The translations under genes and the position numbers were made by a program. From contig VMFR01000001.1 of assembly GCA_007376135.1 (NCBI GenBank), positions 77,290 to 141,289 on the forward strand: 64,000 bases of DNA. Reading direction: 5' to 3'. The first letter of the stretch is position 1. The number at the start of each line of letters is the position of its first letter. This DNA comes from Parcubacteria group bacterium Gr01-1014_31. GTDB lineage: Bacteria > Patescibacteriota > Patescibacteriia > Buchananbacterales > GWA2-38-13. Shown here one piece after another: positions 1 through 64,000 of this stretch. A model generated the notes under the pieces. That model saw only the letters and a program-made list of their open reading frames with translations, made no database searches and was not told the DNA's origin.

Positions 1-836
1 AACGCCAGGATGTTCTCCTGAAAATCAACGGTGTACTGCAGGGCGATCTCCGTCTGTACATCGTTGAGCGATTTGTCGACGTAGAAAATGGTTTCCTGCT
101 TGGCTTCCAGTTTGCGGTTGAGATGCTGGACGTACGATTTGATGCCGCCTTCGAACGTGAACGTGTAGTCGGCGGGGTTTTTTGTGTCGCGGCGGTCGTA
201 CAGGTGGATGGTCACCCCCTTGGTCAGGTAGGCTTGCTGGCGCAAGTGCGTCTTGACCGTTTCCCAGTTGAGTTCCAGGACGGTGAAAATGGTCGCGTCC
301 GGCTTGAAGATGATGGTCGTGCCGGTGCCGGAGGCCTTCCCGACGGATTTAACCTTGGCTTTCGGCTTGCCGCGCTGGTATTCCTGTATCCAGAGCTTGC
401 CTTCGCGTTTGACTTCGGCGCGCATGTATTCCGAGAGCGCGTTCACGACCGATACGCCCACGCCGTGCAGGCCGCCGGAAACCTTGTAGCCGCCTTCGCC
501 GAACTTGGCGCCGGCGTGCAGTTTGGTCAACACCACCTCCAGGGCAGATTTGCCGGTCTGCTTATGGATGTCCACCGGAATACCCGCGCCGTTGTCTTCC
601 ACGGCGACCTCGCCGTTCTCCCGGAGCGTGACGGTGATCTCATCGCAGCGGCCGGCCATCGCCTCGTCGATGGAGTTGTCTACAACCTCCCAGATCAAAT
701 GGTGCAGGCCCTCCCCGGCGGTGTTGCCGATGTACATGCCGGGACGCTTGCGCACCGGGTCCAGTCCCTCCAGGACCGTGATGTGTTTGGCGGAATATTC
801 CTGCGTTGAAGCCTCCCTTTTTTTGCTTGATGTCAT
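1..836 (-). CDS. gyrB: DNA gyrase subunit B, N-terminal ATPase part (gene continues past window start)
   Basis: Minus-strand translation from ATG 836 gives 'MTSSKKREASTQEYSAKHITVLEGLDPVRKRPGMYIGNTAGEGLHHLIWEVVDNSIDEAMAG...KVSGGLHGVGVSVVNALS', a GHKL ATPase typical of GyrB. Absent from the ORF track because it runs off the window. Confidence 0.9.
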   Translation of the reverse strand, partial: MTSSKKREASTQEYSAKHITVLEGLDPVRKRPGMYIGNTAGEGLHHLIWEVVDNSIDEAMAGRCDEITVTLRENGEVAVEDNGAGIPVDIHKQTGKSALEVVLTKLHAGAKFGEGGYKVSGGLHGVGVSVVNALSEYMRAEVKREGKLWIQEYQRGKPKAKVKSVGKASGTGTTIIFKPDATIFTVLELNWETVKTHLRQQAYLTKGVTIHLYDRRDTKNPADYTFTFEGGIKSYVQHLNRKLEAKQETIFYVDKSLNDVQTEIALQYTVDFQENILA

Positions 837-955
837 ACCTTGATTCCCGCTAGTAAAAACGGAAAAATCACCACCGTAATGATGACTCACGTAGACGGAG
901 AAAACGTGCCTAGATTAGCCAAATTTGAGTACCTCCGCCTGTTGAGAATTGTAGC

Positions 956-1921
956 ATGCTGAGGCTTTGCGCGCAAGGGTGTTTTTCGGCATTTTTTTGG
1001 CGGCGTTGTGCATGGTATACTGGTTTTGTGGCAATACCAAAAACAATACCGACGCGGCCGGTCAGCGGCCTGATCTTGCGGGTGAATTACTGGCTGGTCA
1101 CGCACCGTCTGCTGCTCAAGCGCCTGCTGGCGATCGGGCTGGGGGCGTTCTGCATCGGTATCTACGGCTATGCGTTCGGCATTGTGTTCGGGTTGGCGCG
1201 GGGGCAGGAAGCCTACCGCGCGATGATGGCATCATTCACGCAGGATCTCATCGACTACCGGTCGTTGCGGCCCTTGATCTCTCCACAGCCGCTCCAGTCC
1301 GGCGTGCCGTCGGTGTTGCCGGCGCCGGAAGGCTTGGCTGACCTTATCGTGACCGTCGTCAATCCGAACCAGAAATTTGCCGTACCGGTGTTATGGTACC
1401 GCTTCAGCGATGACCAGGGGGAGCTGGCATCCGGCGAGACGTTCATCATGCCCGGCGAGACCAAGTACGTCGTCAGCTTCGGGAGCCGTACCCCCGTCGG
1501 GCAGACCACCTTCACGCTGGCGGAAGTGAACTGGCAGCGGTTGAATCCCGAAGAATTCGCCAAGCTGCGCGAAGAGAAGCTTCGCGTGGTCATCAGCGGC
1601 CTGGAGCATCGAACTGCGGCCGACCTGGGGCCGCTCGCCAGCCGTCTGGGAGGGCAGACGGTGTTCGCGGTAAAGAATGACTCGATCTTCGGCTACTGGG
1701 ACGTCGCACTCTACGTGCTGCTGAAGAACGGCGGCAAGGTCGAAGCGGCGCAGTTCGCGCGCATCCGCAAGCTCGATCCGGGGCAGGAAGAGTTCATCAC
1801 GGTGAACTGGGCGCAGTCGCTGCCGCCCACCACCGAGGTCAGCGTGGTGCCAGAGCTCAATCTGTTCGACGCAGATTCCTTTTACGACTATCAATACACC
1901 GGGCCCGGTTTCCGGCGGTAG
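956..1921 (+). CDS. hypothetical membrane-anchored protein (start uncertain, possibly GTG near 1081)
   Basis: 321-aa ORF with one N-terminal TM helix 'LLKRLLAIGLGAFCIGIYGYAFGIVFGLA'. No recognisable domain. Confidence 0.45.
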   Translation: MLRLCAQGCFSAFFWRRCAWYTGFVAIPKTIPTRPVSGLILRVNYWLVTHRLLLKRLLAIGLGAFCIGIYGYAFGIVFGLARGQEAYRAMMASFTQDLIDYRSLRPLISPQPLQSGVPSVLPAPEGLADLIVTVVNPNQKFAVPVLWYRFSDDQGELASGETFIMPGETKYVVSFGSRTPVGQTTFTLAEVNWQRLNPEEFAKLREEKLRVVISGLEHRTAADLGPLASRLGGQTVFAVKNDSIFGYWDVALYVLLKNGGKVEAAQFARIRKLDPGQEEFITVNWAQSLPPTTEVSVVPELNLFDADSFYDYQYTGPGFRR

Positions 1922-1968
1922 CCGGGTTTTTCGCGGGCGGGGAGGGTCTTTTTTTATTCGCTGAGGGC

Positions 1969-1997
1969 TTGACAAGCTGCGGTTGCCCTCGTACGAT
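1969..1997 (+). promoter_or_regulatory. sigma70-like promoter of hrcA operon
   Basis: TTGACA (1969-1974), 17-nt spacer, TACGAT (1992-1997), immediately upstream of CIRCE. Confidence 0.55.
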
Positions 1998-2001
1998 GGC
2001 A

Positions 2002-2028
2002 TTAGCACTCTGAAGTTTTGAGTGCTAA
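2002..2028 (+). promoter_or_regulatory. CIRCE operator (HrcA binding site)
   Basis: Perfect consensus TTAGCACTC-N9-GAGTGCTAA ('ttagcactc tgaagtttt gagtgctaa'), 10 nt upstream of the hrcA start. Confidence 0.9.
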
Positions 2029-2037
2029 TATCGGGAT

Positions 2038-2751
2038 ATGCCTATCTCTGACCAACACACCTTGAGCCCGCGCCAGCGGCAGCTTTTGGCTGCGGTCGTT
2101 GAAACCTACGTGCAGACCTGCGCGCCAGTCGGTTCCAAGATGCTCGCGGGCAATTCCTTGGATGTCAGCCCGGCCACTATCCGCAACGATATGGCGGAGC
2201 TTGAAGCCGCCGGGCTTTTGACCCAGCCCCACACGTCGGCCGGCCGCCTGCCGACCGCCGCAGGGTACCGCTACTACATTGAACGCGCGCTGGGCAGCTA
2301 CCGGATGACGGCAACGGAACGCCGGGCGCTGCAGGCAGTACCCGCGTCCGATCCCCGCCAGACGGTCAAAACGATGGCCAAGGCCTTGGCGGAACTGTCC
2401 GAATCCTGCGTGGTGGTCGGTTTCTCCCCCCACGACGTGTACTACACCGGCATTGCCAACCTTTTTGCGCAGCCGGAATTCCGCGACTACCAGTTCGGTT
2501 TTTCCATGACCGAGGTCATCGATCATCTGGATGAGGTCATGGAACGGCTGTTTATGCTGACCACGGGAAATGATGACGTGCAGATCCTCATCGGCGAGCG
2601 CAACCCGTTCGGGGAGAACTGCAGCGCGCTGTTGACGCGATTTCTCGGTGCAGGCGAACCCGGATTGATGGGGGTGTTGGGTCCGCTGCGCATGCGCTAC
2701 GCGCGGAATCGCGAGCTGCTTTTCCATACCTGCCGGGCGGTGAGCGCGTAA
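2038..2751 (+). CDS. hrcA: heat-inducible transcription repressor HrcA (short, 237 aa)
   Basis: N-terminus 'LSPRQRQLLAAVVETYVQTCAPVGSKMLA' is the HrcA winged-helix. Preceded by CIRCE and followed by grpE. Confidence 0.8.
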   Translation: MPISDQHTLSPRQRQLLAAVVETYVQTCAPVGSKMLAGNSLDVSPATIRNDMAELEAAGLLTQPHTSAGRLPTAAGYRYYIERALGSYRMTATERRALQAVPASDPRQTVKTMAKALAELSESCVVVGFSPHDVYYTGIANLFAQPEFRDYQFGFSMTEVIDHLDEVMERLFMLTTGNDDVQILIGERNPFGENCSALLTRFLGAGEPGLMGVLGPLRMRYARNRELLFHTCRAVSA

Positions 2752-2760
2752 TGGTTACCT

Positions 2761-3270
2761 ATGGCTGAAGTTCAACAACCCGAGACGTCTGTCCCGCCGA
2801 AGGCCGCGCCGGACGCGCTGGCCGCAGCGCAGCAACAGGCCGCCGATTACCTGGCGGGCTGGCAGCGCGCCAAGGCCGATTACGTGAATCTGAAACGCGA
2901 GAGCGACGAGCGTTCGTGGCAGCAGGCCAAGTCGGCGGTAAAAAGCGTGGTGATAAATCTGTGGGCGGATTTTTTCAGCAATTTGGAGCTTGCGCTACGG
3001 CACATTCCGCCGGAACAGTCTTCGTTGCCGTGGGTAGTAGGCGTCCAGAACGGCATGAAGCAATTCAACGTCATTTTGAAAAAATTGGGTTTTGAAGACT
3101 ACACCCCAACCGTGGGCCAGCCTTTTAGTCCGTTCGAGCACGAAGCCGTTGAAGCCGTTGAAAATTCAGGGAAACCCGTGCAGACCATTGTCGAGGTCGT
3201 GCGCCCTGGCCTGCGGTTTGTCGATGATAATGACGTGGTCGTGCATGCGCGAGTGAAGGTAGCGAAGTGA
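2761..3270 (+). CDS. grpE: nucleotide exchange factor GrpE
   Basis: 169-aa GrpE-like sequence; sits in conserved hrcA-grpE-dnaK order. Confidence 0.8.
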   Translation: MAEVQQPETSVPPKAAPDALAAAQQQAADYLAGWQRAKADYVNLKRESDERSWQQAKSAVKSVVINLWADFFSNLELALRHIPPEQSSLPWVVGVQNGMKQFNVILKKLGFEDYTPTVGQPFSPFEHEAVEAVENSGKPVQTIVEVVRPGLRFVDDNDVVVHARVKVAK

Positions 3271-3271
3271 A

Positions 3272-3424
3272 AATTTTCAATTACTAATTTTCAATTTTCA
3301 ATCAATGTTACAATTTCCATTGGGTAAACGGGTTTTTTGAAAATTAATTCATTGAAAATTCATTGGAAATTATAAATTGAAAATTTTAGCATTGCTGTTT
3401 GTTCTTATTAGGCTATTGAAAATT
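3272..3424. repeat. AT-rich array of 9-nt motif AATTTTCAA (x3) / TTGAAAATT (x4) in inverted orientation
   Basis: AATTTTCAA at 3272, 3286, 3293; TTGAAAATT at 3347, 3362, 3377, 3416. About 25% GC within a 62% GC genome, between grpE and hsp20. Confidence 0.7.
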
Positions 3425-3478
3425 CATAATCGCGCGGTGGTGAGTGTTTACCCTGCCGTCGCAAGGAGAAACGTCTTT

Positions 3479-3901
3479 ATGCCGATCATCAAATGGGAGC
3501 CGATGTTTTCCGACCCGTTCCAGGAGATGGAGCAATTTTTGGAGCGCTCGGCGGGAATGTCGCGGCAGGGGTTCGTGCCCGCCGTGGACGTTTACCAGAC
3601 CAAGGACGCGGTGGTGGTGGAGACCCCGCTGGCCGGGGTTGACCCCAAGGACGTGGATATCACCATCGAGAATGACGTGCTGCATATCCGCGGGGAGATG
3701 AAGCGCGAGTCGGAAGTGGACGAGAAGAACTACTACCGCAAGGAAGTCCGCGCGGGCAGTTTTTACCGTTCCGTGGCGTTGCCGACCAAAGTGGACAGCG
3801 ACCAGGCGTCCGCCGAATCCCACGAAGGAATGTTGAAGATCATCATTCCTAAAGCGCCGGAAGTGAAGCCCCGCACCGTGAAGGTTGTTGCCAAGAAGTA
3901 G
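3479..3901 (+). CDS. small heat shock protein, Hsp20/alpha-crystallin family
   Basis: 'MPIIKWEPMFSDPFQEMEQ...' with alpha-crystallin domain. SD AAGGAG sits 8 nt upstream of ATG 3479; the track ORF starts earlier at 3377. Confidence 0.8.
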   Translation: MPIIKWEPMFSDPFQEMEQFLERSAGMSRQGFVPAVDVYQTKDAVVVETPLAGVDPKDVDITIENDVLHIRGEMKRESEVDEKNYYRKEVRAGSFYRSVALPTKVDSDQASAESHEGMLKIIIPKAPEVKPRTVKVVAKK

Positions 3902-3988
3902 GCCGCATGCCTGATGCGGCCATTCCGCATCGGGCGCTGCCGGGGCTCATTAGCTTGTCTGATGGGCCCCGCAAGCGAACGTTCCTTT

Positions 3989-4024
3989 ATAAAAAAAGAA
4001 GCTCCCATCCGGGGGGATGGGAGC
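3989..4024 (-). terminator. intrinsic terminator for minus-strand galT-like gene
   Basis: 10-bp stem gctcccatcc/ggatgggagc (4001-4024) with A-run 3990-3998 on + strand, which reads as a U-tract on the minus strand. Confidence 0.6.
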
Positions 4025-4046
4025 GCGCAGGAGGCGCAGGTGCCGT

Positions 4047-5066
4047 TCAGACGGCAGCCGGCACCGGAGTGCCGGAAGGTTCCGTAGCGACTTCGCGCAG
4101 GCGCTTGGCCGCCTGTTCCGGCGGCACGGTGTTGATGAAACAGCCGGTCGCCAGCTCGAAGCCCGCGATGCGGGAGAGCCGTGGCATGATGCGGTAGCGG
4201 AAACGGTAGAAGCCGTTGCAGTTGCGCTTCACGCGCGGCGGGCCCTCGTCGAGGTAGGCGTTGAACGGCGGCAGGAAGCCGACAGCCCGTTCCAGCAGGC
4301 GGAACGTGTCCGAGATGATCTGTGCCAGCTGGTCGAAGCGCGACTGGAGATCGTCGAAGTGGGCCACATCCTCCTTGGGCATGATCCACATCTCGAAGGG
4401 AAATCTGGACTCGTAGGGGCAGTAGCAGACGAACGTGTCGTTCTCCAACACGATGAGGTCGTGGATCCGCGCCTTTTCCAGCGCCCGCGTGAAGATGGAC
4501 ACGCCATTGTGGTAGTAGTACTGCTCCAGGCGGTTCCATCGCTCCAGCGGTTCGGCGGGAATGAAGGGCAGCCCGATGATCTGGGTGTGGGGGTGTTCCA
4601 GCGACGCGCCGGCATCAGGCCCGTAGTTCTTGAAGACCCGCAGGTCGTGCAGCCGCGTGTCGCCGCGCAAGTCCTTGCAGCGGGCGTTCATGGCCCAGAG
4701 GATGTCGCGGTGCTGGGCGACCGACAGCGTCGCATGCGTGGCCGCGTGGTCCGGGGTTTCCACCAGCACGTCGTGGACGCCATGCGCGTCGGCGATGCCG
4801 ACCGACTCGAACCCGTCGACGAGGAACTTGGAGGTGCCCTCCACCCGGACGGCCGGGAACTTGTTGGAAACGACCCGTACCTTCCAGCGGCGGCGGTCGT
4901 CAAGCCATTCCAGTTGCTTGGGCGGCGCCAGGTGCTCGTTGCCGGGGCAGAACGGACAGGGCGGCGGCGGGCCGTCGCGCGGGGCGAACTGGTCGGGACG
5001 GAGCTTGCGCTCAGTGGCCAGGATGACTTCCCGGCGCGAGAGCGTGGTATGGCGGATATCTGCCAT
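4047..5066 (-). CDS. galactose-1-phosphate uridylyltransferase-like (GalT/HIT superfamily) nucleotidyltransferase
   Basis: Zn-binding 'CPFCPGNE' and active-site 'HPHTQ' (HxHxQ) motifs. Likely start M at 5066 ('MADIRHTTL'); the track ORF extends to 5156. Confidence 0.65.
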   Translation of the reverse strand: MADIRHTTLSRREVILATERKLRPDQFAPRDGPPPPCPFCPGNEHLAPPKQLEWLDDRRRWKVRVVSNKFPAVRVEGTSKFLVDGFESVGIADAHGVHDVLVETPDHAATHATLSVAQHRDILWAMNARCKDLRGDTRLHDLRVFKNYGPDAGASLEHPHTQIIGLPFIPAEPLERWNRLEQYYYHNGVSIFTRALEKARIHDLIVLENDTFVCYCPYESRFPFEMWIMPKEDVAHFDDLQSRFDQLAQIISDTFRLLERAVGFLPPFNAYLDEGPPRVKRNCNGFYRFRYRIMPRLSRIAGFELATGCFINTVPPEQAAKRLREVATEPSGTPVPAAV

Positions 5067-5213
5067 GAGTGGCCTTTCTTCCTTTGAAGGAGCTTGGGTT
5101 GTCAGGGAACATTCGGGCCGACCCTCCATGGTACGCGTACATTCCACCGTCGTCAATGTGTGGTTGAGGCCTGGTAAAAGCGGTCGGCGAGCCGCTGCTA
5201 CAAGTCTTTAATC

Positions 5214-5230
5214 AATTGATGAATTCATAA
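5214..5230 (+). promoter_or_regulatory. AT-rich motif ATTGATGAATTCATAAT upstream of dnaK, shared with the hsp20 upstream region (3415-3430)
   Basis: 15 of 16 positions match 'ATTGAAAATTCATAAT' at 3415-3430. Lies 13 nt before the dnaK ATG. Confidence 0.4.
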
Positions 5231-5242
5231 TTTTTCGTAGAT

Positions 5243-7132
<1,890 letters not shown>

Positions 7133-7247
7133 GATTGTAGTTGGGTAGGAATGTAGTAAGGGCGGGGTGCCTCAATCGAGAAGCAAGTATCTAGTATGGG
7201 CGGGGCGAGGCACCCCGCTCACTGTAATAAACTAGAATAGGGTAAAT

Positions 7248-7817
7248 ATGTGGAAAGCAATAATTTCGATATTACTTCTACCTCTGCCGACCTATGCACA
7301 ATTGTTCAACGACCCGGGTCCAGAATATGTAAATGAATTGGACGCATGGATGGACGCGAGTCATCGTCTCGACACATGGTTATCACGAATTGACATGGTC
7401 GCGCTAGTTTTACTGTGTTCCGTTTTAGGAATTTATTTAGCTTCGTTATTCGCCTGGCTACGTCAGCGTCGTCAATCACAGAGGATGATCGGAGTCGCCC
7501 CGCTCATAATGGGTCTGCCAGTTCTACCACTTATCGCACTGATCATCTGGCTCAATTTTGTCCACGATAGGATTTATTCCATAGCTTGGTCGCGATTCTG
7601 GTTTGCCCAGATAGTCGTTGGGTTTCCCCTCATGCTGATTACTATCAGCGTCATTCTGCGTCGACTTATACTTAGGGGCAAGAGCACGCGCGCGAGTGGC
7701 GTGTCTTATATCGCACTGATTGGACAGATCATTTTAGTAGTTTCTTTCTCCATTGTAATTGTCTTTGTAGAGAAGACCCTCGACCCAGGGCCATATCCTT
7801 ACTGGCCAAATCGCTAG
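7248..7817 (+). CDS. hypothetical integral membrane protein (low-GC)
   Basis: Signal-peptide-like N-terminus plus about 4 TM helices. GC clearly lower (~45%) than surrounding genes. Confidence 0.45.
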   Translation: MWKAIISILLLPLPTYAQLFNDPGPEYVNELDAWMDASHRLDTWLSRIDMVALVLLCSVLGIYLASLFAWLRQRRQSQRMIGVAPLIMGLPVLPLIALIIWLNFVHDRIYSIAWSRFWFAQIVVGFPLMLITISVILRRLILRGKSTRASGVSYIALIGQIILVVSFSIVIVFVEKTLDPGPYPYWPNR

Positions 7818-7840
7818 ACTCGTTTTTTATTGCGCTTCAC

Positions 7841-8164
7841 ATGCCTAGCTACAACAAACTCATCCGCGATAGGATTCCGGAAATTATTGCGGAGAAGGGG
7901 GAGAAGGCGAAAATCCGCACGTTGACGGATGAGGAATTCGCCGTTGCATTGGCGGCAAAGTTGGTGGAGGAGGCGAATGAAGTTGTGAAGGCAGGCGGTG
8001 ATTCCGCGGAGCTGGTGAAGGAAATCGGCGACGTGCTGGAAGTGATTGACGCCATAGTTACGCATTTCGGTCTGGACCGGGCGGAAATTGAGCGGGTAAA
8101 GACGAATCGATTGGCCGAGCGTGGCGGATTTTCCAAGAAAATCCTGTTGGAAAGCGTGGAATAG
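7841..8164 (+). CDS. MazG-like nucleotide pyrophosphohydrolase domain protein
   Basis: 'YNKLIRDRIPEIIAEKGE...EEANEV...EIGDVLEVIDAI' resembles the small all-alpha MazG/NTP-PPase fold. Confidence 0.55.
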   Translation: MPSYNKLIRDRIPEIIAEKGEKAKIRTLTDEEFAVALAAKLVEEANEVVKAGGDSAELVKEIGDVLEVIDAIVTHFGLDRAEIERVKTNRLAERGGFSKKILLESVE

Positions 8165-8244
8165 CGGTTACCTTGCAATTCCATGGCAATCGGCGTACCC
8201 TGACCGTTACGTAAGCCAAAATTACTATTATTTACGAAGCGAAT

Positions 8245-8994
8245 ATGGAACAGGGAGCACCCAGCAGTCCGTCGGGAATAGTCAGCGGAGGGAATACATC
8301 CGGCCCGAAGAAGTCATTCGTCAAACCGTTGATCGCGGTCGTCGCGGTGGTCGCCGTGGCGGGCCTCGCGTACTACTACCGCGTGATGCTCGCGCCGAAA
8401 GCCTCGGACGCGGGGACTAACACCGAGGACGGGCAGGTCGCCGGCGCGACGGCATCGCCGACGCCGGAAATTACTCCCGTCACCACTGAGGAGCGGCAGA
8501 CCATTGGTTCGCTGTCGTTGCTGGTGAAGCCCGGCATGCTGGTGCGCGAGAACGAAGCGCTGCGCACGCTGTTTGGGGCCAACGGCGTGGAGCTGGTCGC
8601 GGTCCGCAGCATTGGCAACAAGAACTTCGACGAGATCTCCGCGAAAGTGCAGTCCGGCGAGATCGAGATGGCCGAAGCGTTGAAGGAATACTGGCGCCTG
8701 GACGTGCTGGAGATTGGCAACCCCGACCAGGAGGATGTCGCCACTTGGATCACCTCGCACTGGCCGCCCTATGATGCCCCCAACATCGAGGTCAAAAAGA
8801 CGACGGCCACCGTGGACGGCGTGGCAACGACCGTGCACGCCGTCACCCACTCGGACTTGAGCATGCTGCAGACCATTTACTTCCTGCAGCCCAAGGACAA
8901 GGGCAATATGCTCATCATTAGCTCGTTCCAGGGCACTTCCAAGCCGTTCGGCAAGGAGATCGACGGTTTGGTGCAGTCGGTCACATTCAACTAA
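8245..8994 (+). CDS. hypothetical membrane-anchored extracytoplasmic protein
   Basis: N-terminal TM 'LIAVVAVVAVAGLAYYY'. No recognisable domain. Confidence 0.45.
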   Translation: MEQGAPSSPSGIVSGGNTSGPKKSFVKPLIAVVAVVAVAGLAYYYRVMLAPKASDAGTNTEDGQVAGATASPTPEITPVTTEERQTIGSLSLLVKPGMLVRENEALRTLFGANGVELVAVRSIGNKNFDEISAKVQSGEIEMAEALKEYWRLDVLEIGNPDQEDVATWITSHWPPYDAPNIEVKKTTATVDGVATTVHAVTHSDLSMLQTIYFLQPKDKGNMLIISSFQGTSKPFGKEIDGLVQSVTFN

Positions 8995-9005
8995 CCATTA
9001 CGTTT

Positions 9006-9338
9006 ATGGCGGGAGAGCAGAACGTTCAGGGGCAAGCCCCGCCGATGGCGGGGCAAGGCGGCATGCAGGTCAAGGCGAGCGAAGACCAGCTCAAGGGCCG
9101 TTACTCTTCGCATATGCAGGTGCTGCACACCCGCGAGGAGTTCGTGTTGGATTTCATGGCGCTCTACCCGCCGCAGGGGCAGCTGGTATCGCGGGTGCTG
9201 GTCTCGCCGGCGCACTTCAAGCGGATGGTCGCCGCGCTGACGGACAATCTCGCCAAGTACGAAAAGCAGTTCGGCAAGGTCCAGGCGGGGACTGCCGAGA
9301 CCAGCAAGGAAAAAGAGATCGGGTTCCGCCTCGAGTAG
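9006..9338 (+). CDS. DUF3467-like small protein
   Basis: 'HTREEFVLDFMALYPPQGQLVSRVLVSPAHFKRMVAALTDNLAKYEKQFG' resembles the DUF3467 core. Confidence 0.5.
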   Translation: MAGEQNVQGQAPPMAGQGGMQVKASEDQLKGRYSSHMQVLHTREEFVLDFMALYPPQGQLVSRVLVSPAHFKRMVAALTDNLAKYEKQFGKVQAGTAETSKEKEIGFRLE

Positions 9339-9343
9339 CAGCA

Positions 9344-10450
9344 ATGGCCAAGGATTACTACGAACTTTTGGGCGTCGGGAAGAACGCCACCACGGACGAG
9401 ATCAAGACCGCGTTCCGGAAGCTCGCTCACCAATACCATCCCGACAAAGCCGGCGGCAACGCCGAGAAGTTCAAGGAGGTCAGCGAGGCCTACCAGGTGC
9501 TGTCGAATTCCGAGAAGCGCGCCCAGTACGACCGGTACGGCTCCACGTTCGAACAGGCGCAGGCCAAGGGGGGATTCACGGGATTTGAAGGATTCCGCGA
9601 TTTTTCGGATTTTACCGAAGCGTTCCGCGGTAACGGCGGCGCCAGCGCACAGTTCGATTTCGGCGACCTGTCCGACGTCCTCGGCGGGATATTCGGCGGC
9701 CGCGGCGGGACTTCCTCTCGACGCGCCCGGCGCGGCACCGATGCGCAGGTGCAAGTGACCATACCTTTCCGCGAGGCGGTGTTCGGGACGACCCGCGACC
9801 TGCAGCTGGGGCGCGAGCGGCCGTGCAAAACGTGTAGCGGTTCTGGGGCACAGCCGGGCAGCGAAACTTCGCGCTGCAAGGCCTGCGGCGGCCGCGGCCA
9901 GGTGGTCCGCGAGATCGGCCTGGGGTTCGGGATGTCCGCAGTGTGCCCGGAATGCGCGGGCAAAGGGAGCAAGCCCGACAAGCCGTGCCGCGACTGCCAT
10001 GGCGCGGGTATCCTGTTCACGCGCGAGACGTTGAGTGTGAAAATTCCTGCCGGCATTGGCGACGGCCAGGCCATCCGCATTTCCGGCGCGGGACAAGCCG
10101 CACCGGGCGGGAGTGCGGGCGATCTGTACGTGCGCGTGCAGGTGGCCCCTGATGAACGGTTCCAGCGCACCGGCGACGACTTGAAAACCACGGCCGAAAT
10201 AACATTTCCGACCGCGGCGCTAGGCGGGACTCTAAACCTGGAAACCCTGGAGGGAACGGTCACCATCAAGATCACGGAAGGGACGCAGTCCGGCCGGGTC
10301 ATTCGCGTACGCGGCAAGGGGGTGCCTAATGTGGAAGGCCGTGGGCGCGGCGACCTGCTGGTCACCGTGCAGGTAAAAACACCCGGGAAACTGACGCGTC
10401 GCCAGCGGCAGCTGCTGGAGGAATTACGCGGCGAACTCGGGAATGCTTGA
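9344..10450 (+). CDS. dnaJ: molecular chaperone DnaJ
   Basis: J-domain 'DYYELLGVGKNATTDEIKTAFRKLAHQYHPDK', G/F region, four CxxCxGxG zinc-finger repeats, C-terminal domain. Confidence 0.95.
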   Translation: MAKDYYELLGVGKNATTDEIKTAFRKLAHQYHPDKAGGNAEKFKEVSEAYQVLSNSEKRAQYDRYGSTFEQAQAKGGFTGFEGFRDFSDFTEAFRGNGGASAQFDFGDLSDVLGGIFGGRGGTSSRRARRGTDAQVQVTIPFREAVFGTTRDLQLGRERPCKTCSGSGAQPGSETSRCKACGGRGQVVREIGLGFGMSAVCPECAGKGSKPDKPCRDCHGAGILFTRETLSVKIPAGIGDGQAIRISGAGQAAPGGSAGDLYVRVQVAPDERFQRTGDDLKTTAEITFPTAALGGTLNLETLEGTVTIKITEGTQSGRVIRVRGKGVPNVEGRGRGDLLVTVQVKTPGKLTRRQRQLLEELRGELGNA

Positions 10451-10570
10451 CGCGGGCCGAGGTTTGGCCTAGGATGGCGATGCTATGAGATTTTCCGCGA
10501 CGTACAGGGCGATCTTCTCCTTTACCCGCTGATGGCGGGTCAGTCCGCGTACGTCCAAAGCCTTGACTGA

Positions 10571-10597
10571 CCTGCCTGCATGGGCAGGATTTTTTTG
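10571..10597 (+). terminator. intrinsic terminator after dnaJ
   Basis: cctgcc-tgcatg-ggcagg hairpin followed by atttttttg. Confidence 0.6.
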
Positions 10598-10708
10598 CCC
10601 GCCGACCAGTCGCTCCGACCAAGCTCCGGGGTCAGTGGCCGGCAGACAAAGAGAACGACGTTGTTCTCCGCTCTTTCCATGAAAACCCAAACCCAAGGAG
10701 GTGGCCGC

Positions 10709-11479
10709 ATGGCTGCACTACCGCAATTCCTCTCGCGCGAAGGGATTCCCGTTACCGACGAGGAGATCGCGCGCGCGTTGGCGTCCGACGACATCCGGGA
10801 GATCCGGAATTTCGTGCTCGGTCCGGGGGAGACGAGCAACATTCCGCAGGCGTGCCGCCGCTGGCTGCGCCGTCTGGGCCTTGAGGGCAAGGCGACGCTG
10901 ACACCCGGCCGCAACCCGGATGAGTACCTGGCCGCCGCCCAGGCGGTCAGTGAAGTTGGGGTCGTGCCTCTGTACTGGACCTGCGCGGTCTTTGGCCGCG
11001 AAAAGGACCTGTTCTTCGGGCAGGGCACGTCCACGCTGATGTTCTTCGCCCTTGAGCGCATGCCGTTGGACGCGATGCAGCTGGCAACGCGGCCAAACGC
11101 TCTGACCTATCCGGTCAGAACCATCGCGTGCATCAGCCAGCACCTCCATCTCCCCGAAGGCTGGACCCATATCGCCAGCCACCCGTCGCCCAAGCCCCTG
11201 TTGGACGCGCTCCTGGCGTCCAACCCCCAGTGCTCGTGGATGGAATCCACGAGCAACGGCGCGGCGGCGGAACTGTGCGCTCGCGGCGAAGCGGACGCGT
11301 GCATCTGTACGGAGACTGCCCGCGCGGCCACGGGGCTCACCACCATCCACGAGTTCGGGAGACCGGACATGATCTTTTTCGGCGGGTTGACCGCTCACGG
11401 CGCCGTGCAGGTGCGGGCCGTGCATGCCGCGCAGCAAGTCGAGCGCGCGCAACACCTGCGTTTCTGTCACGAATCATGA
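10709..11479 (+). CDS. prephenate dehydratase (PDT)-domain protein, divergent paralog
   Basis: Strong SD AAGGAGGTG 7 nt upstream of ATG 10709. PDT-like 'LGPGETSNIPQA' (GPxGTfSxxA), 'SHPSP' and 'ESTSNGAAAEL...ATGLTTIHEF'. No ACT domain. Confidence 0.5.
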   Translation: MAALPQFLSREGIPVTDEEIARALASDDIREIRNFVLGPGETSNIPQACRRWLRRLGLEGKATLTPGRNPDEYLAAAQAVSEVGVVPLYWTCAVFGREKDLFFGQGTSTLMFFALERMPLDAMQLATRPNALTYPVRTIACISQHLHLPEGWTHIASHPSPKPLLDALLASNPQCSWMESTSNGAAAELCARGEADACICTETARAATGLTTIHEFGRPDMIFFGGLTAHGAVQVRAVHAAQQVERAQHLRFCHES

Positions 11480-13008
11480 CTACCGCCGTCATCGGCGCCT
11501 CCGGCGCCATGGGACACCACCTTTTGGTCCCGCTGCTTGTGCAGCTGGGGCCGGTTGTGGCCGTCTCGCGGCATTCGCCGCCGGAGGTCTGGGCGCGGGC
11601 CTGGAGAGCTGACGCCATCTGGCTGTCCATCCCGCGCGACGCGGTACCGACGCTTTTGGCTGGCCGCCAACTGAAGCCCTCCCAGGTCGTGGTCGACATC
11701 TGCTCCATCAAGCGGCGCCTTTCGGCTGTGGTCCAACCGACGGGCGCCGCGTTTCTTTCTTTCCATCCGCTCAACGGCCCGCAAGTCCCGTTGTCGGGGC
11801 AGAAATGGGTGCACGTGGACGCCGACCCGAAGGTAGCGACGCACGCGGCCGCCCAGCGCATCGTCAAATTTCTCCACGACTGTGATATTAATTTTTTGCA
11901 TGCCGCCTCCGAGGACGAGCACGATTTCATGATGGGGGTGGTGTTGAGCCTGCCCGAACTTTTCACGCTCGTCATCGACGATTTGCTTTCCGACTACGCG
12001 CGCGCCAATGGCCGCGCCATCCCGCAGAAAACGACGCTCCTGGAGTGGGCCGTCCCGGCGTCCAACGCGATGTACTCCAGCGCCATCCATGCCGTGTCCA
12101 GTTCGCCAGAGTGGCTGCGGGAGGACCTCATTACCGGCGCGCACGGGGCGCTGGTGACCGCGGCGACGCGGGCCTTTGCGCGGCTCTCGCACTTGAGCAT
12201 GCCCGAGATAGCCGAACGCGTGCGGCGGCAGCGCACCGCCATCGAACAGCTGCCGCTGGTGGAACGCACCCGCATCCGGCAGTGGGTGGAGCGGTGGTTC
12301 GTGGATTCCAACCTCCATGTCTTCGGGTTTCACCGTCGGCGGCAGCACCGCCCCAACCTCGTTATCCAGGAAGCCGCCGAGGTAAATCAGATCTTTCCGT
12401 TGCAGCAGGGACGCGTGCGGGTCGGCATCCACGGCGTTGCCGGTTGCTTCACCCATGAATCGTTGTTGCGCCTGTGCGAGGAGCTCCGCGTCGATCCCGC
12501 GCGGCTCGACCTGCACTACCTGGTGGAAGCGCGCCGGGTCATTGCGGCGACCATCGCTGGCGAAGTGGACCGCGGGGTGTTTGCCATGGCCAACTCCGGT
12601 TCGGGCGCGTACGTGTCCAGCATGCACGCGATGGGGGAGCACCGTTTTGACGTGCTGGCCATTTACGGCATGGAAATTTTGCAATGCCTGGTCGCGCATC
12701 CGTCCATTAAACGCATGGATCAGGTGGCGGAGGTCTTTGGGCACCCGCAGGCGGTCTCCCAGTGCAAACGGACCTTTGCCGAGCGCTACCCCGGTCTCAA
12801 GGTCGTTTCCGGCCAGGACAGCGACGACACCGCACGGTGCGCCAAGCGGATCGCCGACGGCAGTCTGCCGGTAACGACGGCGACCTTGGCATCGCAGGTC
12901 GCCGCCAAGATCTACGGACTCAACGTGCTCGAGTATGGCATGCACCACGACCCGTTCAACACCACGACGTTCCTGGTCATCCGCAAGCCTGCCCCCAGGG
13001 TAAATTGA
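11476..13008 (+). CDS. prephenate/arogenate dehydrogenase (TyrA) fused to a C-terminal prephenate dehydratase domain
   Basis: ATGA overlap with upstream stop. N-terminal Rossmann 'VIGASGAMG' and 'FHPLNGP' (HPMAG-like). C-terminal 'ANSGSGAY', 'HPQAVSQC', 'LASQVAAKIYGLNVL...NTTTFLVI' match PDT signatures. No ACT domain. Confidence 0.7.
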   Translation: MTTAVIGASGAMGHHLLVPLLVQLGPVVAVSRHSPPEVWARAWRADAIWLSIPRDAVPTLLAGRQLKPSQVVVDICSIKRRLSAVVQPTGAAFLSFHPLNGPQVPLSGQKWVHVDADPKVATHAAAQRIVKFLHDCDINFLHAASEDEHDFMMGVVLSLPELFTLVIDDLLSDYARANGRAIPQKTTLLEWAVPASNAMYSSAIHAVSSSPEWLREDLITGAHGALVTAATRAFARLSHLSMPEIAERVRRQRTAIEQLPLVERTRIRQWVERWFVDSNLHVFGFHRRRQHRPNLVIQEAAEVNQIFPLQQGRVRVGIHGVAGCFTHESLLRLCEELRVDPARLDLHYLVEARRVIAATIAGEVDRGVFAMANSGSGAYVSSMHAMGEHRFDVLAIYGMEILQCLVAHPSIKRMDQVAEVFGHPQAVSQCKRTFAERYPGLKVVSGQDSDDTARCAKRIADGSLPVTTATLASQVAAKIYGLNVLEYGMHHDPFNTTTFLVIRKPAPRVN

Positions 13009-13157
13009 GAGGCAGAAAAACCGATCTTATACTTCGAGCGAGTCCCGCCAATAGCGGGATGAGTCGAGAAGAAAGCGAACAGGCAGCTTCTCGACTGGGC
13101 TCAAAGACTGCCTGTTCCCACTTCTCAGTTGTTTTTCTACCGTCTCAAATTAAAAAA

Positions 13158-13192
13158 ATCCCCCCACATTCGTCAGGGGGGATTTTTTTAGT
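13158..13192. terminator. bidirectional intrinsic terminator between convergent genes
   Basis: aaaaaaa-atcccccc-acattcgtca-ggggggat-ttttttt. Confidence 0.75.
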
Positions 13193-13674
13193 TACGCGCG
13201 TTCCAGTCCCCAGGTGCGGTCGGAAAATTCGGGAAGCTCCAGTAGGCGGAGGATCTCTTTTCGCAGGGCGGCAATGTCGCCCGCATTGAGCGGGACGTTG
13301 TCCTGGTAGAACCCGGATTCCGGGCGCGGGAAGTACAGGGCTTCGCCGAAGCGCTGGATGACCGCGTTGGTGGCGCGGCCATAACAGTGCACGTGCAGGT
13401 ACGGCGTTTCTCCGCGGGCCTGGGCCCAGTTGCCGTTGTCCTGGTAGTTGATGCGCTTGATTGGAATGCCGCGGGCGGGCAGCGCTGAACTCATGGCGCG
13501 ACCGACGACCACGGTCAGACGCATCAGGCGGATGCTCAACCGCGGGGTGAGGCGCGTGCGATCCGGGACCGGCGTGACCGGATTGATGACGATATGGCCG
13601 CCGTCGGTGCGCGTCACGTGCGGTTTTTCCACGGCATCCACCGTGAAGTCGGCGTCGGACCAGATGCGGGCCAT
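13192..13674 (-). CDS. hypothetical protein, possibly HIT-like
   Basis: 160 aa with 'DGGHIVINPVT' and 'PYLHVHCYGRA'. Resembles the HIT fold but lacks a canonical HxHxHxx motif. Confidence 0.35.
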   Translation of the reverse strand: MARIWSDADFTVDAVEKPHVTRTDGGHIVINPVTPVPDRTRLTPRLSIRLMRLTVVVGRAMSSALPARGIPIKRINYQDNGNWAQARGETPYLHVHCYGRATNAVIQRFGEALYFPRPESGFYQDNVPLNAGDIAALRKEILRLLELPEFSDRTWGLERA

Positions 13675-13687
13675 AAGGGAGAGGGCG

Positions 13688-14794
13688 TTACTTTTTCCAG
13701 GGCAAAAACCGCCGCACCGTTCTCAACTGGGATTGGGCAACGCCCGTGACGCGGTGTTTCAATTGCGCTGCCCGCTGAGCGACCTCCTCTTGCAGCGCTT
13801 GCTCGAAGAGCTGGCGCCGGCCAACGGCGACCGGAATGCCGGCCAGTTCCAGGAATCCCACGCCGCTCACGCTTTCGCCGCGCACCGTGCCGATGACGTT
13901 CAGTCCGCCCTCCCAGTAGTTGAGCGGCCCGAAGACCATTTCCTGCTCTTGCGCCAGCGGGGTGACGGTCAGCGTGGTTTCAAACTCGGGGAAGTTCAAG
14001 CGCCACTCCAGGGGGTACGCGGCGCCGGTCTGCGCGCTGCGCCAGGGCGTGCCCGTCGCCTCCATCTGCACTTGGCGGGTGGTTTTGAGCATGCCGTTGC
14101 GGAGGCTGGCCGTCGCGAGCGTGGTTTGCACCTTGCCGCCGTAACGGAACGCAACGATGTCCAGATGGTTGTCCAGCTGCAGCGAGAACCAGGTCCAAAT
14201 GTCGTCGTTGGGTTGCCAGCCGCAGTCGGCCCACTGGTGGTCCATCCAGCCCAGCCCGGTGACCGGAACGCGGCGGCCGTCCAGCAGCAGGATGCCCTCC
14301 GCCTCCAGGCGGCACAGCGAATAGTAGTACGTCGTTTTGACGCCCAGGTCGAGATAGCCGGTCTGATTTTCCAGCAGCGGCGGTTTGCCGCTGTGCAGTC
14401 GAAGCCGTAATTGCGCGGTTTTCAGTTCGTACGTTGCGGCCGGAAACGCCGTCAGGGTCCAGTCGGCGACCTGCACATGGAGCAACGGTTTCCGGAAGCT
14501 GTCGGCGCTGGCCAGCGCCAGGGGGACGACGGCGCGGTACTGGCGTCCCGAGGTCAGGTCGGTGACGATCTCGTGGATGAAGTAGGCCTCGCGGAGTGGG
14601 AGGAACTTGAAGAACGGGAGCTTGATGCGCCGCGGGTCGGCTTTGAACAGGCAGGACATGAACGTATACGCGCGCCCGGCCTCGTCCTGCAGGTGGCCGT
14701 TGAAATACCACCATTCGACAATGGTCGCGTGCGCCCGTTCGTCGTCCGGAAAGCGGATGGGTTTTATCATGTGCGTGGGGATGGGGGCCTGCAA
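13688..14794 (-). CDS. AttH/CrtC-like lipocalin-fold protein (COG5621 predicted secreted hydrolase family)
   Basis: 'FPDDERAHATIVEWWYFNGHL' is the hallmark N-terminal motif of the AttH/hydroxyneurosporene synthase family. Confidence 0.55.
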   Translation of the reverse strand: MQAPIPTHMIKPIRFPDDERAHATIVEWWYFNGHLQDEAGRAYTFMSCLFKADPRRIKLPFFKFLPLREAYFIHEIVTDLTSGRQYRAVVPLALASADSFRKPLLHVQVADWTLTAFPAATYELKTAQLRLRLHSGKPPLLENQTGYLDLGVKTTYYYSLCRLEAEGILLLDGRRVPVTGLGWMDHQWADCGWQPNDDIWTWFSLQLDNHLDIVAFRYGGKVQTTLATASLRNGMLKTTRQVQMEATGTPWRSAQTGAAYPLEWRLNFPEFETTLTVTPLAQEQEMVFGPLNYWEGGLNVIGTVRGESVSGVGFLELAGIPVAVGRRQLFEQALQEEVAQRAAQLKHRVTGVAQSQLRTVRRFLPWKK

Positions 14795-14944
14795 TTGTTC
14801 AGTATAGCGCAGTGCGCGGCGGCGGCAAGGTGCTGACGGTTGCCCGGACGGGGGATATCTGGTACGCTTGACGATTGGCGGCGGGGCAGCATTGGGCTGC
14901 TCCGGCCAAGGTTCCTTGACAGCTCCAGAACGGAGGTCAGATCC

Positions 14945-16705
14945 ATGCTCACGCGAGCGTTGGTTCTAGCGGGCATTGTGGCGGTCGGCGGTACGGTGGC
15001 GGCACAGGATGGCATCATTTCCACGGTGGCCGGCACCCGAACGCCAGGCCATGCCGGCGACGGCGGCCAGGCGGTGAACGCCCAGTTCGAGCTGCCCGTC
15101 GGGGTGGCGGTCGCTGCGGACGGTACGCGGTATGTCGCCGACGCTCAAGCGTCGGTCATCCGCAAGATCGACCCCAGCGGGGTCATCACCACCATCGCGG
15201 GCACGCCCGGCGAGTTCGGCTTCTCCGGCGACGACGGTCCGGCGATTGGTGCGTTCATTTCAGCGCCGTTGGGCATCGCGGTCGACGCCAGCGGCAACGT
15301 GTACTTCTCCGACGCCGGGAACCGGCGGGTGCGGAGGATCGCCGCCGCAGACGGCAGCATTACGACCGTTGCGGGCAACGGGGACAGCGGGTACTCGAAC
15401 GTTTCGGGTGTTGCGTTGGAGCTTTCCATCGATTACCCCGCGGGCCTGGCAGTCGGTCCGCAAGGGTACGTGTACATCGCCGCTCCGAACAATGGGATGG
15501 TGTACTACCTCATCCCGGAGCTGGGAGCTCTGGATACGGTCGCTGGCGATTTCGAGCAGCACGGCGCATCCAGCGGCGACGGCGGCCAGGCCAGGTCGGC
15601 CGGGCTGCATTTGCCCTGCGGGGTCGCGGTGGCGTCCGACGCCACGGTGTACATCGCCGAACAAGGCGCGCACCGCATCCGCAAGGTTGCCCTCGATGGG
15701 ACCATCACCACGCTGGCGGGCACCGGTACGGCCGGATACAGCGGCGACGGCGGCCTGGCGACGACCGCGCAGCTCTCGTTCGACGTCGAATACCCCTCCC
15801 AGCTCGCCATTGATGATACGGGCGCGCTGCTCATCGCCGACAGCGGCAACTCCGCCGTTCGGCGTATCGACGCCAGTGCTTGCATCGAAACCTATGCCGG
15901 CACCGGGGTCGGCGGCTTTTCCGGCGACGGCCAATGGGCCTTCGAGGGGCAGTTGATGCTGCCGTATGCCGTTGCCAGCGGAACCAACGGCGACCTGGTG
16001 GTTGCCGACAGTTTCAACTACGCGCTGCGCAAGGTCAGCCGTAACTTCAGCACCCAGACCGGGAGCAACGTGACCGTCGACCTCGGTAGCGAGGCCTCGC
16101 TGACCTTCGAACAGGTCACCAGCAGCGGCGACGTTTCCATCGATGTCGTGGACACGGTACCCACACCCGCGCCCGGCTACGTTGAGGTCAACGGCAAATA
16201 CTACGACATCAACGTTACCGGCGGTTTCACCGGCGCGGTTACGCTCGCCATCGGCTACGACGACGCCGGGCTGTCGGTCGGCCAAGAGCGCCAGCTCAAG
16301 TTGCTGCACTTCGTCAGCGACCAGTGGGTGGACGTTACCACCGACGTGCGCGTTGACGTGAACTTCATTGACGGCCAGGTGACCAGCTTTTCGCCGGTCG
16401 TGCTGGTGCTGCCCAGCGAAGGCAAGCCGCTGGTCAATTTCCGGCGGGGCGATGCCAACGACGACGGCGCATACGATGTTTCCGACGCCGTTTCGGCGCT
16501 GCTCTACCTGTTTGCCGGCCGCACGTCATCGTGTCTGGACGCGCTCGATGCCAACGACGACGGGAGCGTCGACATCAGCGATCCGGTGGCGGTCCTCGAC
16601 TGGCTGTTCCTCGGCGGCAAGAACCTGCCCCCTCCCGGCCCGGATGATACCGGGCTCGACCAGACCGACGACGGTACCAACTGCGACGCGTATCAGTCGC
16701 GCTGA
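14945..16705 (+). CDS. secreted NHL-repeat beta-propeller protein with C-terminal dockerin-like Ca-binding pair
   Basis: SD GGAGGT sits 8 nt upstream of ATG 14945. Signal peptide 'MLTRALVLAGIVAVGGTVAAQ'. Repeated 'GDGGxA..A.L..P.GVAV...G..Y.AD..N..IRKI' NHL units. C-terminus 'GDANDDGAYDVSDAVSALLYLF...DANDDGSVDISDPVAVLDWLF' is dockerin-like. Confidence 0.7.
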   Translation: MLTRALVLAGIVAVGGTVAAQDGIISTVAGTRTPGHAGDGGQAVNAQFELPVGVAVAADGTRYVADAQASVIRKIDPSGVITTIAGTPGEFGFSGDDGPAIGAFISAPLGIAVDASGNVYFSDAGNRRVRRIAAADGSITTVAGNGDSGYSNVSGVALELSIDYPAGLAVGPQGYVYIAAPNNGMVYYLIPELGALDTVAGDFEQHGASSGDGGQARSAGLHLPCGVAVASDATVYIAEQGAHRIRKVALDGTITTLAGTGTAGYSGDGGLATTAQLSFDVEYPSQLAIDDTGALLIADSGNSAVRRIDASACIETYAGTGVGGFSGDGQWAFEGQLMLPYAVASGTNGDLVVADSFNYALRKVSRNFSTQTGSNVTVDLGSEASLTFEQVTSSGDVSIDVVDTVPTPAPGYVEVNGKYYDINVTGGFTGAVTLAIGYDDAGLSVGQERQLKLLHFVSDQWVDVTTDVRVDVNFIDGQVTSFSPVVLVLPSEGKPLVNFRRGDANDDGAYDVSDAVSALLYLFAGRTSSCLDALDANDDGSVDISDPVAVLDWLFLGGKNLPPPGPDDTGLDQTDDGTNCDAYQSR

Positions 16706-16740
16706 CCATGCACCTTGGGTTCCGGCGCGTTCGCGCCAAC

Positions 16741-16768
16741 GGGGGAGATCGATCACCCCCGTTTTTTT
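16741..16768 (+). terminator. intrinsic terminator after NHL gene
   Basis: ggggg-agatcgatca-ccccc followed by gttttttt. Confidence 0.7.
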
Positions 16769-16779
16769 ATACCCCACCA

Positions 16780-16808
16780 TTGCCAGACCGCGATTTTCCT
16801 GCTATCTT
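16780..16808 (+). promoter_or_regulatory. sigma70-like promoter for the tRNA locus
   Basis: TTGCCA (16780-16785), 17-nt spacer, TATCTT (16803-16808). Predicted TSS falls a few nt before the tRNA-like 5' fragment at 16818. Confidence 0.5.
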
Positions 16809-16817
16809 CAATGCCAT

Positions 16818-16876
16818 GCCGCCTTCGTCGAGAGGCCTAGTCTCGTTACGGGAGATCTCCCGTAGGGAGAGACGCC
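16818..16876 (+). other. tRNA-Glu-like 5' fragment (acceptor 5' strand plus D-arm) carrying a 30-nt palindromic insertion
   Basis: 'GCCGCCTTCGTCGAGAGGCCTAG' matches 20/23 positions of the adjacent tRNA-Glu (positions 1-23). Homology resumes at 'GACGCC' (16871) after a 30-nt insert (16841-16870) containing TCTCCCgtaGGGAGA. No anticodon arm or 3' half follows. Confidence 0.6.
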
Positions 16877-16899
16877 ACTAGTTTCCCACCCAAATTTTT

Positions 16900-16972
16900 G
16901 CCGGGTTCGTCTAGAGGCCTAGGACGCTGCCCTCTCACGGCGGAAACACGGGTTCGAATCCCGTACCCGGTA
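16900..16972 (+). tRNA. tRNA-Glu (anticodon CTC)
   Basis: Manual cloverleaf: acceptor GCCGGGT/ACCCGGT with G1-U72; D-stem GTCT/GGAC; anticodon stem CTGCC/GGCGG, loop CTCTCAC; T-arm ACGGG-TTCGAAT-CCCGT; discriminator A. CCA not encoded. Confidence 0.9.
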
Positions 16973-17012
16973 GAAATTTGAGCGGGAGGCAGTAAACCAA
17001 CGCTATACCGTT

Positions 17013-17081
17013 ACGGCGGAAACACGGGTTCTCACCCTTCGAGTGATCTCCCGTAGGGAGAGAATCCCCTAGGCGGTACCA
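17013..17081 (+). other. tRNA-Glu-like 3' fragment (anticodon 3' stem to CCA) carrying a 30-nt palindromic insertion in the T-loop
   Basis: 'ACGGCGGAAACACGGGTTC' is identical 19/19 to tRNA-Glu positions 37-55. A 30-nt insert (17032-17061) is followed by 'GAATCCCCTAGGCGGTACCA'. The 3' acceptor AGGCGGT is exactly complementary to the 5' fragment acceptor GCCGCCT, with compensatory changes at 5/68 and 6/67. No 5' half precedes it. Confidence 0.6.
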
Positions 17082-17101
17082 CCCGATCTACTCCTAAGGA
17101 A

Positions 17102-17131
17102 AACGTCGGTTGACGGACGTTTTCTTTTTTT
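17102..17131 (+). terminator. intrinsic terminator closing the tRNA transcription unit
   Basis: aacgtc-ggttgacg-gacgtt followed by ttctttttttat. Confidence 0.7.
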
Positions 17132-17156
17132 ATCCGGAACTGCATAATGTACGGGT

Positions 17157-17717
17157 ATGTCGCCATTCACGATCGTGCTTCTCACGTTGGTGCTGGTAGT
17201 GATGCTGTTTATCCTGGTGTTTGCCGCCGTTCTCCTGACGCCGTTCGCCCTGCCGCTGCTGGCGTTCGGCGCGCCGTTCATTCCCAGCGCAGGGAAGACG
17301 GTGGAACGGATGTTGGACGCCGCCGGTGTCGGTCCAACGACGCGGTTGCTCGACCTCGGGTCAGGCGACGGGCGCATTCCGGTGGCGGCGGCAAAACGCG
17401 GCGCGCGGGCCGACGGCGTCGAGGTCAATCCGTGGCTGGTGTGGGTTTCCCGCCGGCGGGCGCAGTGGTTTGGCGTGCGCGAGCACACCATGTTCAAGTG
17501 CGGCAACCTGTGGACGTACGACGTTGCGGCCTACGACGTGGTGACCGTGTATGGCCTGGGCCCGATCATGGGGAAGCTGGAACAGAAACTGTTGCGCGAA
17601 CTGAAGCCCGGGACCCGCGTGGTGTCGCACGCCTTCCATTTCCCGAACTGGCGGCCCGAGCGCGAGGACCGTGGCGTGGTGCTCTACGTGGTGCCTGAGC
17701 GTTCCGCGGCTGCGTGA
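17157..17717 (+). CDS. membrane-anchored class I SAM-dependent methyltransferase
   Basis: N-terminal TM helices, then MTase motif I 'LLDLGSGDGRIPVAAAKRGA' and 'GVEVNP'. Confidence 0.65.
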   Translation: MSPFTIVLLTLVLVVMLFILVFAAVLLTPFALPLLAFGAPFIPSAGKTVERMLDAAGVGPTTRLLDLGSGDGRIPVAAAKRGARADGVEVNPWLVWVSRRRAQWFGVREHTMFKCGNLWTYDVAAYDVVTVYGLGPIMGKLEQKLLRELKPGTRVVSHAFHFPNWRPEREDRGVVLYVVPERSAAA

Positions 17718-17718
17718 T

Positions 17719-18834
17719 ATGGCCTGGCGATTGCCTTTGCGCCGGTTGCGCTACTATGATCTGCTGCTCCTGAGTGCGGTGGTGGTGCTGTGCGCGTTCA
17801 GCCTGGCGGCGTTGTACGGGATCGCAACCGGTTTTGAGACCCCGGATTTCGGCAACCTTCGCAAGCAGGTGCTCTTCATCGCCTTGGGCATGCTCGCGCT
17901 GGTCGCGGTGTCCACGGTCAACACCCAGTGGCTCAAACAGTACGCGGTTGCGGGCTACGCCTTGAGCGCATTGCTCCTGGTTGCTGTGCTGGTGTTCGGT
18001 CAGACGCGGAGCGGTACGACCGGCTGGTTCACGCTCGGTCCGATCGGGTTCCAACCGGTCGAGGTGGCGAAGTTCGCGTTGATCATCCTTCAGGCGCGCC
18101 TCTTGTCCGCGCGGCCCAGCGGGGGCGGGTTGCCGTGGCGGCTGCTGGCCGAGAGCGGTGGGATCACGGCGCTGTACTGCGGCTTGACCCTGCTGCAGCC
18201 GGACTTCGGTTCCGCGATGCTGCTGCTGGTGATATGGCTGGGTATGGTGTTCTTTGCCGGCGTCACCGCGCGGCAGGTGCTGGCGATGGCGGCGGTGGTC
18301 GGGGTCTTGGGGGCGGGCTGGTGGACCTTGTTTTCGCAGGAATATCAGCATGCCCGCATTATCACCTTCTTGAACCCGGCGGCCGACCCCTACGGGCGCG
18401 GCTACCAGGTGCGGCAATCCATCATTGCCGTCGGTGCCGGCCAGCTGCTCGGCCGCGGTCTGGGATCGGGCTCGCAAAGCCAGCTGAAGTTCATCCCCGC
18501 ATCGCAGACGGACTTCATTTTCGCGGTCATTGCCGAGGAGTTGGGGTTGCTGGGCGCCGGGGTAGTCCTGGCGGCGTACCTGGTACTGCTGCTGCGTTTA
18601 GCGGCGCTGGCGCGCCGGGCGGCCGATGATTTTGCCGCTGCGCTGGTGCACGGCATCGCGGTGCTGCTGTTCGTCCATATCGTCATCAACGTCGGGATGA
18701 ACCTGGGGCTCCTGCCCGTGACCGGCATCCCGTTGCCGTTGCTGAGCTACGGCGGCAGCTACCTGGTCATCACCTTGACGCTCCTGGGGGTCGCGCAGAG
18801 CGTCGCGATTTCCAGCGTCAAATATCGTGCCTGA
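17719..18834 (+). CDS. SEDS-family peptidoglycan glycosyltransferase (RodA/FtsW)
   Basis: Ten-TM SEDS protein with 'GYQVRQSIIAVGAGQLLGRGLGSGSQSQLKFIPASQTDFIFAVIAEELG'. ATG at 17719 lies just after the upstream stop. Confidence 0.85.
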   Translation: MAWRLPLRRLRYYDLLLLSAVVVLCAFSLAALYGIATGFETPDFGNLRKQVLFIALGMLALVAVSTVNTQWLKQYAVAGYALSALLLVAVLVFGQTRSGTTGWFTLGPIGFQPVEVAKFALIILQARLLSARPSGGGLPWRLLAESGGITALYCGLTLLQPDFGSAMLLLVIWLGMVFFAGVTARQVLAMAAVVGVLGAGWWTLFSQEYQHARIITFLNPAADPYGRGYQVRQSIIAVGAGQLLGRGLGSGSQSQLKFIPASQTDFIFAVIAEELGLLGAGVVLAAYLVLLLRLAALARRAADDFAAALVHGIAVLLFVHIVINVGMNLGLLPVTGIPLPLLSYGGSYLVITLTLLGVAQSVAISSVKYRA

Positions 18835-18902
18835 CGCCGTTGAGCGCGGGGAGTTGACGCCAGCGGTTTTTTTTGTTACGGTAGGGAGGTTAAGGGGATG
18901 GT

Positions 18903-19247
18903 ATGGCGAATCGTTTCTCGGAACTCTTCGAGCAAGGGTTTGAGCATCTGCGGGTCATCTCGACGTGCCCGATTTGCAATGCCCGTTATCATTCAGCCGA
19001 ATTGAAGATCCTTGAAGAACGTCAGGAGGCGCAGCTGGTTTTCATCCAGTGCCGCAAGTGTCGCTCCTCGGTACTGGCGGTGGTCCTGGCGAGCCAATTG
19101 GGGGTCAGTTCGGTCGGGCTGGTCACGGACTTGAGCGGGGATGACGTGCTGAAGTTTCGCCGGCAGCCGGTGGTTTCCGGCGACGACGTGCTGGACCTCC
19201 ACGAAGCGATACGCCAACCGGATTTCCTGCGACGGTTCGAGCCGTAA
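18903..19247 (+). CDS. hypothetical zinc-ribbon protein
   Basis: 'CPICNARYHS...CRKCRSS' is a four-Cys ribbon. No other recognisable domain. Confidence 0.4.
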   Translation: MANRFSELFEQGFEHLRVISTCPICNARYHSAELKILEERQEAQLVFIQCRKCRSSVLAVVLASQLGVSSVGLVTDLSGDDVLKFRRQPVVSGDDVLDLHEAIRQPDFLRRFEP

Positions 19248-19265
19248 TTTTCTGAATACCTTACT

Positions 19266-19964
19266 ATGGACAGCATTCAACTGCGCGTGGAGACCCGCGA
19301 GGCGGTGGGGAGTAAAAAGAGCAACGTGCTACGCCAGTCGGGGAAGATCCCGGCGGTTTTGTACGGACATAAAGTGAAGAACCACAGTTTGCTGGCGGGC
19401 CGTTCCGATTTTTTGAAACTCTACCATCGGGCCGGGGAAAGCACCCTCATCGATCTGGTCGTGGACAGCGGCGCACCGGTCAAGGTGCTCATCCAGGACG
19501 TGCAGGTCGACCCGTTGACCCAGCAGCCTATCCACGTCGATTTCCGCCAAGTGAACCTCAAGGAAAAGATCACTGCTCGGATCAAGTTGCGCTTTATTGG
19601 CGTCTCGCAGGCCGTCAAGGAGCATGGCGGCGTGCTGATGACCAACCTTTCCGATATCGAGGTCTCTTGTTTGCCGCAGGACCTGGTCGGTGAGATCGTC
19701 GTTGATATTTCCGCGCTCAAAACCTTCAATGATTACCTGCACGTAAAGGACCTGGCGTTACCGACCAGCGTCACCCCGACCGCCAAAGCCGAGGAAGTCG
19801 TCGCCCACGTCATCCCGCCGCGCAGCGAGGAAGAGCTGAAAGCGCTCGACGCTCAGCCGGCGGCTGCCGCGCCTGCGGAAGTGCCGGTGGCCGGCAAGGA
19901 ACAAAAGGAGGAGAATGCCGCTGAAGGAGCCGCGGCCGGTGCGACCCCTGCCGCCAAAACCTAG
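19266..19964 (+). CDS. rplY: 50S ribosomal protein L25 / general stress protein Ctc
   Basis: 'LRVETREAVGSKKSNVLRQSGKIPAVLYGHKVKNHSLLAGRSDFLKLYHRAGESTLIDLVVD' is the L25/Ctc N-domain, with a C-terminal extension. Confidence 0.85.
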   Translation: MDSIQLRVETREAVGSKKSNVLRQSGKIPAVLYGHKVKNHSLLAGRSDFLKLYHRAGESTLIDLVVDSGAPVKVLIQDVQVDPLTQQPIHVDFRQVNLKEKITARIKLRFIGVSQAVKEHGGVLMTNLSDIEVSCLPQDLVGEIVVDISALKTFNDYLHVKDLALPTSVTPTAKAEEVVAHVIPPRSEEELKALDAQPAAAAPAEVPVAGKEQKEENAAEGAAAGATPAAKT

Positions 19965-21045
19965 CCAGCCGCGACGCGGCCAAACCAAAGGCGGTGCTTT
20001 CCTCATCACCGTCGGTGTTGCAGCAGCCCTGATCGGGGGGCTGCTGCTGGTTTTTTTAGGCACCAGCTTCGCCGTGTTGTCCGACCGCCCCAAGCCGATC
20101 GTGCTGCTCACCATCGGTACCGCGGCGGCGCCGGAACCTCCCCTGGAATTACCCGCCGCACTGCGCCCGGGGGACGTGCCGGTTGCCGTCATGGTTGAAA
20201 ATCACATCGATTCGCGGCCGGCAGCGGGCCTGCAGCGCGCGCGGGTGGTCTACGAAGCGCCGGCGGAGGGCGGTATCACCCGCTACCTGGCGATTTTTTC
20301 ACTTCAGGACCTGCCCGCGCGCATCGGCCCGGTCCGGTCCGTGCGGCCATACTTTGCCGCTTGGGCGATGCAATGGGGGGCTGCCTTATTTCATAGCGGC
20401 GGGAGCCCCGCGGCGTTAGCCCAGCTGCGCGCCTCGCCGCTTCCCAACATCGACGAGATCTCCTCCTACGGCCGGTACTTTTGGCGCGATAACGACCGCG
20501 CACGGCCGCATAATCTCTACACGTCCGACCGCCTCATCCGTCAGGCGTTCGATAATCTCGGGTTGCCCCAGCAAGTCTCCTTTACCCCGCTCCCGCTGGA
20601 AACCAATGCGGCGTCCCGCGGGGAGGCCGCCGATGCCGGCGCGCTGGTGGTCGCGGATGATGTCGATTACTGCGCGGGATACCGCTGGAATACGGCGTTG
20701 CGCGCCTATGAGCGTTTTTTGGGCGGCGTTGTGCAGCAAACCCAGGATGGCGCCCAGCTGTATACCAGGAACGTCCTGCTCATGGTCGTGAAGGCCAACG
20801 TGCTTGACCGTGAGGGCCGTCTGAAGCTGGAGTTGGATGGGGAAGGGCCGTTAACTGCCCTAGTGGATGGACGCACGGTCGAGGGCACATGGCGGCGGAG
20901 GGGTGGCACGACCAGTTATCTCGCCGCGGACGGCAGTTCCCTGCAATTCGTCGACGGACCGCTCTGGGTGACGGTGGTGACCGATGCCGACGCCGTGTGG
21001 CTACTTTCCGAGGGTACCGATGACACGATGCTGCGTTGTCGGTAG
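19915..21045 (+). CDS. DUF3048 domain lipoprotein-like protein (start uncertain)
   Basis: TM/signal segment then 'VAVMVENHIDSRPAAGLQRARVVYEAPAEGGITRYLAIF', the DUF3048 core. Overlaps the rplY 3' end. Confidence 0.6.
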   Translation: MPLKEPRPVRPLPPKPSQPRRGQTKGGAFLITVGVAAALIGGLLLVFLGTSFAVLSDRPKPIVLLTIGTAAAPEPPLELPAALRPGDVPVAVMVENHIDSRPAAGLQRARVVYEAPAEGGITRYLAIFSLQDLPARIGPVRSVRPYFAAWAMQWGAALFHSGGSPAALAQLRASPLPNIDEISSYGRYFWRDNDRARPHNLYTSDRLIRQAFDNLGLPQQVSFTPLPLETNAASRGEAADAGALVVADDVDYCAGYRWNTALRAYERFLGGVVQQTQDGAQLYTRNVLLMVVKANVLDREGRLKLELDGEGPLTALVDGRTVEGTWRRRGGTTSYLAADGSSLQFVDGPLWVTVVTDADAVWLLSEGTDDTMLRCR

Positions 21046-21123
21046 AAAATTTTTATATCCACGGTTTGACGCGTAATTGTTCCTCCGCAGTGGTTTTGCA
21101 GCGCCAACCATAACTTTTTTTGT

Positions 21124-21163
21124 TTTGCGGGGGCTCCGATCGCACCCCACCGCATAAACCCCG
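21124..21163 (-). terminator. intrinsic terminator for the minus-strand prfA-prmC unit
   Basis: GC-rich hairpin gcgggggctccgatcgcaccccaccgc preceded on + by a T-run, which is a U-tract on the minus strand. Confidence 0.5.
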
Positions 21164-21234
21164 GTTACTCCGTCAGCCAACGGCCGGTGGTCACCGTCAA
21201 TCTTTATTCCCACCGGGCATCGCCCCGCGGGAAT

Positions 21235-22089
21235 TTATCCCTTGGGAACGGGTCTGGCGAGGTCCAGAGTGAGAACGACGATACCGCCGCCGGCCGCTGT
21301 CGGTATCGCCCGGCAGCGGCCGAGCCGACGGTACGCGACTGCAAGAAATTTCTGCTGCTGGTCTGCCCGCAGTTCGCAGACCACATAGCGCGGCCGTTGT
21401 CGGCGTTCAGCCAGCTGGGAAAGCAGCCGGCGATAGCAGTTCAGGCCGTCGCCTCCGGACCATAATGCCCGTTGCGGTTCATGGCGCAGGGTTTTTGCTG
21501 CGTTATTGCGCTCACCACTCGGCAGATAGGGCAGGTTGGCGACCAGGACATCCATCGCAGAACGGCGCAGCGGTTCGAGCAGGTTGCCTTTGCTGAACGC
21601 GATCTTCGCGCCCATTTTTTTGGCGTTGCGCCGCGCGATCTTCAGCGCCCCGGCGGAGCGGTCAACGGCGGAAACCACGGCGCCGGTACGATGGCGGGCG
21701 AGTGCAATGGCAATGCCTCCGGCGCCAGTGCCGATATCCGCATAGCGCACCCGCTGCTTGCCCGGCAGCAGGGCCAGTGCCGTTTCCACCACCGACTCCG
21801 TTTCGGGACGCGGTACCAGTACGTGGCGGTCAACCGCCAACGGCAGACCGAAAAATTCCTTTTCCCCCGTCAGGTAAGCGACGGGACGGCCGCGCAATCG
21901 GAACGCGATGAGTCGGGCGTAGCGGCGCGTGATGGGGCCAGGTACGTCCATTTCTGGATGGGAAAGCAGGTGGACCCGCGGATGGCCAAGGACATGGGCA
22001 AGTAGTGTTTCCGCATCCAAAAAAGGCGTCGCGAAATGTTGCGCCGCCAATCGACCAGCCGCTTTTTTCGTGAGTACGTCAACGCGCAT
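21235..22089 (-). CDS. prmC: release factor glutamine N5-methyltransferase PrmC (HemK)
   Basis: 'LVPRPETE', '[14 protein letters not shown]' and '[10 protein letters not shown]' (NPPY-type) motifs. Immediately downstream of prfA. Confidence 0.85.
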
Positions 22090-23137
22090 CAGGAGGCGCG
22101 GCGGCTGCCCGCTGCAATGCGTTAATCATTTCACCCAGGTCGCCATCCATGATTCCCTTGAGGTTGTGCCGGCTGAATCCGATGCGGTGGTCGGTCAGGC
22201 GGTCCTGGGGAAAGTTGTAGGTACGGATCTTTTCCGAGCGGTCACCGCTGCCGATCTGGGAGCGGCGGGCATCGCCGCGCTCGCGTTCCTGGCGTTCACG
22301 TTCGGCGGCAAACAGCCGCGACCGCAGCACCGCCATGGCTTTGATCTTGTTCTGCCGTTGGGAGCGCTCATCCTGGCAGGTGACGACCACCCCGGTCGGC
22401 AGGTGGGTGATACGGACTGCCGAGTCCGTGGTGTTGACGGACTGGCCGCCATGACCGCCGGCGCGAAAAACGTCGATGCGCAGGTCTTCCGTTTTGACCG
22501 CGATGTCCACTTCTTCAGCCTCCGGCAGCACGGCGACGGTAACGGTGCTGGTGTGCACGCGGCCGGCCTTTTCGGTCTCGGGGGTGCGTTGCACCCGGTG
22601 CGTACCGCTCTCATATTGCAGCTGCCCGTAGGCGCCGCGGCCCACGATCCGGAAGACCACTTCCTTAAAACCGCCGAGTTCCGTGCGCGCCACATCCATC
22701 AAGGAGACCTTCCAGCCCTGGCGCTCGGCGAAGCGGCTGTACAGGCGGAACAGCTCGGCGGCAAACAGCGCCGCCTCCTCGCCGCCGGCGCCCGCCCTGA
22801 TCTCCATAATAAGGTTGCGCCCTGCCATTGGGTCATCGGCCAGGCGCAGGACCTCCAGCCGCCGTTCCAGCACTTCACGCCGCCGCAGCAGTTCATCCAA
22901 TTCGGTGCGGGCAAGGCCGGCCAGCTCCTGGTCGTCGGAGGCGATCGCGCGCGTGGTATCGTCGATGGCGTGTTCCAGGCGCTCCAGTTCAGAGATGCCT
23001 TGTGCGCGTTCTTCCAGCAGCCGGTACTCTTGGCTTAACGCCTTCAGCCGCTCGGGTTGAGCGGTTTGTGCCGGGTCCTGCAGCATCTGCTCCAATTCGC
23101 GGAATCGCAGGAGAATCTTGTGGTCGCGCGGGTCCAT
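22079..23137 (-). CDS. prfA: peptide chain release factor 1
   Basis: '[28 protein letters not shown]' (GGQ motif). Start chosen at '[10 protein letters not shown]'; the track extends to 23164. Confidence 0.9.
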
Positions 23138-23204
23138 GGGAAAAATGCAAAAGGAAAAATTCAAAATGCAAAAGTTAGGAAGGCGGAAATTATCATCATT
23201 ATAG

Positions 23205-23242
23205 TAGCAAAAACCTCTGACCCGAACGAGCCAGAGGTTTTG
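23205..23242. terminator. bidirectional terminator after rpmE
   Basis: aaaaa-cctctg-acccgaacgagc-cagagg-tttt. Confidence 0.6.
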
Positions 23243-23254
23243 AATTGCAGGCGG

Positions 23255-23584
23255 TTAGGAACTCGCGGCCGGCGGTTTGCTCAACCCTGGTTCGCGCTCC
23301 AGTTTCGGTTTCTTGGTCGCCTTGCGGGCTGCCGCGCGTTCCTTTTTGACCTTGCGGCCTTTGCGGCCAGCAGCGGCGACGGTCTGTTTGCCGGCGCGCG
23401 CCTCAAAGCGTTCCACTCGACGAGCCGTGTCCAGGAGCTTCTGCTTGCCGGTGTAGAACGGGTGGCAATTGGAGCAGATTTCCACGTGCAGTTCGGGCAT
23501 GGTAGAGCCGACCGTGAACGTACGGCCGCAGGCGCAGATGACCTTGGCGTCGGGGTAGTATTTCGGGTGAATTTCAGGCTTCAT
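23255..23584 (-). CDS. rpmE: 50S ribosomal protein L31 with extended Lys/Ala-rich C-terminus
   Basis: '[46 protein letters not shown]' is canonical L31. 109 aa versus a typical ~70. Confidence 0.85.
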
Positions 23585-23665
23585 AGGGTGTGATTTCAGG
23601 TTGTACGGTGAAGCCTACCATACTTTTCGCTGCAGTTCAAGCCCCTGGAGCCAACGCCCGCGGGG

Positions 23666-23694
23666 TTGACAGATGAGGCGGTTTTCGGTAGTAT
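23666..23694 (+). promoter_or_regulatory. sigma70-like promoter for rpsB-tsf
   Basis: TTGACA (23666-23671), 17-nt spacer, TAGTAT (23689-23694). Confidence 0.55.
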
Positions 23695-23707
23695 AGTTCG
23701 CGGGACT

Positions 23708-23725
23708 AAGGCACGTGCCTTTTTT
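23708..23725 (+). promoter_or_regulatory. rpsB leader hairpin with U-tract (attenuator-like)
   Basis: Palindrome AAGGCACGTGCCTT followed by ttttcattttc inside a ~150-nt 5' UTR. A second 9-bp hairpin ggcccgatg/catcgggcc lies just before the RBS. Confidence 0.4.
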
Positions 23726-23851
23726 CATTTTCATTCATAACATCACATCCTGCTGACCGGCCGCCGGATCCTGGTCCGATGTCTATCGGACTCCCAGCGG
23801 TACGCAGGAGAGGGGCCCGATGCTTCATCGGGCCAGAAAGGAAATACACCT

Positions 23852-24586
23852 ATGCCGGAGTTACCGTCGTTGTTGGAGCTGTTCCGGGCCGGAGTGCAGT
23901 TTGGCCACCAGGTGTCCAAGCGCTACCCGAAGATGCAGCAGTACATTTTTACGGTCAAGAACGGAGTTCATATCATCAACCTCGAGCAGACGCGCCAAAA
24001 GCTGGCGGAAGCGCTCGAGTATCTCACGACCGTTACCGCCCAGGGGGGCACCGTTCTATTCCTGGGCACCAAAGAACAGGCTGCGCCGATCATCGCGAAG
24101 TACGCGCAGTCGGTTGGCATGCCGTACGTCAAAAATCGCTGGCTGGGCGGCACGTTCACGAATTTCCTCGAGATTTCCCGCGTCATCCAGCGTTTCCAGG
24201 ACCTGAAGCGCAAGCGCGATACTGGCGAGCTGGAAAAGTATACCAAGAAAGAGCGCCTGGAGTTCGACCGCGAGATCGAACGTTTGGATTTGCTGGTGGG
24301 CGGCATCGAGCATCTGCGCAAGATTCCAGAGGCGATGTTCGTCATTGACGTGAAGCGCGAGCATATCGCGATCGCCGAGGCGAAGCGTAAGCGCGTGCCG
24401 ATCGTCGCGCTGTGCGACACCAACGTCAATCCGGCGCCGGTGGCGTACGCCATTCCTGGCAACGACGACGCCATCAAGTCCATCGAATTGGTGACCAAAC
24501 TTGCGGCCGATGCGGTCGCGGAAGGTCTGCGGCGGCGTCAGGGCGCGGCAGATGCGTCGAAAGCCGCGGCGACCACGGAAAAATAA
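23852..24586 (+). CDS. rpsB: 30S ribosomal protein S2
   Basis: 'LLELFRAGVQFGHQVSKRYPKMQQYIFTVKNGVHIINLEQT' is canonical S2. Confidence 0.95.
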   Translation: MPELPSLLELFRAGVQFGHQVSKRYPKMQQYIFTVKNGVHIINLEQTRQKLAEALEYLTTVTAQGGTVLFLGTKEQAAPIIAKYAQSVGMPYVKNRWLGGTFTNFLEISRVIQRFQDLKRKRDTGELEKYTKKERLEFDREIERLDLLVGGIEHLRKIPEAMFVIDVKREHIAIAEAKRKRVPIVALCDTNVNPAPVAYAIPGNDDAIKSIELVTKLAADAVAEGLRRRQGAADASKAAATTEK

Positions 24587-24616
24587 TTGCCCGCGCGTTG
24601 GCGCGGTTGAAGGAGT

Positions 24617-25216
24617 TTGCCTATGGGCGTCGATACTGCGTTGATCGTGGAACTGCGGAGGCGGACCGGCGTGGGTTTCGCCGATTGCCAGCGGGCCCTG
24701 GAGAAGAGCCAGGGAGATATGGACAAGGCGGTCGTCGTCCTGCGGGAAATGGGGGCGTTGAAGGCGGCCAAGAAGCTGGCTGAGCGCACGGCCAACCAGG
24801 GCGTCGTCGCGGCGTACATCCACGCCGGTGGGCGGGTGGGCGCCATGGTGGAGGTCAACTGTGAGACTGATTTCGTGGCCCGTAATGACGAGTTCAAGCA
24901 GTTCGCGTACGACCTGGCTATGCACGTGGCCGCTGCCGCGCCGGCCTACCTGAGCCCGGAAACCGTTCCGGCCGAGGCGGTCGCCCGCGAGCGTGAGATC
25001 TATCTGACCCAGGTCCAGCAGGCGGGCAAGCCAGCGGAGCTGGCGGAAAAGATCGTCAGCGGTAAATTGCAGCAGTTCTACCGCGAGAATTGCTTGCTGC
25101 AGCAGCCCTATATCAAGGATGACAGCCGCACGATTCAGCAGCTGCTGGAAGCGATGGTGGCCAAGCTCGGGGAGAAAGTGGTCATCGGTCGCTTTACCCG
25201 TTATCAGATCGGCTAG
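24617..25216 (+). CDS. tsf: elongation factor Ts (short form, 199 aa)
   Basis: 'ALIVELRRRTGVGFADCQRALEKSQGDMDKAVVVLREMG' is the UBA-like N-domain, followed by a single core domain. Confidence 0.9.
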   Translation: MPMGVDTALIVELRRRTGVGFADCQRALEKSQGDMDKAVVVLREMGALKAAKKLAERTANQGVVAAYIHAGGRVGAMVEVNCETDFVARNDEFKQFAYDLAMHVAAAAPAYLSPETVPAEAVAREREIYLTQVQQAGKPAELAEKIVSGKLQQFYRENCLLQQPYIKDDSRTIQQLLEAMVAKLGEKVVIGRFTRYQIG

Positions 25217-25220
25217 GCCT

Positions 25221-26369
25221 ATGCGACGCAATTCCCGCATTCCCTGGGTGGTAGCAGCGCTGGCCGTGGGGATCTCCCTGGCGGCTTGCAGTCGCCGTCC
25301 TGCGCCTGTTCCGGTCGCGCCGGTTTCCCCTTCAGTGCCGGAGACTGGCACGGTGTTGGATATTTCCGGCCGCGATCAGCAGGTCGTGCTGACGGCGCCC
25401 GGCGACGTGCTGACCGTGCCCCTGATCGGCGCCGCGGACGGTCGGATGCAATGGTCGTTCCGTGCCCCGATCAGGGGCGGTTTCCTGACGATGAAGGCGC
25501 ATACCGTGACCACGGATGATGCGCGCCTGAAGCCCGGCGAACAGGTGTCGGAGTGGACATTCAAGATCGAACAGGCAGCGACGTTCCCGCTACGGTTCGA
25601 ATACCACAATCCGACGTCCAAACTTGCGCCGGTGAAAGTTTTTTCCGTGCTGGTAGTGGCGGATCGCGCCGAGGCACAATTGGCGGATGTTCTAGCGGAT
25701 GTTGAGAAATTATCGGCGACCGGCGGGACTGCGGTCATCAGCGGTTTTGCGCGCGCCGCAGTCGAGCAGGTGCGATACGTTTTACAGGACGATGCCGGGA
25801 CGACGGTCGCCAGCGGTGTCATTTCGATCCCGGAGGCCGATGCCGGTTTCCGACGTTTTGAGAAAACCGTGTGGTTTGCTCTGCCGCGCACACCGAACGG
25901 CACTCTGCTGTTGACCCCGAGCGCTGAAGATCTAGCCGCCGAGCCACAGCCGCTCACGGTTCCGGCGGTATTCCGTACCGATCTGATGACCGTGCAGGTG
26001 TACTTCGGCAGCGAAAAATTCGATCCCGAGGCGACGTGCACGAGGGTGTTTCCGGTCGCCCGTTACCTGCCAAAGTCCGCCGGTGCCGGAAAGGCGGCGC
26101 TTGGGGCACTGCTCGCCGGTCCAACCGCAGCAGAGCGGAATCAGCGCTACTTCACCAGCCTGCCGGCGAATGTTAAACTGAAAACTTTGGAGATCAGTAA
26201 TGGGATAGCCCGGGCGGACTTTACTCCCAGTCTGGAACTTGGGGTGGGGGGCAGTTGCCGTGTGACCGCGATCCGCGCGCAGTTGACGGAAACCTTGAAG
26301 CAGTTCCCGACCGTCAGCGAGGTCATCATATCCATTGACGGGAGAACCGAGGACATTCTTCAGCCCTAG
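25221..26369 (+). CDS. lipoprotein with C-terminal GerMN domain
   Basis: Signal peptide plus lipobox 'LAAC' at ATG 25221. C-terminus 'AALGALLAGPTAAERNQRYFTSLPANVKLKTLEISNGIARADF' is GerMN-like. Confidence 0.55.
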   Translation: MRRNSRIPWVVAALAVGISLAACSRRPAPVPVAPVSPSVPETGTVLDISGRDQQVVLTAPGDVLTVPLIGAADGRMQWSFRAPIRGGFLTMKAHTVTTDDARLKPGEQVSEWTFKIEQAATFPLRFEYHNPTSKLAPVKVFSVLVVADRAEAQLADVLADVEKLSATGGTAVISGFARAAVEQVRYVLQDDAGTTVASGVISIPEADAGFRRFEKTVWFALPRTPNGTLLLTPSAEDLAAEPQPLTVPAVFRTDLMTVQVYFGSEKFDPEATCTRVFPVARYLPKSAGAGKAALGALLAGPTAAERNQRYFTSLPANVKLKTLEISNGIARADFTPSLELGVGGSCRVTAIRAQLTETLKQFPTVSEVIISIDGRTEDILQP

Positions 26370-26392
26370 CTCAAGGCTTCTTCGCAACACCA

Positions 26393-26421
26393 CAGGCCGG
26401 TGCCATGCCGGCCTGTTTTTT
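26393..26421 (+). terminator. intrinsic terminator after lipoprotein gene
   Basis: aggccgg-tgccatg-ccggcct followed by gtttttt. Confidence 0.7.
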
Positions 26422-26444
26422 GTTCCCGCCGCATTTTTTTGACG

Positions 26445-26474
26445 TTGAGCCGCCGACGGCAGCTATGGTATACT
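26445..26474 (+). promoter_or_regulatory. gap promoter with extended -10
   Basis: TTGAGC (26445-26450), 18-nt spacer, TGgTATACT (26466-26474). Confidence 0.5.
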
Positions 26475-26500
26475 GCGTTCATTCATCATTTCACCATTGT

Positions 26501-27514
26501 ATGAGCATTCGTGTCGCCATTAACGGTTTTGGGAGGGTTGGGCGCGCCGCGTTCCGGGTCGCGCTGGAGAAAAAAAACGTGCAGGTGGTCGGTATCAACG
26601 ATATTACCGAGCCCAAGGTGCTGGCGCACCTTTTGAAGTACGACACCGTCTACCGGACGTTCCCGGGCAAGGTGGAATTTTCGGCGGACGCGCTGGTCGT
26701 GGACGGCAAGCGCTATCCGGTCAGCGCTATCAAGGAGCCCGACCAGTTGCCGTGGAAAAAACTCCGGGTCGACGTCGTATTGGAATGCACGGGGCGTTTC
26801 ACCAGCGCAGCGGAGGCGGGACGTCACTTGCGCGCCGGTGCCAAACGCGTGGTCATATCGGCGCCGGCAAAGGACGATGCGACGCAAACCCTGGTTCTGG
26901 GGACCGTTGAAACTCGGAAGCGTATTCATGATAAGAAAGCGGCGGAGGTCGTATCGAACGCGTCGTGCACCACCAACTGCATCTCTCCGGTCATTCAAGT
27001 GTTGGAAAACGCTTTCGGCGTCCAGAAAGCGATGATGACTACCATCCATTCGTATACCGCCGATCAGAATCTGGTGGACGGACCCCACCGCGATCTGCGA
27101 CGGGCGCGCGCCGCGTCGCAAAGCATGATCCCGACGTCAACGGGCGCCGCGATCGCGACGACCAAGGTGATCTCCTCTTTGCGTTCGCGGTTCGACGGTA
27201 TTGCCATCCGGGTGCCGACCGTTTGCGTTTCGATCTCGGACGTCACCGCCCTGCTGAAAAAGAACACGACGGTGGATGAGGTGAACGCCGCGTTTACGGC
27301 TGCCGAAAAAGACCCGCTGTACGCCGGCGTTTTAGGGGTGAGCATCGCGCCGTTGGTCTCCAGTGATTATATCGGCGACCCGCGTTCCGCGATCGTTGAT
27401 CCGGAGTTCACGTGCGTCGTGGGTGGCAACCTGGTGAAGGTGCTCGCATGGTATGACAACGAGTGGGGCTATGCGCATCGTCTGGTGGAATTGGCAATGG
27501 CAGTGAGCAATTGA
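26501..27514 (+). CDS. gap: glyceraldehyde-3-phosphate dehydrogenase, type I
   Basis: 'IRVAINGFGRVGR' and 'SNASCTTNCISP' (catalytic Cys). ATG at 26501. Confidence 0.95.
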   Translation: MSIRVAINGFGRVGRAAFRVALEKKNVQVVGINDITEPKVLAHLLKYDTVYRTFPGKVEFSADALVVDGKRYPVSAIKEPDQLPWKKLRVDVVLECTGRFTSAAEAGRHLRAGAKRVVISAPAKDDATQTLVLGTVETRKRIHDKKAAEVVSNASCTTNCISPVIQVLENAFGVQKAMMTTIHSYTADQNLVDGPHRDLRRARAASQSMIPTSTGAAIATTKVISSLRSRFDGIAIRVPTVCVSISDVTALLKKNTTVDEVNAAFTAAEKDPLYAGVLGVSIAPLVSSDYIGDPRSAIVDPEFTCVVGGNLVKVLAWYDNEWGYAHRLVELAMAVSN

Positions 27515-27550
27515 TCACCCAGAGGAAATCATTTATTCAGTAACGAACTT

Positions 27551-27697
27551 ATGCCAAAGCAACCAACTCCGACGGAGAATTCCAAGAAACCCTCCACCGG
27601 TCATTGCGGTGACGGCGCTTGCAGCCACCAGGATGCGAACGGTGCGAAGGCGGGCGAGTGCTGCGGGGGCGGCGGTTCCTGTGATTGCTGCGATTAA
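27551..27697 (+). CDS. small Cys-rich peptide (48 aa), possible metallothionein-like protein
   Basis: ATG 27551 to TAA 27697 encodes 'MPKQPTPTENSKKPSTGHCGDGACSHQDANGAKAGECCGGGGSCDCCD' (9 Cys, 2 His). Not in the ORF track (<60 aa). Sits between gap and pgk. Confidence 0.4.
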   Translation: MPKQPTPTENSKKPSTGHCGDGACSHQDANGAKAGECCGGGGSCDCCD

Positions 27698-27721
27698 CGA
27701 TCGCGGCCGCGCAACGTTCCA

Positions 27722-28915
27722 ATGCGGCTGAAATCGGTACGGACAATCCGGGCGCTGAAGAATCGGCGGGTGCTGCTCCGCACGGATTTTAATGTTCCCT
27801 TGGAGAATGGGACCGTCGCTGCGGAAGGCGATGAACGCATCCTGCGTACCCTGCCCACGATCCGTTACCTTCTGCGCCGTGGCGCGTTAGTGATTATAGC
27901 AACGCACCTGGGCCGTCCGGACGGTCGGGTCGTCCCTCGTTACCGGCTCAAGCCGTTGGCGGCGTACCTTGGACGGAAGTTGAAGACCCCGGTCCGCGCG
28001 CTGCCGAAGGCGGTTGGTCCTCAGGTTGCCGCCGCAGTGGGGCGGGCTTCCGCCGGTACCGTCTTGATGCTTGAAAACCTCCGATTTGATCCGGGCGAGG
28101 AGGAAAATAGCGTTCCATTTGCCCGTGCCCTGGCCGAGTTGTGCGACTTGTACGTCAACGACGCGTTCGGCAACGCCCACCGTGAGCACGCCTCCATGGT
28201 TGGAGTGCCGCGCTACCGGAAAAGTTATGCCGGGTTGCTGTTGGCGGAAGAAGTACGGGTACTGTCCGGGCTGCTCGCGCGACCGCGCCGCCCGATGGCC
28301 GCGATCATCGGCGGGGTCAAACTTTCCACTAAACTTGCGGTCATCCAAACGTTCCTGAAACTCGCCGATGACCTGTTGCTGGGCGGCAATTTGGCCAACA
28401 CCGTGCTGAAAGCCCGCGGCGTGGCGGTCGGACGTTCGCCGGTCGAAGAAAAGCTGCTGCCCTCGCTGCAACGGCTGAAGTTGACGACTGCCAGACTCCA
28501 TCTTCCCGTCGATGTCATTACCGCGAGCGGTACGGCCTCCGGCCTGTCGACGCGCACCTTGGCGGTAGCGAACGTCCGGTCCGATGAGTACATCCTTGAT
28601 GTTGGGCCGGATACGGTGCGGCTGTTTGATGCAGTGCTGCGGGACGCGAGAACCATCGTTTGGAACGGCCCGATGGGGAAGTTTGAGCTTTCCGCCTTTG
28701 CGGCCGGTACCATCGGGTTGGTACACGCGATTGCCCATACGCGCGCGCGGGTGGTGATCGGCGGGGGAGAGACGGTTGCCGCAGTGCGGCGTTACCTGCC
28801 AAAGCCGGCCGCCGCATATCCCAACATCTACCTTTCCACCGGCGGCGGCGCGATGCTCGAATTTTTAGAGCGTGGCACTCTTCCGGCGTTGCGGCCGCTG
28901 ATCCTCGGTACATAA
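27722..28915 (+). CDS. pgk: phosphoglycerate kinase
   Basis: 'RVLLRTDFNVPL' and 'IIATHLGRPDG' are classic PGK N-domain motifs across 397 aa. Confidence 0.95.
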   Translation: MRLKSVRTIRALKNRRVLLRTDFNVPLENGTVAAEGDERILRTLPTIRYLLRRGALVIIATHLGRPDGRVVPRYRLKPLAAYLGRKLKTPVRALPKAVGPQVAAAVGRASAGTVLMLENLRFDPGEEENSVPFARALAELCDLYVNDAFGNAHREHASMVGVPRYRKSYAGLLLAEEVRVLSGLLARPRRPMAAIIGGVKLSTKLAVIQTFLKLADDLLLGGNLANTVLKARGVAVGRSPVEEKLLPSLQRLKLTTARLHLPVDVITASGTASGLSTRTLAVANVRSDEYILDVGPDTVRLFDAVLRDARTIVWNGPMGKFELSAFAAGTIGLVHAIAHTRARVVIGGGETVAAVRRYLPKPAAAYPNIYLSTGGGAMLEFLERGTLPALRPLILGT

Positions 28916-28943
28916 TAATTACCTTCATCGATCCATTAACCTT

Positions 28944-29726
28944 ATGCTTATGCCAAGCGAGCCATCTTCAAGCCCACGCGGGGCCTCATGGTCTGCGGCC
29001 GTCTGGCTCGTGGCCATCATCCTGGTCGTCTATCTGGGCGCGTTGACCCGCAATGCCTGGCGGCAGAACGCGTTCATCGGCCGGGCGAGCGTTGCGCCGT
29101 ACACCATCATGATTTCGGGGGAAGGCAAGGTTACCGCTTTGCCGGACGTGGCTGTCCTGACGCTGGGGACACAGACCGAGCGTCGAACGGTCGCCGATGC
29201 GCAGCGTGAGAATACCACGGCGATGAATCAGCTGCGCGAGCGTCTGAAAACCCTGCAAATTCCGGCGGCGGATATCACTACCAGCCAGTACAGCGTCTAC
29301 CCCCAGTACGACTGGAACGAGGGGCGCCAATCACTGCGCGGGTACCAGGTGACCCAGCAACTGACGGTCAAGATCCGCGATTTCGAAAAGATCTCGCCGG
29401 TCCTCGCGACGGTGGGCGAGCTGAGCCTCAACCAGGTCGGCGGTTTGAGCTTTGCCATCGATGACCCGGAGCAGTATCGCCAGGAGGCGCGGCTGAAAGC
29501 GCTGGAACAGGCCAAACAGAAAGCGGTGGCGCTGGCTGCAGCCGCCAAGGTTCGTTTAGGCAGGATCGTGTCATTCTCAGAAGGAGTGAGCGGCGGGTAT
29601 CCTCCTATCTACGCCAAGGAAGCCGCCTATGGAATGGGTGGCGGGGGCAGCGCACCGGCACCGATGGTGGAGCCTGGTAGTCAGGATATCGTGGTTTCCG
29701 TGACCGTCGGCTACGAACTTGAGTAA
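28944..29726 (+). CDS. SIMPL (DUF541) domain protein
   Basis: N-terminal TM, then 'ISGEGKVTALPDVAVLTLGTQTERRTVADAQRENTTAMNQL...YQVTQQLTVKIRDFEKIS', typical of the 26-kDa periplasmic antigen/SIMPL family. Confidence 0.65.
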   Translation: MLMPSEPSSSPRGASWSAAVWLVAIILVVYLGALTRNAWRQNAFIGRASVAPYTIMISGEGKVTALPDVAVLTLGTQTERRTVADAQRENTTAMNQLRERLKTLQIPAADITTSQYSVYPQYDWNEGRQSLRGYQVTQQLTVKIRDFEKISPVLATVGELSLNQVGGLSFAIDDPEQYRQEARLKALEQAKQKAVALAAAAKVRLGRIVSFSEGVSGGYPPIYAKEAAYGMGGGGSAPAPMVEPGSQDIVVSVTVGYELE

Positions 29727-29732
29727 TTCGCC

Positions 29733-30986
29733 ATGGCTGGACGCATTGCCGCGATCGCGGCTCGTGAAATTTTAGACTCCCGGGGCAACCCGACGGTCGC
29801 CGTGACCGTCGCGCTGGACACTGGCGCGAGTGGCTGTTCGGCGGTTCCTGCGGGCGCTTCCCGCGGCCAGCATGAAGCGCGCGAACGTCGCGACGGGGGA
29901 AAACGTTTCGGCGGCCTGGGGGTTCGCCGGGCGGTCGCGAACGTGACCGATGTGATTGCCCCCGCCTTGCGCGGGCTGCCGGCCGCCGATCAGGCGATGC
30001 TTGATTCGCGCATGCTTACTCTCGATACCAGTCCCGGCAAAGCGAAGCTTGGCGCCAATGCGATGCTCGGCGTCTCGTTGGCGGCGGCGCGTGCCGCCGC
30101 CAACGAGACCAAGCTCCCGCTGTACCGCTATCTGCGCCAGTCGTTATTTACGGACGTCACGGGCTGGTCGCTTCCGACGCCGATGGCAAACATCTTGAAT
30201 GGCGGCGCTCATGCCGGATGGTCGATCGATTTCCAGGAATTCATGGTATTGCCGCAGCAACGGTCAGCGGCGGAGCAAGTTCGTTGCGGCGCCGAGATCT
30301 TCCATGTGTTAGGGCGGTTGTTGGCGCGGCGCGAGCAGCCGGTAACGGTTGGGGATGAGGGCGGGTACGCACCGCGGCTTTCTGGCAATGAGGCGCCCTT
30401 GAAGCTTCTGGCGCTGGCCGTCCGCGCTTCCGGCTACCGGCTCGGGCGGGACGTGCGGTTCGGTTTGGACCCCGCGGCATCGGAATTCTACCGCGGGGGG
30501 GTATACCGATTGCGCAGCGAGCGGCGCAGTCTGCACACCGATGCGATGATCCTGCGGTATCGCGCGTGGGTCAAGAAATACCCCATTGCGACCATCGAGG
30601 ATGGGTTGAGCGAGGATGATTGGTCCGGCTGGCAGCGCCTGACTGCCGTGCTCGGCAAAACGGTAACGCTGGTCGGCGACGACTTGTTCGTGACGAATAC
30701 CACGCGGTTACAGCGCGGCATCGACCAGGGAGTCGCCAACGCCATCCTGGTCAAACCCAACCAGGTTGGCACGCTGACGGAAACCGTTGCCGCCATGCGG
30801 TTGGCTCGCTCCCATGGGTATCAGATCGCGGTTTCGCATCGTTCCGGTGAAACTACCGATACTTTTATCGTCGATCTGGCGGTGGCCGGGCAAGCCGAAT
30901 ATTTGAAGGCCGGTTCATTTTCTCGCGGCGAACGCGTCGCAAAATGGAATCGCCTGATGGCAATCGCTGAGCAGGTGGCAGATTGA
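29733..30986 (+). CDS. eno: enolase
   Basis: 'IAAREILDSRGNPTVAV' and 'VKPNQVGTLTET' are canonical enolase motifs across 417 aa. Confidence 0.95.
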   Translation: MAGRIAAIAAREILDSRGNPTVAVTVALDTGASGCSAVPAGASRGQHEARERRDGGKRFGGLGVRRAVANVTDVIAPALRGLPAADQAMLDSRMLTLDTSPGKAKLGANAMLGVSLAAARAAANETKLPLYRYLRQSLFTDVTGWSLPTPMANILNGGAHAGWSIDFQEFMVLPQQRSAAEQVRCGAEIFHVLGRLLARREQPVTVGDEGGYAPRLSGNEAPLKLLALAVRASGYRLGRDVRFGLDPAASEFYRGGVYRLRSERRSLHTDAMILRYRAWVKKYPIATIEDGLSEDDWSGWQRLTAVLGKTVTLVGDDLFVTNTTRLQRGIDQGVANAILVKPNQVGTLTETVAAMRLARSHGYQIAVSHRSGETTDTFIVDLAVAGQAEYLKAGSFSRGERVAKWNRLMAIAEQVAD

Positions 30987-30989
30987 GCT

Positions 30990-32585
30990 ATGTCTGACGA
31001 CCGTGTTGCTGGCGCGGAGAGAACCGGACCGGTCGTCCTGGCGGTTTTGGATGGCTGGGGTGTGAGCAATCAAACGCGCGGCAACGCCATCGCATTGGCG
31101 AAAACTCCGGTCATGGATGAGCTGTACCAGCATTTTCCTCATACCCAGCTGACCGCTTCCGGGCCGGCGGTCGGTCTTCCCGAAGGACAGCCGGGTAATT
31201 CCGAAGCGGGACATCTCAATATCGGTGCGGGCAGGATCGTCATCCAGGATGCGGTCAAGATCAGCCGCGAGATTAACACGGGCGCTTTTTTTAAAAATGC
31301 TGCGTTCACCAAAGCGATCGACCATGTGCGGCGACGCAGGTCCGCGCTGCACTTGATGGGCCTCTTGAGCAACGAGGCCAGCGCGCACGCGTGCCCGGAC
31401 CACCTCTTCGCGCTCCTGACGCTGGCTCGTCGCCACCACATCAAGCGGGTGTATTTACACCTGTTTACCGATGGCCGCGATTCGCCGCCCCACGCCGGGT
31501 TGAAATTGATGAACGCACTGATGCGGGCGTTGAAACACGAACTGATCGCCACGGTCATGGGGCGGTTCTACGCCATGGATCGCAAGAAAGATTGGACCCG
31601 GACGCTTTTGGCGTACGATGCGATGGTGACCGGGAGCGGTTTGAGCGCCACCAGTCCGCAGGCGGCCATCACCGAGTCGTACAATCGCAATGAATCGGAC
31701 GAGTTCATCCCGCCCTACGTCGTGCGCCGGCGCGGCAAGCCGGTGGCGACCATCAACGACGGGGACGGGGTCATTTTCTTTAATTTGCGGTCTGATCGAG
31801 CGCGGCAGATGTCCAAACCGTTCGTGCAGCACGAATTTGAAAAGATGAACCCCGGCGCCTTCCGCCGCCGCAAAGTGCTGCGCGACCTCAACTTTGTCGC
31901 CATGACCGACTTTGGACCGGATTTGGATCACGTTTCTACCGCCTATACCTCCGAAGACGTGTCCGACAGCCTGCCGCGGGTGTTGCGCGGGTGCAAGCAG
32001 CTCTACATCGCCGAAGCCGAGAAGTACGCGCATGTGACGTTCTTCATAAACGGTGGTTTTGCCGATCCGATCGGCGGAGAAGACCGGGTGCGCATTGACT
32101 CACTCGATGTGCCGTCGTATGCGACGGTGCCGGAGATGTCAGCGGGAGAAGTGACCGATCAGGTCGTCTGGGCGGTGCCTCGCTATGATTTTATTTGTGT
32201 GAATTATGGCAATGCGGACATGGTGGGCCATACGGGGAACCTGCCGGCGGCGCAGAAAGCGGTGGAATATATCGACCGTTGCCTGGGCCGGGTCTGGCGC
32301 GCCGTCAGCAAACGTAATGGTTGGCTGATCATCACGGCGGATCACGGCAACGCGGAAATGATGCAGAATCCAGCCACTGGCGAAGTGGATACTGAACACA
32401 ATCTCAGTCCGGTGCCGTTCATTCTCGCCGGGCCGCACCATTATCGGTTGCGGACGGGACGTCCGCCTTTAGCGTCGGTCGCCCCGACCATTTGCCAGCT
32501 TCTTGCGGTTGCGTCCCCGGCGGCAATGACGGGCCGCAGTTTGATCGTCGGCCGTGCATCATCGATGGATGCGCATCGGTCCTAA
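30990..32585 (+). CDS. gpmI: 2,3-bisphosphoglycerate-independent phosphoglycerate mutase, copy 1
   Basis: 'VLAVLDGWG', 'GNSEAGHLNIGAGRIV', 'LFTDGRD' and 'ADHGNAE' are iPGM/alkaline-phosphatase-fold motifs across 531 aa. Confidence 0.9.
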   Translation: MSDDRVAGAERTGPVVLAVLDGWGVSNQTRGNAIALAKTPVMDELYQHFPHTQLTASGPAVGLPEGQPGNSEAGHLNIGAGRIVIQDAVKISREINTGAFFKNAAFTKAIDHVRRRRSALHLMGLLSNEASAHACPDHLFALLTLARRHHIKRVYLHLFTDGRDSPPHAGLKLMNALMRALKHELIATVMGRFYAMDRKKDWTRTLLAYDAMVTGSGLSATSPQAAITESYNRNESDEFIPPYVVRRRGKPVATINDGDGVIFFNLRSDRARQMSKPFVQHEFEKMNPGAFRRRKVLRDLNFVAMTDFGPDLDHVSTAYTSEDVSDSLPRVLRGCKQLYIAEAEKYAHVTFFINGGFADPIGGEDRVRIDSLDVPSYATVPEMSAGEVTDQVVWAVPRYDFICVNYGNADMVGHTGNLPAAQKAVEYIDRCLGRVWRAVSKRNGWLIITADHGNAEMMQNPATGEVDTEHNLSPVPFILAGPHHYRLRTGRPPLASVAPTICQLLAVASPAAMTGRSLIVGRASSMDAHRS

Positions 32586-32593
32586 TCCTGTTT

Positions 32594-34168
32594 ATGGCTC
32601 GACCTAAACCCGTCGTGTTGGTGGTCCTGGACGGTTGGGGCGTCGCGCCGCCGTCGCCGACCAACGCGATCAGTCGAGCGAAAACCCCCGTCTTCGACCG
32701 TCTGGTGGCGGAATACCCGGTGCTCACGTTGCAGGCGTCCGGTGAGGCAGTCGGGCTGCTGTGGGGGGAAATGGGCAATTCCGAAGTTGGTCACTTGAGC
32801 ATGGGTTCGGGCAGGATCGTGTACCAGACGTTGCCCAAGATCAATAAGGCGATCAGCGACGGTACGTTCAGTGCGACGGCGGCCATTCAGCGCGCGTTTG
32901 CGCATCTCCGGGAAACCCCCGGAGCGCAGCTGCACCTGGTGGGTTTGGTCTCCAATGGCGGCGTGCACAGCCATCAGGAGCATCTCTTCGCGCTGCTGGA
33001 TTGCTGCCAAGCCAATAATGTGAAGCCGTTGGTACACGTAATTCTCGACGGCCGCGATACCGCCCGCGATGCCGGCGCGGATGCCGTGGCGCAGCTGGGG
33101 CAGAAATTAGCCGCCGTCGGCGGCCAGGTCAGCACGGTGGCGGGGCGTTTCTGGTCGATGGACCGGGACAGCCATTGGGAGCGCATCGAGCGTTCCTATC
33201 AGGCAATGACGAAGGGCGACGGGCAGACCGCGACCGATGCGGTTGCCGCCATCCGCCAGTCGTACGCGCAGGGAGTGTTCGACGAGGAGTTTGCTCCTTG
33301 CACGCTGGTACAGGGGGGTTTCCCCGTGGGTTTAGTGCGCGACCGCGATGCCGTCATTTTTTTTAACTTCCGCGCGGACCGGGCCAGACAACTGACCGCG
33401 AGTTTTGTGCTGCCCGGTTTTGCGAAATTCGAACGTCCCTACCTGCGCGACCTGTATTTTGTGACCATGACCGAGTATGATAAGGATCTTCCGGTCGAGA
33501 TCGCGTTCCCTCCCGACTACGTGCGCGAGCCAGTCGCGAAGGTCATGGCGGAGGCCGGGTTGCGGCAGCTGCATATTGCGGAGACCGAGAAGTACGCGCA
33601 TGTCACCTTCTTTTTCAACGGCGGACGGGAGGAGCCTTTTCCCGGCGAGGATCGGGCGCTGATCCCGTCACCGCGGGTGTCCAGCTACGCCCTGCAGCCG
33701 CAGATGAGCGCGTATGAGCTGACCACGCGATTGCTCGATGACCTGCGGCGCGGCGTGTACGATTTCGTTGTGGCCAACTATGCCAACGTGGATATGGTCG
33801 GCCATACGGGCAATTTGCAGGCAACGGTGCGCGCCGTCGAGGTGATCGACGAATGCTTGGGCAAGGTGGTCGCTGCAGTGCTCGAGGCGGGCGGAGTGTT
33901 ACTGATAACCGCCGACCATGGTAACGCCGAGGAGCTGGTATCCTTGCAATCCGGCGAGATCAATAAAGAGCACAGCACGAGCCCGGTGCCGCTCCTGATC
34001 GTGGGCGCGTCCTACGCCGGTAGGGCGGCGCGGAGGGGTCCGGACATCGTCGGGAGCGATCTGTCCATCATTATGCCCTCGGGGGTGTTGGCCGACCTTG
34101 GTCCGACCGTGTTGCAGCTTTTGGAGCTATCCGTCCCGGCGGAAATGAGTGGCCATTCGTTGCTGTAG
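32594..34168 (+). CDS. gpmI: 2,3-bisphosphoglycerate-independent phosphoglycerate mutase, copy 2 (divergent paralog)
   Basis: 'VLVVLDGWG', 'GNSEVGHLSMGSGRIV', 'ILDGRD' and 'ADHGNAE'. About 40% identical to copy 1 by eye. Confidence 0.9.
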   Translation: MARPKPVVLVVLDGWGVAPPSPTNAISRAKTPVFDRLVAEYPVLTLQASGEAVGLLWGEMGNSEVGHLSMGSGRIVYQTLPKINKAISDGTFSATAAIQRAFAHLRETPGAQLHLVGLVSNGGVHSHQEHLFALLDCCQANNVKPLVHVILDGRDTARDAGADAVAQLGQKLAAVGGQVSTVAGRFWSMDRDSHWERIERSYQAMTKGDGQTATDAVAAIRQSYAQGVFDEEFAPCTLVQGGFPVGLVRDRDAVIFFNFRADRARQLTASFVLPGFAKFERPYLRDLYFVTMTEYDKDLPVEIAFPPDYVREPVAKVMAEAGLRQLHIAETEKYAHVTFFFNGGREEPFPGEDRALIPSPRVSSYALQPQMSAYELTTRLLDDLRRGVYDFVVANYANVDMVGHTGNLQATVRAVEVIDECLGKVVAAVLEAGGVLLITADHGNAEELVSLQSGEINKEHSTSPVPLLIVGASYAGRAARRGPDIVGSDLSIIMPSGVLADLGPTVLQLLELSVPAEMSGHSLL

Positions 34169-35689
34169 TTGCGGCAGCGGGTTTTTCCGTCTATGCTGCT
34201 CCCGATGACCTCCCAGCGCTGGCAGCGGCTCCTGGAGGTTCTTCCAGGAGTTTTCATCATGATGACGACGGCCGCGGCGTTCACGCTGGCGGTTATTTCG
34301 CCGCGGCTGGCGGTGACCGCGATCGTTTTGTTCGACCTGTACTGGTTGTTCCGGATGTATTACTTGCTGGTGCACGTGGTGTCGGCCTGGGGAGAGTACC
34401 GCCGCGCGTTGCGGGTGGATTGGCACGCCCGTCTGGCTGCCGCCGCCCCAGATCGGTGGCGGGGAATTTGGCATCTGGTCATCCTGCCGACGCACGGCGA
34501 ACCCTACGCGGTGGTTGCGAGAACTTTAGAAAGCCTGTGCCAGAGCCGCTATCCGAGCGACCGGATGCTGGTGGTACTGGCGGGTGAAGCGCGCGATGGT
34601 CAGGCTTTTCTCCAGGTCGCGCGCCAGGCAAGGGCAGAATTCGGCGCGTCCTTCGCGCGTTTTGAGGTTACTGTCCACCCGGATGGCCTACCCAGCGAGA
34701 TTGCGGGCAAAGGCAGCAACCTGCGTTTTGCGGGGCTCGCGGCGCGGCGGTTCATCAACGAGTTGCAGTTGCCCTACGACCGGGTGATCGTTTCTAGTTT
34801 TGACGTCGATACCTGCCCGCACCCCCAGTACTTCGCCCTCCTTACGCACACGTATCTGCGTGAGCCGCGACCCACACGCGCCAGCTATCAGCCGATCGCC
34901 GTCTATGCGAACAATGCATGGAACTCGCATCCACTGGTCCGAGTGGTCGCGGGCACGACGAGCTTCTGGCTGATGACCGATCTGGCTCGCGCGGAACGCC
35001 TTTTTACGTTCTCTTCTCATAGCATGAGCCTGGCCGCGCTGGTGGACGTCGATTTTTGGGACCCCAGCATCGTAACCGAAGACTCACGGATATTTTTGCA
35101 ATGCCTCGAGCATTACCATGGCGACTATCGGGTGGTCCCTATCTTTCTGCCGGTGTCCATGAATACGGTCGATGTCGGCAATTGGCGGCGCAGCCTGATG
35201 AACCAGTACCGCCAGATCAGGCGCTGGGCTTGGAGCGTCGAACATTTTCCTTGGATGGCGATGCGGTTTTTTGGCCGTTCCCGTCTGCGGTCATTCCCGC
35301 TGGCCGTCCGCCTGCGGTACTTTTGGAATTTGACGGAAGGGATGTATTCGTGGGTGACGGCGCCATTGTTGATCTTCCTGTTCAGCCGCGCGGCGATGGT
35401 GTTGGCGCGCGATGAGGGCGGCGCCTTTTTGGAACGCGCCGCTACCGTCCTCGGGCTCATGGCCAATCTTGGGCTGGCGGGTTTGGTGATCTTTGCGCTC
35501 CTCTATTGGACCATGCTGCCGCAGAAGGAAAAGGCGCGCTGGTGGGATTACCCGATCTTAGCGCTGCAGTGGCTGCTCACGCCGTTCACGCTGGTCGTGT
35601 GGGGTTCGCTGCCGGCGCTCGATGCGCAGGTGCGACTGATGTTGGGCGGGCGTTTTCGTCTCGGTTTTGATGTCACAGAAAAAGTGTAA
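34169..35689 (+). CDS. membrane-embedded processive family-2 glycosyltransferase (cellulose/chitin-synthase-like)
   Basis: Multiple TM helices flank the motifs D...DxD ('SSFDVDT'), TED ('IVTEDSRIF') and QxxRW ('QYRQIRRWAW'). TTG start at 34169, or ATG at 34193. Confidence 0.65.
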   Translation: MRQRVFPSMLLPMTSQRWQRLLEVLPGVFIMMTTAAAFTLAVISPRLAVTAIVLFDLYWLFRMYYLLVHVVSAWGEYRRALRVDWHARLAAAAPDRWRGIWHLVILPTHGEPYAVVARTLESLCQSRYPSDRMLVVLAGEARDGQAFLQVARQARAEFGASFARFEVTVHPDGLPSEIAGKGSNLRFAGLAARRFINELQLPYDRVIVSSFDVDTCPHPQYFALLTHTYLREPRPTRASYQPIAVYANNAWNSHPLVRVVAGTTSFWLMTDLARAERLFTFSSHSMSLAALVDVDFWDPSIVTEDSRIFLQCLEHYHGDYRVVPIFLPVSMNTVDVGNWRRSLMNQYRQIRRWAWSVEHFPWMAMRFFGRSRLRSFPLAVRLRYFWNLTEGMYSWVTAPLLIFLFSRAAMVLARDEGGAFLERAATVLGLMANLGLAGLVIFALLYWTMLPQKEKARWWDYPILALQWLLTPFTLVVWGSLPALDAQVRLMLGGRFRLGFDVTEKV

Positions 35690-35691
35690 CT

Positions 35692-36702
35692 ATGGCAAGA
35701 GTGACGATTATCGTGGTGACCTGGAATTCCGCCGCAGTGCTGCCGGAATGTTTGGCGGCCTTGCGGCAGCAGGAGTTCAAGGATTTCGTGGTCCAGGTGG
35801 TCGATAATGCCTCCACCGACGAGACCATCGCGATCGTGCGGGAATTCTATCCGGAAGCGCGCATACTCACGAATTTTCGCAACACCGGTTTTTCCCGGGC
35901 GAACAACCAGGGCATTGCCCTGGCGCAGGGCGATTATGTCCTGGTGCACAATCCGGATGTGGCGTTAGTGCCGTCGTGTCTGGCGCGGCTGGTCACGTTC
36001 GCCGATGCGCATCCCCAGGCCGGCAGTTTTTGTCCCAAACTTTTACGGCGTCCAGAGGGTGAAGAGCTGCAGGAGCCGGCATTAGGGGAAGGTGTACTGG
36101 ATGCCGTCGGATTACGGATGACCCGCAGTCGGGCGGCGCGTAATCGCGGGGAAGGGGAGCGTGATGCCGGCCAGTACGCATTTGAGGAAGAGGTTTTTGG
36201 CGCTTCCGGCGCGTGCGCGCTCTACCGCCGCACAGCGCTGGCCGTGGTCGCCAAGCATGGAGGTTTTTTTGACGAATCATTCTTTGCGTATAAGGAGGAC
36301 GTCGACCTGGCCTGGCGTTTTCAGCAGATGGGCATAAGCTGCTGGTACGTGCCGTCGGCCGTCGGCTACCATCGACGGACGTTCCGTCGCCGCGGCGGTT
36401 TTCGCCATTTTGCCCACCTTCCGGTCAATGTGCGGCTGATGTCGTGGCGAAATTACCTTTCGTTGCTCATCAAGAACGAACGTTGGCAGAATTTTTGGCG
36501 CGACGCGCATCGTATCGTTCCACGCGCGCTGGCCGCGCTGCTGCTGCTGGCGGTGATGGAGCCGTTCCGCTGGCGAACGTTGCGCGACTGGCGCGCCCAA
36601 TGGCCACAGTTGTTGCGGGCCCGGCGTTCGCTCGTTGCCGGCGCTGGCCGCTCACCGCAGGAGCTGCGGCGATGGTTCGGCCGGCCGCGGTTACGGCAGT
36701 AA
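35692..36702 (+). CDS. family-2 glycosyltransferase
   Basis: 'VTIIVVTWNSAAVLPECLAALRQQEF...VVDNASTDET' is a GT-A fold N-terminus. Confidence 0.8.
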   Translation: MARVTIIVVTWNSAAVLPECLAALRQQEFKDFVVQVVDNASTDETIAIVREFYPEARILTNFRNTGFSRANNQGIALAQGDYVLVHNPDVALVPSCLARLVTFADAHPQAGSFCPKLLRRPEGEELQEPALGEGVLDAVGLRMTRSRAARNRGEGERDAGQYAFEEEVFGASGACALYRRTALAVVAKHGGFFDESFFAYKEDVDLAWRFQQMGISCWYVPSAVGYHRRTFRRRGGFRHFAHLPVNVRLMSWRNYLSLLIKNERWQNFWRDAHRIVPRALAALLLLAVMEPFRWRTLRDWRAQWPQLLRARRSLVAGAGRSPQELRRWFGRPRLRQ

Positions 36703-36710
36703 TACCTACT

Positions 36711-37547
36711 ATGGATGTTTCGATTGTCGTTTTGAACTATCGGTCGCGCGCACTGGTGCGGCAGTGCCTGCGCGGGGTGTTAGTCGCGCAACCGCGCTGC
36801 CGTTATGAGGTCATCGTCGTTGATAACGACTCCGGCGACGGTTGTTTGGCCATGGTCGCTGAGCAATTTCCTTGGGTCGTGCGAGTGCAAAGCCCGACGA
36901 ATCGGGGTTTTGGCGCCGGCAACGACCTTGGTATTGCCCGGGCGCGCGGCCGATACGTGATGATCCTGAACCCGGACATCGCCCTCTTCCCCGGGCAGAT
37001 CGACGATCTGGTCTCTTTTATGGATGCCCATCCGCGCGCCGGCGTTGCGGGTCCGCGGCTGTTGTACCCGGATGGTACGGCCCAGGAGTCCTGCCGTCGG
37101 TTCCCGAGTTTCCTCATGCCGGTGTATCGCCGCACCGTGCTGGGCCACCTGCCGGGACCGAGGCGCCAGTTGGAGCGTTTCTTGATGAACGATTTCGACC
37201 ATGCGGAGCACCGGATGGTGGATTGGCTGATGGGGGCTTGCCTGATCGTCCGGCGCGATGTTCTCGAGCAGCTCGGCGGGTTTGATGAAAAATTCTTTCT
37301 CTATTTCGAGGACCTCGATCTCTGCCGTCGCTGTTGGGATGCCGGGTGGCAAGTATGGTATGTGGCGAGTGCTTCGCCGGTACACTATCATCAGCGCCTG
37401 TCGGCGGGTGATGGCGTTTCGGCGCTGTTCAAGCCGGCCGCCTGGCAGCACCTCCGTTCGGCGGTGCGGTACTATCGAAAATACGCGAGTATGCCGCTGC
37501 CGGCGGCCAGCCCGTCGGGTCTGGACAGCAGGCGGCCGTCGGCGTAA
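36711..37547 (+). CDS. family-2 glycosyltransferase
   Basis: 'VSIVVLNYRSRALVRQCLRGVL...VVDNDSGDG' from ATG 36711. The track ORF starts earlier in the same frame. Confidence 0.8.
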   Translation: MDVSIVVLNYRSRALVRQCLRGVLVAQPRCRYEVIVVDNDSGDGCLAMVAEQFPWVVRVQSPTNRGFGAGNDLGIARARGRYVMILNPDIALFPGQIDDLVSFMDAHPRAGVAGPRLLYPDGTAQESCRRFPSFLMPVYRRTVLGHLPGPRRQLERFLMNDFDHAEHRMVDWLMGACLIVRRDVLEQLGGFDEKFFLYFEDLDLCRRCWDAGWQVWYVASASPVHYHQRLSAGDGVSALFKPAAWQHLRSAVRYYRKYASMPLPAASPSGLDSRRPSA

Positions 37548-37577
37548 GGTGATGGGGCGTTGGAGGCAATTTCCGGT

Positions 37578-38585
37578 ATGTTGATCAAGAAAATCGGCAT
37601 CGATCTTGGAACCACGAACACGCTCGTCTACGTCCCGCGGCGGGGTATTGTTATCAATGAACCCTCAGTGGTCGCGCTTTCGATTGCCGATAAAAAGATC
37701 CTGACGGTAGGGCAGGAGGCGAAGGAAATGCTGGGTCGTACGCCCGACACCATCGTCGCGGTGCGTCCGCTCAAGGACGGCGTGATTGCGGACTATAAAA
37801 TGACCGCGGCCATGATCCGTTACTTCGTGAACAAGGCCCTCGGCGGCGTTCACCTCTTCCGACCCGAGGTCATGGTTGCCGTCCCCGCCGGTATCACCTC
37901 GACGGAACGGCGCGCCGTCATCGATGCGACGCTGGCCGCCGGCGCCAAGGCGGCCTACATCATTAAGGAACCGATCGTCGCGGCCATCGGCGCCGATGTT
38001 CCCATCGGCAGCGCGTCCGGGCACATGATCATCGATATCGGCGGCGGTACCGCCGAGATGGCGATCCTGTCATTAGGCGGTATGGTCGCGAGCGCTTCGG
38101 TACGGATCGGCGGTAACAAATTCGACGCGGCCATCGTGGAATACATTCGCCGCAAGTACGGGCTGGCCATCGGTGAACGGACGGCGGAGCGCATCAAGAT
38201 CGATATCGGGTCGGCGATGTACCTGGAGGAACGGTTGAGCAAGGAGATCCGCGGCCGGGACATCATCACCGGATTACCGCGTTCCATCACGGTCACTTCC
38301 GATGACGTGACCGATGCCATTCAGGAAGAGTTGGAGGGCATCATCGCGTCGGCCAAAGAGGTGCTGCATCGTACTCCCCCGGAGTTGGCGGCCGATATCA
38401 TTGATAAGGGGATGATTCTGTCGGGCGGGTCATCGCAGTTGAGGAATCTTGATCAGCTGTTGTCTCGGGCGACCGGGGTTTCTGCCTATGTGGCGGATGA
38501 GCCGATGCTCTGCGTCGCAAAAGGGACCGGCATCGCGCTGGAAAATCTTGAGAGCTACAAGCGCAGCATTCTGGCCATGCGCTAA
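37578..38585 (+). CDS. mreB: rod shape-determining protein MreB, paralog 1
   Basis: 'IGIDLGTTNTLVYVPRRGIVINEPSVVA' and 'DIGGGTAEMAILSLGG' are actin-fold MreB motifs. Confidence 0.9.
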   Translation: MLIKKIGIDLGTTNTLVYVPRRGIVINEPSVVALSIADKKILTVGQEAKEMLGRTPDTIVAVRPLKDGVIADYKMTAAMIRYFVNKALGGVHLFRPEVMVAVPAGITSTERRAVIDATLAAGAKAAYIIKEPIVAAIGADVPIGSASGHMIIDIGGGTAEMAILSLGGMVASASVRIGGNKFDAAIVEYIRRKYGLAIGERTAERIKIDIGSAMYLEERLSKEIRGRDIITGLPRSITVTSDDVTDAIQEELEGIIASAKEVLHRTPPELAADIIDKGMILSGGSSQLRNLDQLLSRATGVSAYVADEPMLCVAKGTGIALENLESYKRSILAMR

Positions 38586-38654
38586 GACGTGCGGACGTCC
38601 GGGGGTATCGTCGAGCGGTTGTCGCCCGGGTTTGGGGCAGGTACACTGACTAGT

Positions 38655-39674
38655 ATGGAAAAATACACTCCCACCTGGCCGGTGATCGGGCACGCGACCG
38701 TCGTCGCAGCGCTTCGGCGTCACGTTATGAAGGGGAGTATCGGGCACGCCTATCTTCTGCACGGCCCGCGCCAGATCGGGAAAACCACCGTTGCAGAGCA
38801 ATTCGCGGCGGCGCTTTTGTGTTCGGTGCAGGAGCGGGCGATCGCTTGCGACGAATGCCAATCCTGCCGGCAACGAGCCGCTGGCGTCCATCCGGATTTC
38901 CATATCCTCCTGCCGACCGTCAACAGTGAAACGACCTTCGGCCGTCCCATCATCACCCTCGAGCAGGTTCGGCAATTGCAAGCGGCGCTGTCACATCGCC
39001 CAGTGCTGGCCCGGCGCCAGGTGGCCATCATTGTCGGCGGTGATTCCCTTCAGGATAAGGCGGCCAACGCTCTATTGAAAACGCTGGAGGAACCGAGCGG
39101 GAATACAGTGTTGGTGCTGACCTGCGACGCACTGGAACAACTCCCGCTGACCGTGCGTTCGCGGTGCCGCCAACTGCGGCTTTCGACGGTGGCGACCGCC
39201 GCGATCTTCGATGCGCTCCGCGCGGGCGGCAGTTCGCCCTCCGTTGCCCGGCAGATCGCAGCACTGTCAGCCGGACGACCCGGCCGGGCGCTGCAGTTCC
39301 TGCATTCCAGCGATCAGCGAGAAGCTTATGTCGCCGGGCTAAAAGATTTTGGGCGCCTGGCGTCGGGAACGTTGAGCGAACGCCTGGCCGCCGCGAACGC
39401 GCTGCAGCAGCGGCTGTCGGCCGCGGATGACGCCAGTTTAGCGGAGGGTTTGCGACAGCAGCTGGAATTGTGGCAAACCGCCGCCCGCGACCGCCTGCTG
39501 AACGCCGCCGGCTGTCCTCATTTGTGCCAGTGGACAGTTGAGGATACTGCCGGTTCGTCCCCCGCACAGTGGCGGTTCTTCCTTGACACCTTACGCGATG
39601 TCCGCGCCGCCTTGGGGCTCAATGCCAGCCCGCGGCTCGCCCTCGAGGTGCTGTTGCTTTCCCTGCCGCGTTGA
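38655..39674 (+). CDS. holB: DNA polymerase III delta' subunit
   Basis: 'HAYLLHGPRQIGKTTVAEQFAAALLC...CDECQSCRQRAAGVHPDF' gives the clamp-loader AAA+ Walker A and zinc module. Confidence 0.8.
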   Translation: MEKYTPTWPVIGHATVVAALRRHVMKGSIGHAYLLHGPRQIGKTTVAEQFAAALLCSVQERAIACDECQSCRQRAAGVHPDFHILLPTVNSETTFGRPIITLEQVRQLQAALSHRPVLARRQVAIIVGGDSLQDKAANALLKTLEEPSGNTVLVLTCDALEQLPLTVRSRCRQLRLSTVATAAIFDALRAGGSSPSVARQIAALSAGRPGRALQFLHSSDQREAYVAGLKDFGRLASGTLSERLAAANALQQRLSAADDASLAEGLRQQLELWQTAARDRLLNAAGCPHLCQWTVEDTAGSSPAQWRFFLDTLRDVRAALGLNASPRLALEVLLLSLPR

Positions 39675-39705
39675 CGCGGTAGCCTTGCCATTGTACGTTT
39701 GCAGT

Positions 39706-40767
39706 ATGCTATATCGAAGCCCCCGGGTATTGATGGTCGGTTTTATTTCCTTGGTACTTTCAGGCTGCGTCGGGTTGGGTTCAAAACCGAAAGTACCTCC
39801 GGATGCCGGCGTGTGGCGCTCTCCATCCCAGGGCGAGCAGTGGGAATCGCGGCAGCGCTTGGTCACCAGGGGCGGGGTCCTTTCTCTTTCCAATGTCGGC
39901 GTGGAGGATCTTTTCTCCGATCCTCAGGATGCGCGCGCGATGTATTTGACCGTCGTCGGCGGCGGTTTGGTCTACACCTACGATGCGGGGGAGACCTGGC
40001 AGCAGGTGGCGGAGGTGGGCAATACGGCGGTCAGCGACGTCGCCATCGATCCCCGGCATACCTGTACCGCGTACCTCGGCGTGAGCAACCGTGCCCTGAA
40101 AACGGTTGACTGCAACCGGAATTATCGGGAGATCTATCTGGATCCGCGCCCGAATGCGGTCAGTGCGATTGCCGTGGACGGGGTGAATTCGGAGGTTATT
40201 TACCTCGGGACGTCCGGCGGCGATCTGCTGCGCAGCGTCAACGGCGGGGGGAGCTGGTCGCGAGTCTACCAATTCGCGAGTGGGGTGCAGTGGTTGCGTT
40301 TTGATCCCTACGTGCCGTCTCGAGCCTACGCTCTAACCTCCAGCAACGGGCTGTTCCGCAGCGTCGATGGCGCGTTGAGCTGGCAGAGCTTGGCGAACGG
40401 CCTGAAACCCTATTCCAAGGGCCAGGAGATCCGCAGCCTTCAATTCGTGAAGGATCAGGAAAATACTCTGTTCCTGTTGAACCGTTATGGCCTGTTGCGT
40501 AGTAACGACGGGGGCGATACCTGGCATCCGTTACCCCTGATCACACCACCGTTGAGCGCCAAGATCCTGGCGTTCGCGGTCAACCCCGTGAACAGCAAGG
40601 AAGTCTTCTACGCGACCGCCTCGACGTTCTATTTGTCCGCCGACGGCGGCGTCAACTGGGTGACCAAACGGCTACCCGGCCGCGCGGCCGTTCCGGCAGT
40701 CATGGCCATTCATCCGTTGCAACCCGGAACGCTTTATCTCGGGTTGTCTTTACCGCCGAAGAAATAG
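39706..40767 (+). CDS. BNR/Asp-box repeat beta-propeller lipoprotein (Ycf48-like)
   Basis: Lipobox 'LSGC'. Repeated SxDxGxTW motifs ('YDAGETW', 'SVNGGGSW', 'SVDGALSW', 'SNDGGDTW', 'SADGGVNW'). Confidence 0.65.
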   Translation: MLYRSPRVLMVGFISLVLSGCVGLGSKPKVPPDAGVWRSPSQGEQWESRQRLVTRGGVLSLSNVGVEDLFSDPQDARAMYLTVVGGGLVYTYDAGETWQQVAEVGNTAVSDVAIDPRHTCTAYLGVSNRALKTVDCNRNYREIYLDPRPNAVSAIAVDGVNSEVIYLGTSGGDLLRSVNGGGSWSRVYQFASGVQWLRFDPYVPSRAYALTSSNGLFRSVDGALSWQSLANGLKPYSKGQEIRSLQFVKDQENTLFLLNRYGLLRSNDGGDTWHPLPLITPPLSAKILAFAVNPVNSKEVFYATASTFYLSADGGVNWVTKRLPGRAAVPAVMAIHPLQPGTLYLGLSLPPKK

Positions 40768-40791
40768 GGTCGGCGCCAGTCCACCTTTTCT

Positions 40792-41349
40792 ATGCAGCAC
40801 CCTCTCGTAGAACAACACCGCCCGGAGTTTGATGCCGTTATTGAAGCCGCTAAGGCGGAGCTTGGCGCCATTCGTACGGGCCGGGCCAATCCGATGATGG
40901 TCGAGCATGTCCAGGTTGAAGCGTACGGCGCGCGTACGCCGCTCAAACAATTGGCCTCGGTGACCGTGCCGGAACCGTCGTGCGTACTGATCGAACCGTG
41001 GGATAAGGGTATTGTCAAGGACGTCGAGCGCGCGCTGGTGGAGGCGCGGCTCGGGCTGACACCCTCCAACGAAGGCAATGTCATTCGACTCCGCGTGCCG
41101 CCGCTGACCTCTGAAACCCGCGCCGAACTGGTTCGGGTCGTTTCCGGCAAGGCGGAGCAGCTGAAAACCCGCCTGCGCGGCATTCGCGATGCGGTGCGCG
41201 AAGCGGTCGGCAAGGCGGAGAAGGCCAAAGAGATCACCCAGGACGACCGTTACCAGATATTCGAGGCCGTCGATAAACTGACCAAGGAGTATACCGAGAA
41301 GCTGAAGGGCATGGGTGACCGTAAGACGGACGAGATCAATACGATCTAG
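40792..41349 (+). CDS. frr: ribosome recycling factor
   Basis: 'GAIRTGRANPMMVEHVQVEAYGARTPLKQLASVTVPE' and 'RVPPLTSETRAELVR' are canonical RRF. Confidence 0.9.
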   Translation: MQHPLVEQHRPEFDAVIEAAKAELGAIRTGRANPMMVEHVQVEAYGARTPLKQLASVTVPEPSCVLIEPWDKGIVKDVERALVEARLGLTPSNEGNVIRLRVPPLTSETRAELVRVVSGKAEQLKTRLRGIRDAVREAVGKAEKAKEITQDDRYQIFEAVDKLTKEYTEKLKGMGDRKTDEINTI

Positions 41350-41369
41350 GCGAACGCGGCCAAGTTGGG

Positions 41370-41395
41370 TATTTCACGGGTTAACCCGTGAAATA
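41370..41395. repeat. 26-nt perfect palindrome TATTTCACGGGTTAACCCGTGAAATA
   Basis: Perfect inverted repeat (13-bp arms) between the frr stop and the rseP promoter-like TGGACA-N17-TACAAC. Confidence 0.8.
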
Positions 41396-41463
41396 TTGTA
41401 TCTGGACAAGCCGCATAAAAAGTGGTACAACTTACACGTTATTTGCTTGTTCGCGAACACGCT

Positions 41464-42609
41464 ATGCTGCTGACAATTTTTTCCTTTTTGGCGGTTTTGG
41501 GAGTGTTGGTCCTGGTCCATGAGTTGGGCCATTTTTTCGCGGCGCGCCAGGCGGGTGTTAAGGTTGAAGAATTCGGGGTCGGATTCCCGCCGCGGGCGCT
41601 GGGCGTCTACCGTGACCCGCAGACCAAGCGGTGGGTGACCGTCGGGCCGAAGCGGCGCCAAGCGCCCGCCACCATCTATTCGTTCAACTGGTTCCCGCTC
41701 GGCGGGTTCGTGCGCATCAAGGGGGAGCAGGGCGAGGAGGCGTCGGACGCCGATAGTTTTGCTCACCAGGGTATCGGGCGCCGCGTGTGGATCATCTCGG
41801 CCGGCGTTACCATGAACGTCGTCGCGGCTTTCGTGCTGCTCAGTATCGGCTTTGCCATTGGGTTGCCACAGGTGCTTGGTGACCGCTTGCCGTACGGCGC
41901 CAAGGTTGTTAGCACGAGCGTGCAGATCGTTGAAGTCCGCGCCGGTTTGCCAGCCGCCGAACAGGGGCTGCAAATAGGGGACACGCTGGTATCATTGGAC
42001 GGCAACCCGGTGACGACCCTGGAAGGCGTGCAGGCGTACGTTGATGCCAAGGTGAATACCCCGGTGACCGTGCGGGTGCGCCGTGGGAACGAGGTGGTGA
42101 CAAAAATGATGACGCCGCAATTACTCGCCGAGACCGGACGCGGCGGTATCGGCGTACAACTGGTCTCCACCGGCATTGTTCGGTTTCCGCTCCCGGTGGC
42201 GGTCTGGCAGGGCGCGAAATCCACTGCTGGCTTGATCGTGGAGATTCTGCGGGCCTTCGGAGGTATCCTGACTCGTCTGGTGCAACGCCAGCCGGTCGAT
42301 GTGGAGTTGAGTGGTCCGGTCGGTATTGCGGTCTTATCGGGGCAGGTCGTGCGCATGGGGATCCGGTATCTGCTGCAGTTTACGGCCCTGCTGTCCCTCA
42401 ACTTGGCGATTATCAATTTCCTTCCTTTCCCCGCGCTTGATGGCGGGCGAGTATTGTTCCTCATGGTAGAGCGCTTCCGCGGGCGCGCCGTCTCCGCGAA
42501 ATTGGAGGCGATCGCCCACAACGTCGGATTCGCCTTGTTGATGCTGTTGGTGCTGTTCATCACGTACCGCGATATTTATAAGCTGGTCGCGGGCGCTGCC
42601 GCACCCTAA
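41464..42609 (+). CDS. rseP: RIP zinc metalloprotease RseP (site-2 protease)
   Basis: 'VLVHELGHFFAARQAGV' (HExxH) within the first TM, a PDZ domain, and 'LNLAIINFLPFPALDGG'. Confidence 0.85.
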   Translation: MLLTIFSFLAVLGVLVLVHELGHFFAARQAGVKVEEFGVGFPPRALGVYRDPQTKRWVTVGPKRRQAPATIYSFNWFPLGGFVRIKGEQGEEASDADSFAHQGIGRRVWIISAGVTMNVVAAFVLLSIGFAIGLPQVLGDRLPYGAKVVSTSVQIVEVRAGLPAAEQGLQIGDTLVSLDGNPVTTLEGVQAYVDAKVNTPVTVRVRRGNEVVTKMMTPQLLAETGRGGIGVQLVSTGIVRFPLPVAVWQGAKSTAGLIVEILRAFGGILTRLVQRQPVDVELSGPVGIAVLSGQVVRMGIRYLLQFTALLSLNLAIINFLPFPALDGGRVLFLMVERFRGRAVSAKLEAIAHNVGFALLMLLVLFITYRDIYKLVAGAAAP

Positions 42610-42622
42610 CTCTTCGCTGGCC

Positions 42623-42994
42623 ATGCGGATACCGTTGCCGACCGACCATCCGCTCAACCTGCGCGATTTTTTGATGCGGTGCGGCTATTCCAGCCACTTC
42701 AACCCGCTCAGCAACCGCTTGAGTTTCATGCGCCGGTTCAGCGGCGGCTTGTATCCGCGCTTTCATTTATATATTGAGAAAGATGTCGACGGGAAGACCT
42801 ATTTCAATCTGCACCTTGATCAAAAACAGCCCAGTTATCCAAACGCGCATGCCCACAACGCTGAATATGACGGGGCGTTAGTCGTCCGCGAAGGTGAGCG
42901 GCTCTATCAGCAGCTGCAGACCGCGTCGCTGCCGCAGCCGGCACCGGTCAGCCCGAAACGTTCGTGGTGGCCATGGGGGCGTTCCGCTGAATAA
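42623..42994 (+). CDS. hypothetical protein
   Basis: 123-aa ORF in a compact operon. No recognisable motif. Confidence 0.35.
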   Translation: MRIPLPTDHPLNLRDFLMRCGYSSHFNPLSNRLSFMRRFSGGLYPRFHLYIEKDVDGKTYFNLHLDQKQPSYPNAHAHNAEYDGALVVREGERLYQQLQTASLPQPAPVSPKRSWWPWGRSAE

Positions 42995-43008
42995 TTATTT
43001 CTCCGCGT

Positions 43009-44250
43009 ATGCGTCAAAGCCAGATGTTTACGAAAACCGACCGCGAACCTCCTGCCGATGAGCCCAGCATCAACGCCCGGCTCCTCCAGCAGGCGGGGTA
43101 CACGGATAAGCTTGCTGCCGGTATTTACACCTACTTGCCGCTGGGGCTGCGCGTGTTACAGCGTATTCAGCAGATTGTGCGCGAGGAGATGCTGTCCGTC
43201 GGCGCCCAGGAACTCCTGATGCCCGCACTCCATCCGCGCGAGCCGTGGGCGACTACCGGTCGTTGGCAGGACCCGGGGCCGGCCGTGATGTTCCAATTTG
43301 AAGCTCACGGCGGTCAGGCCTATGGGTTGGGTTGGACCCATGAGGAGATCATCACGCCGTTGGCGCGCCGATTTATCCATTCCTATCGCGATCTGCCGGT
43401 GGCGGTATTCCAGATTCAGGATAAATTCCGCAACGAGCCGCGGGCGAAATCGGGGTTGCTGCGCGGGCGTGAATTTTCCATGAAGGACATGTATAGCTTC
43501 CACCGGGATGCCGCTGATCTCGACGAATTCTACCAGCGGGCCATCAGCGCGTACCGGCGGGTCTTCGAACGCTGCGCCATCTCCGCCGTGTTGACGGAAG
43601 CATCGGGCGGCGCGTTTGCGAAGTATTCCCACGAATTCCAGGTCGTTACGCCGTACGGCGAGGATATCATTTTCCGCTGCTGCGGCTGCGGCTACGCCCA
43701 GAACCGTGAGGTCAGCCAGTACGCCGCCGGCGACCCCTGCCCGAAATGCGAAAAGACCTTCGTCGAGGAGAAGGCCATCGAGGTCGGGAATATCTTCCGG
43801 CTGGGGACGCGCTTTTCCGACGCCTTCCACTTGACCTATCTGGACGAGCGGGGCCAGACGGTCCCGGTCGTCATGGGTTGCTACGGGATTGGGCCCAGTC
43901 GCGTCATGGGCGCGATCGCCGAGATTCACCACGATGAGCATGGACTGCGCTGGCCCTCGAGCGTCGCGCCCTTTGATGTCCATCTTGTCGCGCTGGGCAA
44001 GGACCAGGCGGTCATGGACCGCGCCGAGGCCGTCTACCAAAAACTGACGGATAGTGGCGTTGCGGCGCTCTACGATGACCGGCAGGGGACGACGGCGGGC
44101 GAAAAATTCCATGATGCCGATCTGCTGGGCATCCCCTGGCGGGCGGTGGTGTCCGCAAAGAGCGGGATGGCGGTCGAGTTGAAGGCCCGCGGCTCGAAAA
44201 CCGCGGAGCTGCTGCCGCTGGATAAGCTGGTCGCAAAAATTCGCGCCTGA
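43009..44250 (+). CDS. proS: proline--tRNA ligase (short form without INS editing domain)
   Basis: Class II aaRS motifs 'FRNEPRAKSGLLRGREFSMKDMYSF' and 'GCYGIGPSRV'. 413 aa. Confidence 0.9.
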   Translation: MRQSQMFTKTDREPPADEPSINARLLQQAGYTDKLAAGIYTYLPLGLRVLQRIQQIVREEMLSVGAQELLMPALHPREPWATTGRWQDPGPAVMFQFEAHGGQAYGLGWTHEEIITPLARRFIHSYRDLPVAVFQIQDKFRNEPRAKSGLLRGREFSMKDMYSFHRDAADLDEFYQRAISAYRRVFERCAISAVLTEASGGAFAKYSHEFQVVTPYGEDIIFRCCGCGYAQNREVSQYAAGDPCPKCEKTFVEEKAIEVGNIFRLGTRFSDAFHLTYLDERGQTVPVVMGCYGIGPSRVMGAIAEIHHDEHGLRWPSSVAPFDVHLVALGKDQAVMDRAEAVYQKLTDSGVAALYDDRQGTTAGEKFHDADLLGIPWRAVVSAKSGMAVELKARGSKTAELLPLDKLVAKIRA

Positions 44251-44252
44251 CT

Positions 44253-45308
44253 ATGTTCGATCGCTGGTTTAAAAAGACTTCCCACGACATTGGGATTGAT
44301 CTGGGTACGAGCAACACCCTCGTGTTCATTCAGGATCGCGGCGTGGTCATCAACGAAGCGTCGGTCGTGGCCGTGAACACGCGTGCGGGGCAGATCCTGG
44401 CCGTGGGTCGCGAGGCGCTCAAGATGCAGGGGAAGACCCCCGCTCATTTACAGGTGATACAGCCGCTGGTGGACGGGGTCATCTCCGATTTCGAGGTGGC
44501 GGAAAAGATGTTGAAATATTTTTTTGACCGGGTCCACCGCGAACACCGGATGCTGACCCCGCGGCCGCGGGTGGTCATTGGGATCCCGCTGGATGTCACC
44601 GAGGTGGAGAAGAAGGCGGTTGAGGACGCCGTGATGTCGGCTGGCGCCCGCGAGGTGCATTTGGTGCAAACGATCGTCGCGGCTGCGGTCGGCGCGCGCC
44701 TTCCTATCCAGGATGCCTCGGGCAATATGCTGGTCGATTGCGGCGGCGGGGTCACCCAGGTGGCGGTGATCTCGCTCTCGGGCGTGGTGGCGTCCAAATC
44801 ATTGCGGGTTGCCGGCAGCGAAGTGGACGTCGACATCATGAATTATGCCCGCCACGAATTCAACCTTTTGGTCGGGGAACGGGTCGCCGAAGAAGCGAAG
44901 TTGTATATCAGTCGGAGCAAGGAGGGCGCGCCGTTGCCGACGGTAAAGCTGCGCGGACGCGATTTGTTGACCGGGTTGCCGCGTGAGATCGGCCTGAGCG
45001 GCGAGCAGATGGTCAGCGCGTTGCGCCGGTCGCTCAAGAGCATCGTCGACGGCATCAAGTCGACGTTGGAGGTCACGCCGCCGGAACTCGTGGCTGATAT
45101 TTACCAACGCGGCATTACGTTAGTGGGCGGCGGCGCGAGCCTACTGGGATTGCGCGAGGCGATCGTCGAGGCGACCAAAATGAAGGTCATTGTGGTCGAT
45201 GATCCAATGACGTGCGCGGTACGGGGTATGGGATTATTACTCGAAGATGCCGCGCTCTTACGGGAGATCTCCATTCCATCGTCGCAGAACGACGACATCG
45301 TGCGCTAG
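44253..45308 (+). CDS. mreB: rod shape-determining protein MreB, paralog 2
   Basis: 'IGIDLGTSNTLVFIQDRGVVINEASVVAV' and 'DCGGGVTQVAVISLSG'. Followed by mreC and mreD. Confidence 0.9.
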   Translation: MFDRWFKKTSHDIGIDLGTSNTLVFIQDRGVVINEASVVAVNTRAGQILAVGREALKMQGKTPAHLQVIQPLVDGVISDFEVAEKMLKYFFDRVHREHRMLTPRPRVVIGIPLDVTEVEKKAVEDAVMSAGAREVHLVQTIVAAAVGARLPIQDASGNMLVDCGGGVTQVAVISLSGVVASKSLRVAGSEVDVDIMNYARHEFNLLVGERVAEEAKLYISRSKEGAPLPTVKLRGRDLLTGLPREIGLSGEQMVSALRRSLKSIVDGIKSTLEVTPPELVADIYQRGITLVGGGASLLGLREAIVEATKMKVIVVDDPMTCAVRGMGLLLEDAALLREISIPSSQNDDIVR

Positions 45309-45350
45309 GCCGCACGGTACCGTGCGGCCGGTGCTCGGAGGACACCATGT

Positions 45351-46163
45351 ATGCGACCATCACTGCGTACCCGCCTGTTGAACCCCTGGGTTGTGGCGAG
45401 TCTGGCGGTCGCGTTGGTCGTCGGTCTGCACCAGCTCGGCTGGCTTTCGCCCCTTGAGGGCGTTTCAGCGATTGCCGTCCGCCCGCTGCAAAGATTGTTT
45501 GTGGCTGTCGGTACGACGATCAATGACGGGCTGGGCCAGGGGCGCAACGTAAAGGCGTTGGCAGAAGAAAATGACCAGTTGCGCGCCCAGCTCCAACGGC
45601 TCGCGGTGGAGAATCAGCGTCTGCAGCAGCAGGTCAGCGAGTTAGTGCTGCTCCAGGAGCAGGCGGAGTTTTTACGTCAGCGCGAGTTGCCGGCGGTGAA
45701 CGCACGGGTCATCGGCCGCGATTTGTCGTCGGAGGCGCAGGTTTTGATTTTGGATCGCGGTCGTCACGCCGGCATCAAAGTCGGGTTGCCAGTCATCGCG
45801 AATGACGGCGTGCTCATCGGGCGCGTGGCGGAGGTGGGTGAGCAGTTGACGAAGGTGATGCTTTTGACCGACGGCCGCAGTGTTACTCCGGCGGCGATCG
45901 ACGGGGCGGAGAACGCCCAGGGGGTCGTGAGCGGCGAGTTCGGGGTTAGTCTGAAGCTCGATCTCGTGCCCAAGGACGTGGCCCTCCACCCGGGTGATAT
46001 CGTGGTAACCTCCGGTCTTGAACTCGAGATTCCGCGTGGGCTGGTCATCGGAACCGTCAGCCGAGTGGAGAGCGGCGGGTCGACATTTTTTCACGTTGCC
46101 TATTTGCAGCCGCTCGTTCCGTATCAATCCCTGCGCGTCGCGGCGATCCTCTTGCCGCGGTAA
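45351..46163 (+). CDS. mreC: rod shape-determining protein MreC
   Basis: N-terminal TM, coiled coil 'LRAQLQRLAVENQRLQQQVSEL', C-terminal beta domains. Position after mreB. Confidence 0.8.
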   Translation: MRPSLRTRLLNPWVVASLAVALVVGLHQLGWLSPLEGVSAIAVRPLQRLFVAVGTTINDGLGQGRNVKALAEENDQLRAQLQRLAVENQRLQQQVSELVLLQEQAEFLRQRELPAVNARVIGRDLSSEAQVLILDRGRHAGIKVGLPVIANDGVLIGRVAEVGEQLTKVMLLTDGRSVTPAAIDGAENAQGVVSGEFGVSLKLDLVPKDVALHPGDIVVTSGLELEIPRGLVIGTVSRVESGGSTFFHVAYLQPLVPYQSLRVAAILLPR

Positions 46164-46172
46164 TGGCAGTTT

Positions 46173-46730
46173 ATGAACGCTCTTTCGATCCCCGTCGGAC
46201 GGTGGTTACCGTGGGTGATTCGCGCCGTGCTGGCCGTTGCTTTGGTCGCGCTCCAGGTGAGCTTGCTGCCCTCGCTGCCTTTTGCTTGGATCGCGCGGAT
46301 GAACCTGCTGGTCGTCTTGACGGTGTATATTGCGGCGACCGCCGGAGCGCGACGCGCTTTGGCGATCGGCATTGCCAGCGGGTTTTTCTATGACCTCTAT
46401 CGTCCGAGCGCCTTTGGCGTCCATGCAATCAGCCTGATGGCGGCAGTCGCGGCCGTGGATATCGCGGCACGGCGGTTGGTCACCAACCGGACGCTGCCAG
46501 CCTTGCTGGCACTGGGGATGATCGCGAGCGTTGCCGCGTTGGCCGCCGTTTGGCTGGGTACCTGGGTATCGACTGCCGCCGGTTTGAGCGCCTGGCCCTG
46601 GTCGGTTGCCACCTGGCGATGGTGGATCGAGGGAATGTACGGTATCGCCGGACAGCTGATCGTACTGGCCGTGGTATTCGCCACCAAACGAGGCGGGGTT
46701 TGGGCCAGCGGGAGTTCGTACGACCTATGA
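46173..46730 (+). CDS. mreD: rod shape-determining protein MreD
   Basis: Small polytopic membrane protein following mreC. Confidence 0.65.
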   Translation: MNALSIPVGRWLPWVIRAVLAVALVALQVSLLPSLPFAWIARMNLLVVLTVYIAATAGARRALAIGIASGFFYDLYRPSAFGVHAISLMAAVAAVDIAARRLVTNRTLPALLALGMIASVAALAAVWLGTWVSTAAGLSAWPWSVATWRWWIEGMYGIAGQLIVLAVVFATKRGGVWASGSSYDL

Positions 46731-48655
46731 GATTCCGTGCAGGCCATGATCCGTTCCGGGTGTCCGGCAGCGACCACCCCCAGCGCATCCGCCGCTCAAC
46801 GCTTCCCGACGATTTTTCAGAGGCCGGGCCAGCGGGAGCCGGGTACCTGGGCGCATCGCTGCCGTTGGGGCGCATCCATGCCTGGATCGTTATTTTTACA
46901 ACAGTGATCGCGGTGTTCGCCGTCCGTGCCGCGTATCTTCAGGTCATTGAGGGACAACGCTACCGCCAACTGGCGGACGGCAATCGCATCCGGATCCTGA
47001 CCATCCCAGCTCAGCGAGGCATGCTTGCCGACCGATTCGGGCAGCCGCTCGTTTCCCATACGCCCAACCTTCGGGTTCAGGTGGTCCCGGTTGACCTGCC
47101 GAAAGCCGGCGCGGGCCGAGAGCTCCTGGTCGTTGAGCTTGCCCAATTGACGGGTGCAATGCCGGAGGACATGCGGCAGACCTTGGCAGGGTTGGACGAA
47201 CTTTCGTATGAGCCGGTGGTTATCCGTGAGAACTTGTCGCATGATCAGGCCATTGCGCTGGCGTTGCTTTCCAGTCGCACGCCGGCCGTGAAGTTGGATG
47301 TGGCATCGCGCCGGCAGTATTTGAACGAAAAGATCCAGAGCCTCTCGCACGTGCTGGGTTATCTGGGAAAGATCGGTCCGGGAGAAACGACCGAAGCGCG
47401 CGCCCGCGGCTATGAGCTGTCGGATAGTTTGGGAAAGGCGGGGTTAGAGCAGGCGCTGGAAGACGCGCTGCGCGGCCGTAAGGGACGCGAGCAGATTGAG
47501 GTCGATGCCCGGGGCCAACGCAAGGAGGTCATCAACTACGAGCCTCCAACTGCGGGAACCGACATCGTACTCACCATTGACGCGGGGGCGCAGCAGGTGC
47601 TGGAAGACGCGCTGCGGCGTGCGTTGGCGGTCCATCCGCCTGGCCAAGGAGTAGGTATTGCGTTGGATCCGCGTAACGGCGAAATATTGGCGCTCGTAAG
47701 CCTGCCGACGTTCGATAATAATTGGTTTGCCCGCGGTATCCTGCCGTCGGAATTTTCCAGTCTGGCCGACGATCCGCAACGTCCGTTGTTCAATCGCGCG
47801 ATCCAGGGGGCGTATCCGCCGGGCTCTACGATCAAACCGGTGATCGCCGCCGCGGCACTGCAGGAGAACGTCGTGACGGAACGCACCACCGTTTACAGCA
47901 GCGGTGGCATACGCGTCAATCAATGGTTCTTTCCGGACTGGAAGGCCGGCGGTCACGGCGCGACCAACATGACCTCGGCGTTGGCGGAATCGGTGAACAC
48001 CTATTTCTACTATGTCGGCGGCGGTTACGATTCGTTCAATGGGCTGGGGGTTACCCGGCTGCATCAGTATCTCACCGGCGCGGGATTTGGAAAACCATTG
48101 AACGTTGAGCTGTGGGGGGAGGCATCGGGCCTCGTGCCGACGCCCGCCTGGAAGGAACAGGTTATCGGCCAGCCGTGGTACATCGGTGATACCTACCATC
48201 TATCCATCGGCCAGGGCGACCTGTTGGCAACGCCGATCCAGGTGGCCGCCGCAACGGCAATGATCGCCAACGGCGGCACGCTGTATCGGCCCCACCTCGT
48301 TCGTGAACGCAAACCGGCGGGTGCTCCGCTGGGGTCCCGTCAGCAACCCGTCGCACTGGCGAGTAACATTTTTTTACCCGAGCATCTTGCCGTCGTTCGG
48401 CGCGGTCTGCGGCAGGCGGTGAAGACCGGCAGCGCGCGCGCGCTCAATATGGCCTCCCTGCCGGTAGCCGGGAAAACGGGGACCGCGCAATGGTCCAGTA
48501 CCCGTCCTAACCACGCCTGGTTCACCGGGTATGCGCCGGCCGACGACCCGCAGATTGTGGTCACCATCCTGGTGGAGGAAGGGGGAGAGGGGAGTGCGAC
48601 TGCTGTGCCGGTTGCCAATGAGTTTCTGTCGTGGTGGTCAGTTGAGCGGCAGTAG
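46726..48655 (+). CDS. mrdA: penicillin-binding protein 2 (class B transpeptidase)
   Basis: ATGA overlap with mreD. 'YLQVIEGQRYRQLADGNRIRILTIPAQRGMLADRFGQPL' (PBP dimerisation domain), 'GSTIKP' (SxxK) and 'KTGTAQ' (KTG) motifs. Confidence 0.85.
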
Positions 48656-48674
48656 CGTTTTGTGGATAACCCCC

Positions 48675-48703
48675 TTGACAGACATCGGAAGAATCAGTAT
48701 CTT
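48675..48703 (+). promoter_or_regulatory. sigma70-like promoter for greA
   Basis: TTGACA (48675-48680), 17-nt spacer, TATCTT (48698-48703). Followed by leader hairpin atactccat/atggagtat (48722-48747). Confidence 0.5.
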
Positions 48704-48776
48704 ATCTCTCGTGCTCTAGGAATACTCCATCGCGTATGATGGAGTATGACGATAATGACTTCACTTTGGAATTTAC

Positions 48777-49247
48777 ATGAATCCCTATTTGACCCGTGAA
48801 GGGCTGGAAAAGCTGAAGAAGGAGTTGGACGAGCTCAAGTCGGTGAAACGCCAGGAGGTGATTAACCGTATCAAGGTGGCCCGCGAGCAAGGCGATCTGT
48901 CGGAAAATGCTGAGTACGCCGATGCCAAGGATGAGCAAAGCTTCATCGAGGGGCGTATCTTAGAGTTGGAAAATCTCACTAACAAGGCAGTCATCATCGA
49001 TGCGGATGTGACGCACCATGACGTGGTTTCCCTGGGGATGACCGTCACCGTAGACTGCGGCGGGCGGACTCTGCGATATACCATTGTCGGTTCCAATGAG
49101 GCCGACCCGTCGCAGGGGATGATCTCCAACGAATCACCATTGGGGCGGGCGTTTTTAGGTAAACGGGTAGGAGAAAAGGTGCAAGTTATGGTGCCAAAAG
49201 GCGAGATGGAGTGCATGATCGTGGATCTGCGCCAAGTCGCCGCGTAA
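48777..49247 (+). CDS. greA: transcription elongation factor GreA
   Basis: 'LTREGLEKLKKELDELKSVKRQEVINRIKVAREQGDLSENAEYADAKDEQ' is the canonical GreA N-terminal coiled coil. Confidence 0.9.
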   Translation: MNPYLTREGLEKLKKELDELKSVKRQEVINRIKVAREQGDLSENAEYADAKDEQSFIEGRILELENLTNKAVIIDADVTHHDVVSLGMTVTVDCGGRTLRYTIVGSNEADPSQGMISNESPLGRAFLGKRVGEKVQVMVPKGEMECMIVDLRQVAA

Positions 49248-49275
49248 CGCAGGGGTTCGGCAACTTCGTAAGATC

Positions 49276-49306
49276 CGCCGCCAGGGCTTGCCTTGGCGGT
49301 TTTTTG
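49276..49306 (+). terminator. intrinsic terminator after greA
   Basis: ccgccaggg-cttg-ccttggcgg followed by tttttt. Confidence 0.6.
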
Positions 49307-49415
49307 GGCGTTTTACCGCTTTGACGGGACCAGATTTTTTGGGTAAACTACGTGCAGCAGAAGCGGGCGTACGAGCGAGTGCGCGTACGATAGATTTGGG
49401 TATACTTTACTTCTC

Positions 49416-50891
49416 ATGGATAAAAAAAAATCCGCCCTACCCGACGAGGGAACCGTTCGGCGGAAGAAGGCAACGATGGCGATGGCGGCGGGCAGAATGC
49501 CTTACCCGCAAGTTTTTGAACGTCCGCTCAGGGTCGTCGAAGCCCGAAAAAAACCACCGGGAACAACCGGGGTGACGGTCGGGGGCAGACTGATGCGGAT
49601 TCGGACCATCGGGCAGCTAACATTCGCGGATGTCCATGATGGCAGCGGCCGTATCCAACTGCAGGCACAACGTTCGATGGCGGCAGAGGGGTACCAGGCG
49701 TTTTTGGACTTGCTGGATCCGGGAGATTTCATTTCCGTGTTCGGGGACCTGATGACCACAAAAACCGGGGAGCTGACGGTCGCGGTCCAGCGGTGGCAGC
49801 TGCTGGCCAAGGCGTTGCGCCCATTACCGGATAAATTCCACGGCCTGAAAGATCATGAACTCCGTTATCGGAAACGCTATCTTGATCTGCTGGTCAATCC
49901 GGAGGTGCGTACGCTGTTTCAGCAACGCTCAAGATTCATCACGGCGTTCCGGCGCTTCCTTGATAGTCGCGGCTTTCTCGAGGTGGAAACGCCAGTGCTG
50001 GAGCTGATTCCGGGCGGGGCGGAAGCCGAACCGTTCGTGACACACCACCGGACGCTGGATATCGATCTCTACCTTCGCATTTCGCTGGAACTGCACCTCA
50101 AACGCCTGTTGGTCGGCGGCCTGGACCGCATTTATGAGATCGGAAAAGTTTTTCGGAACGAAGGGATGTCGAACGAGCATTTGCAGGAGTTCACCATGCT
50201 TGAGTTCTACCAGGCCTACGCGGACTACGAGGATCTGCAGCAGTTTGTTCAGGAGTGCTATCGCGAGGTGTTGCAGGAAACGTTCGGGATGCAACAGTTT
50301 GAGTTCCAGGGCAAGCTATTGGATTTCCGCAAGCCATGGGCAGCGGTGGACTATACCGATGGGGTGCGGGCGGCATGCAAAGTGGATGTGGTCAAAGCAA
50401 CGGACGATGAGTTGCGCCGTGCGCTCGCACGGCGCAAGATTGCGCATGAGCCCAGCGCGGGGCGGGGCCGCTTGATTGATCTCCTGTATAAAAAGACGCT
50501 GCGGCCGTCGTTGTTGCAGCCGACGCTGGTCATCAACCATCCGGTGGCCGTCTCGCCGTTGGCCAAGCGCCATCGCGACAACCCGGAGCTGACCGAGCGC
50601 ATTACGGTGGTCGTTGCCGGCAGCGAGGTGGGGAATGGTTTTTCGGAGCTGAACGATCCTCTTGACCAGCGACAGCGTTTCGAACAGCAGGTGAAGCTGC
50701 GGGCGGCAGGCGACGCCGAGGCGCAGATGATGGACGAGGATTTCGTCGAGGCGCTGGAGCACGGTATGCCGCCGGCAGCAGGGTTTGGCGTCGGTATCGA
50801 CCGGCTGTTCATGCTGGTGACGGGCCAGCCGTCGGTGCGCGATGTCGTGCTGTTCCCGACCATGCGCCCGGACGCGCCGAAAAAGATATGA
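49416..50891 (+). CDS. lysS: lysine--tRNA ligase (class II)
   Basis: 'PYPQVFERP' N-terminal hallmark, OB-fold, class II motifs 'FRNEGMSNEHLQEFTMLEFYQAY' and 'GFGVGIDRL'. Confidence 0.9.
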   Translation: MDKKKSALPDEGTVRRKKATMAMAAGRMPYPQVFERPLRVVEARKKPPGTTGVTVGGRLMRIRTIGQLTFADVHDGSGRIQLQAQRSMAAEGYQAFLDLLDPGDFISVFGDLMTTKTGELTVAVQRWQLLAKALRPLPDKFHGLKDHELRYRKRYLDLLVNPEVRTLFQQRSRFITAFRRFLDSRGFLEVETPVLELIPGGAEAEPFVTHHRTLDIDLYLRISLELHLKRLLVGGLDRIYEIGKVFRNEGMSNEHLQEFTMLEFYQAYADYEDLQQFVQECYREVLQETFGMQQFEFQGKLLDFRKPWAAVDYTDGVRAACKVDVVKATDDELRRALARRKIAHEPSAGRGRLIDLLYKKTLRPSLLQPTLVINHPVAVSPLAKRHRDNPELTERITVVVAGSEVGNGFSELNDPLDQRQRFEQQVKLRAAGDAEAQMMDEDFVEALEHGMPPAAGFGVGIDRLFMLVTGQPSVRDVVLFPTMRPDAPKKI

Positions 50892-51316
50892 CGCGCGTGA
50901 TGGCGTTCGGCACCTTTGACCAGTTCCATCCGGGGCATTTGTATTTCCTTCAGCAAGCGCGGCGGCTCGGCGACGAATTGGTCGTGGTCGTGGCTCGCGA
51001 CCAGACGGTCGCGACGGTGAAGGGACATGCGCCGTTGCAGAGCGAAGAGCAGCGCTTGACCCAGCTTCAGCTGGTGGATGGCGTGGATCGGGCGGTCTTG
51101 GGTAATCTGGGAGATAAATACCAGGTTATCCGCGATTTTTCGCCCGACGTGATATGCCTGGGGTACGACCAGCGCGCGTTCATCGGGGATCTGCCACATT
51201 ATTTTCCTCATATCAAAATCGTTCGCGTGCCGTCGTTCCATCCGGAGCGCTATCACTCCAGCACGATGCACCAGGCGTCCTCACCGGGAGCAGGGACGCT
51301 TGAGGCCCAACGATAA
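50888..51316 (+). CDS. cytidylyltransferase-like nucleotidyltransferase (HxGH family; RibL/FAD-synthetase-like)
   Basis: 'AFGTFDQFHPGHLYFLQQAR' is an HIGH-type nucleotidyltransferase motif. 142 aa. Confidence 0.55.
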   Translation: MTRVMAFGTFDQFHPGHLYFLQQARRLGDELVVVVARDQTVATVKGHAPLQSEEQRLTQLQLVDGVDRAVLGNLGDKYQVIRDFSPDVICLGYDQRAFIGDLPHYFPHIKIVRVPSFHPERYHSSTMHQASSPGAGTLEAQR

Positions 51317-51327
51317 CCCTTTTTTGT

Positions 51328-52584
51328 ATGCTTGATCCAGCATTTATCCGAATTCACGCCAAAGAGGTGGAGGAAAACGCCGCGCGGAAAGGCGTCACCG
51401 TTGATGTCGGAAAAATTGTGCGTCTTGACGCCCAGCATCGCGACGTTCTGCGCCAGTCCGAGACCGTGCGGGCGCAGCAGAAGGCGGCTTCCACACACAA
51501 GCCGGATGCCGCAACACAGAAGAAGCTCCGTACCTTGAGCGCGGAAGCGCAGGAGTTTCGAGCGCAGGAGCGTGCCCTGGGGGAGCAATTGGATTCACTT
51601 TTGCGTCAGCTTCCGGCAATGGTCCGTCCGGACGTACCGGTCGGCAAGGATGAACGCGACAACGCAGTCGTGCGCCTCGTCGGCAAGCCGCCGTCGTTTG
51701 CATTTCCCGCCAAGGATTATCTGGCGCTGGGCGAAGCGCTTGATTTTATTGATGTAACGCGAGCCGGGAAGGTATCCGGCAGCCGATTCGGCTACCTAAA
51801 GAACGGCGCGGCCTTGCTGGAGTTCGCGCTGGTGCAGTATGCCCTTGACCTCTTGGTCCGTCAGTCCGGTTTCACGTTCATGGTGCCGCCGGTGATGATC
51901 GGTGAGGATGCCATGCGCGCGATGGGCTATCTGGAGCACGGGGGCGAGGCGGAAACCTACCATTTTCTTCAAGACCGGCTTTTCCTGGTTGGTACGTCGG
52001 AACAATCGCTCGGTCCTTACCATAAGGATGAGGTGCTCGATGCGGGGCATCTGCCGCTGCGCTACTGCGCCTTCTCGACTTGTTTCCGCCGCGAAGCCGG
52101 CGCTGCCGGCAAGGATACCCGCGGCATCCTCCGCGTTCATCAGTTCGACAAGCTGGAAATGTTCGTTTTCTGCAAGCCGGAGGATTCTGACCGCGAGCAT
52201 AATGGCCTTTTGGCACTGGAAGAGAAGCTGATGCAAGGTCTTGGGCTGGCCTATCGGGTTGTCAATTGCTGCACTGGCGAATTGGGTTTGCCGGCAGCAA
52301 AGAAGTATGACATTGAAACTTGGCTGCCGTCCCAACAGCGTTACCGCGAGACACACTCTAGTTCAAACTGCGTGGATTTCCAGGCGCGACGGCTGAATAT
52401 CCGATACAAGAATACTGCCGGCGGAAAAAACGAGTTTGTCCATACTTTGAATGGCACCGCATTCGCTATCCCGCGCATGATCGCCGTTTTGTTGGAACAC
52501 GGGCAGCAGGCGGACGGCACGATCCGCGTGCCAACACCGTTACGCCCCTATCTTCCCGGCAGTCCGGAGGTGCTAGGGAAGTAG
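51328..52584 (+). CDS. serS: serine--tRNA ligase
   Basis: N-terminal coiled-coil arm, then class II core 'FRREAGAAGKDTRGILRVHQFDKLE' and 'TLNGTAFAIPR'. Confidence 0.9.
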   Translation: MLDPAFIRIHAKEVEENAARKGVTVDVGKIVRLDAQHRDVLRQSETVRAQQKAASTHKPDAATQKKLRTLSAEAQEFRAQERALGEQLDSLLRQLPAMVRPDVPVGKDERDNAVVRLVGKPPSFAFPAKDYLALGEALDFIDVTRAGKVSGSRFGYLKNGAALLEFALVQYALDLLVRQSGFTFMVPPVMIGEDAMRAMGYLEHGGEAETYHFLQDRLFLVGTSEQSLGPYHKDEVLDAGHLPLRYCAFSTCFRREAGAAGKDTRGILRVHQFDKLEMFVFCKPEDSDREHNGLLALEEKLMQGLGLAYRVVNCCTGELGLPAAKKYDIETWLPSQQRYRETHSSSNCVDFQARRLNIRYKNTAGGKNEFVHTLNGTAFAIPRMIAVLLEHGQQADGTIRVPTPLRPYLPGSPEVLGK

Positions 52585-52586
52585 CC

Positions 52587-53516
52587 ATGGCGCCCGTGCT
52601 GCCGACGCTGCTGTTCCCGCTCCGCACCATCGCGGAGCGGTGGAAGTTGCTGCCGTACGCCACGCCGCAGACGTATCAGTTCAGTTACCGGGTGCAGGTT
52701 CGTAACCCCGCGACGTCCCGCCGGGCGGCGCTGATCGCCTGCCCCTTGCCGCCAACGTTGCCCTACCAGCAGGTTCGCGACGTGCGGTATCGGACCAAAC
52801 CAGACGGTTCCGAGGTTGAACCCCGCTACCATAACCGTTTCGATTGGTGGAACGTACAGCTGCCCGCCGGCGGGAGCCTGATGATCGGCTACGATGCGAT
52901 CGTAAGCGTGAGTCCGCGCAGTACGGAACTTGGCGCGGATCTGCCGTTGAGGCCAGGGCCGCTGGTCGGCGACCGCTACTTTGAGGTGACCAAACAAGTG
53001 AAAGAGCTGGCGGCGGTCTGCGCTCGCGGAGTGCTCGACCAGCGCGCGTACGTAGCGCGCTGTTACACCTACGTCATCGGCCATCTCCGCTATGGACGAC
53101 CGATCAGCGGATTGTACCGCGCCTCCGAAGTGCTGACCTTGCCTGAGGTGGATTGCGGCGGTTATGCCACCCTGCTGGGGGCTTTGCTGTTGGCGCGGGG
53201 CATTCCCGTCCGCCTGGTGGTCGGATTTTGGGCCGGGTACCCAGAGGCCGGCATGCATGCCTGGCTTGAATGCGACAATGGGAACGGCGCCTGGGCTGCC
53301 CTGGACCCGTCCGTTGAGCAGTTGTATCGGAACGGCCGCACGCAGAAATCTGGCCGGAGATTTTTTGTTGGCAGTGACCGGGTTGTGGTCTCTCTGGGCT
53401 CGGATCTTGAACTTCTTTTCGCCGGACGGAAGGTGTCCACACCGCTGCTGCAGCATCCTGCCGTAGCGGGGGAACTGGATGCCGCCTATGCCAACGTTAC
53501 CGCCGTATCCGCATGA
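52587..53516 (+). CDS. transglutaminase-like cysteine protease domain protein
   Basis: 'EVDCGGYATLLGALLLARGIPVRLVVGFWAG...HAWLE' is a Cys-His-Asp transglutaminase-like core. Confidence 0.55.
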   Translation: MAPVLPTLLFPLRTIAERWKLLPYATPQTYQFSYRVQVRNPATSRRAALIACPLPPTLPYQQVRDVRYRTKPDGSEVEPRYHNRFDWWNVQLPAGGSLMIGYDAIVSVSPRSTELGADLPLRPGPLVGDRYFEVTKQVKELAAVCARGVLDQRAYVARCYTYVIGHLRYGRPISGLYRASEVLTLPEVDCGGYATLLGALLLARGIPVRLVVGFWAGYPEAGMHAWLECDNGNGAWAALDPSVEQLYRNGRTQKSGRRFFVGSDRVVVSLGSDLELLFAGRKVSTPLLQHPAVAGELDAAYANVTAVSA

Positions 53517-54760
53517 GTAACATGATCGCCATTGCGCTCGGCCCGAACTACCAGTCTGACGACGTGGCGCTTAGCCTCCGTCTCCTTTTTCAGCCGTGGA
53601 AATGGGTGCGAGGGAATTCGGTCGTTGAACTGGAACAGGCCTTCGCGCGTGAAATGTCGCTGCAAAACGCAGTCGCGTTCGGGACCGGTCGGGCGGCGTT
53701 AGCGGCTTGTCTTTCGGTGCGCGGCATTTCCACCGGCGACGAGGTACTGCTCCAGGCCTTTACTTGTGTCGCGGTTCCTAACGCCGTACGCAGCGTCGGG
53801 GCGGTGCCGGTTTTTGTTGACATCGATGTGAGCACCTACACGATGGACCCGCAGGCGTTAGCCGCACGATGCACATCCAAAACACGCGCCATCGTGGTAC
53901 AGCATACGTTCGGGTATCCGGCAGACATGGACGCGATCATGGAGTTTGCGCGCGCCCGCGGGCTGTTCGTTATCGAAGATTGCGCCCATGCCATGGGGAG
54001 TGCGTACCGTGGTCGGCCGGTGGGGGCACTGGGGGACGTTGCGGTGTTCAGTTTTGGCCGCGATAAGCCCCTTTCGCCAGTGTTCGGGGGAATGGCGGTC
54101 GCGCAGGATTCAGCGTTCGTCGAAAAATTGCGCCACTATCGCGATGAGCGACTTTCTCCCGCGCCGGCCGTCTGGGTGGCGCAGCAGCTCCTTCATGCGC
54201 CGTTGACCGCGGCCGCGGGAGTCGCACACCGGTGGCGGACATTCGGGAAGGTATTTTTATTCCTGGTCAAGCGGTTGCGGTTGGTGGCGTTGGCGGTCGC
54301 TCCCGAAGAACGGCGGGGGAGGGTCGCTCGGTTTGGCCATTACCGCATGGCGAATGCCTTGGCCGTGTTGGCGTTGTGGCAGCTACAGAAGATCAAGAGT
54401 TTTTCTGACCATCGTCGCGCGATCGCCGGATACTACCGACAAATGCTCGCAGGGACCGGCGCAGAACTGCCGCCGCCGGATGGGGAAGAGCGGAGCGTGG
54501 CCTGGCTGCGCTTTCCGTTGCGGGTACGAGACCCCAAGCGGGTTATGACCATTGCCCGCGCCGCCAACATCTATCTCGGCGATTGGTATCGGCCCGTTGT
54601 TGCTCCTTCGGGGGTTGTTCTTTCCGCGGTCGGGTACCGGGAAGGGAGCTGCCCGCGGGCTGAACACGCGTCAGAGATGGCCATCAACTTGCCGACGCAT
54701 CAACGCGTTTCGGCGCGAGACGCCGCACGTATCATCTCGGTAATTACGCCGGCGTTATGA
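53513..54760 (+). CDS. DegT/DnrJ/EryC1/StrS-family PLP-dependent sugar aminotransferase
   Basis: 'VVELEQAFAREMSLQNAVAFGTGRAALAACL' and 'SFGRDKPLS' (Lys in SxxK context) are typical of DegT aminotransferases. Confidence 0.7.
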   Translation: MSNMIAIALGPNYQSDDVALSLRLLFQPWKWVRGNSVVELEQAFAREMSLQNAVAFGTGRAALAACLSVRGISTGDEVLLQAFTCVAVPNAVRSVGAVPVFVDIDVSTYTMDPQALAARCTSKTRAIVVQHTFGYPADMDAIMEFARARGLFVIEDCAHAMGSAYRGRPVGALGDVAVFSFGRDKPLSPVFGGMAVAQDSAFVEKLRHYRDERLSPAPAVWVAQQLLHAPLTAAAGVAHRWRTFGKVFLFLVKRLRLVALAVAPEERRGRVARFGHYRMANALAVLALWQLQKIKSFSDHRRAIAGYYRQMLAGTGAELPPPDGEERSVAWLRFPLRVRDPKRVMTIARAANIYLGDWYRPVVAPSGVVLSAVGYREGSCPRAEHASEMAINLPTHQRVSARDAARIISVITPAL

Positions 54761-55791
54761 CCCTTCCCGCGTTCACATTCCACGAGGTCAAAGAGCGTTC
54801 GGTATGGGACGAGTTCGTGCGCAAGGTTGATCCGCATACCTTCCTCCAGTCGTGGCCCTGGGGCGAGTTCAATCGGCGGCAGGGTAACGACGTGTCGAGG
54901 TGGCAGGTTCATGCGGGTGGTACCGGCGGAACTCCGGTTGCGGCGATCCAGGTGGTACATATTCGGGCGCGTCGCGGCCGATTCCTCTTTTGCCCCCACG
55001 GTCCGATCCTGGCCGACCAAGGCGACGCAGTCGCGCTGAAGGCCGCGCTGGGTTTCCTGGTGGAGCAGGGGAGAGGGTGCGATTCCGATTTTGTCCGGGT
55101 CAGCAGTCTGCAACCGGACACCGATGTCCAGCGCCGGCTATTCCGCCAATCCGGGTTTCGTCCGGCGCCAATCCACATGCACCCGGAGCTTGCCTGGCTC
55201 CTGGACGTTCGTCCCGATGCGGCGGCGCTCCTGGCGGGTATGAGGAAGACCATGCGCCAACTTATCCGCAAGTCCCAGCAGCTCGGGATCACCGTCCGGG
55301 CAACGACCGCGGCGGCGGACGCCGAAATATTTTTGGATCTTTACCGTGGTACGGCCCAGCGCCAGCATTTTGTCGCTTTTACCGACCGTTACGTGGCCGA
55401 TGAGTTGGCCGCCTTCGGCGACGACGTGCGCGTCCTATTGGCGGAATACCACGGTACCGTGCTGGCCGGGGCCGTAGTCGTTTTTTTCGGTCAGTCGGCG
55501 TTCTATCACCATGGCGCGTCGCTGCCGCAAAGCAGCAATCTTCCGGCGGCGTATCTCCTACAATGGGAAGCGATCCGGCTTGCGAAGCTTCGGGGCTGTC
55601 GGTGGTATAATTTCTGGGGGATAGCTCCGCCGAATCGCCCCAGCCATCCCTGGACCGGTTTAACGGCCTTCAAACAGGGTTTTGGCGGTTTTAGCGAGCC
55701 GTATCTTCATGCCCAGGATCACGTGCTGCGGCCGCGGTATTGGTTGAACTACGCCGTAGAATGCGCGCGTCGCGCGCGGCGCGGCCTGTAG
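54757..55791 (+). CDS. FemAB/FemX-family (GNAT-fold) peptidyl transferase-like protein
   Basis: 'FLQSWPWGEF' is the N-terminal Fem signature. 344 aa with tandem GNAT-like halves. Confidence 0.6.
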   Translation: MTLPAFTFHEVKERSVWDEFVRKVDPHTFLQSWPWGEFNRRQGNDVSRWQVHAGGTGGTPVAAIQVVHIRARRGRFLFCPHGPILADQGDAVALKAALGFLVEQGRGCDSDFVRVSSLQPDTDVQRRLFRQSGFRPAPIHMHPELAWLLDVRPDAAALLAGMRKTMRQLIRKSQQLGITVRATTAAADAEIFLDLYRGTAQRQHFVAFTDRYVADELAAFGDDVRVLLAEYHGTVLAGAVVVFFGQSAFYHHGASLPQSSNLPAAYLLQWEAIRLAKLRGCRWYNFWGIAPPNRPSHPWTGLTAFKQGFGGFSEPYLHAQDHVLRPRYWLNYAVECARRARRGL

Positions 55792-55809
55792 CGCGCAGAG
55801 GAAGCCCAT

Positions 55810-56673
55810 ATGCGACGTCATTACGATTTTGCGCGTAAAACCTACCTTCGACCCCAGCGGCGGCGTTCACAGCAGGCAAGCCGCATGGTGCGCCGGCGAT
55901 GGTTGCAGGCCCTTGGGTTGGCGTCAGTTTTCGTGCTGCTCCTGAACATCGGCGGACGGGCGGCGCACTGGTCGATTTCGGCGGTGCATGTCAAGGGAGC
56001 GAAATTCATCGAAGCCAGCCAGGTGGCGGCAATGGTTCGCGAGCAGATACAGCAACGGCGTTGGTTGGTCTTGCCGCAACGCGTCAAGTCGTTTTTTGAT
56101 ACGATGGCGCTTCGGCGTACTTTGGAGCAGCAGTTCCCATTCGCTCGTTGGAGCGTGGATAAGGACGGCTCCGGGGCAGTGCTCGTCACCATCCAGGAGC
56201 GGCAGGCGCAGCTGGTTTGGGTGGCCGACGGAAAAACGTACTACGTGGATGCTCAGGGGCTGTTGTTCTCCGATGTGCGCGCCGCAGAGAGCAGCGCGGA
56301 TACTGCCGGTGTGATCCGCCACGACGCTTTGCTCGAGAATTTACCCGTTGTTCTGGACGAATCAAAAACTGCCGCCAGCCTGGGAACGGCTGCAGTTACG
56401 CCGGCGACCGTCGCGTTCATCCGTTCCTTGGCGGTGGCACTGTCGGACGGGACGATCGCGCTGCCCGCCGCCGTCGTGAGCTACCGTTACGACCCGGCGA
56501 CGTATCGCCTGGCGCTGGAGACGGTACTCGGGTATGACATTTACTTCGCAGTGAATCAGCCCCTGAGCGATCAGATGGAAAAACTGAAAGTCGCGCTCCA
56601 GCAAGGTATCGCCCGACGCACGAATCTGCACTATATTGACGTCCGGTTCGGGCAGAAGATCTTTTACCAGTAA
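55810..56673 (+). CDS. ftsQ: cell division protein FtsQ/DivIB-like (POTRA)
   Basis: Basic N-terminus, a single TM, then a POTRA-like region 'ISAVHVKGAKFIEASQVAAMV'. Confidence 0.55.
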   Translation: MRRHYDFARKTYLRPQRRRSQQASRMVRRRWLQALGLASVFVLLLNIGGRAAHWSISAVHVKGAKFIEASQVAAMVREQIQQRRWLVLPQRVKSFFDTMALRRTLEQQFPFARWSVDKDGSGAVLVTIQERQAQLVWVADGKTYYVDAQGLLFSDVRAAESSADTAGVIRHDALLENLPVVLDESKTAASLGTAAVTPATVAFIRSLAVALSDGTIALPAAVVSYRYDPATYRLALETVLGYDIYFAVNQPLSDQMEKLKVALQQGIARRTNLHYIDVRFGQKIFYQ

Positions 56674-56683
56674 GGCGCGGCTG

Positions 56684-57685
56684 TTACTTTTTGAGCGGGT
56701 GGAAGCGGCGGTGCGTGGTTTCCGCGTAGCGGTCCGAGGCGTGTACGTAGCGGGTAGTCGTATCCAGCGATTCGTGGCCCAAAAGTATCTGGATCGCCGC
56801 TGGATTGGCGCCGCTCTCGGCCAGATACGTCGCAAAGGCATGGCGGATGGAGTGGGCCGAGAGCGGGACGTTGATGCCGAGCAGTTCGCGGTAGTGTTTT
56901 ACTTTTGCCTGAACGTAATTGGGGGAAATTTTTTTATCCTTTTTCCCGGCATTGCGACCGCGGTACGGCACGAACAAAAAGGGTGACGGGCTGGTTCCGC
57001 GCTGTCGCTGATAGTTCTCCAGGTGCCGCTTCGCACGGTCGGTGAGGTACACGAACCGTTCTTTTTTCCCCTTGCCGCGGATGAAGATCCTGCCCTGGCG
57101 GTCGATCTGCTCCAGCCGCAGGCCGATGAGTTCCGAGATACGCATGCCAGTGGAAAAGAGAACTTCTAACATCGCCCGATTGCGCGCTGCGGCACTTTTG
57201 TTCTTTTCGAATTTTGATGGCGCTTCGATCAGGCGCACAATATCCTCGAATTCACCCACGCGCGGGTGCTTGCGCTCGGTCTTGACCAGCGTCACCGCAT
57301 CCGGGGGCACGGGCGAGGGGTGGTCGTTGTCGATCAGGAATTTAAGGTAGCTGCGGAGGGCCGAGAGCATCCGGTTGATTGAAAAGCTGACTAACCGCGA
57401 TTGTCCATCCTGTGATCCCGGCGTCTTTCGGTCTTGGGAGGTAAGATACGCCTTGTAATAAAGAATAATTTTTTTGTCGACGCGATCAAATGGTATGTTG
57501 CTTCCTCCTAAGAACGCCTGGAACACTTCCAGATCCCGTTCGTAGTTATATACAGTTTCTTGCGAGTAGTTGTCCGTCTGGAGGTGCAACAGGTAGTCAT
57601 CCAAATGGGGGAGGGCAGTCACGGCGTTTTTGGCGCTCATAGAGGCATTCGCGTGTGAATAATTAAAACATCGTTCCGTCATCAA
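56684..57685 (-). CDS. tyrosine site-specific recombinase (XerC/XerD-like integrase)
   Basis: C-terminus 'HSIRHAFATYLAESGANPAAIQILLGHESLDTTTRYVH' has the catalytic R..HxxR..Y. N-terminal SAM-like domain 'ETVYNYERDLEVFQAFL'. Confidence 0.8.
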   Translation of the reverse strand: MMTERCFNYSHANASMSAKNAVTALPHLDDYLLHLQTDNYSQETVYNYERDLEVFQAFLGGSNIPFDRVDKKIILYYKAYLTSQDRKTPGSQDGQSRLVSFSINRMLSALRSYLKFLIDNDHPSPVPPDAVTLVKTERKHPRVGEFEDIVRLIEAPSKFEKNKSAAARNRAMLEVLFSTGMRISELIGLRLEQIDRQGRIFIRGKGKKERFVYLTDRAKRHLENYQRQRGTSPSPFLFVPYRGRNAGKKDKKISPNYVQAKVKHYRELLGINVPLSAHSIRHAFATYLAESGANPAAIQILLGHESLDTTTRYVHASDRYAETTHRRFHPLKK

Positions 57686-57773
57686 AAAAAGATTCGATCA
57701 ATGTCCGCGCAGTACGTCAACAAGTTTCAGAATGATAGGACGTCAGGAGGTGCAGGTAGAAAGTCCCTTAGTA

Positions 57774-57786
57774 GGGGGGGGGGGGG
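57774..57786. repeat. homopolymeric G13 (C13 on minus) tract
   Basis: 'tagtaggggggggggggtgagg'. Lies about 90 nt upstream of the recombinase start on the minus strand, within a ~30% GC region. Confidence 0.85.
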
Positions 57787-57874
57787 TGAGGCGAAGGAAG
57801 AGGTGAATTATTGTCTCTCCGTATTTTAAGTGAGTGTAAGAGATATTATACTCATTAACTTATTTCATTTTATA

Positions 57875-57908
57875 TTGACGGCTAAGGTGCCGTCAATGAT
57901 GTTTTTTT
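57875..57908 (+). terminator. intrinsic terminator-like hairpin in AT-rich islet
   Basis: ttgacggc-taaggt-gccgtcaa followed by tgatgttttttt. Confidence 0.5.
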
Positions 57909-58102
57909 GGCTTATTTTAGCCAACTGTGGATAACTTTAGTCCCCCGATTTCTATCCACTATTTTTATTATTATTGTGTTTATACAATGTTGGACGCCCA
58001 AATGATTATTTGAAATAAGAATTTTAAAAAAACATTTCAGATCAAGATCTTCCACTTTCTATTTTCTATGCCCGCTTCCGTTCTTATTTTTTCTTATACT
58101 AC

Positions 58103-58516
58103 TTACCTATAGACCTTACCAAAGTAAAACGTTCTCAAATACGAGAGCGCCAGAAACGCCAGTGCCGCCTGGATGATATCGATGAGGCTAATGCCGTCTT
58201 TTGAGGCGAGCGTCGGCACCACGACTATGGCCATGGCCGTTAAAAACGATATGGCATCGTGCAGCATGGCATCCCGGTAGCTGATGACGATAGTCTCGGT
58301 CTCTTCTCCCTGGACCCTGTGCCGCCGGATGATCGATCGGTCGCGGCTGAATGCCAAGATCATTCCCGCTAAAAATATCAGTGGCGGCGTGATATTACGA
58401 ATGATTTCTAAGGCGCCCTCAAGCTGATGGTAATAGGTTATGTAGAGGATAAAACCCGCGATCAGGTTGATCCACAGTAAGCCGCGGATGATATCGGCGG
58501 GCTTTTGGTCCGGCAT
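58103..58516 (-). CDS. hypothetical membrane protein (lower GC)
   Basis: 137 aa with about 4 TM helices. GC near 48%. Confidence 0.4.
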   Translation of the reverse strand: MPDQKPADIIRGLLWINLIAGFILYITYYHQLEGALEIIRNITPPLIFLAGMILAFSRDRSIIRRHRVQGEETETIVISYRDAMLHDAISFLTAMAIVVVPTLASKDGISLIDIIQAALAFLALSYLRTFYFGKVYR

Positions 58517-58535
58517 AGATTAAGCGTCGCAAAAT

Positions 58536-59783
58536 AATTTATGGCAGGTATTCCAATGGGTTGGCCGGAATGCTATTGACGCGGACTTCGAAATGCAAAT
58601 GGGCACCGGTGGTGAGCGGGCCAGCTCCGCGAGTTCCCGGAGCGCCGCCGGAACGCGCGATCACCTGTCCCTTAGTCACGAATTGTTTTTCCTGGACATC
58701 GATACGCTAAACGTGGCCGTAGACGGTCGCGATGCCGTCGTTGTGGATGAGCATCACATAGCTGTAGCCACGCGCTCCCCCATCCTTCACCTTCGCTACA
58801 TATCCCGCCTCGGCGGCGTACACTTTTGATCCTTGTGGCGTACGGATGTCGATCGCTGGATGTTCAAAGATGTGACGGTACGGGTATTCGGGGTCGCGAA
58901 AATATGCGGTGATGTAGCGGCCGTCGGTCGGCCAGCGCAGGCGGGGCTTTCCGAGCGCATTAAAACGTTCCGACTCCTGGCGTCGCTCAAGTTCGGCCCT
59001 GATCTTCTTTTCGATGCCAACGATGTCGCTGTTGAGCTGCTGCTGTTCGAGTTTCAACTCCTGAACGTAGGACGAGAATTTTTTCTCTGAACGCTCGGTT
59101 TCCTTCAGCAGGTTCGCCTGATGTGCCGAGTGCTCCGTCAGGTCCTGCCGCTGATCTTCAAGCGTTGTTTTATACTGCTCTTGTTCGGTGCGTTTCGCGA
59201 CGAGCGCTTGCTGCTGTAACTCTAGTTCAGCCTGGAGATTTTTGAGTTTTTGGAGCGCTTGCTGTAAATGTTCCTGAACGTCCTGAAGGCGCTGGTAGTA
59301 ATCGAAAAAATCGGAAAAGGTTTCGTTGGTCACCATGATCTCCAGGTAACTGACCTGGTCGTTCTGGTAGATCAGTTGGAGCAACTGGCGCAGGCGTACG
59401 CGCTGTTCATCGATCTTCTCCCCCTGCGTTTCGATGTCTCCGGCGGTGCGCTGGATCTCCAGATTGGTTTTCGCGATTTGTTTTTTGGTCAGTTCGATAT
59501 CGAGCTCCTTCTTGGCGATATCGTTTTCCAGGAGTCGGAGTTGACCGCGCAACGTCGCCGATTCCTTTTGGGATTCCTTGATGCGCTGCTGGTACAGCTC
59601 GATGCGTTTTTTGATCTTTTCGATCTCCGATTTTCTATCTTCGATCTCCTGGTTATACCCGCTGACCGGGTCATTGGCTGCGACCGCCGGCAAGGATAGT
59701 AATATCAGCACCGTCAGGCAGGTCAAAAAAGCGCTCCCCCACCCCCACCAGCGGCGTCGCTTTATGTCGAGTCTACCCCCCAT
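58536..59783 (-). pseudogene. M23 peptidase (EnvC-like, N-terminal coiled coil) interrupted by an in-frame TAG
   Basis: The minus-strand ORF ends '...IATVYGHV' at TAG (58707-58709). The same frame continues '[55 protein letters not shown]', which carries the M23 HxH active-site block. Confidence 0.6.
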
Positions 59784-59792
59784 AGGAGAACG

Positions 59793-61223
59793 TTAGCTGA
59801 GAGCATTCGCCGCGCGCTTGAGACGCGCGACCGAGGTAGTTTTGCCGAGCACCGGCAGGATCTCGAACGGTCCCGGGCTGGCACGGCGGCCGCTCAGTGC
59901 CACGCGCAGCGGCCAAAGCGTTTCGCCATTGCCCCATTTCCGCTCCTCCATCATGCTTTTCACCGCGGTTTGCAGTCCGTCGGCGGTAAGGCGGTCGTCC
60001 GGGAGCCCCTCCAGCAGTCCGGTGAGTGCCATGAGTACGGTTTTGCAGTCTGCCGCCGTTTGGCTGCGCCAGGGTAGCATCGCGGGGTCCAACACGGGGT
60101 CGTCGAAGAAATATTGAACCAGGGGCGGGAGTTCGTCCAGACGTTTCAGGCGGCTCTGTTCGAGCGCGATCACACGTTGCACGAAGTCGCGCGGCGTTGA
60201 CGGTTTGAGTAGTCCAGCGGTTTGTAATACCGGGTAAGCCAATGCGACCAGTTGGTCGGTCGGTAGGTGGCGCAGATACATGCCGTTGATCCAATCCAGT
60301 TTTTCACGGTTAAATACCGCACCGCTTTTATTGACTCGTCCAAATGAGAATTTTTCGATCAATTCTTGAAGGCTGAACACCTCCTGCTCAGTGCCGGGGT
60401 TCCATCCCAGGAGCGCCACGAAATTCAGCAGGGCGTCGGGCAGATAGCCGGCTTCGCGGTACTCGTCCACGGCGACGTCGCCGGTACGCTTGGAAAGTTT
60501 GGAACGGTCCGGATTCAAAAGTAACGGCAGGTGAGCGAACGCCGGCGGCGTCCAGTCAAGGGCCTGGTAGAGTAAGATATGTTTTGGCATCGAGGGCAGC
60601 CACTCTTCACCCCGGACGACGTGCGTGATCTTCATTTCGTGATCATCAACGACCGACGCCAAATGGTACGTCGGGAAACCGTCCGTCTTCATCAGGATCT
60701 GGTCATCCAGAGTTGCCGCGTTGAAAAGAATGCGTCCGCGGATCAGGTCATCGCAGGCGATCGTCCCTACCTGTGGCATCGAGAAGCGGATTACCGACGG
60801 TTCCCCGGACGCCGGCGCGGTGTCGGTGCGCCCGCGACAGCGGCCGTCGTAGCGCATGGGAAGCTTTTTGGCCTCCTGGTCCCGTCGAAGCGATTCAAGC
60901 CGTTCCGCGGTGCAGGTGCAGCGATAGGCGTGTCCGGAGGCCAGCAGTTGTTCGGCGTAGCGCCGGTACAACGGCAGCCGCTCGGATTGGGTGACGGGTT
61001 CGTGGTCGAACGCAAGTCCGGCCCAACGCAAATTTTGGATGATATTCTCGACCGCGCCGGGCACTAGCCGTGCTTGGTCGGTGTCTTCAATGCGCAGCAA
61101 AAATTCGCCCTGCTGCTGGCGAGCATACAAAAAATTGTAGAGCGCGGTTCGCAGGCCGCCGATGTGCAGCTTGCCGGTCGGACTGGGCGAAAATCTAGTG
61201 CGTACGTTGGCCATGGGCGTCAA
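59793..61223 (-). CDS. gltX: glutamate--tRNA ligase
   Basis: 'RFSPSPTGKLHIGGLRTALYNFLYA' (HIGH) and 'KLSKR' (KMSKS-type) motifs. 476 aa. Confidence 0.9.
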   Translation of the reverse strand: MTPMANVRTRFSPSPTGKLHIGGLRTALYNFLYARQQQGEFLLRIEDTDQARLVPGAVENIIQNLRWAGLAFDHEPVTQSERLPLYRRYAEQLLASGHAYRCTCTAERLESLRRDQEAKKLPMRYDGRCRGRTDTAPASGEPSVIRFSMPQVGTIACDDLIRGRILFNAATLDDQILMKTDGFPTYHLASVVDDHEMKITHVVRGEEWLPSMPKHILLYQALDWTPPAFAHLPLLLNPDRSKLSKRTGDVAVDEYREAGYLPDALLNFVALLGWNPGTEQEVFSLQELIEKFSFGRVNKSGAVFNREKLDWINGMYLRHLPTDQLVALAYPVLQTAGLLKPSTPRDFVQRVIALEQSRLKRLDELPPLVQYFFDDPVLDPAMLPWRSQTAADCKTVLMALTGLLEGLPDDRLTADGLQTAVKSMMEERKWGNGETLWPLRVALSGRRASPGPFEILPVLGKTTSVARLKRAANALS

Positions 61224-62010
61224 TCAAAGCGTAAAAAGGGAAGAGGCAAACAGCAGCGATGATGCGCGGGAAACGGGACGGTTGGCGTCCGAGGCGGTAA
61301 AGCCATTCGAAGCCGTAGTTGCTGAGCCAGCGCGGCGCGCGCGGTATTCTTCCGGACCAATAATCGAACGCTCCACCCACGCCGATGGCCACCCGAATCC
61401 CGGGCAGATGCATCCGTTGGGCGTAGAGCAGGCGTTCCTGTCTCCCGTGCCCGAGCGCTACCAGCAGTACGTCAGGATGCGCCGACCGGATGCGGTCCAG
61501 GATCTCGCGTTTCGGATGTTCCGGGTCGTCAATGGTACCCCCGTCGTCCACGCCCACGATCCTCAACCCCGGGATCTGGGTGCGTAGGTTTTGCGCGGCG
61601 GCCGCGGCAACGCCCTCGCCCGCTCCCAGGAGGTACACCGCGCTGCCAAGAGACGCCGCTTCTCCGAGCAGGACATATGCCGCGTCAACGCCTGCGATGC
61701 GGATGCGGATGTGCTGGCGGAGCAGCCGGCCAATGGCGACAAGACCGTATCCGTCGGGAAGTGCCAGATCAGCCGCCTGTAATGCGGTGCGTAATCGTAG
61801 GTCGTTGCGGCTGGCCAGGAGCATCTCCGGGTTGGGGGTGGCTACCAGGCGGAAACGGTCACCGTTGAGGCAGCTGCGAAAATATCCGCGCAGTTCAGCC
61901 ATGTCCAGCTGGTGGAGTGGTATGCCGCAAAGGACTCCGGCAGGCTGCAGAGCGCTTACCTTAGCGGCTGCCGAGGGGGAATTCTGCGAGTTTGGCATAC
62001 TCTGGACCAT
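61195..62010 (-). CDS. WecB/TagA/CpsF-family (GT26) glycosyltransferase (start uncertain)
   Basis: 'LVATPNPEML', 'DGYGLV', 'YLLGAGEGVAAAAAQNL' and 'VGVDDG' are typical of WecG/TagA. Overlaps the gltX start. Confidence 0.7.
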   Translation of the reverse strand: MVQSMPNSQNSPSAAAKVSALQPAGVLCGIPLHQLDMAELRGYFRSCLNGDRFRLVATPNPEMLLASRNDLRLRTALQAADLALPDGYGLVAIGRLLRQHIRIRIAGVDAAYVLLGEAASLGSAVYLLGAGEGVAAAAAQNLRTQIPGLRIVGVDDGGTIDDPEHPKREILDRIRSAHPDVLLVALGHGRQERLLYAQRMHLPGIRVAIGVGGAFDYWSGRIPRAPRWLSNYGFEWLYRLGRQPSRFPRIIAAVCLFPFYALIDAHGQRTH

Positions 62011-62521
62011 CAGCGGTCAAAATGCTCTGATACAACGTCAGCATGGTAATGAGCTGTGGATTTGTATCGGTAGCAGAAAGCTCCGGAAGTTTGCCGACAG
62101 TACTTTTGACCCGTCCGAGCGTCACGTGCGGCAGCCATTGGTGCACGTCGCGCGGCAGTCCGAGGCTGGCAATGGTCGGCAGGAACGCACGACGGAGCCG
62201 AATGAGGTTTCCCGCAGGGTCGCCGCAGGGCAGAATGATGACCCTCGCCGGACCGGCAGGCGGCAACGTCGCCAACTTTTCCAGCGTTACCGCGAACGGC
62301 GAAGTACACCCGGCAATTTCTCGTCCTTGCGCGGCCATCGCGTTCGCCGCTTCACTGCCCACGTCGTTTCCCAAGAAGCGGAGGGTCAGATGCAGCTGGG
62401 CGGGATCAACCCAGCGGACCTTCCCTCGTGGAATTTGACCGGAAAGACGCTTGATCAAGTCAGCGGCAGATTGTACGCCTTTCAGCGGTAGCTCTGCGGC
62501 CAGGAAGCAACGCCAACCCAT
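61961..62521 (-). CDS. thpR: RNA 2',3'-cyclic phosphodiesterase (2H family, ThpR/LigT)
   Basis: Two HxT/S motifs: 'LHLTLRFLG' and 'PHVTLGRV'. Confidence 0.7.
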   Translation of the reverse strand: MGWRCFLAAELPLKGVQSAADLIKRLSGQIPRGKVRWVDPAQLHLTLRFLGNDVGSEAANAMAAQGREIAGCTSPFAVTLEKLATLPPAGPARVIILPCGDPAGNLIRLRRAFLPTIASLGLPRDVHQWLPHVTLGRVKSTVGKLPELSATDTNPQLITMLTLYQSILTADGPEYAKLAEFPLGSR

Positions 62522-62614
62522 AACTTAAAATAAAAATGTGCTAACAAGTGTAAAAATTATACCATGATTATTGGTTTTTCGCAATCCCGATACCGGAGGA
62601 GTTGCGGCAAGCTG

Positions 62615-62623
62615 CATGCTATA
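62615..62623 (+). promoter_or_regulatory. extended -10 element TGcTATACT upstream of LigB-like gene
   Basis: Same TGnTATACT form as the gap promoter. Sits in an AT-rich divergent intergenic region. Confidence 0.35.
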
Positions 62624-62652
62624 CTAAGAAGGCCGTTCACGGTCCCAGGACT

Positions 62653-63453
62653 ATGCCAATAGTGTTTTCCGCCATTGCCTCTCACTCCCCCCTTCTTTTG
62701 GAGCGCGTGGGAAAATCGAATCGACGGCGTCTGAAAACGACCCTCGAATCGTATGCTGAGCTCGAGCGGTTGTTGTATGCCGCCAAACCCGAAACGTTGG
62801 CCGTGATCTCGCCGCACGGTGACGTGTTGCCGGATGTGTTTAGCATCGGCCTGGCGCACCGTTTCACTGCCGATTTTTCGGCGTTCGGAGATTTTAGTGC
62901 ACAGCCGGAGTGGCGTGCAGATCCGGTCACGGCGCAGTCTTTACGGACGGCTGACGAGTCCTCGCGCCAGGTGCAGCCGCATATCTTAGGTACCCAGCGA
63001 ACGCTTGACCACGGCATCACGGTGCCGGCGGTACTGCTGACTCCGCACCTACCGAGTATTGCGCTTTTGCCGTTCCGTACCGCCGGGCTGGCGGCCACCG
63101 CCCATTGGCGGTTCGGCCAGCATATTGGTAGCGGCCTGCGCACCTCGCCGCGAAGGGTGGCGGTGATCGCTTCAGCCGATCTTTCGCACCGGTTGTCAAA
63201 AACATCACCCGCAGGTTTTTCACCGCAGGCAGCCGCTTTCGACCGTCAGCTTTTGGAATACGTTCGACGGGGTGATGCCGCCTCGGTCATCGGCCTGGAT
63301 CCGGCGTTGGCGGCGGCAGTCGCCTGCTGCGGCCATTTGCCGATCGCGTTCTTATTGGGGATCTTGGACGGCATGAATGTCACCCCATCCATCCTTAGCT
63401 ACGAGGGGCCGTTCGGCGTCGGGCATCTCATGGCCGCCTACCGTTTCGGCTAA
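62653..63453 (+). CDS. class III extradiol dioxygenase subunit B-like / MEMO1-family (AmmeMemoRadiSam system protein B-like)
   Basis: 'PIVFSAIASHSPLL...AVISPHGDVL' and 'DHGITVP' are typical of LigB/DODA/Memo-fold proteins. Confidence 0.55.
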   Translation: MPIVFSAIASHSPLLLERVGKSNRRRLKTTLESYAELERLLYAAKPETLAVISPHGDVLPDVFSIGLAHRFTADFSAFGDFSAQPEWRADPVTAQSLRTADESSRQVQPHILGTQRTLDHGITVPAVLLTPHLPSIALLPFRTAGLAATAHWRFGQHIGSGLRTSPRRVAVIASADLSHRLSKTSPAGFSPQAAAFDRQLLEYVRRGDAASVIGLDPALAAAVACCGHLPIAFLLGILDGMNVTPSILSYEGPFGVGHLMAAYRFG

Positions 63454-63459
63454 GTCGCT

Positions 63460-64000
63460 ATGGACCAAGCAATAGATGAGGGACGCACCATCGCCGAGCT
63501 GGTGCCGCTGCTGCGGTTGCCGCGCGGGCTCGGTCTTTTTGATTATCGCGTCCCGCCCGGCCTCAACGCCATCGTTCCCGGGCAATTGGTTGATGCCACG
63601 TTCCGCGGACGGCTTTGCCCGGCCGTCGTTTGGCGCCTGAAGCCGGAACCGCAGCCGTCGGCCTATCGCTATCAGCAGGTGCATGCGTTGCTTGTGCCTG
63701 AACCTTGGTTGACGGATGGGCAGCGGGTACTTGCCGAGTGGATGGCCGGCTACTATGCGCAATCGCTCGCCCTGGTGGTGAAGGCAATGACCCCAACTCC
63801 GACGTTACGTCCCCAAGATCTTCCTCCCCTTCCTCCGTTAGCCAACAATCACGCCGGTACCGGTTTTGTCGTCCCGACAGGATTTGCGGCGCTGCTGCAA
63901 CAGGATGAACTTTCGCTGCCCGCTCTGGCGGCGACGGTTGCAGCGGCATTTCGGGCCGACCGGCAGGCACTCCTGATCGTGCCCGAGGAAAACGACATCG
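63460..64000 (+). CDS. priA: primosomal protein N' (PriA), N-terminal part (continues past window end)
   Basis: 'IAELVPLLRLPRGLGLFDYRVPPGLNAIVPGQLVDATFRGRLCPAVVWRL' is the PriA N-terminal 3' DNA-binding domain. Confidence 0.7.
   Translation, partial: MDQAIDEGRTIAELVPLLRLPRGLGLFDYRVPPGLNAIVPGQLVDATFRGRLCPAVVWRLKPEPQPSAYRYQQVHALLVPEPWLTDGQRVLAEWMAGYYAQSLALVVKAMTPTPTLRPQDLPPLPPLANNHAGTGFVVPTGFAALLQQDELSLPALAATVAAAFRADRQALLIVPEENDI

What the first reader, a model, noticed from the sequence alone, without database searches (positions are those of the whole stretch)
16780..17131. Intact tRNA-Glu(CUC) nested between the 5' and 3' halves of a second tRNA-Glu-like gene
One promoter-to-terminator unit (TTGCCA-N17-TATCTT at 16780; terminator at 17102) contains three pieces. 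(i) A 5' tRNA fragment at 16818-16876 covers the acceptor 5' strand and D-arm. (ii) A complete tRNA-Glu(CUC) lies at 16900-16972. (iii) A 3' tRNA fragment at 17013-17081 covers the anticodon 3' stem, variable loop, T-arm and acceptor 3' strand, and encodes CCA. The two fragments are not tRNAs on their own. Their acceptor strands, GCCGCCU and AGGCGGU, are perfectly complementary to each other. They differ from the intact gene (GCCGGGU/ACCCGGU) by compensatory changes at pairs 5-68 and 6-67, and keep the same G1-U72 wobble. The fragments therefore belong to one molecule, historically or functionally. The only feature missing from that composite molecule is its own anticodon 5' stem and loop (positions 27-36); that position is occupied by a 136-nt segment containing the intact tRNA-Glu, flanked by AAATTT direct repeats. 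Possibilities are a tRNA gene disrupted by nested insertion of a replacement copy, a discontinuous or intron-containing tRNA with non-canonical insertions, or an unusual processing substrate. None of these is routine in bacteria.
Basis: seen in the sequence. Interest (0 to 1): 0.8.

Follow-up and report, generated by a model that had tools for sequence, protein, structure and literature searches.

The report
Working tRNA nested in dead tRNA
A working tRNA-Glu gene sits inside the broken remains of an older tRNA-Glu gene and uses its promoter and terminator; the same nested layout turned up for at least five other tRNA types among ~130 loci from related uncultured (CPR) bacteria, and I found no description of it.

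Summary
An intact tRNA-Glu(CUC) at 16900-16972 lies between the 5' and 3' parts of a second tRNA-Glu gene, in one promoter-to-terminator unit.

The outer gene is best read as a fossil, not a split or intron-containing tRNA.
- With three insertions removed in silico, it aligns gap-free with ordinary tRNA-Glu genes, but its anticodon arm is scrambled and ARAGORN no longer calls it.
- The insertions are a 122-nt cassette (leader, tRNA, complementary trailer) and two exact 30-nt twin-hairpin elements, in the D stem and the T loop.
- A near-identical strain (L203) has the nest but lacks the T-loop hairpin.
- The next relative (L201) has one plain tRNA-Glu behind the same promoter.
- Two distant relatives (L205, L211) also carry nests at this locus.

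Elsewhere in CPR metagenomes I found nests for Ile (three layers, each with its own matching acceptor strands), Pro, Ser, Leu and Val. Other loci have small GIY-YIG nuclease genes between a tRNA fragment and an intact tRNA.

So acceptor complementarity records history, not present function. How the cassette inserts is unknown. I found no published description of these nests or of the twin-hairpin element.

The parts
16780..16808 (+). Sigma-70-like promoter (TTGCCA-N17-TATCTT) of the original (outer) tRNA-Glu gene. It now drives the whole nest.
   Evidence: The same promoter sits in front of the plain tRNA-Glu in L201 and of the nests in L203/L204. L205 has TTGCCA...TAGACT.
16818..16840 (+). 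Outer relic, piece B1: acceptor 5' strand GCCGCCT, D stem 5' strand and D loop (tRNA positions 1-22).
   Evidence: 88% identical to the start of the inner gene (D3). Collinear in alignment A1.
16841..16870 (+). TH1: 30-nt twin-hairpin element (TCTCGTTACGGGAGA + TCTCCCGTAGGGAGA) inserted precisely in the D-stem 3' strand of the relic, with no target duplication.
   Evidence: L203/L204 have a cleaner copy at the same place. It belongs to a family with >120 metagenome hits.
16871..16876 (+). Outer relic, piece B1': GACGCC (end of the D stem, position 26, start of the anticodon stem). ACGC is repeated at 17000-17003.
   Evidence: In register in alignment A1; sequence.
16877..16899 (+). Leader of the inserted cassette (ACTAGTTTCCCACCCAAATTTTT). 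It pairs with the trailer.
   Evidence: Inverted repeat I2; MFE fold; duplex -17.9 kcal/mol.
16900..16972 (+). Inner, intact tRNA-Glu(CUC). Acceptor GCCGGGT/ACCCGGT, discriminator A, no encoded CCA. This is the functional gene.
   Evidence: ARAGORN; Rfam RF00005 at 56.9 bits against a 29-bit threshold; 73/73 identical in L203/L204.
16973..16999 (+). Trailer of the inserted cassette (GAAATTTGAGCGGGAGGCAGTAAACCA).
17000..17031 (+). Outer relic, piece B2: positions 24-56. It holds a scrambled anticodon stem 5' strand and loop (CTATA CCGTTAC), an intact 3' strand GGCGG, the variable loop AAAC, and the T stem 5' strand plus TTC.
   Evidence: D2, 81%; alignment A1, where only columns 29-36 deviate.
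17032..17061 (+). TH2: second 30-nt twin-hairpin element (TCACCCTTCGAGTGA + TCTCCCGTAGGGAGA), inserted precisely between TTC and GAAT of the relic's T loop. A recent insertion.
   Evidence: Absent from L203/L204, whose T loop is intact (AGGGGTTCGGATCTCCT) although FtsW is 100% identical.
17062..17081 (+). Outer relic, piece B3: rest of the T loop, T stem 3' strand CCCCT, acceptor 3' strand AGGCGGT, discriminator A, encoded CCA.
   Evidence: D4, 82%. The same 20-mer ends the nest in L211.
17096..17134 (+). Intrinsic terminator of the unit (12-pair stem followed by a T run).
   Evidence: conserved in L201 and L203.

Best explanation
The locus is one transcription unit that makes one working tRNA, the inner tRNA-Glu(CUC). 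That gene arrived as a 122-nt cassette (leader, tRNA, complementary trailer) inserted into the D-stem/anticodon-stem junction of the resident tRNA-Glu gene, with ACGC duplicated at the junctions. The insertion killed the resident gene but took over its promoter and terminator.

Inferred steps:
- The primary transcript starts a few bases before 16818 and ends at the terminator.
- The leader-trailer helix lets the inner tRNA fold on its own despite the homologous outer pieces.
- RNase P and a 3' nuclease release it, and CCA is added enzymatically because the gene does not encode it.

The outer halves are a decaying fossil. Their complementary acceptor strands are inherited from the once-functional allele. 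The relic's anticodon arm is scrambled. Because it is no longer constrained, it has picked up two copies of a small mobile 30-nt twin-hairpin element that prefers tRNA loop-like sites.

The inner allele looks foreign: its acceptor GCCGGGT differs from the GCCGCC-type found in every related genome at this locus. This matches a wider CPR pattern in which tRNA genes are serially replaced by insertion of a new allele inside the old one. The enzyme that inserts the cassette is unknown. In some other loci a small GIY-YIG nuclease gene sits in the nest, but none is present here.
For: Shown here:
1. With TH1, TH2 and the cassette removed, the outer gene aligns without gaps over 76 columns with five tRNA-Glu(CUC) genes. 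Only columns 29-36 are scrambled.
2. That reconstructed gene is not called a tRNA at default settings, and nothing in Rfam matches the fragments even at E<=10.
3. L201 (FtsW 94.6% identical) has a single plain tRNA-Glu(CUC) with CCA between the same promoter and terminator.
4. L203/L204 (FtsW 100% identical; two independent assemblies) carry the nest without TH2.
5. Window versus L203, read from the sequences: the inner gene has 0/73 differences and the outer pieces 6/75.
6. L205/L206 and L211 (FtsW ~60%) carry nests at the same locus with different inner tRNA bodies and other hairpin insertions. The 5' outer half is unrecognisable in L205.
7. The same architecture occurs for other tRNAs:
   - L172, tRNA-Ile: three layers with acceptors GGGCGTA/TACGCTC, GGGCGTG/CACGCCC and GGGCATG/CATGCCC.
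   - L161 (Pro), L190 (Ser), L104 (Leu), L148 (Val).
8. Strong leader-trailer pairing is found almost only for nested inner tRNAs.
9. All eight twin hairpins seen in tRNA contexts lie in relic copies: two in the window, plus L089, L104, L112, L143, L148 and L190.
10. GIY-YIG ORFs lie between a 5' tRNA fragment and an intact tRNA in L146, L089 and L077.
Against: - The outer 3' 20-mer GAATCCCCTAGGCGGTACCA is identical in the window and in L211, although the hosts share only ~62% FtsW identity. A similar end persists in L205. That is more conservation than a neutral fossil should show.
- It could still reflect independent insertions into a conserved resident gene, or gene conversion from a paralogue. 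I could test neither.
- The outer acceptor still pairs 7/7 in every clear nest. My way of recognising nests favours such cases.
- No insertion enzyme is identified and no second copy of the cassette was found, so 'mobile cassette' is an inference from architecture.
- No RNA data were available.
Confidence: 0.7

Rival explanations
1. The outer halves are a functional two-piece tRNA-like RNA. After RNase P and 3' processing cut out the inner tRNA, the 5' and 3' outer pieces stay annealed through the 7-bp acceptor stem and the TH1:TH2 helix. They would present a CCA end, for example as a minihelix substrate, a decoy for tRNA-targeting nucleases, or a regulator.
For: - 7/7 acceptor pairing and an encoded CCA.
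- The whole unit folds into one long nested structure: -120 kcal/mol, z = -4.8.
- The outer 3' end is conserved in L211 and L205.
- The only acceptor substitution in L203 (C3 to T) preserves pairing as G-U.
Against: - L201 does without it.
- TH2, and therefore the TH1:TH2 helix, is absent from a strain with identical FtsW.
- In the window the T stem has a C-C mismatch plus a 30-nt insertion.
- L205 has no recognisable 5' half.
- The outer pieces diverge faster than the inner gene (6/75 against 0/73 differences, read).
- Fossil layers in L172 keep paired acceptors without any plausible function for three concentric molecules.
Confidence: 0.1
2. Purely local origin. The nest arose by partial duplications or rearrangement of the resident gene (replication slippage, unequal crossing-over or break repair) followed by divergence, with no imported cassette and no mobile element.
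For: - In L093 the 3' side is a near-perfect 65-nt tandem repeat, so local duplication or conversion does happen in these nests.
- The window's inner and outer copies share an identical 17-mer, GGCGGAAACACGGGTTC.
- Short junction repeats (ACGC, CTG, CTGG) are also what microhomology-mediated repair leaves behind.
Against: - Inner and outer differ by two fully compensated acceptor pairs. The inner type GCCGGGT is not seen in any relative's gene at this locus.
- The sister lineages L205 and L211 carry very different inner tRNA bodies, while the L211 inner nearly equals the L201 gene. Gene and host trees therefore disagree.
- Each layer in L172 has its own co-varying acceptor and T stems and its own leader-trailer pair.
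- A simple duplication gives a 5' or a 3' fragment, not both.
Confidence: 0.13
3. The outer gene is an intron-containing tRNA. The 122-133-nt segment with the inner tRNA is removed and the outer exons are ligated into a second functional tRNA.
For: - Patescibacteria do carry many tRNA introns (group I, PMC13011429).
- Several nests are inserted in or beside the anticodon loop.
Against: - There is no group I or other ribozyme signature.
- ARAGORN intron mode is negative.
- The joined exons have no anticodon stem and a CCGTTAC loop without U33, and are not called a tRNA.
- Two further 30-nt insertions in the D stem and T loop would also have to be removed.
Confidence: 0.03
4. Assembly artefact: strain variants of one tRNA gene were mis-joined in a metagenome assembly.
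For: The window comes from a MAG, and tRNA genes are short repeats.
Against: The same nest is present in independent assemblies from other samples and with other assemblers: L203 and L204. L205 and L206 likewise agree with each other.
Confidence: 0.02

Closest known systems
tRNA gene fragments left by integrating elements (attL/attR; Williams 2002; reviewed in PMC9897764)
   Same: A mobile DNA inserts inside a tRNA gene, at the anticodon-loop, T-loop or 3'-end sublocations. It brings sequence that restores a working tRNA and leaves a partial, non-functional copy.
   Different: There, a kilobase-scale element with an integrase separates one complete copy from one 3' fragment that is a near-exact direct repeat. 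Here the insert is 122 nt with no gene. It carries a whole tRNA, leaves both a 5' and a 3' fragment around it, and the alleles differ by compensated changes.
Free-standing GIY-YIG homing endonuclease SegB in phage tRNA clusters (PMC2330249, PMC13096335)
   Same: A nuclease that recognises the T-psi-C DNA of tRNA genes drives replacement or amplification of neighbouring tRNA genes. Small GIY-YIG ORFs lie inside some CPR tRNA nests (L077, L089, L146).
   Different: No nuclease gene lies in or next to the window's nest. SegB systems are phage-borne and do not produce a tRNA nested within its own homologue. Cleavage specificity was not tested here.
Group I introns in Patescibacteria tRNA genes, including position 35/36 (PMC13011429)
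   Same: Same phylum. Insertions interrupt tRNA genes in or near the anticodon loop and escape standard annotation.
   Different: Those are self-splicing ribozymes that restore the host tRNA. Here there is no ribozyme, the interrupted gene is not restored, and the insert itself supplies the tRNA.
Split and permuted tRNA genes (Nanoarchaeum, Cyanidioschyzon)
   Same: The 5' and 3' tRNA halves are separated in the DNA, with complementary acceptor strands and GC-rich helices in the intervening sequence.
   Different: Those halves are joined by a bulge-helix-bulge endonuclease and a ligase into a decoding tRNA. Here the halves lack a usable anticodon arm, bacteria are not known to have that machinery, and a close relative lacks the arrangement.
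REP/BIME elements and IS200/IS605-derived palindromic mini-elements (for the 30-nt twin hairpin)
   Same: Short dispersed palindromic units with stem covariation. They insert without target duplication next to a short preferred sequence.
   Different: This is a fixed 30-nt pair of 6-bp hairpins (loops TTCG-like and GTA) found in CPR bacteria. No partner transposase was identified, and there is no Rfam family or literature match.

Membership tests
Canonical tRNA (Rfam RF00005): inner gene | Covariance-model score above the gathering threshold, and a cloverleaf with a 7-nt anticodon loop | tested here: met
   56.9 bits against 29. ARAGORN calls tRNA-Glu(CUC).
Canonical tRNA (Rfam RF00005): outer gene | Recognisable as a tRNA, either as it stands or after removing the insertions | tested here: not met
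   No partial tRNA hit on the fragments even at E<=10. The in-silico spliced sequence is not called at ARAGORN defaults, and relaxed settings give nonsense anticodons.
Group I intron-containing tRNA | A group I ribozyme core in the intervening sequence | tested here: not met
   No Intron_gpI hit in the window at the gathering threshold, nor at E<=10 in 16700-17200. Only ~50 nt of non-tRNA sequence is available.
Split / BHB-intron tRNA | Exons that join into a valid decoding tRNA | tested here: not met
   (no anticodon stem, no U33). ARAGORN intron mode with introns up to 300 nt finds nothing.
Split / BHB-intron tRNA | A bulge-helix-bulge motif and a splicing endonuclease in the genome | not tested
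   Only 64 kb of the genome is available, and no BHB scan was run.
Integrase att-site tRNA duplication | An integrase-bearing element between a complete tRNA and a 3' partial direct repeat | tested here: not met
   The insert is 122 nt with no ORF of its own (the only listed ORFs reaching 16877-16999, 16452-16865 and 17069-17506(-), run in from outside and were not annotated). Fragments lie on both sides and differ from the complete copy.
Homing-endonuclease-associated tRNA replacement (SegB-like) | A GIY-YIG or other homing endonuclease gene adjacent to the tRNA | tested here: not met
   No such ORF lies in or next to the nest. The neighbours are an NHL-repeat protein and a methyltransferase. 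A GIY-YIG motif scan of the whole window found nothing (a crude regex). The feature is met in other nests, L077, L089 and L146.
Homing-endonuclease-associated tRNA replacement (SegB-like) | Co-conversion of flanking markers around the insertion | tested here: inconclusive
   Window versus L203 is ~98-100% identical except for 17005-17744 (82-87%). That patch starts at the right edge of the cassette. This is compatible with break-initiated recombination, but the donor and the direction are unknown.
Two-piece tmRNA | A tRNA-like domain plus a tag reading frame | tested here: not met
   ARAGORN tmRNA search is negative.
REP/BIME or IS200/IS605-derived mini-element (twin hairpin) | Dispersed palindromic copies with conserved stems | tested here: met
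The neighbouring hairpin is conserved. Stem covariation among 112 distinct copies: C-G 56, T-A 49, T-G 6, C-A 1.
REP/BIME or IS200/IS605-derived mini-element (twin hairpin) | A partner Y1/HUH transposase (RAYT or TnpA) | not tested
   The only hint is a weak Y1_Tnp fragment in L207. No co-occurrence analysis was possible.

The most novel reading that the evidence does not exclude
Leader-tRNA-trailer cassettes may be a previously undescribed class of tiny, gene-less mobile units in CPR bacteria. Under this reading they insert into the central region of the cognate tRNA gene, supply their own replacement tRNA, use the victim's promoter, and spread between lineages. That would produce 'matryoshka' tRNA genes whose fossil layers record successive takeovers. 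Some takeovers may be driven by small GIY-YIG nucleases, and the fossils are then colonised by a 30-nt twin-hairpin element.
Probability: 0.35. Interest if true: 0.8.

Novelty: new variant of a known kind. Interest (0 to 1): 0.62.

Why it matters
tRNA genes are among the most conserved and least mobile-looking genes in a genome. Here the single-copy tRNA genes of tiny CPR genomes appear to be replaced repeatedly from within, leaving concentric fossils.

If that is general, three things follow:
1. tRNA genes in these bacteria are exchanged horizontally far more than assumed. This matters for using them as integration-site or phylogenetic markers.
2. Standard annotation misses the relic layers. 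Relaxed settings can miscall them: relaxed ARAGORN gives nonsense anticodons for the spliced relic.
3. There must be an insertion mechanism that targets tRNA gene interiors and tolerates or creates leader-trailer stems. Together with the twin-hairpin element and the GIY-YIG-tRNA units, this points to a set of tRNA-directed mobile DNA in a phylum that cannot yet be studied in culture.

For this window specifically, the practical conclusion is simple: one functional tRNA-Glu(CUC), one pseudogene and two small repeat insertions.

Tried and rejected
- Rfam at the gathering threshold over the window, and at E<=10 over 16700-17200: only the inner tRNA. The weak P31, Tymo_tRNA-like and L20-leader hits are noise.
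- BLAST of the locus against phage genomes: only ordinary tRNA-Glu similarity to the inner gene.
- Genome scan with FtsW: 80 CPR loci at <=50% identity, none syntenic for the tRNA. It served only to identify the phylum and gave one stray twin hairpin, L032.
- Exact look-up of the methyltransferase failed at first. It was found through the homology search.
- More distant methyltransferase contexts have no tRNA at this position or start too late: L207, L208, L210, L212, L213.
- Viral contig scans for the twin hairpin and the cassette junction: nothing. One degenerate-pattern hit (L214) is a chance match inside a coding region.
- ARAGORN intron and tmRNA modes: nothing new. At relaxed thresholds only a spurious reverse-strand 'tRNA-Pyl' appears.
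- Integron attC reading of the leader-trailer stem: the R-box consensus is not present, by eye; dropped.
- TH1:TH2 pairing as a functional helix: dropped, because TH2 is absent in L203.
- ARAGORN's second 'tRNA-Arg(CCG)' in the window: judged a false positive.
- Literature searches for nested tRNA-in-tRNA, for the hairpin sequence, and for GIY-YIG plus tRNA in CPR: no description found.
Full report
**What is in the sequence**

The window comes from a high-GC Patescibacteria (CPR) genome. The adjacent methyltransferase is 100% identical to a protein of 'Parcubacteria group bacterium Gr01-1014_31', and the best FtsW matches are Uhrbacteria-like MAGs.

Between an NHL-repeat/dockerin-like gene and a methyltransferase-ftsW pair lies one promoter-like site (16780-16808) and one terminator-like hairpin (17096-17127). 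Inside this unit, ARAGORN and Rfam find one tRNA, tRNA-Glu(CUC) at 16900-16972, scoring 56.9 bits.

Repeat analysis shows that the flanks are copies of parts of that gene: 16817-16840, 17000-17031 and 17062-17078, at 81-88% identity. The outer acceptor strands GCCGCCT and AGGCGGT pair 7/7 and are followed by ACCA.

**Refined anatomy**

Two exact copies of a 19-nt core (GATCTCCCGTAGGGAGAGA) occur in the window, both here, against 0.02 expected by chance. Each is the second half of a 30-nt twin hairpin:
- TH1, 16841-16870: TCTCGTTACGGGAGA + TCTCCCGTAGGGAGA.
- TH2, 17032-17061: TCACCCTTCGAGTGA + TCTCCCGTAGGGAGA.

When TH1, TH2 and the segment 16877-16999 are removed, the outer pieces join into a 76-nt sequence. 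It aligns without a single gap to five full-length tRNA-Glu(CUC) genes (alignment A1). Only columns 29-36 deviate, covering the anticodon stem 5' strand and the loop.

So the outer gene is a complete tRNA-Glu gene carrying three insertions:
- TH1 in the D-stem 3' strand, precise, with no target duplication.
- TH2 between TTC and GAAT of the T loop, precise, with no target duplication.
- A 122-nt cassette at the D-stem/anticodon-stem junction, with ACGC present on both sides (16872-16875 and 17000-17003).

The cassette consists of a leader (ACTAGTTTCCCACCCAAATTTTT), the intact tRNA, and a trailer (GAAATTTGAGCGGGAGGCAGTAAACCA). Leader and trailer form a 26-nt imperfect inverted repeat.

**Is the outer gene a tRNA of any kind?**

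No, on four counts:
- The fragments give no partial tRNA hit even at E<=10.
- No intron or ribozyme family matches.
- ARAGORN finds nothing further with introns up to 300 nt, or in tmRNA mode.
- The in-silico spliced outer gene is not called at default thresholds. Its 'anticodon arm' is CTATA/CCGTTAC/GGCGG, which is unpaired and lacks U33.

**Orthologous loci**

Homologues of the adjacent methyltransferase led to syntenic contigs. FtsW identities give the host relationships: window = L203 (100%), L201 94.6%, L210 76.8%, L205 59% and L211 61.7%; L205 and L211 are 82% identical to each other.

- **L201** has, behind the same promoter and before the same terminator, a single plain tRNA-Glu(CUC), GCCGCCA...TGGCGGTACCA.
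- **L203 and L204** are two independent assemblies. They have the same nest, with an identical inner gene (73/73) and a cleaner TH1, but no TH2. The outer T arm is intact (AGGGG TTCGGAT CTCCT). TH2 is therefore a recent insertion. The outer pieces differ at 6 of 75 positions between the window and L203, against 0 of 73 for the inner gene (my count from the sequences).
- **L205/L206 and L211** also have an inner tRNA-Glu(CUC) without CCA. It is followed by GGCGG, a lineage-specific hairpin insertion, and an outer 3' end with CCA. In L211 that end is GAATCCCCTAGGCGGTACCA, identical to the window. In L205 it is CAAATCCCCCTGGGCGGCGCCA. L205 has no recognisable outer 5' half.
- **L207, L208 and L210** have no tRNA at this position.

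The inner tRNA bodies do not follow the host tree. The sisters L205 and L211 carry very different inner genes, while the L211 inner gene is nearly identical to the L201 gene. The window's inner acceptor, GCCGGGT, is unlike the GCCGCC-type seen in all the others, including its own relic.

Finally, window and L203 are ~98-100% identical in DNA except for a patch at 17005-17744 (82-87%). That patch begins at the right edge of the cassette and covers the methyltransferase gene. It looks like a recombination tract anchored at the nest.

**The twin hairpin is a widespread element**

Almost every hit has the same neighbouring hairpin. The consensus is ttG TCTCCC-TTCG-GGAGA TCCCCC-GTA-GGGGGA gaaatt.

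The search pattern allowed all four combinations at one stem pair. Among 112 distinct copies these were C-G 56, T-A 49, T-G 6 and C-A 1. Typical flanks are (A/T)TT(G/T/C) on the left and (G/C)AA(A/T) on the right.

There is no Rfam family and no literature match. Several copies sit in tRNA loops, and every one of those tRNAs is a relic:
- T loops in L104, L143, L148 and L112.
- Anticodon loops in L089 and in the outermost fragment of L190.

I read the element as a small mobile unit that likes tRNA-loop-like sites and survives only where the tRNA is already dead. That is an inference.

**Nesting is a general pattern**

This found:
- **L172, tRNA-Ile(GAU):** a three-layer nest. Each layer has its own complementary acceptor (GGGCGTA/TACGCTC, GGGCGTG/CACGCCC, GGGCATG/CATGCCC). 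The two inner layers each have a distinct T stem and a complementary leader-trailer pair. In the related contig L093, the middle layer's 3' part has been homogenised with the inner gene.
- **L161, tRNA-Pro:** outer CGGGGCG/CGCCCCG-A-CCA with intact D and T arms.
- **L190, tRNA-Ser:** at least two layers.
- **L104, tRNA-Leu:** outer GCCGGAG/CTCCGGC.
- **L148, tRNA-Val:** outer GGACGCG/CGCGTCC.

Strong leader-trailer pairing (below -13 kcal/mol) is found almost only around nested inner tRNAs. The sequences differ from case to case (for example CCCGCCAAAAATTTT/AAAATTTAGGCGGG and AAAAGTTTCTT/AAGAAACTTTT), but the pairing is kept.

A second class has an 81-87-aa GIY-YIG ORF (Pfam E ~1e-15) between a 5' tRNA fragment and the intact tRNA. 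It occurs in L146 (Lys), L089 (Glu-UUC) and L077 (Ala, from the unbiased FtsW set). The window has no such ORF.

**Interpretation**

The best explanation is that the inner gene is the only functional tRNA. It entered as a cassette that disrupted the resident gene and uses its promoter and terminator. The outer halves are a fossil.

Their acceptor complementarity, which motivated the finding, is a historical signature. L172 shows fossils keeping co-varying stems layer after layer.

Processing by RNase P, a 3' nuclease and the CCA-adding enzyme is inferred from general tRNA biology. So is a role for the leader-trailer helix in insulating the inner fold from its homologous surroundings.

L201 is most simply a collapse or allelic replacement of the nest, since its tRNA body resembles the L211 inner gene, not the window's relic. 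An independent-insertion history cannot be excluded.

What does not fit a neutral fossil is the identity of the outer 3' 20-mer between the window and L211. Independent insertions into a conserved resident gene, gene conversion from a paralogue, or a residual function could each explain it.

**Comparison with known systems**

The closest known cases are:
- tRNA fragments at integrase att sites (PMC9897764).
- SegB-type GIY-YIG homing at tRNA genes (PMC2330249, PMC13096335).
- Group I introns in Patescibacteria tRNAs (PMC13011429).
- Split or permuted tRNAs.

The window's locus fails the defining tests for each. It has no integrase or kb-scale element, no nuclease gene, no ribozyme, and no valid spliced product. 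It resembles the first two only in logic: an insertion into a tRNA gene that brings its own replacement.

Searches of the held literature found no description of tRNA-in-tRNA nests or of the twin hairpin.

**Verdict**

The exotic readings (a split or intron-containing tRNA) are not supported. The 'disrupted gene with a nested replacement copy' reading is supported, and it extends into a recurrent CPR phenomenon that appears undescribed. The insertion mechanism remains open.

Noticed in passing
window 16841-16870 and 17032-17061; L081-L200 (e.g. L094:9124-9142, L189, L163); L032:1047-1076: There is a 30-nt twin-hairpin element with consensus TCTCCC-TTCG-GGAGA + TCCCCC-GTA-GGGGGA. It usually lies in AT-rich intergenic DNA flanked by gaaatt(g)-like words. 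It inserts without target duplication, and in either orientation, into tRNA loop sequences. It has no Rfam family and I found no literature match.
   Followed up: partly
L146 (tRNA-Lys), L089 (tRNA-Glu UUC), L077 (tRNA-Ala): Small GIY-YIG ORFs (81-87 aa; Pfam PF01541, E ~1e-15) sit between a 5' fragment of a tRNA and an intact copy of the same tRNA. L077 also has an exact 29-nt duplicate of the tRNA's 3' end (tRNA positions 45-73, followed by an A that completes CCA) 46 nt downstream. They look like homing-endonuclease units that carry or regenerate a tRNA.
   Followed up: partly
L172 (reverse strand, around oriented positions 7190-7640) and L093: This is a three-layer 'matryoshka' tRNA-Ile(GAU). 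Every layer has its own matching acceptor, and the two inner layers each have a distinct T stem and a complementary leader-trailer pair. In L093 the middle layer's 3' part plus trailer is a near-perfect 65-nt tandem repeat of the inner one, from conversion or duplication.
   Followed up: partly
window 17005-17744 versus L203: A sharply bounded divergent patch (82-87% identity) sits in otherwise ~98-100% identical DNA. It starts at the right edge of the tRNA cassette and spans the whole methyltransferase gene. The methyltransferase is 85.6% identical in protein while the adjacent FtsW is 100% identical.
   Followed up: partly
window 14840-16705 versus L201: The NHL-repeat/dockerin-like gene upstream of the tRNA locus is present in the window, L203 and L205 but missing from L201. 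L201 also has the un-nested tRNA.
   Followed up: no
window 48138-48220 (-): ARAGORN calls an 83-nt tRNA-Arg(CCG) here. Rfam does not, and the sequence looks like ordinary coding DNA by eye (not checked against the ORF list). It is probably a false positive.
   Followed up: partly
L037, reverse strand (tRNA at 7528-7603): A non-nested tRNA (called Leu-UAA, type I shape, CCA encoded) has a strong leader-trailer stem, CCCGGATCAAAT / ACATGATCCGGG (-21 kcal/mol). Such stems therefore also exist outside nests and may mark cassette-type tRNA genes before or without nesting.
   Followed up: no
L071 6259-6363: tRNA-Arg(GCG) is followed after 13 nt by an exact duplicate of its last 19 nt. The duplicate starts inside the T loop (TT|CGATTCC), the same sublocation where twin hairpins insert.
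   Followed up: no
window 16738-16763: The terminator hairpin of the upstream gene (AACGGGGGAGATC/GATCACCCCCGTT) contains GGGAGATC and GATCACCC words that resemble half-sites of the twin hairpin. This may be coincidence.
   Followed up: no

What the first reader, a model, noticed from the sequence alone, without database searches (positions are those of the whole stretch)
16841..17061. Two 30-nt insertions with an identical 17-nt palindromic core in the D-loop and T-loop positions of the split tRNA
Both fragments are interrupted by inserts of exactly 30 nt that start with TC and end with the same GATCTCCCGTAGGGAGA. The first is 'tctcgttacgggagatctcccgtagggaga' at 16841-16870, between tRNA positions 23 and 24 at the D-loop/D-stem boundary. 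The second is 'tcacccttcgagtgatctcccgtagggaga' at 17032-17061, between positions 56 and 57 in the T-loop. The core TCTCCC-gta-GGGAGA is a perfect hairpin, and in the first copy GGGAGATCTCCC gives an alternative hairpin. Same length, same 3' core and loop-position targeting resemble archaeal non-canonical tRNA introns or bulge-helix-bulge substrates, or a miniature insertion element that targets tRNA loops. Neither is characterised in bacteria.
Basis: seen in the sequence. Interest (0 to 1): 0.7.

Follow-up and report, generated by a model that had tools for sequence, protein, structure and literature searches.

The report
Mobile 30-bp double hairpin in tRNA relic
The two 30-base inserts are copies of a tiny palindromic mobile DNA element found across Patescibacteria (CPR); here they sit in the dead halves of a tRNA-Glu gene that was split by a replacement tRNA-Glu copy, and nothing indicates they are introns.

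Summary
Both 30-nt inserts and the shared 17-mer lie exactly where reported, and an independent assembly reproduces them.

They are not introns of a working split tRNA.
- The outer tRNA-Glu(CTC) is a relic. A relative carries one uninterrupted tRNA there; another has insert 1 but lacks insert 2.
- The nested inner tRNA-Glu is identical between relatives, while the outer pieces drift at about the neutral rate.
- With everything removed, the outer pieces still do not make a tRNA.
- The insert boundaries lie inside continuous helices, not in a bulge-helix-bulge.

The inserts belong to a family of 30-bp double hairpins ("E", consensus TTG|TCTCCC-TTC-GGGAGA TCTCCC-GTA-GGGAGA|CAA). I found 72 distinct copies in MAGs from many Patescibacteria lineages.
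- About a third are clean in-frame 10-codon insertions in housekeeping genes.
- About a quarter lie in fragments of a tRNA next to an intact copy of that tRNA.
- These loci often hold a small UPF0213/SLX1-like GIY-YIG nuclease gene.

The window is a nuclease-less example of this nested-tRNA architecture. How E moves is unknown. I found no published description in the searches I ran.

The parts
16780..16808 (+). Sigma-70-like promoter (TTGCCA-17-TATCTT) of the resident tRNA-Glu locus
   Evidence: Consensus scan. The same sequence sits upstream of the tRNA in L003, L005/L006 and (diverged) L007.
16818..16840 (+). Outer (relic) tRNA-Glu 5' fragment, tRNA positions 1-22
   Evidence: 88% identical to the 5' end of the inner tRNA (D3). 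Contiguous with the promoter exactly as the intact tRNA is in L003. 3/23 differences from L005.
16841..16870 (+). Insert 1 (E1): 30-bp double hairpin, TCTCGTTACGGGAGA + TCTCCCGTAGGGAGA
   Evidence: Present in L005/L006 with a different first hairpin, TCTCCCCTCGGGAGA. Absent from L003.
16871..16876 (+). Outer tRNA positions 23-28 (GACGCC); repeated as (A)ACGCT at the start of the 3' fragment
   Evidence: Read from the sequence. A 5-6-nt overlap of the two outer fragments around the nested cassette.
16877..16899 (+). Spacer; 16884-16899 is the left arm of the inverted repeat flanking the inner tRNA
   Evidence: I2. Pairs in the minimum-free-energy (MFE) fold. The counterpart in L007 (ccccccaagttttt / aaaatttgggagg) keeps the pairing with changed bases.
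16900..16972 (+). Inner intact tRNA-Glu(CTC), no encoded CCA; the functional gene
   Evidence: ARAGORN. Rfam tRNA 56.9 bits. 0/73 differences from L005, while third codon positions next door differ by 7.3%.
16973..16999 (+). Spacer; 16973-16987 is the right arm of the inverted repeat
17000..17031 (+). Outer tRNA 3' fragment, positions about 24-56, with a degenerate anticodon arm (CTATA CCGTTAC GGCGG)
   Evidence: D2, 81% identical to the inner tRNA. ARAGORN rejects the reconstituted gene.
17032..17061 (+). Insert 2 (E2): 30-bp double hairpin, TCACCCTTCGAGTGA + TCTCCCGTAGGGAGA
   Evidence: Appears as a clean 30-nt gap in L005/L006. Its first hairpin belongs to the TCACCC subfamily seen in other CPR genomes.
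17062..17081 (+). Outer tRNA positions 57-76 with encoded CCA (GAATCCCCTAGGCGGTACCA)
   Evidence: D4. Identical 20-mer in L012. The trailer that follows is shared with the intact tRNA of L003.
17096..17127 (+). Intrinsic terminator of the tRNA transcription unit
   Evidence: Conserved in L003 and L005.

Best explanation
The inserts are two copies of a 30-bp, two-fold-symmetric double-hairpin DNA element (E) that is dispersed in MAGs of many Patescibacteria lineages. E is inserted precisely, with no target-site duplication, usually at T-T-G|C-A-A-like sites (here TAG|GAC and TTC|GAA).

In this window both copies lie in the two remnants of the resident tRNA-Glu(CTC) gene. That gene was split in its D-stem/anticodon-stem region by a nested cassette carrying a complete, slightly different tRNA-Glu(CTC).

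How the locus works now (inferred). The old promoter transcribes one precursor. The 5' relic plus E1 form the leader, and the 3' relic plus E2 form the trailer. Ordinary tRNA end-processing and CCA addition release the inner tRNA. The relic and the hairpins are carried along and decay.

Shown:
- the family membership, mobility and dispersal of E;
- the relic status of the outer gene;
- the recurrence of the same nested architecture for many tRNAs, often together with a small UPF0213/SLX1-like GIY-YIG nuclease gene.

Inferred:
- The nested cassettes spread as nuclease-driven 'break the resident tRNA gene and bring a spare' elements.
- E hairpins are linked to that process, either as a structure the nuclease acts on or as recombination hot spots.
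- The window carries a nuclease-less descendant.
For: The outer gene is a relic.
- L003 (downstream methyltransferase gene 84.8% nt identical to the window's; its protein 89% identical) has the same promoter, trailer and terminator around one intact tRNA-Glu(CTC) with no inserts.
- L005/L006 have the nested structure with E1 but no E2.
- Window versus L005: inner tRNA 0/73 differences, outer fragments 6/75, E1 4/30. Neutral yardstick: 7.3% at third codon positions.
- The reconstituted outer tRNA fails ARAGORN. At a relaxed threshold it gives a cloverleaf with a broken anticodon stem and the anticodon TTA.

E is a family.
- The 17-mer hit at least 119 stretches of GTDB representative genomes.
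- 75 hits (72 distinct) carry the partner hairpin. First-hairpin stems vary with compensation: TCTCCC 27, TCTGCC 15, TCCCCC 15, TCACCC 8. The flank consensus is TTG|E|CAA.
- Every record that carries a double-hairpin copy and names a lineage (by my reading) is Patescibacteria, apart from TPA MAGs labelled 'uncultured Gammaproteobacteria'. The one such MAG I tested has a LeuRS 88% identical to a Kuenenbacteria protein.
- Hits in other taxa lack the partner hairpin.
- There are 0 hits in viral contigs.

E is mobile and translated.
- 23/75 copies lie deep inside long ORFs, among them recognisable housekeeping genes (LeuRS, TGT, Pol I, TsaD, PEP-utilising enzyme; functions judged from the translations, only TGT and one LeuRS confirmed by search). 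They occur in both orientations and in all five open phases, never in the stop phase.
- The ten TGT homologues I aligned from the top of the hit list (up to 99% identical over the aligned segment) lack exactly the 10 residues SPFGRSPVGR.

E is linked to tRNA genes.
- 21/72 copies lie within 400 nt of an intact tRNA, against 6.2% expected (P about 1e-9).
- In 16 of those, the flanks of E are fragments of that tRNA.
- Nuclease-less nested loci shaped like the window: L027 (Met), L122 (Arg), L017 (Ser).
- Nested loci with a GIY-YIG gene: L034, L041, L110, L065, L137, L148, L159, L171.
- In a nuclease-centred metagenome sample, 24/39 genes have a same-strand tRNA within 700 nt. All 9 E-like elements in those 139 kb lie within about 200 nt of the nuclease gene.
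- The nuclease matches Pfam GIY-YIG at E about 1e-15. Its closest solved structures are UPF0213 proteins (6e-15), then SLX1 (1.6e-5).
Against: - No expression data exist, so RNA-level removal of the hairpins is not directly excluded.
- The window has no GIY-YIG gene, and most E copies elsewhere are not next to one. The nuclease link is therefore circumstantial.
- The 20-nt 3' end of the relic is identical in the distant L012. That could mean constraint rather than co-transfer.
- Leader and trailer, including E1 with E2, are predicted to pair into a long stem (z -5.7), which could have a processing role.
- The genome-wide copy number of E in the source genome is unknown.
- Whether the simple locus of L003 is ancestral or a secondary collapse is unresolved.
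Confidence: 0.7

Rival explanations
1. The inserts are RNA introns of BHB or another protein-spliced type, removed from a functional split tRNA. This would be the bacterial counterpart of the multi-intron and split tRNAs of Thermoproteales and Nanoarchaeum.
For: The inserts sit in loop regions (D, T) with unambiguous boundaries that restore canonical TTCGAAT and TAGGAC. They have equal length and a common core. In related loci the hairpins recur at D-loop, 34-36 and 55-57 positions. The outer acceptor strands still pair and end in CCA.
Against: There is no bulge-helix-bulge; the boundaries lie inside a continuous helix. The outer tRNA is defective after perfect in-silico splicing. E2 is absent in L005/L006, and the outer pieces evolve neutrally. 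0/130 copies restore a tRNA when deleted. 0/23 genic copies are in the stop-containing phase, P = 0.015 if splicing made phase irrelevant. Rfam finds no intron or ribozyme in 11 nested loci.
Confidence: 0.06
2. The hairpins are functional parts of the pre-tRNA. E1 in the leader pairs with E2 in the trailer to build a long double-stranded processing stem (RNase III-like, as around rRNAs), or the hairpins protect the precursor ends.
For: The MFE fold of 16818-17086 pairs E1 with E2 and leader with trailer (-119.2 kcal/mol, z -5.73). The 32-nt arms are 81% complementary (I1). A flanking inverted repeat around the inner tRNA is kept, with changed bases, in L007.
Against: L005/L006 have no E2 and L003 has neither hairpin, yet all keep the tRNA. 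Because E is a near-palindrome, any two copies are complementary, so the pairing follows automatically. The same element sits in ORFs and elsewhere.
Confidence: 0.1
3. The hairpins are local products of replication slippage or template switching in a decaying palindromic region, or an assembly artefact, rather than copies of a mobile family.
For: Insert 1 is a quasi-palindrome. Its first bases (TCTCG) can pair with the D-arm bases CGAGA just upstream. Logan contigs break inside the inner tRNA.
Against: The identical 30-bp architecture occurs in at least 72 distinct places in MAGs of many CPR lineages from independent studies. E2's first hairpin matches a widespread subfamily, not E1. Both inserts are reproduced in an independent assembly, and E1 also in two other metagenomes.
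Confidence: 0.02
4. E is an ordinary REP/REPIN or IS200/IS605-derived hairpin element moved by a Y1 (RAYT/TnpA) transposase, and its presence in the tRNA relic is incidental.
For: It is a short palindromic repeat containing GTAG, inserts without target duplication, and consists of two hairpins like minimal IS200/605 ends. A Y1_Tnp fragment lies near the orthologous locus in L011.
Against: Only 1 of 119 E-containing loci has a Y1 homologue, and that one is about 2 kb away. A third of the copies are intragenic. GTAG lies in the loop, not at the 5' end. Both copies in 64 kb falling within about 100 nt of tRNA relic, together with the P about 1e-9 enrichment at tRNA fragments, is not incidental.
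Confidence: 0.12

Closest known systems
Rickettsia palindromic elements (RPE; own knowledge, Ogata et al. 2000)
   Same: A lineage-restricted selfish palindromic repeat in reduced genomes. It inserts in frame into housekeeping protein genes, where it is apparently translated, and also into RNA genes and intergenic DNA.
   Different: E is 30 bp rather than roughly 100-150 bp. It shows no sequence relation to RPE, is built of two tandem 15-nt hairpins, is found across MAGs of many Patescibacteria lineages, and is strongly associated with split tRNA genes.
REP/REPIN elements with RAYT transposases (Di Nocera et al. 2013, PMC3733652, seen, not read in detail)
   Same: A 20-40-bp palindromic repeat containing GTAG; pairs of inverted units.
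   Different: E is not extragenic, carries GTAG in the hairpin loop, and showed no RAYT association in the sample.
Mobile GC clusters of yeast mitochondria and the 'byp' elements derived from them (own knowledge)
   Same: Ultra-short (about 30-50 bp) hairpin-forming mobile elements that invade genes and intergenic DNA.
   Different: A different host and sequence. Byps break the reading frame and are bypassed by the ribosome, whereas E always keeps the frame open.
Archaeal non-canonical tRNA introns and split tRNAs (BHB substrates; own knowledge)
   Same: Short insertions at D-, anticodon- and T-loop positions; tRNA genes in pieces.
   Different: There is no BHB motif, the host tRNA is a relic, a complete replacement tRNA is nested inside it, and the element also occurs in ORFs.
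Free-standing GIY-YIG homing endonuclease genes in tRNA clusters, e.g. phage T4 SegB (PMC2330249, listed)
   Same: A GIY-YIG nuclease gene abuts tRNA genes, and there is evidence of copying the tRNA region together with the nuclease gene.
   Different: The CPR proteins are about 85-aa single-domain UPF0213/SLX1-like nucleases without a DNA-binding domain. They are nested inside a split copy of the very tRNA they accompany. The window itself has no nuclease gene.
Group I introns in Patescibacteria tRNA genes (Nakagawa et al. 2026, PMC13011429)
   Same: The same phylum and the same target class (tRNA anticodon loops, position 35/36).
   Different: Those are self-splicing ribozymes far larger than 30 nt. 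There is no Rfam intron match here or in 11 nested loci. That paper does not mention hairpin or palindromic insertions.

Membership tests
Archaeal-type BHB tRNA intron | Bulge-helix-bulge (or relaxed hBH) motif, with both splice sites in 3-nt bulges | tested here: not met
   RNAfold of the T-arm plus E2 and of the D-arm plus E1: the insert ends extend the flanking helix continuously (GGGUUCUC/GAGAAUCC).
Archaeal-type BHB tRNA intron | Removal yields a functional tRNA | tested here: not met
   The reconstituted outer gene is not called by ARAGORN. The relaxed call has a broken anticodon stem and the anticodon TTA. 0/130 family copies restore a tRNA on deletion.
Archaeal-type BHB tRNA intron | Splicing endonuclease (EndA) and ligase (RtcB) encoded in the genome | not tested
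   Only 64 kb of the genome was available, and the window ORFs were not scanned for these families.
Group I / group II intron | Ribozyme core detectable by covariance model | tested here: not met
   Rfam E-value search of 16000-18000 finds only the inner tRNA above threshold. A gathering search of 11 nested loci finds only tRNAs. 30 nt is far below ribozyme size.
REP/REPIN-RAYT | Extragenic location | tested here: not met
   23/75 copies lie deep inside long ORFs.
REP/REPIN-RAYT | RAYT (Y1 transposase) gene associated with the repeats | tested here: inconclusive
   1/119 sampled 8-kb loci has a Y1 homologue. Whole genomes were not available.
REP/REPIN-RAYT | Short imperfect palindrome with a GTAG/CGTC tag at the 5' end | tested here: inconclusive
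   The palindrome is present. GTAG lies in the loop of hairpin 2, not at the 5' end.
MITE | Terminal inverted repeats plus target-site duplication | tested here: not met
   Empty-site comparisons show exactly 30 bp (10 codons) added, with no duplication.
RPE-like in-frame selfish palindromic element (works-like class) | Dispersed palindromic repeat inserted in frame in conserved protein genes, absent from close orthologues | tested here: met
Free-standing homing-endonuclease cassette | Nuclease gene present in the inserted segment | tested here: not met
   An HMM built from three of the GIY-YIG ORFs finds no match in the window. The feature is met in sister architectures: L034, L041, L110, L065, L137, L148.
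Nested 'split tRNA + intact tRNA' architecture of CPR (defined here) | 5' and 3' fragments of a tRNA flank an intact tRNA of the same anticodon on the same strand, with hairpin insertions in loop positions of the fragments | tested here: met
   Window. Parallels.

The most novel reading that the evidence does not exclude
E hairpins and the about 85-aa single-domain UPF0213/SLX1-like GIY-YIG nucleases form a previously undescribed, structure-guided mobile system in Patescibacteria. The nuclease, which lacks any DNA-binding domain, would cut hairpin or cruciform DNA (tRNA-gene loops and E itself). Repair would then copy in a cassette carrying a spare tRNA, so the resident tRNA gene is broken and replaced ('cleave and rescue'). 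E would spread as the system's landing or immunity structure, including into protein genes. A still bolder variant, that E is removed at the RNA level as a new bacterial mini-intron, is not strictly excluded either.
Probability: 0.22. Interest if true: 0.85.

Novelty: new variant of a known kind. Interest (0 to 1): 0.62.

Why it matters
Patescibacteria have tiny genomes, yet they tolerate a 30-bp selfish element inside aminoacyl-tRNA synthetases, DNA polymerase I and other housekeeping genes. They also repeatedly carry tRNA genes that were broken and replaced by a nested copy.

If confirmed, this would have four practical consequences.
- It adds one of the smallest mobile DNA elements I know of in bacteria.
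- It explains odd tRNA fragments and 10-residue insertions that confuse the annotation of CPR genomes.
- It gives the large orphan UPF0213 family of GIY-YIG proteins a testable role.
- It provides presence/absence markers for CPR strain genealogy.

It also warns that 'split tRNA plus short inserts' in bacteria need not mean archaeal-style splicing.

Tried and rejected
- tmRNA or permuted tRNA: ARAGORN and Rfam find neither.
- Hairpin-loop targeting as a general rule: E flanks are complementary only at positions 1-2, with no longer stems than re-paired controls (6.26 versus 6.15 of 20).
- Orientation bias of E relative to tRNAs: meaningless, because E reads [TNC loop][GNA loop] on both strands.
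- Y1 transposase association: 1/119 loci.
- rRNA insertions: crude universal 16S/23S motifs found one locus, more than 6 kb from its E.
- Viral origin: 0 hits in IMG/VR.
- The one candidate stop-phase genic copy (L077): a nonsense ORF lying over a tRNA.
- An E-like hit in L011 at the syntenic site: lies in coding sequence and is probably chance.
- Literature: seven full-text searches, including the element's own sequence, found no description.
- I could not obtain the rest of the source genome.

Full report
**1. The observation**

- 16818-16840 reads GCCGCCTTCGTCGAGAGGCCTAG (tRNA positions 1-22). The 30-nt insert 1 follows at 16841-16870, then GACGCC.
- 17000-17031 reads ACGCTATACCGTTACGGCGGAAACACGGGTTC. 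The 30-nt insert 2 follows at 17032-17061, then GAATCCCCTAGGCGGTACCA.
- The 17-mer GATCTCCCGTAGGGAGA occurs twice exactly, plus once inverted with two mismatches inside insert 1. The chance expectation is 0.08 per window.
- Between the fragments lies a normal tRNA-Glu(CTC) at 16900-16972 (ARAGORN; Rfam 56.9 bits). The fragments are 81-88% identical to it.
- A promoter-like site (16780-16808) and an intrinsic terminator (17096-17127) bracket the whole unit.
- Both inserts are reproduced in the Logan assembly of SRR8863434.
- The window comes from Parcubacteria group bacterium Gr01-1014_31, a CPR/Patescibacteria MAG.

**2. What the 'split tRNA' is**

I fetched syntenic loci through the downstream methyltransferase and RodA genes.

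- L003 (methyltransferase protein 89% identical) has the same promoter, trailer and terminator. It carries a single intact tRNA-Glu(CTC) whose acceptor stem is that of the window's outer fragments, and no inserts.
- L005/L006 (protein 86% identical, two independent metagenomes) have the nested structure. Insert 1 is present but its first hairpin differs (TCTCCCCTCGGGAGA). Insert 2 is absent, leaving an ordinary T-arm.
- L007 and L012 (61-63%) also have an intact tRNA-Glu followed by a 3' fragment. That fragment is interrupted by other, unrelated hairpins.

Window versus L005:
- the inner tRNA shows 0/73 differences;
- the outer fragments show 6/75 and insert 1 shows 4/30;
- the neutral yardstick is 7.3% at third codon positions of the upstream gene.

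With the cassette and both inserts removed in silico, the outer gene is still rejected by ARAGORN. A relaxed search gives a cloverleaf with a broken anticodon stem and the anticodon TTA.

So the inner tRNA is the working gene and the outer one is a relic of the resident gene.

**3. What the inserts are**

- In 75 hits (72 distinct), all from CPR-type MAGs, the 17-mer is preceded by 13 nt that complete a 30-nt unit of two tandem 15-nt hairpins.
- The stem of hairpin 1 varies with full compensation: TCTCCC/GGGAGA 27, TCTGCC/GGCAGA 15, TCCCCC/GGGGGA 15, TCACCC/GGGTGA 8.
- The loops of hairpin 1 are TTC, TAC or TGC. The flanks have the consensus TTG|E|CAA.
- Because the loop of hairpin 2 (GNA) is the complement of the loop of hairpin 1 (TNC), the unit is two-fold symmetric and reads the same way on both strands.
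- Hits in Streptomyces, Acidobacteriota, Clostridia and other taxa lack the partner hairpin and are about as many as chance predicts.
- Some carriers are TPA MAGs labelled 'uncultured Gammaproteobacteria'. The one I tested has a LeuRS 88% identical to a Kuenenbacteria protein, so that label is doubtful.
- There are no hits in IMG/VR viral contigs.
- The window's insert 2 has a first hairpin of the TCACCC subfamily. Insert 1 (in its L005 form) belongs to the TCTCCC subfamily. They are therefore not copies of each other.

**4. Evidence that E is mobile DNA and not an intron**

- 23 of the 75 copies lie at least 150 nt deep inside long ORFs. From the translations these include recognisable housekeeping proteins: LeuRS, another class I synthetase, tRNA-guanine transglycosylase (TGT), the Pol I 5'-exonuclease, TsaD, a PEP-utilising enzyme and a dTDP-glucose dehydratase-like protein. 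Only TGT and one LeuRS were confirmed by search.
- These copies occur in both orientations and in all five stop-free phases (6, 5, 5, 5, 2). None is in the one phase that contains TAG. The only apparent exception is not a gene. That gives P = 0.015 if phase did not matter.
- For TGT, the ten homologues I aligned from the top of the hit list, up to 99% identical over the aligned segment, lack exactly the ten residues SPFGRSPVGR. Insert 2 relative to L005 is likewise a clean 30-nt difference with no target duplication.
- At the RNA level, the insert ends simply prolong the flanking helix. There is no bulge-helix-bulge.
- Deleting the 30 nt never restores an ARAGORN tRNA in any of 130 copies.
- Rfam finds no intron or ribozyme.

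**5. The link with tRNA genes**

- E is rare in this high-GC genome. There are two copies in 64 kb, both within the roughly 100 nt of tRNA relic.
- Across the genome sample, 21/72 copies lie within 400 nt of an intact tRNA, against 6.2% expected (P about 1e-9). In 16 of these, the sequences flanking E are fragments of that same tRNA (Ser, Met, Cys, Thr, Leu, Arg).
- Reading the loci shows one recurring architecture. A 5' fragment and a 3' fragment of a tRNA carry E or simpler hairpins at D-loop, 34-36 or 55-57 positions. They enclose an intact tRNA of the same anticodon with a somewhat different sequence.
- Examples without any ORF, like the window: L027 (tRNA-Met, with hairpins in the D-arm and T-loop just as here), L122 (tRNA-Arg) and L017 (tRNA-Ser).
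- Many others also enclose an ORF of about 85 aa. It is a GIY-YIG domain (Pfam E about 1e-15). It is closest to the UPF0213 proteins BH0048 and EF2693 (6e-15), then to SLX1 (1.6e-5), and only marginally to I-TevI.
- A nuclease-centred metagenome sample gave the same picture independently. 24/39 genes have a same-strand tRNA within 700 nt, mostly abutting. All nine E-like elements in 139 kb lie within about 200 nt of the nuclease gene. The adjacent tRNA (Glu, Cys, Leu, Pro, Asn, Gly) is flanked by its own fragments, the 5' one usually ending at positions 33-35.
- In L110, L041 and L171 the segment 'loop + hairpin + loop' is repeated on both sides of the cassette. That is what recombination through the hairpin-bearing segment would produce.
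- L148 carries a different double-hairpin sequence at 35/36 and at 56/57, the latter being the window's insert-2 position.

**6. Best explanation and its limits**

Shown:
- the inserts are members of a dispersed, polymorphic 30-bp double-hairpin family found in Patescibacteria;
- the outer tRNA is a relic and the inner one is conserved;
- the nested architecture recurs, often with a UPF0213/SLX1-like nuclease gene.

Inferred:
- the cassettes spread by nuclease-initiated repair that breaks the resident tRNA gene and supplies a spare;
- the window is a descendant that has lost, or never had, the nuclease gene;
- E is mechanistically tied to this process.

The tie is suggested by three things: the enrichment at tRNA fragments, the nuclease's lack of a DNA-binding domain, and its kinship with structure-specific nucleases. 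No test here demonstrates it. How E itself is inserted (blunt, without duplication, at T-T-G|C-A-A-like sites) remains unknown.

An alternative role for E1:E2 pairing in precursor processing is weakened by relatives that lack one or both hairpins.

**7. Novelty**

Seven full-text searches, including the element's own sequence, found no description.
- The recent survey of tRNA introns in Patescibacteria treats group I introns only.
- A survey of CPR rRNA insertions notes GIY-YIG ORFs in insertions that are not introns.

I rate the finding as a new variant of a known kind, namely short selfish palindromic repeats of the RPE, REP or GC-cluster type. The attached tRNA break-and-replace architecture may be new in its own right.

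Noticed in passing
window 14945-16705 versus 17157-17717 (compared with L005): Divergence jumps across the tRNA locus. The upstream NHL/dockerin gene is 96.4% identical to L005, but the downstream methyltransferase is only 84%. This suggests a recombination boundary at the tRNA locus.
   Followed up: partly
window 16884-16899 / 16973-16987; L007 9650-9665 / 9746-9762: The inner tRNA is flanked by a 15-16-nt inverted repeat (CCCACCCAAATTT / AAATTTGAGCGGG). The pairing is kept with changed bases in the distant L007 (ccccccaagtttt / aaaatttgggagg). It could be a precursor processing stem or the ends of the tRNA cassette.
   Followed up: partly
window 16900-16972; L003 9837-9912; L007 9672-9745: The tRNA-Glu genes of this clade all have a G1-U72 wobble at the top of the acceptor stem and discriminator A73. 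The resident type encodes CCA; the nested type does not.
   Followed up: no
window 48138-48220 (-): ARAGORN calls an 83-nt tRNA-Arg(CCG) here. The region reads like coding sequence, so it is probably a false positive. It was not checked with Rfam.
   Followed up: partly
L001 start (window 16919) and L002 end (window 16948): Both Logan contigs of SRR8863434 break inside the inner tRNA-Glu with a 30-nt overlap. The assembly graph therefore branches there, meaning other copies or strains share this tRNA segment.
   Followed up: no
L026, L047, L124 (bacterium WY2.bin82); L072, L073 (Elusimicrobia MAG); L052: A different repeat uses the same 17-mer as a single hairpin in the frame tcTGATCTCCCGTAGGGAGAGAAgnATCTC, without the partner hairpin. 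It occurs at several sites per genome, and one carrier is labelled Elusimicrobia.
   Followed up: no
L137 2840-2905 and 2930-2990: Hairpin elements are nested inside one another (an E-like unit inserted within the first hairpin of another E), and a hairpin cluster of about 60 nt sits in the T-loop of the 3' fragment of tRNA-Cys.
   Followed up: no
L148 2430-2459 and 2868-2897: A second double-hairpin family with an unrelated sequence (TCCGCCAAAGGCGGA + CCCRCCTCTGGYGGG) occupies 35/36 and 56/57 of a split tRNA-Glu(UUC) that encloses a GIY-YIG gene. The architecture therefore matters more than the sequence.
   Followed up: partly
L096 about 2570-2660 and L107 about 5880-5970 (Parcubacteria Gr01-1014_72, same study as the window): E inside LeuRS and TsaD is flanked in both genes by the same short repeats (AGCTACCAGCTA ... 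AGCTACAAGCT). A larger composite unit carrying E may be what inserted there.
   Followed up: no
L011 519-1108: In a relative that lacks the tRNA locus upstream of the methyltransferase, the neighbourhood holds fragments of a Y1 (IS200/605-type) transposase and a Tn3-family transposase.
   Followed up: partly
L041 415-445: The GIY-YIG ORF runs into the downstream E and ends at the TAG formed by the loop of hairpin 2 (CCC GTA G).
   Followed up: no

What the first reader, a model, noticed from the sequence alone, without database searches (positions are those of the whole stretch)
27551..27697. Unannotated 48-codon Cys-rich ORF between gap and pgk
The sequence ATG...TAA encodes 'MPKQPTPTENSKKPSTGHCGDGACSHQDANGAKAGECCGGGGSCDCCD', with 9 Cys and 2 His concentrated in the C-terminal 30 residues (GHCG, CC, SCDCCD). 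Composition and length resemble bacterial metallothionein-like metal-binding peptides or a Cys-rich RiPP precursor. Its position inside the otherwise contiguous gap-pgk-eno glycolytic operon is unusual, and the GC and codon usage match the host genome. It is missing from the ORF track because it is shorter than 60 aa.
Basis: seen in the sequence. Interest (0 to 1): 0.55.

Follow-up and report, generated by a model that had tools for sequence, protein, structure and literature searches.

The report
Conserved cysteine-rich microprotein between gap and pgk
A 48-codon gene that annotation pipelines mostly miss sits between two glycolysis genes of an uncultured Patescibacteria-like bacterium; it is kept by selection in related genomes and most likely encodes a small metallothionein-like peptide of a family not described before.

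Summary
The ORF is real at 27551..27697 (+) and reads as quoted, but it has 7 Cys, not 9. One open 48-codon frame means little here (chance about 0.21). The case rests on comparison.

I fetched 13 orthologous gap-pgk spacers through Pgk relatives (97-61% identity).
- Eleven carry a Cys/Gly/Asp-rich ORF in the same place and strand, ending 13-69 nt before pgk.
- Eight (seven distinct sequences) are long forms of 46-62 aa with 6-9 Cys. Three are short forms of 17-23 aa ending in DCGCG.
- Two spacers are only 15-22 bp and have no ORF.
- None of 79 more distant pgk loci has anything like it.

dN/dS is 0.24-0.33 in three independent pairs, and about 1 in four of the other five frames (0.51 in the fifth). 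Motifs persist through synonymous change, so the peptide is translated and under selection.

It matches no Pfam, NCBIfam or PDB entry. No radical-SAM, YcaO or lanthipeptide-enzyme domain was found among about 45 window proteins scanned. No supported RNA structure was found.

Composition is metallothionein-like: CxC/CC arrays, His next to Cys, no aromatic residues, predicted disordered. Best reading: a new metallothionein-like thiol or metal buffer co-expressed with GAPDH. Main rival: a Cys-rich regulatory upstream ORF for pgk. Function is inferred, not shown.

The parts
27551..27697 (+). Cys-rich microprotein gene: 48 codons plus TAA, with 7 Cys and 2 His
   Evidence: Sequence and ORF list. 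The same ORF is found in L081 (identical peptide, one synonymous change) and L001 (75% identical, same length). dN/dS is 0.30 in this frame against 0.51-1.16 in the other five.
27551..27601 (+). Pro/Lys/Thr-rich N-terminal tail (codons 1-17, MPKQPTPTENSKKPSTG). The first 7 codons are nucleotide-identical in L001.
   Evidence: An MPxK(x)P start recurs in L082, L085 and L086.
27602..27694 (+). Cys/His core (codons 18-48): HCx4CxH ... CCGGGGSCDCCD
   Evidence: All 7 Cys and both His are conserved in L001. CCGGxGxCxC aligns with CCGGNGEC(A/V)C of L085/L086. AlphaFold2 gives pLDDT 50 and essentially no secondary structure (one 4-residue helix).
27515..27550 (+). AT-rich 36-nt spacer after the gap stop codon; likely translation-initiation region of the small ORF
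   Evidence: This genome hardly uses Shine-Dalgarno motifs, and many genes have AT-rich leaders of this kind. 27531-27575 is 93-95% identical to L001, against 83% overall.
27687..27707 (+). 9-bp hairpin GCUGCGAUU-AAC-GAUCGCGGC that puts the ORF stop codon in or next to its loop. Present in L001 too, but not significant against shuffles.
   Evidence: Folds (z = -0.4 and -1.3). The post-stop 15 nt are identical in L001.
27698..27721 (+). GC-rich 24-nt spacer between the ORF stop and the pgk ATG. No Shine-Dalgarno motif and no AT-rich leader, so pgk translation is probably coupled to the ORF.
   Evidence: The ORF-stop to pgk-start distance is 13-69 nt in all 11 ORF-bearing loci (L084, read, duplicates L083).
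26501..27514 (+). gap (glyceraldehyde-3-phosphate dehydrogenase), upstream neighbour
   Evidence: Pfam Gp_dh_N and Gp_dh_C
27722..28915 (+). pgk (phosphoglycerate kinase), downstream neighbour
   Evidence: Pfam PGK, E = 1e-117
26392..26474 (+). Terminator-like hairpin (26392-26416) followed by a promoter-like site (26445-26474) upstream of gap. This is the likely start of the gap-ORF-pgk-SIMPL-eno-gpmI transcription unit.
   Evidence: Consensus scan. No promoter-like or terminator-like site on the + strand between gap and pgk.
28944..32585 (+). Rest of the cluster: SIMPL/DUF541 (28944-29726), eno (29733-30986), iPGM (30990-32585)
   Evidence: Pfam. The order gap, pgk, SIMPL, eno is the same in every related locus that extends that far.

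Best explanation
The ORF is a real, translated gene for a 48-residue cysteine/histidine/acidic microprotein. It founds a family (17-62 aa) restricted to one uncultured Patescibacteria-like clade, and it is always encoded between gap and pgk.

Shown:
- The position and reading frame are conserved.
- Selection acts at the amino-acid level.
- The composition is metallothionein-like.
- There is no detectable homology to any described family.

Inferred:
- The apo-peptide is disordered. Its CxC, CC and HxC arrays (7 Cys plus 2 His) bind thiophilic metal ions (Cu(I), Zn(II), Cd(II)) in thiolate clusters, or otherwise act as a sacrificial thiol buffer.
- It is transcribed on the glycolytic operon mRNA, so it is made together with GAPDH. 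GAPDH's catalytic Cys is a known prime target of Cu/Ag poisoning in fermentative bacteria.
- The peptide would therefore protect the ATP-yielding lower glycolysis of an organism that depends on it.
- Its stop codon lies 24 nt before a pgk start that lacks an AT-rich leader of its own. Translation of pgk is therefore probably coupled to translation of the microprotein.
For: 1. Conservation.
- 11 of 13 orthologous gap-pgk spacers (Pgk 97-63% identical) carry a Cys-rich ORF on the same strand just upstream of pgk.
- None of 79 more distant pgk loci does.

2. Protein-level selection.
- dN/dS is 0.30, 0.24 and 0.33 in three independent pairs, with pS 0.36-0.68 and third-position changes dominating.
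- In window vs L001, the ORF frame has 0.30; four of the other five frames have 0.96-1.16 and the fifth, which carries a stop, 0.51.
- DCGCG and CCGGNGEC persist with different synonymous codons.

3. Selection is not only on Cys. The Gly, Asp, Asn, Glu, Ser and His residues between the Cys are also kept (L085 vs L086 core).

4. Composition. Cys is 12-29%. All long forms have zero aromatic residues. The window peptide has zero aliphatic residues. His lies next to Cys. Motifs are CxC/CC.

5. Cys enrichment against the window proteome gives P = 2.7e-7.

6. AlphaFold2 gives pLDDT 50 with essentially no secondary structure (one 4-residue helix), as expected for an apo-metallothionein.

7. Operon context. 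A promoter-like site lies upstream of gap and none lies between gap and pgk. The small ORF has an AT-rich leader typical of this genome's genes, while pgk has a GC-rich one.

8. Rationale from the literature. GapA is a main target of Cu intoxication, and thiol buffers or metallothioneins protect it (PMC6350627; PMC7733945).
Against: - No metal binding, expression or phenotype data exist. Function rests on composition alone.
- There is no homology to any metallothionein family.
- Three lineages keep only 17-23 aa with 3-5 Cys. That is few for a metal cluster, yet those forms are still under selection and still sit 18-21 nt from pgk. This points to a role tied to pgk expression.
- Two lineages have lost the ORF altogether (L088, L092).
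- A metallothionein inside a glycolytic operon has no precedent that I know of.
- No metal-responsive regulator or transporter is nearby.
Confidence: 0.5

Rival explanations
1. Regulatory upstream ORF (leader peptide). The Cys-rich ORF is translated mainly to control the genes behind it (pgk, SIMPL, eno, gpmI). It could do so by simple termination-reinitiation coupling. Or it could act as a sensor: ribosomes slow at the Cys codons when Cys-tRNA is scarce, which changes how many ribosomes or how much mRNA reach pgk. This would resemble the mycobacterial poly-Cys attenuators.
For: - The ORF always ends 13-69 nt before pgk.
- In the short-form clade only the 17-23 codons next to pgk survive, 18-21 nt from the pgk ATG.
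- pgk has no AT-rich leader of its own.
- The ORF 3' end, the post-stop spacer and the pgk start are 93-95% identical between window and L001, against 83% overall. This suggests extra nucleotide-level constraint.
- Local hairpins place the stop codon in or next to a loop. L085 has a strong one (z = -4.2).
- Precedent: poly-Cys sORF attenuators (bioRxiv 10.1101/834739).
Against: - Consecutive Cys codons are not conserved: L082, L089 and L090 have only CxC.
- Residues between the Cys are also conserved.
- Pairing between the Cys tract and the pgk initiation region is no better than in shuffles (z from -1.7 to +1.0).
- Folds are not significant in 9 of 10 loci.
- The ORF is operon-internal, not at a 5' end.
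- The downstream genes are not cysteine-metabolism genes.
- No second Cys-rich sORF exists in the 64-kb window.
- 46-62 codons is long for a leader peptide.
Confidence: 0.25
2. CP12-like conditionally disordered redox switch. The oxidised (disulfide) or metal-bound form of the peptide binds GAPDH and/or PGK and modulates their activity.
For: - The peptide is small, disordered, acidic and Cys-containing.
- It is encoded directly next to gap in every locus.
- CP12 sets a precedent for such regulation of GAPDH, and it also binds copper (PMC9406205).
Against: - There is no Pfam hit to any family, CP12 included.
- I see no CP12 core motif and no conserved C-terminal Cys pair (CP12 features recalled from memory).
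- The C-termini differ completely between subclades.
- The organism is not photosynthetic.
- No interaction data exist.
Confidence: 0.1
3. RiPP precursor (SCIFF/ranthipeptide-like or other Cys-modified peptide). The Pro/Lys-rich N-terminus would be the leader and the Cys-rich part the core.
For: The peptide has an N-terminal tail plus a Cys-rich C-terminus and is about 48 aa long.
Against: - There is no relevant hit to any NCBIfam or Pfam model.
- No radical-SAM, YcaO or lanthipeptide-enzyme domain was found in about 45 proteins of the 64-kb window.
- The conserved neighbours are glycolysis genes in all 13 loci.
Confidence: 0.05
4. Not a gene. The open frame is a by-product of a GC-rich untranslated spacer or of an RNA element.
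For: - A 48-codon open frame has P about 0.21 by chance.
- Most gene callers skipped it.
- Antisense frames are also open.
Against: - dN/dS is 0.24-0.33 in the ORF frame, about 1 in four of the other five frames and 0.51 in the fifth.
- Motifs are conserved through synonymous changes at near-saturated pS.
- Rfam finds nothing.
- Folds are not significant.
Confidence: 0.03

Closest known systems
Bacterial metallothioneins (SmtA/BmtA, Pfam PF02069; MymT of Mycobacterium; Pseudomonas metallothioneins)
   Same: - Size is similar (46-62 aa, against about 48-56 aa).
- Cys is 12-17%, with 1-4 His.
- Motifs are CxC/CC.
- Aromatic residues are few or absent.
- The apo-form is disordered.
- The presumed role is buffering thiophilic metals.
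   Different: - No sequence or HMM similarity was found.
- No zinc-finger-like fold is predicted.
- The gene sits inside a glycolytic operon, not under a metal sensor.
- Family members shrink to 17 aa in one subclade.
Fungal copper metallothioneins (Neurospora crassa type, about 26 aa, GDCGCSG...)
   Same: The very short Gly/Cys-rich peptides share a DCGC motif (L091 shares GDCGC).
   Different: This is a eukaryotic family, and the resemblance is low-complexity only. It is a lead, not evidence of homology.
Poly-cysteine leaderless sORF attenuators of mycobacteria (Canestrari et al., bioRxiv 10.1101/834739)
   Same: It is an unannotated Cys-rich short ORF immediately upstream of operon genes. 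The downstream gene lacks an obvious initiation signal of its own.
   Different: - It is not at the 5' end of the transcript.
- Cys codons are mostly non-consecutive.
- The downstream genes are glycolytic, not cysteine-related.
- No supported sequestering RNA duplex was found.
- Long forms are 46-62 codons.
Cys/Gly-rich C-terminal tails of FmdB-family zinc-ribbon small proteins (Pfam PF09723 Zn_ribbon_8)
   Same: Metagenomic Zn_ribbon_8 proteins end in ...GGGCCGGGGSC(G/A)C..., and one ends in ...SCGCGH. This is the same motif, at the same extreme C-terminal position, as CCGGGGSCDCCD (window) and DCGCGH (L089).
   Different: - The window family has no CxxC...CxxC zinc ribbon and no Pfam hit.
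- The search pattern itself required CCGGxGxCxC.
- The function of these tails is unknown.
CP12 (conditionally disordered GAPDH/PRK regulator of photosynthetic organisms)
   Same: It is a small, disordered, Cys-bearing protein functionally tied to GAPDH, and it binds copper (PMC9406205).
   Different: There is no homology, no CP12 motifs, and the host is not photosynthetic.

Membership tests
Metallothionein (operational class) | Low molecular mass | tested here: met
   17-62 residues
Metallothionein (operational class) | High Cys content arranged as CxC, CC or CxxC | tested here: met
   12-29% Cys; CxC and CC in every member
Metallothionein (operational class) | Few or no aromatic residues | tested here: met
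   0 Phe/Trp/Tyr in all seven distinct long forms; one Tyr in two of the short forms
Metallothionein (operational class) | Binds metal ions in metal-thiolate clusters | not testable with these tools
   Needs metal titration and ESI-MS of the peptide
SmtA/BmtA bacterial metallothionein (Pfam PF02069) and the other Pfam metallothionein families | Match to the family HMM | tested here: not met
   No Pfam hit at E <= 10 for any of the 8 members of 20 residues or more that were scanned; no PDB hit
MymT | Sequence similarity to MymT | tested here: not met
   No relevant NCBIfam hit: two chance matches at E = 1.8 and 5.5 to unrelated models. Exhaustive phmmer against 1.84e9 proteins found only the L001 orthologue.
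SCIFF / ranthipeptide precursors | Match to the precursor HMM | tested here: not met
   No NCBIfam model of this kind was hit at E <= 10
SCIFF / ranthipeptide precursors | Adjacent radical-SAM maturase | tested here: not met
   No radical-SAM domain in about 45 window proteins. The neighbours are gap and pgk in all loci. A few window ORFs were not scanned.
Poly-Cys sORF attenuators (mycobacterial type) | At least two consecutive Cys codons | tested here: inconclusive
   Present in the window, L001, L083, L085-L087 and L091; absent in L082, L089 and L090
Poly-Cys sORF attenuators (mycobacterial type) | Leaderless first ORF of the transcript | tested here: not met
   The ORF starts 36 nt after the gap stop codon. 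The promoter-like site is upstream of gap and none lies in the spacer. The true transcription start site is not testable here.
Poly-Cys sORF attenuators (mycobacterial type) | RNA duplex that sequesters the downstream initiation region and involves the Cys tract | tested here: not met
   Duplex energies equal those of shuffles (z from -1.7 to +1.0). Accessibility of the pgk initiation region changed in only 2 of 10 loci when the tract was masked.
Poly-Cys sORF attenuators (mycobacterial type) | Controls cysteine-related genes | tested here: not met
   The downstream genes are pgk, SIMPL, eno and gpmI
FmdB family (Pfam PF09723 Zn_ribbon_8) | N-terminal CxxC-x17-CxxC zinc ribbon | tested here: not met
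   No Pfam hit. Only the C-terminal tail motif is shared.
CP12 | Match to a CP12 family HMM | tested here: not met
   No Pfam hit to any family. CP12 core motifs, recalled from memory, are not seen in the sequences.

The most novel reading that the evidence does not exclude
The Cys-rich ORF is a translational sensor built into the glycolytic operon of a reduced-genome (CPR-like) bacterium. Ribosome progress through its Cys/Gly codons, or metal binding by the nascent Cys-rich chain, sets how much pgk-eno-gpmI is made relative to gap. That would be a ribosome-based 'ribulon'-type control of central energy metabolism. It would lie outside Actinobacteria and outside cysteine metabolism, and the long forms would double as a metal-binding peptide.
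Probability: 0.2. Interest if true: 0.75.

Novelty: new variant of a known kind. Interest (0 to 1): 0.55.

Why it matters
If the peptide is a metal or thiol buffer, it is a previously unrecognised metallothionein-like family in candidate-phylum bacteria, which have few known stress defences. It would also be hard-wired to the enzymes that make their ATP. That would be a genetic link between metal or redox protection and glycolysis, and GAPDH is a known Achilles heel under copper stress.

If instead it is a regulatory upstream ORF, it would extend cysteine-codon-based translational control to central metabolism in a distant lineage.

Either way, the case shows that conserved microproteins are missed by annotation:
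- Only 2 of the 11 orthologous ORFs had been called as genes.
- The window peptide itself is absent from a 15-billion-protein collection.

Tried and rejected
- **Homology searches on the peptide.**
  - Pfam and NCBIfam gave nothing relevant; a PDB profile search gave nothing.
  - The word-indexed search of 5.8e9 proteins gave nothing for the window peptide. With the family profile it found only the called L086 gene.
  - Exhaustive phmmer against 1.84e9 representatives found only the L001 orthologue.
- **Metagenome scans.** The peptide alignment found no confirmed relative. It found no new family member, only chance hits and FmdB tails.
- **RNA explanations, all negative.**
  - Rfam at gathering and E-value thresholds.
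  - Folds of 10 loci.
  - Duplex of the Cys tract with the pgk initiation region, against shuffles.
  - The only exception is one clade-specific hairpin in L085.
- **Promoter/terminator scans of the spacers.** Nothing was found in the window spacer, L089 or L090.
- **Antisense 65-aa ORF (27549..27746, -).** Rejected: dN/dS is 0.96.
- **Second copies or other Cys-rich sORFs.** None in the 64-kb window or in any held locus.
- **Structure prediction.** It gave a low-confidence disordered model, so no fold search was run.
The E-values refer to a five-sequence database with composition correction off. They show composition-level resemblance only.
Full report
**1. The observation**

The window has an ATG...TAA ORF at 27551..27697 on the + strand. 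It encodes MPKQPTPTENSKKPSTGHCGDGACSHQDANGAKAGECCGGGGSCDCCD, exactly as quoted.

It lies 36 nt after the stop of gap (26501..27514; Gp_dh_N/Gp_dh_C). It ends 24 nt before the ATG of pgk (27722..28915; PGK, E = 1e-117).

Two details in the finding are off:
- The peptide has 7 cysteines, not 9.
- The cluster reads gap, ORF, pgk, SIMPL/DUF541, eno, iPGM, rather than gap-pgk-eno.

On its own an open 48-codon frame is unremarkable at this base composition (P about 0.21). The Cys content is remarkable: 7 of 48 residues, against 0.91% Cys in 32 window proteins, gives P = 2.7e-7.

**2. Related loci**

The peptide has no detectable relatives by direct search:
- The word-indexed search of 5.8e9 proteins found none.
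- Exhaustive phmmer against 1.84e9 representatives found a single hit, P0001, 48 aa and 75% identical.
- P0001 is NCBI MDO8559920.1, 'hypothetical protein', from a MAG labelled only 'bacterium'. The window peptide itself is not in the 15-billion-protein collection.

I therefore reached orthologous spacers through Pgk. A scan of GTDB species genomes gave one close relative, L001 (Pgk 89%). After that come Patescibacteria and others at 48% or less. The large protein collection gave a graded series of Pgk relatives at 97, 89, 73, 70, 69, 68, 65, 63 and 61% identity. Their contigs were fetched. One of them is named 'Patescibacteria group bacterium' by NCBI.

| Locus | Pgk identity | ORF in the gap-pgk spacer |
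|---|---|---|
| L081 | 97% | identical 48-aa peptide, one synonymous change |
| L001 | 89% | MPKQPTPADKTKQPSTCHCGDGACDHQGKGGPKAGECCGGDGSCDCCD |
| L082 | 73% | MPDKIAQPDQREQSCACQCGHADGRHPGCDPQGDEGCGCGDGTCACRQ |
| L085 | 70% | MPSKPADEPVSKSSVAAAPHECCGGNGECACSAGCQCAGDDCGCGDPRTTIASKVNADKKSC |
| L086 | 70% | MPSKHPQPTVPKSETEAHACCGGNGECVCSDGCACSGEDCGCGEPHAVEHLGPAIGKK |
| L083 (and L084, same sequence) | 69% | MGMTKKSPLPKDAVEHCECHPDAARGCVDEVAACDCCKPMPGGRGKGK |
| L087 | 68% | MEKKKKVSIPQDSAGGCECTDEVCGCAAEAAACDCCKPLHDDQGKG |
| L089 | 65% | MYTRTSGGGCADCGCGH |
| L090 | 65% | M..MSIGGGCGPDCGCGQ |
| L091 | 63% | MEILCDGGCCGDCGCGR |
| L088 | 68% | none; 15-bp spacer |
| L092 | 61% | none; 22-bp spacer |

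All these ORFs are on the coding strand and end 13-69 nt before pgk. Gene callers had called only two of them, in L001 and L086.

On a rough neighbour-joining Pgk tree, the ORF-bearing loci fall in four subclades. The short forms are monophyletic. L088 is sister to L083/L087, which implies a loss.

As a control, I scanned the 300 nt upstream of pgk in 79 more distant loci (L002-L080). None has a comparable ORF. There were only a few 3-4-Cys junk frames rich in Arg, Leu and aromatic residues.

**3. It is coding and under selection**

Nei-Gojobori estimates in three independent pairs:

| Pair | dN/dS | pS |
|---|---|---|
| window / L001 | 0.30 | 0.36 |
| L085 / L086 | 0.24 | 0.68 |
| L083 / L087 | 0.33 | 0.52 |

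- Differences concentrate at third codon positions.
- For window vs L001, four of the other five frames give 0.96-1.16 and the fifth, which carries a stop, 0.51. The open antisense frame gives 0.96. gap and pgk give 0.045 and 0.094.
- The peptide is therefore constrained, but it evolves much faster than its housekeeping neighbours.
- Motifs survive with different codons. DCGCG is GAT TGC GGT TGT GGA in L085, GAC TGT GGT TGC GGC in L086, GAC TGC GGG TGC GGT in L089 and GAT TGC GGG TGC GGA in L091.
- This rejects a purely RNA-level or chance explanation.
- The window C-terminus CCGGGGSCDC aligns with CCGGNGEC(A/V)C of L085/L086. The MPxK(x)P start is shared by the window type, L082 and L085/L086. 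The types are therefore homologous, with gain and loss of Cys modules.

**4. What kind of peptide**

- Composition is extreme. Cys is 12-29%, with 1-4 His in the long forms, often next to Cys (HC, HCECH, H(E/A)CC).
- Gly, Asp and Glu are abundant. No long form has an aromatic residue. The window peptide has no aliphatic residue.
- Cysteines occur as CxC, CC and Cx4C, not as the CxxC pairs of zinc ribbons or ferredoxins.
- AlphaFold2 gives pLDDT 50, pTM 0.16 and only one 4-residue helix.
- These are the operational hallmarks of metallothioneins: small, Cys-rich, metal-sequestering proteins (definition as in PMC12301328).
- There is no homology to any described family. Pfam found nothing for any member. 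NCBIfam gave only two chance matches, at E = 1.8 and 5.5. The PDB profile search found nothing.
The strongest was to a fungal copper metallothionein, with a shared GDCGC. That is a lead, not a test.

**5. Context**

- The 64-kb window is housekeeping: hrcA, dnaK, dnaJ, ftsW/rodA, L25, a release factor, rpsB, tsf, the glycolytic cluster, two iPGM genes, glycosyltransferases, two mreB, mreC, PBP2, an M50 protease and several aminoacyl-tRNA synthetases.
- It has no radical-SAM, YcaO or lanthipeptide enzyme, and no metal sensor or exporter, among about 45 proteins scanned.
- A terminator-like hairpin and a promoter-like site precede gap. Nothing of either kind lies between gap and pgk.
- The genome hardly uses Shine-Dalgarno motifs, and many genes have AT-rich leaders. 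The small ORF has such a leader (27515..27550). pgk has a GC-rich 24-nt spacer instead. This suggests pgk translation is coupled to the ORF.
- No second Cys-rich small ORF exists in the window or elsewhere in the related loci.

**6. RNA-level tests**

- Rfam finds nothing.
- Folds of the segment from the ORF 3' end to the pgk start are no more stable than dinucleotide shuffles in 9 of 10 loci. L085 is the exception: a 15-bp stem encloses the ORF tail and stop codon (z = -4.2).
- In the window and L001, a 9-bp hairpin (27687..27707) places the stop codon in or next to its loop. It is not significant.
- Pairing between the Cys-codon tract and the pgk initiation region equals that of shuffles (z from -1.7 to +1.0). 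Masking the tract changes predicted accessibility in only 2 of 10 loci.
- Between window and L001, the ORF start (27531-27575) and the stretch from the ORF 3' end through the spacer (27641-27715) are 93-95% identical. The overall figure is 83%, and the ORF middle is 70-75%.
- That is a modest hint of extra nucleotide-level constraint, resting on a single pair of sequences.

**7. Interpretation**

*Shown:*
- The gene is real, translated and lineage-restricted.
- It has metallothionein-like composition.
- It is fixed between gap and pgk.

*Inferred (about 0.5):*
- The product buffers thiophilic metals or oxidants.
- Because it is co-transcribed with GAPDH, it protects lower glycolysis. In fermentative bacteria GapA is a principal target of Cu (and Ag) poisoning, and thiol buffers such as glutathione, or metallothioneins, protect it (PMC6350627; PMC7733945).

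*Main rival (about 0.25):* the ORF acts in cis on pgk, as a coupling device or a Cys-sensing leader like the mycobacterial poly-Cys sORFs (bioRxiv 10.1101/834739).
- For it: the short-form clade keeps only the 17-23 codons next to pgk, at a fixed 18-21 nt distance, and pgk lacks its own leader.
- Against it:
  - Consecutive Cys codons are not conserved.
  - Non-Cys residues are conserved.
  - The ORF is operon-internal.
  - The downstream genes are not cysteine-related.
  - No supported sequestering structure exists.
- The two readings are not exclusive.

*Less likely:* a CP12-like redox regulator (about 0.1), a RiPP precursor (about 0.05) and a non-gene (about 0.03).

**8. A by-catch**

A DNA-pattern scan of metagenomes for CCGGxGxCxC found no further family member.

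It did turn up FmdB-family zinc-ribbon small proteins (Pfam Zn_ribbon_8 over residues 1-40). Their extreme C-termini read ...GGGCCGGGGSC(G/A)C.., and one ends in ...SCGCGH (L096, L107, L143, L178, L199). This is the same motif, in the same terminal position, as in the window peptide and in L089.

The pattern enforced part of this match. Even so, it suggests that the Cys/Gly tail is a recurrent module of unknown function.

**9. Limits**

- Only 13 loci were examined, and they are phylogenetically clustered.
- The alignments of the peptides are short and gapped.
- Synonymous sites are near saturation for the deeper pairs.
- The Pgk tree is neighbour-joining only.
- Three in-group loci could not be read (P0004 and P0014 were not looked up; P0010 had no DNA available).
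- There are no expression or biochemical data.

**Verdict**

- The metallothionein-like reading is the best supported, but it is unproven.
- The RiPP reading is unsupported.
- The family is new and almost unannotated.

Noticed in passing
window 30990-32585 and 32492-34168 (+): Two tandem genes both match the cofactor-independent phosphoglycerate mutase domains (iPGM_N plus Metalloenzyme). This looks like a tandem duplication at the end of the glycolytic cluster. L088 and L091 also show an iPGM gene after eno.
   Followed up: no
window 28944-29726 (+); also L082, L083, L085, L088-L091: A SIMPL/DUF541 gene with an N-terminal hydrophobic segment is conserved between pgk and eno across the clade. 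That is an odd passenger in a glycolytic operon.
   Followed up: partly
window, upstream regions of 34 genes: The genome almost lacks Shine-Dalgarno motifs. Many start codons are preceded by AT-rich stretches instead.
   Followed up: partly
L096 10185-10217, L107, L143, L178, L199 (metagenome contigs): FmdB-family zinc-ribbon small proteins (Pfam PF09723) carry extreme C-terminal tails ...GGGCCGGGGSC(G/A)C... This is the same motif as the C-terminus of the window peptide. The function of these tails is unknown.
   Followed up: partly
L085 1313-1376: A 15-bp stem encloses the last 15 codons and the stop of the Cys-rich ORF (MFE -31.2 kcal/mol, against -18.2 +/- 3.1 for shuffles; z = -4.2). The sister locus L086 has a weaker 8-bp stem in the analogous position, followed by a U-run.
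   Followed up: partly
L089 557-871 and L090 2765-2907: In the short-form clade the gap-to-ORF spacer is long (315 and 143 nt). It has no recognisable gene, promoter, terminator or Rfam match. It may be the decayed 5' part of a formerly longer ORF.
   Followed up: partly
window 37560-38585 and 44253-45308 (+): Two MreB paralogues lie in one window, together with mreC, PBP2 and an FtsW/RodA-family gene. That is a full rod-shape set for a Patescibacteria-like genome of about 60% GC.
   Followed up: no
window 27703-27710: A GCGGCCGC palindrome lies immediately after the ORF stop and is conserved in L081 and L001. The first 8 nt after the A of the pgk start (TGCGGCTG) equal the TGCGGCTG string inside the DCGCG codons of L090.
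   Followed up: no
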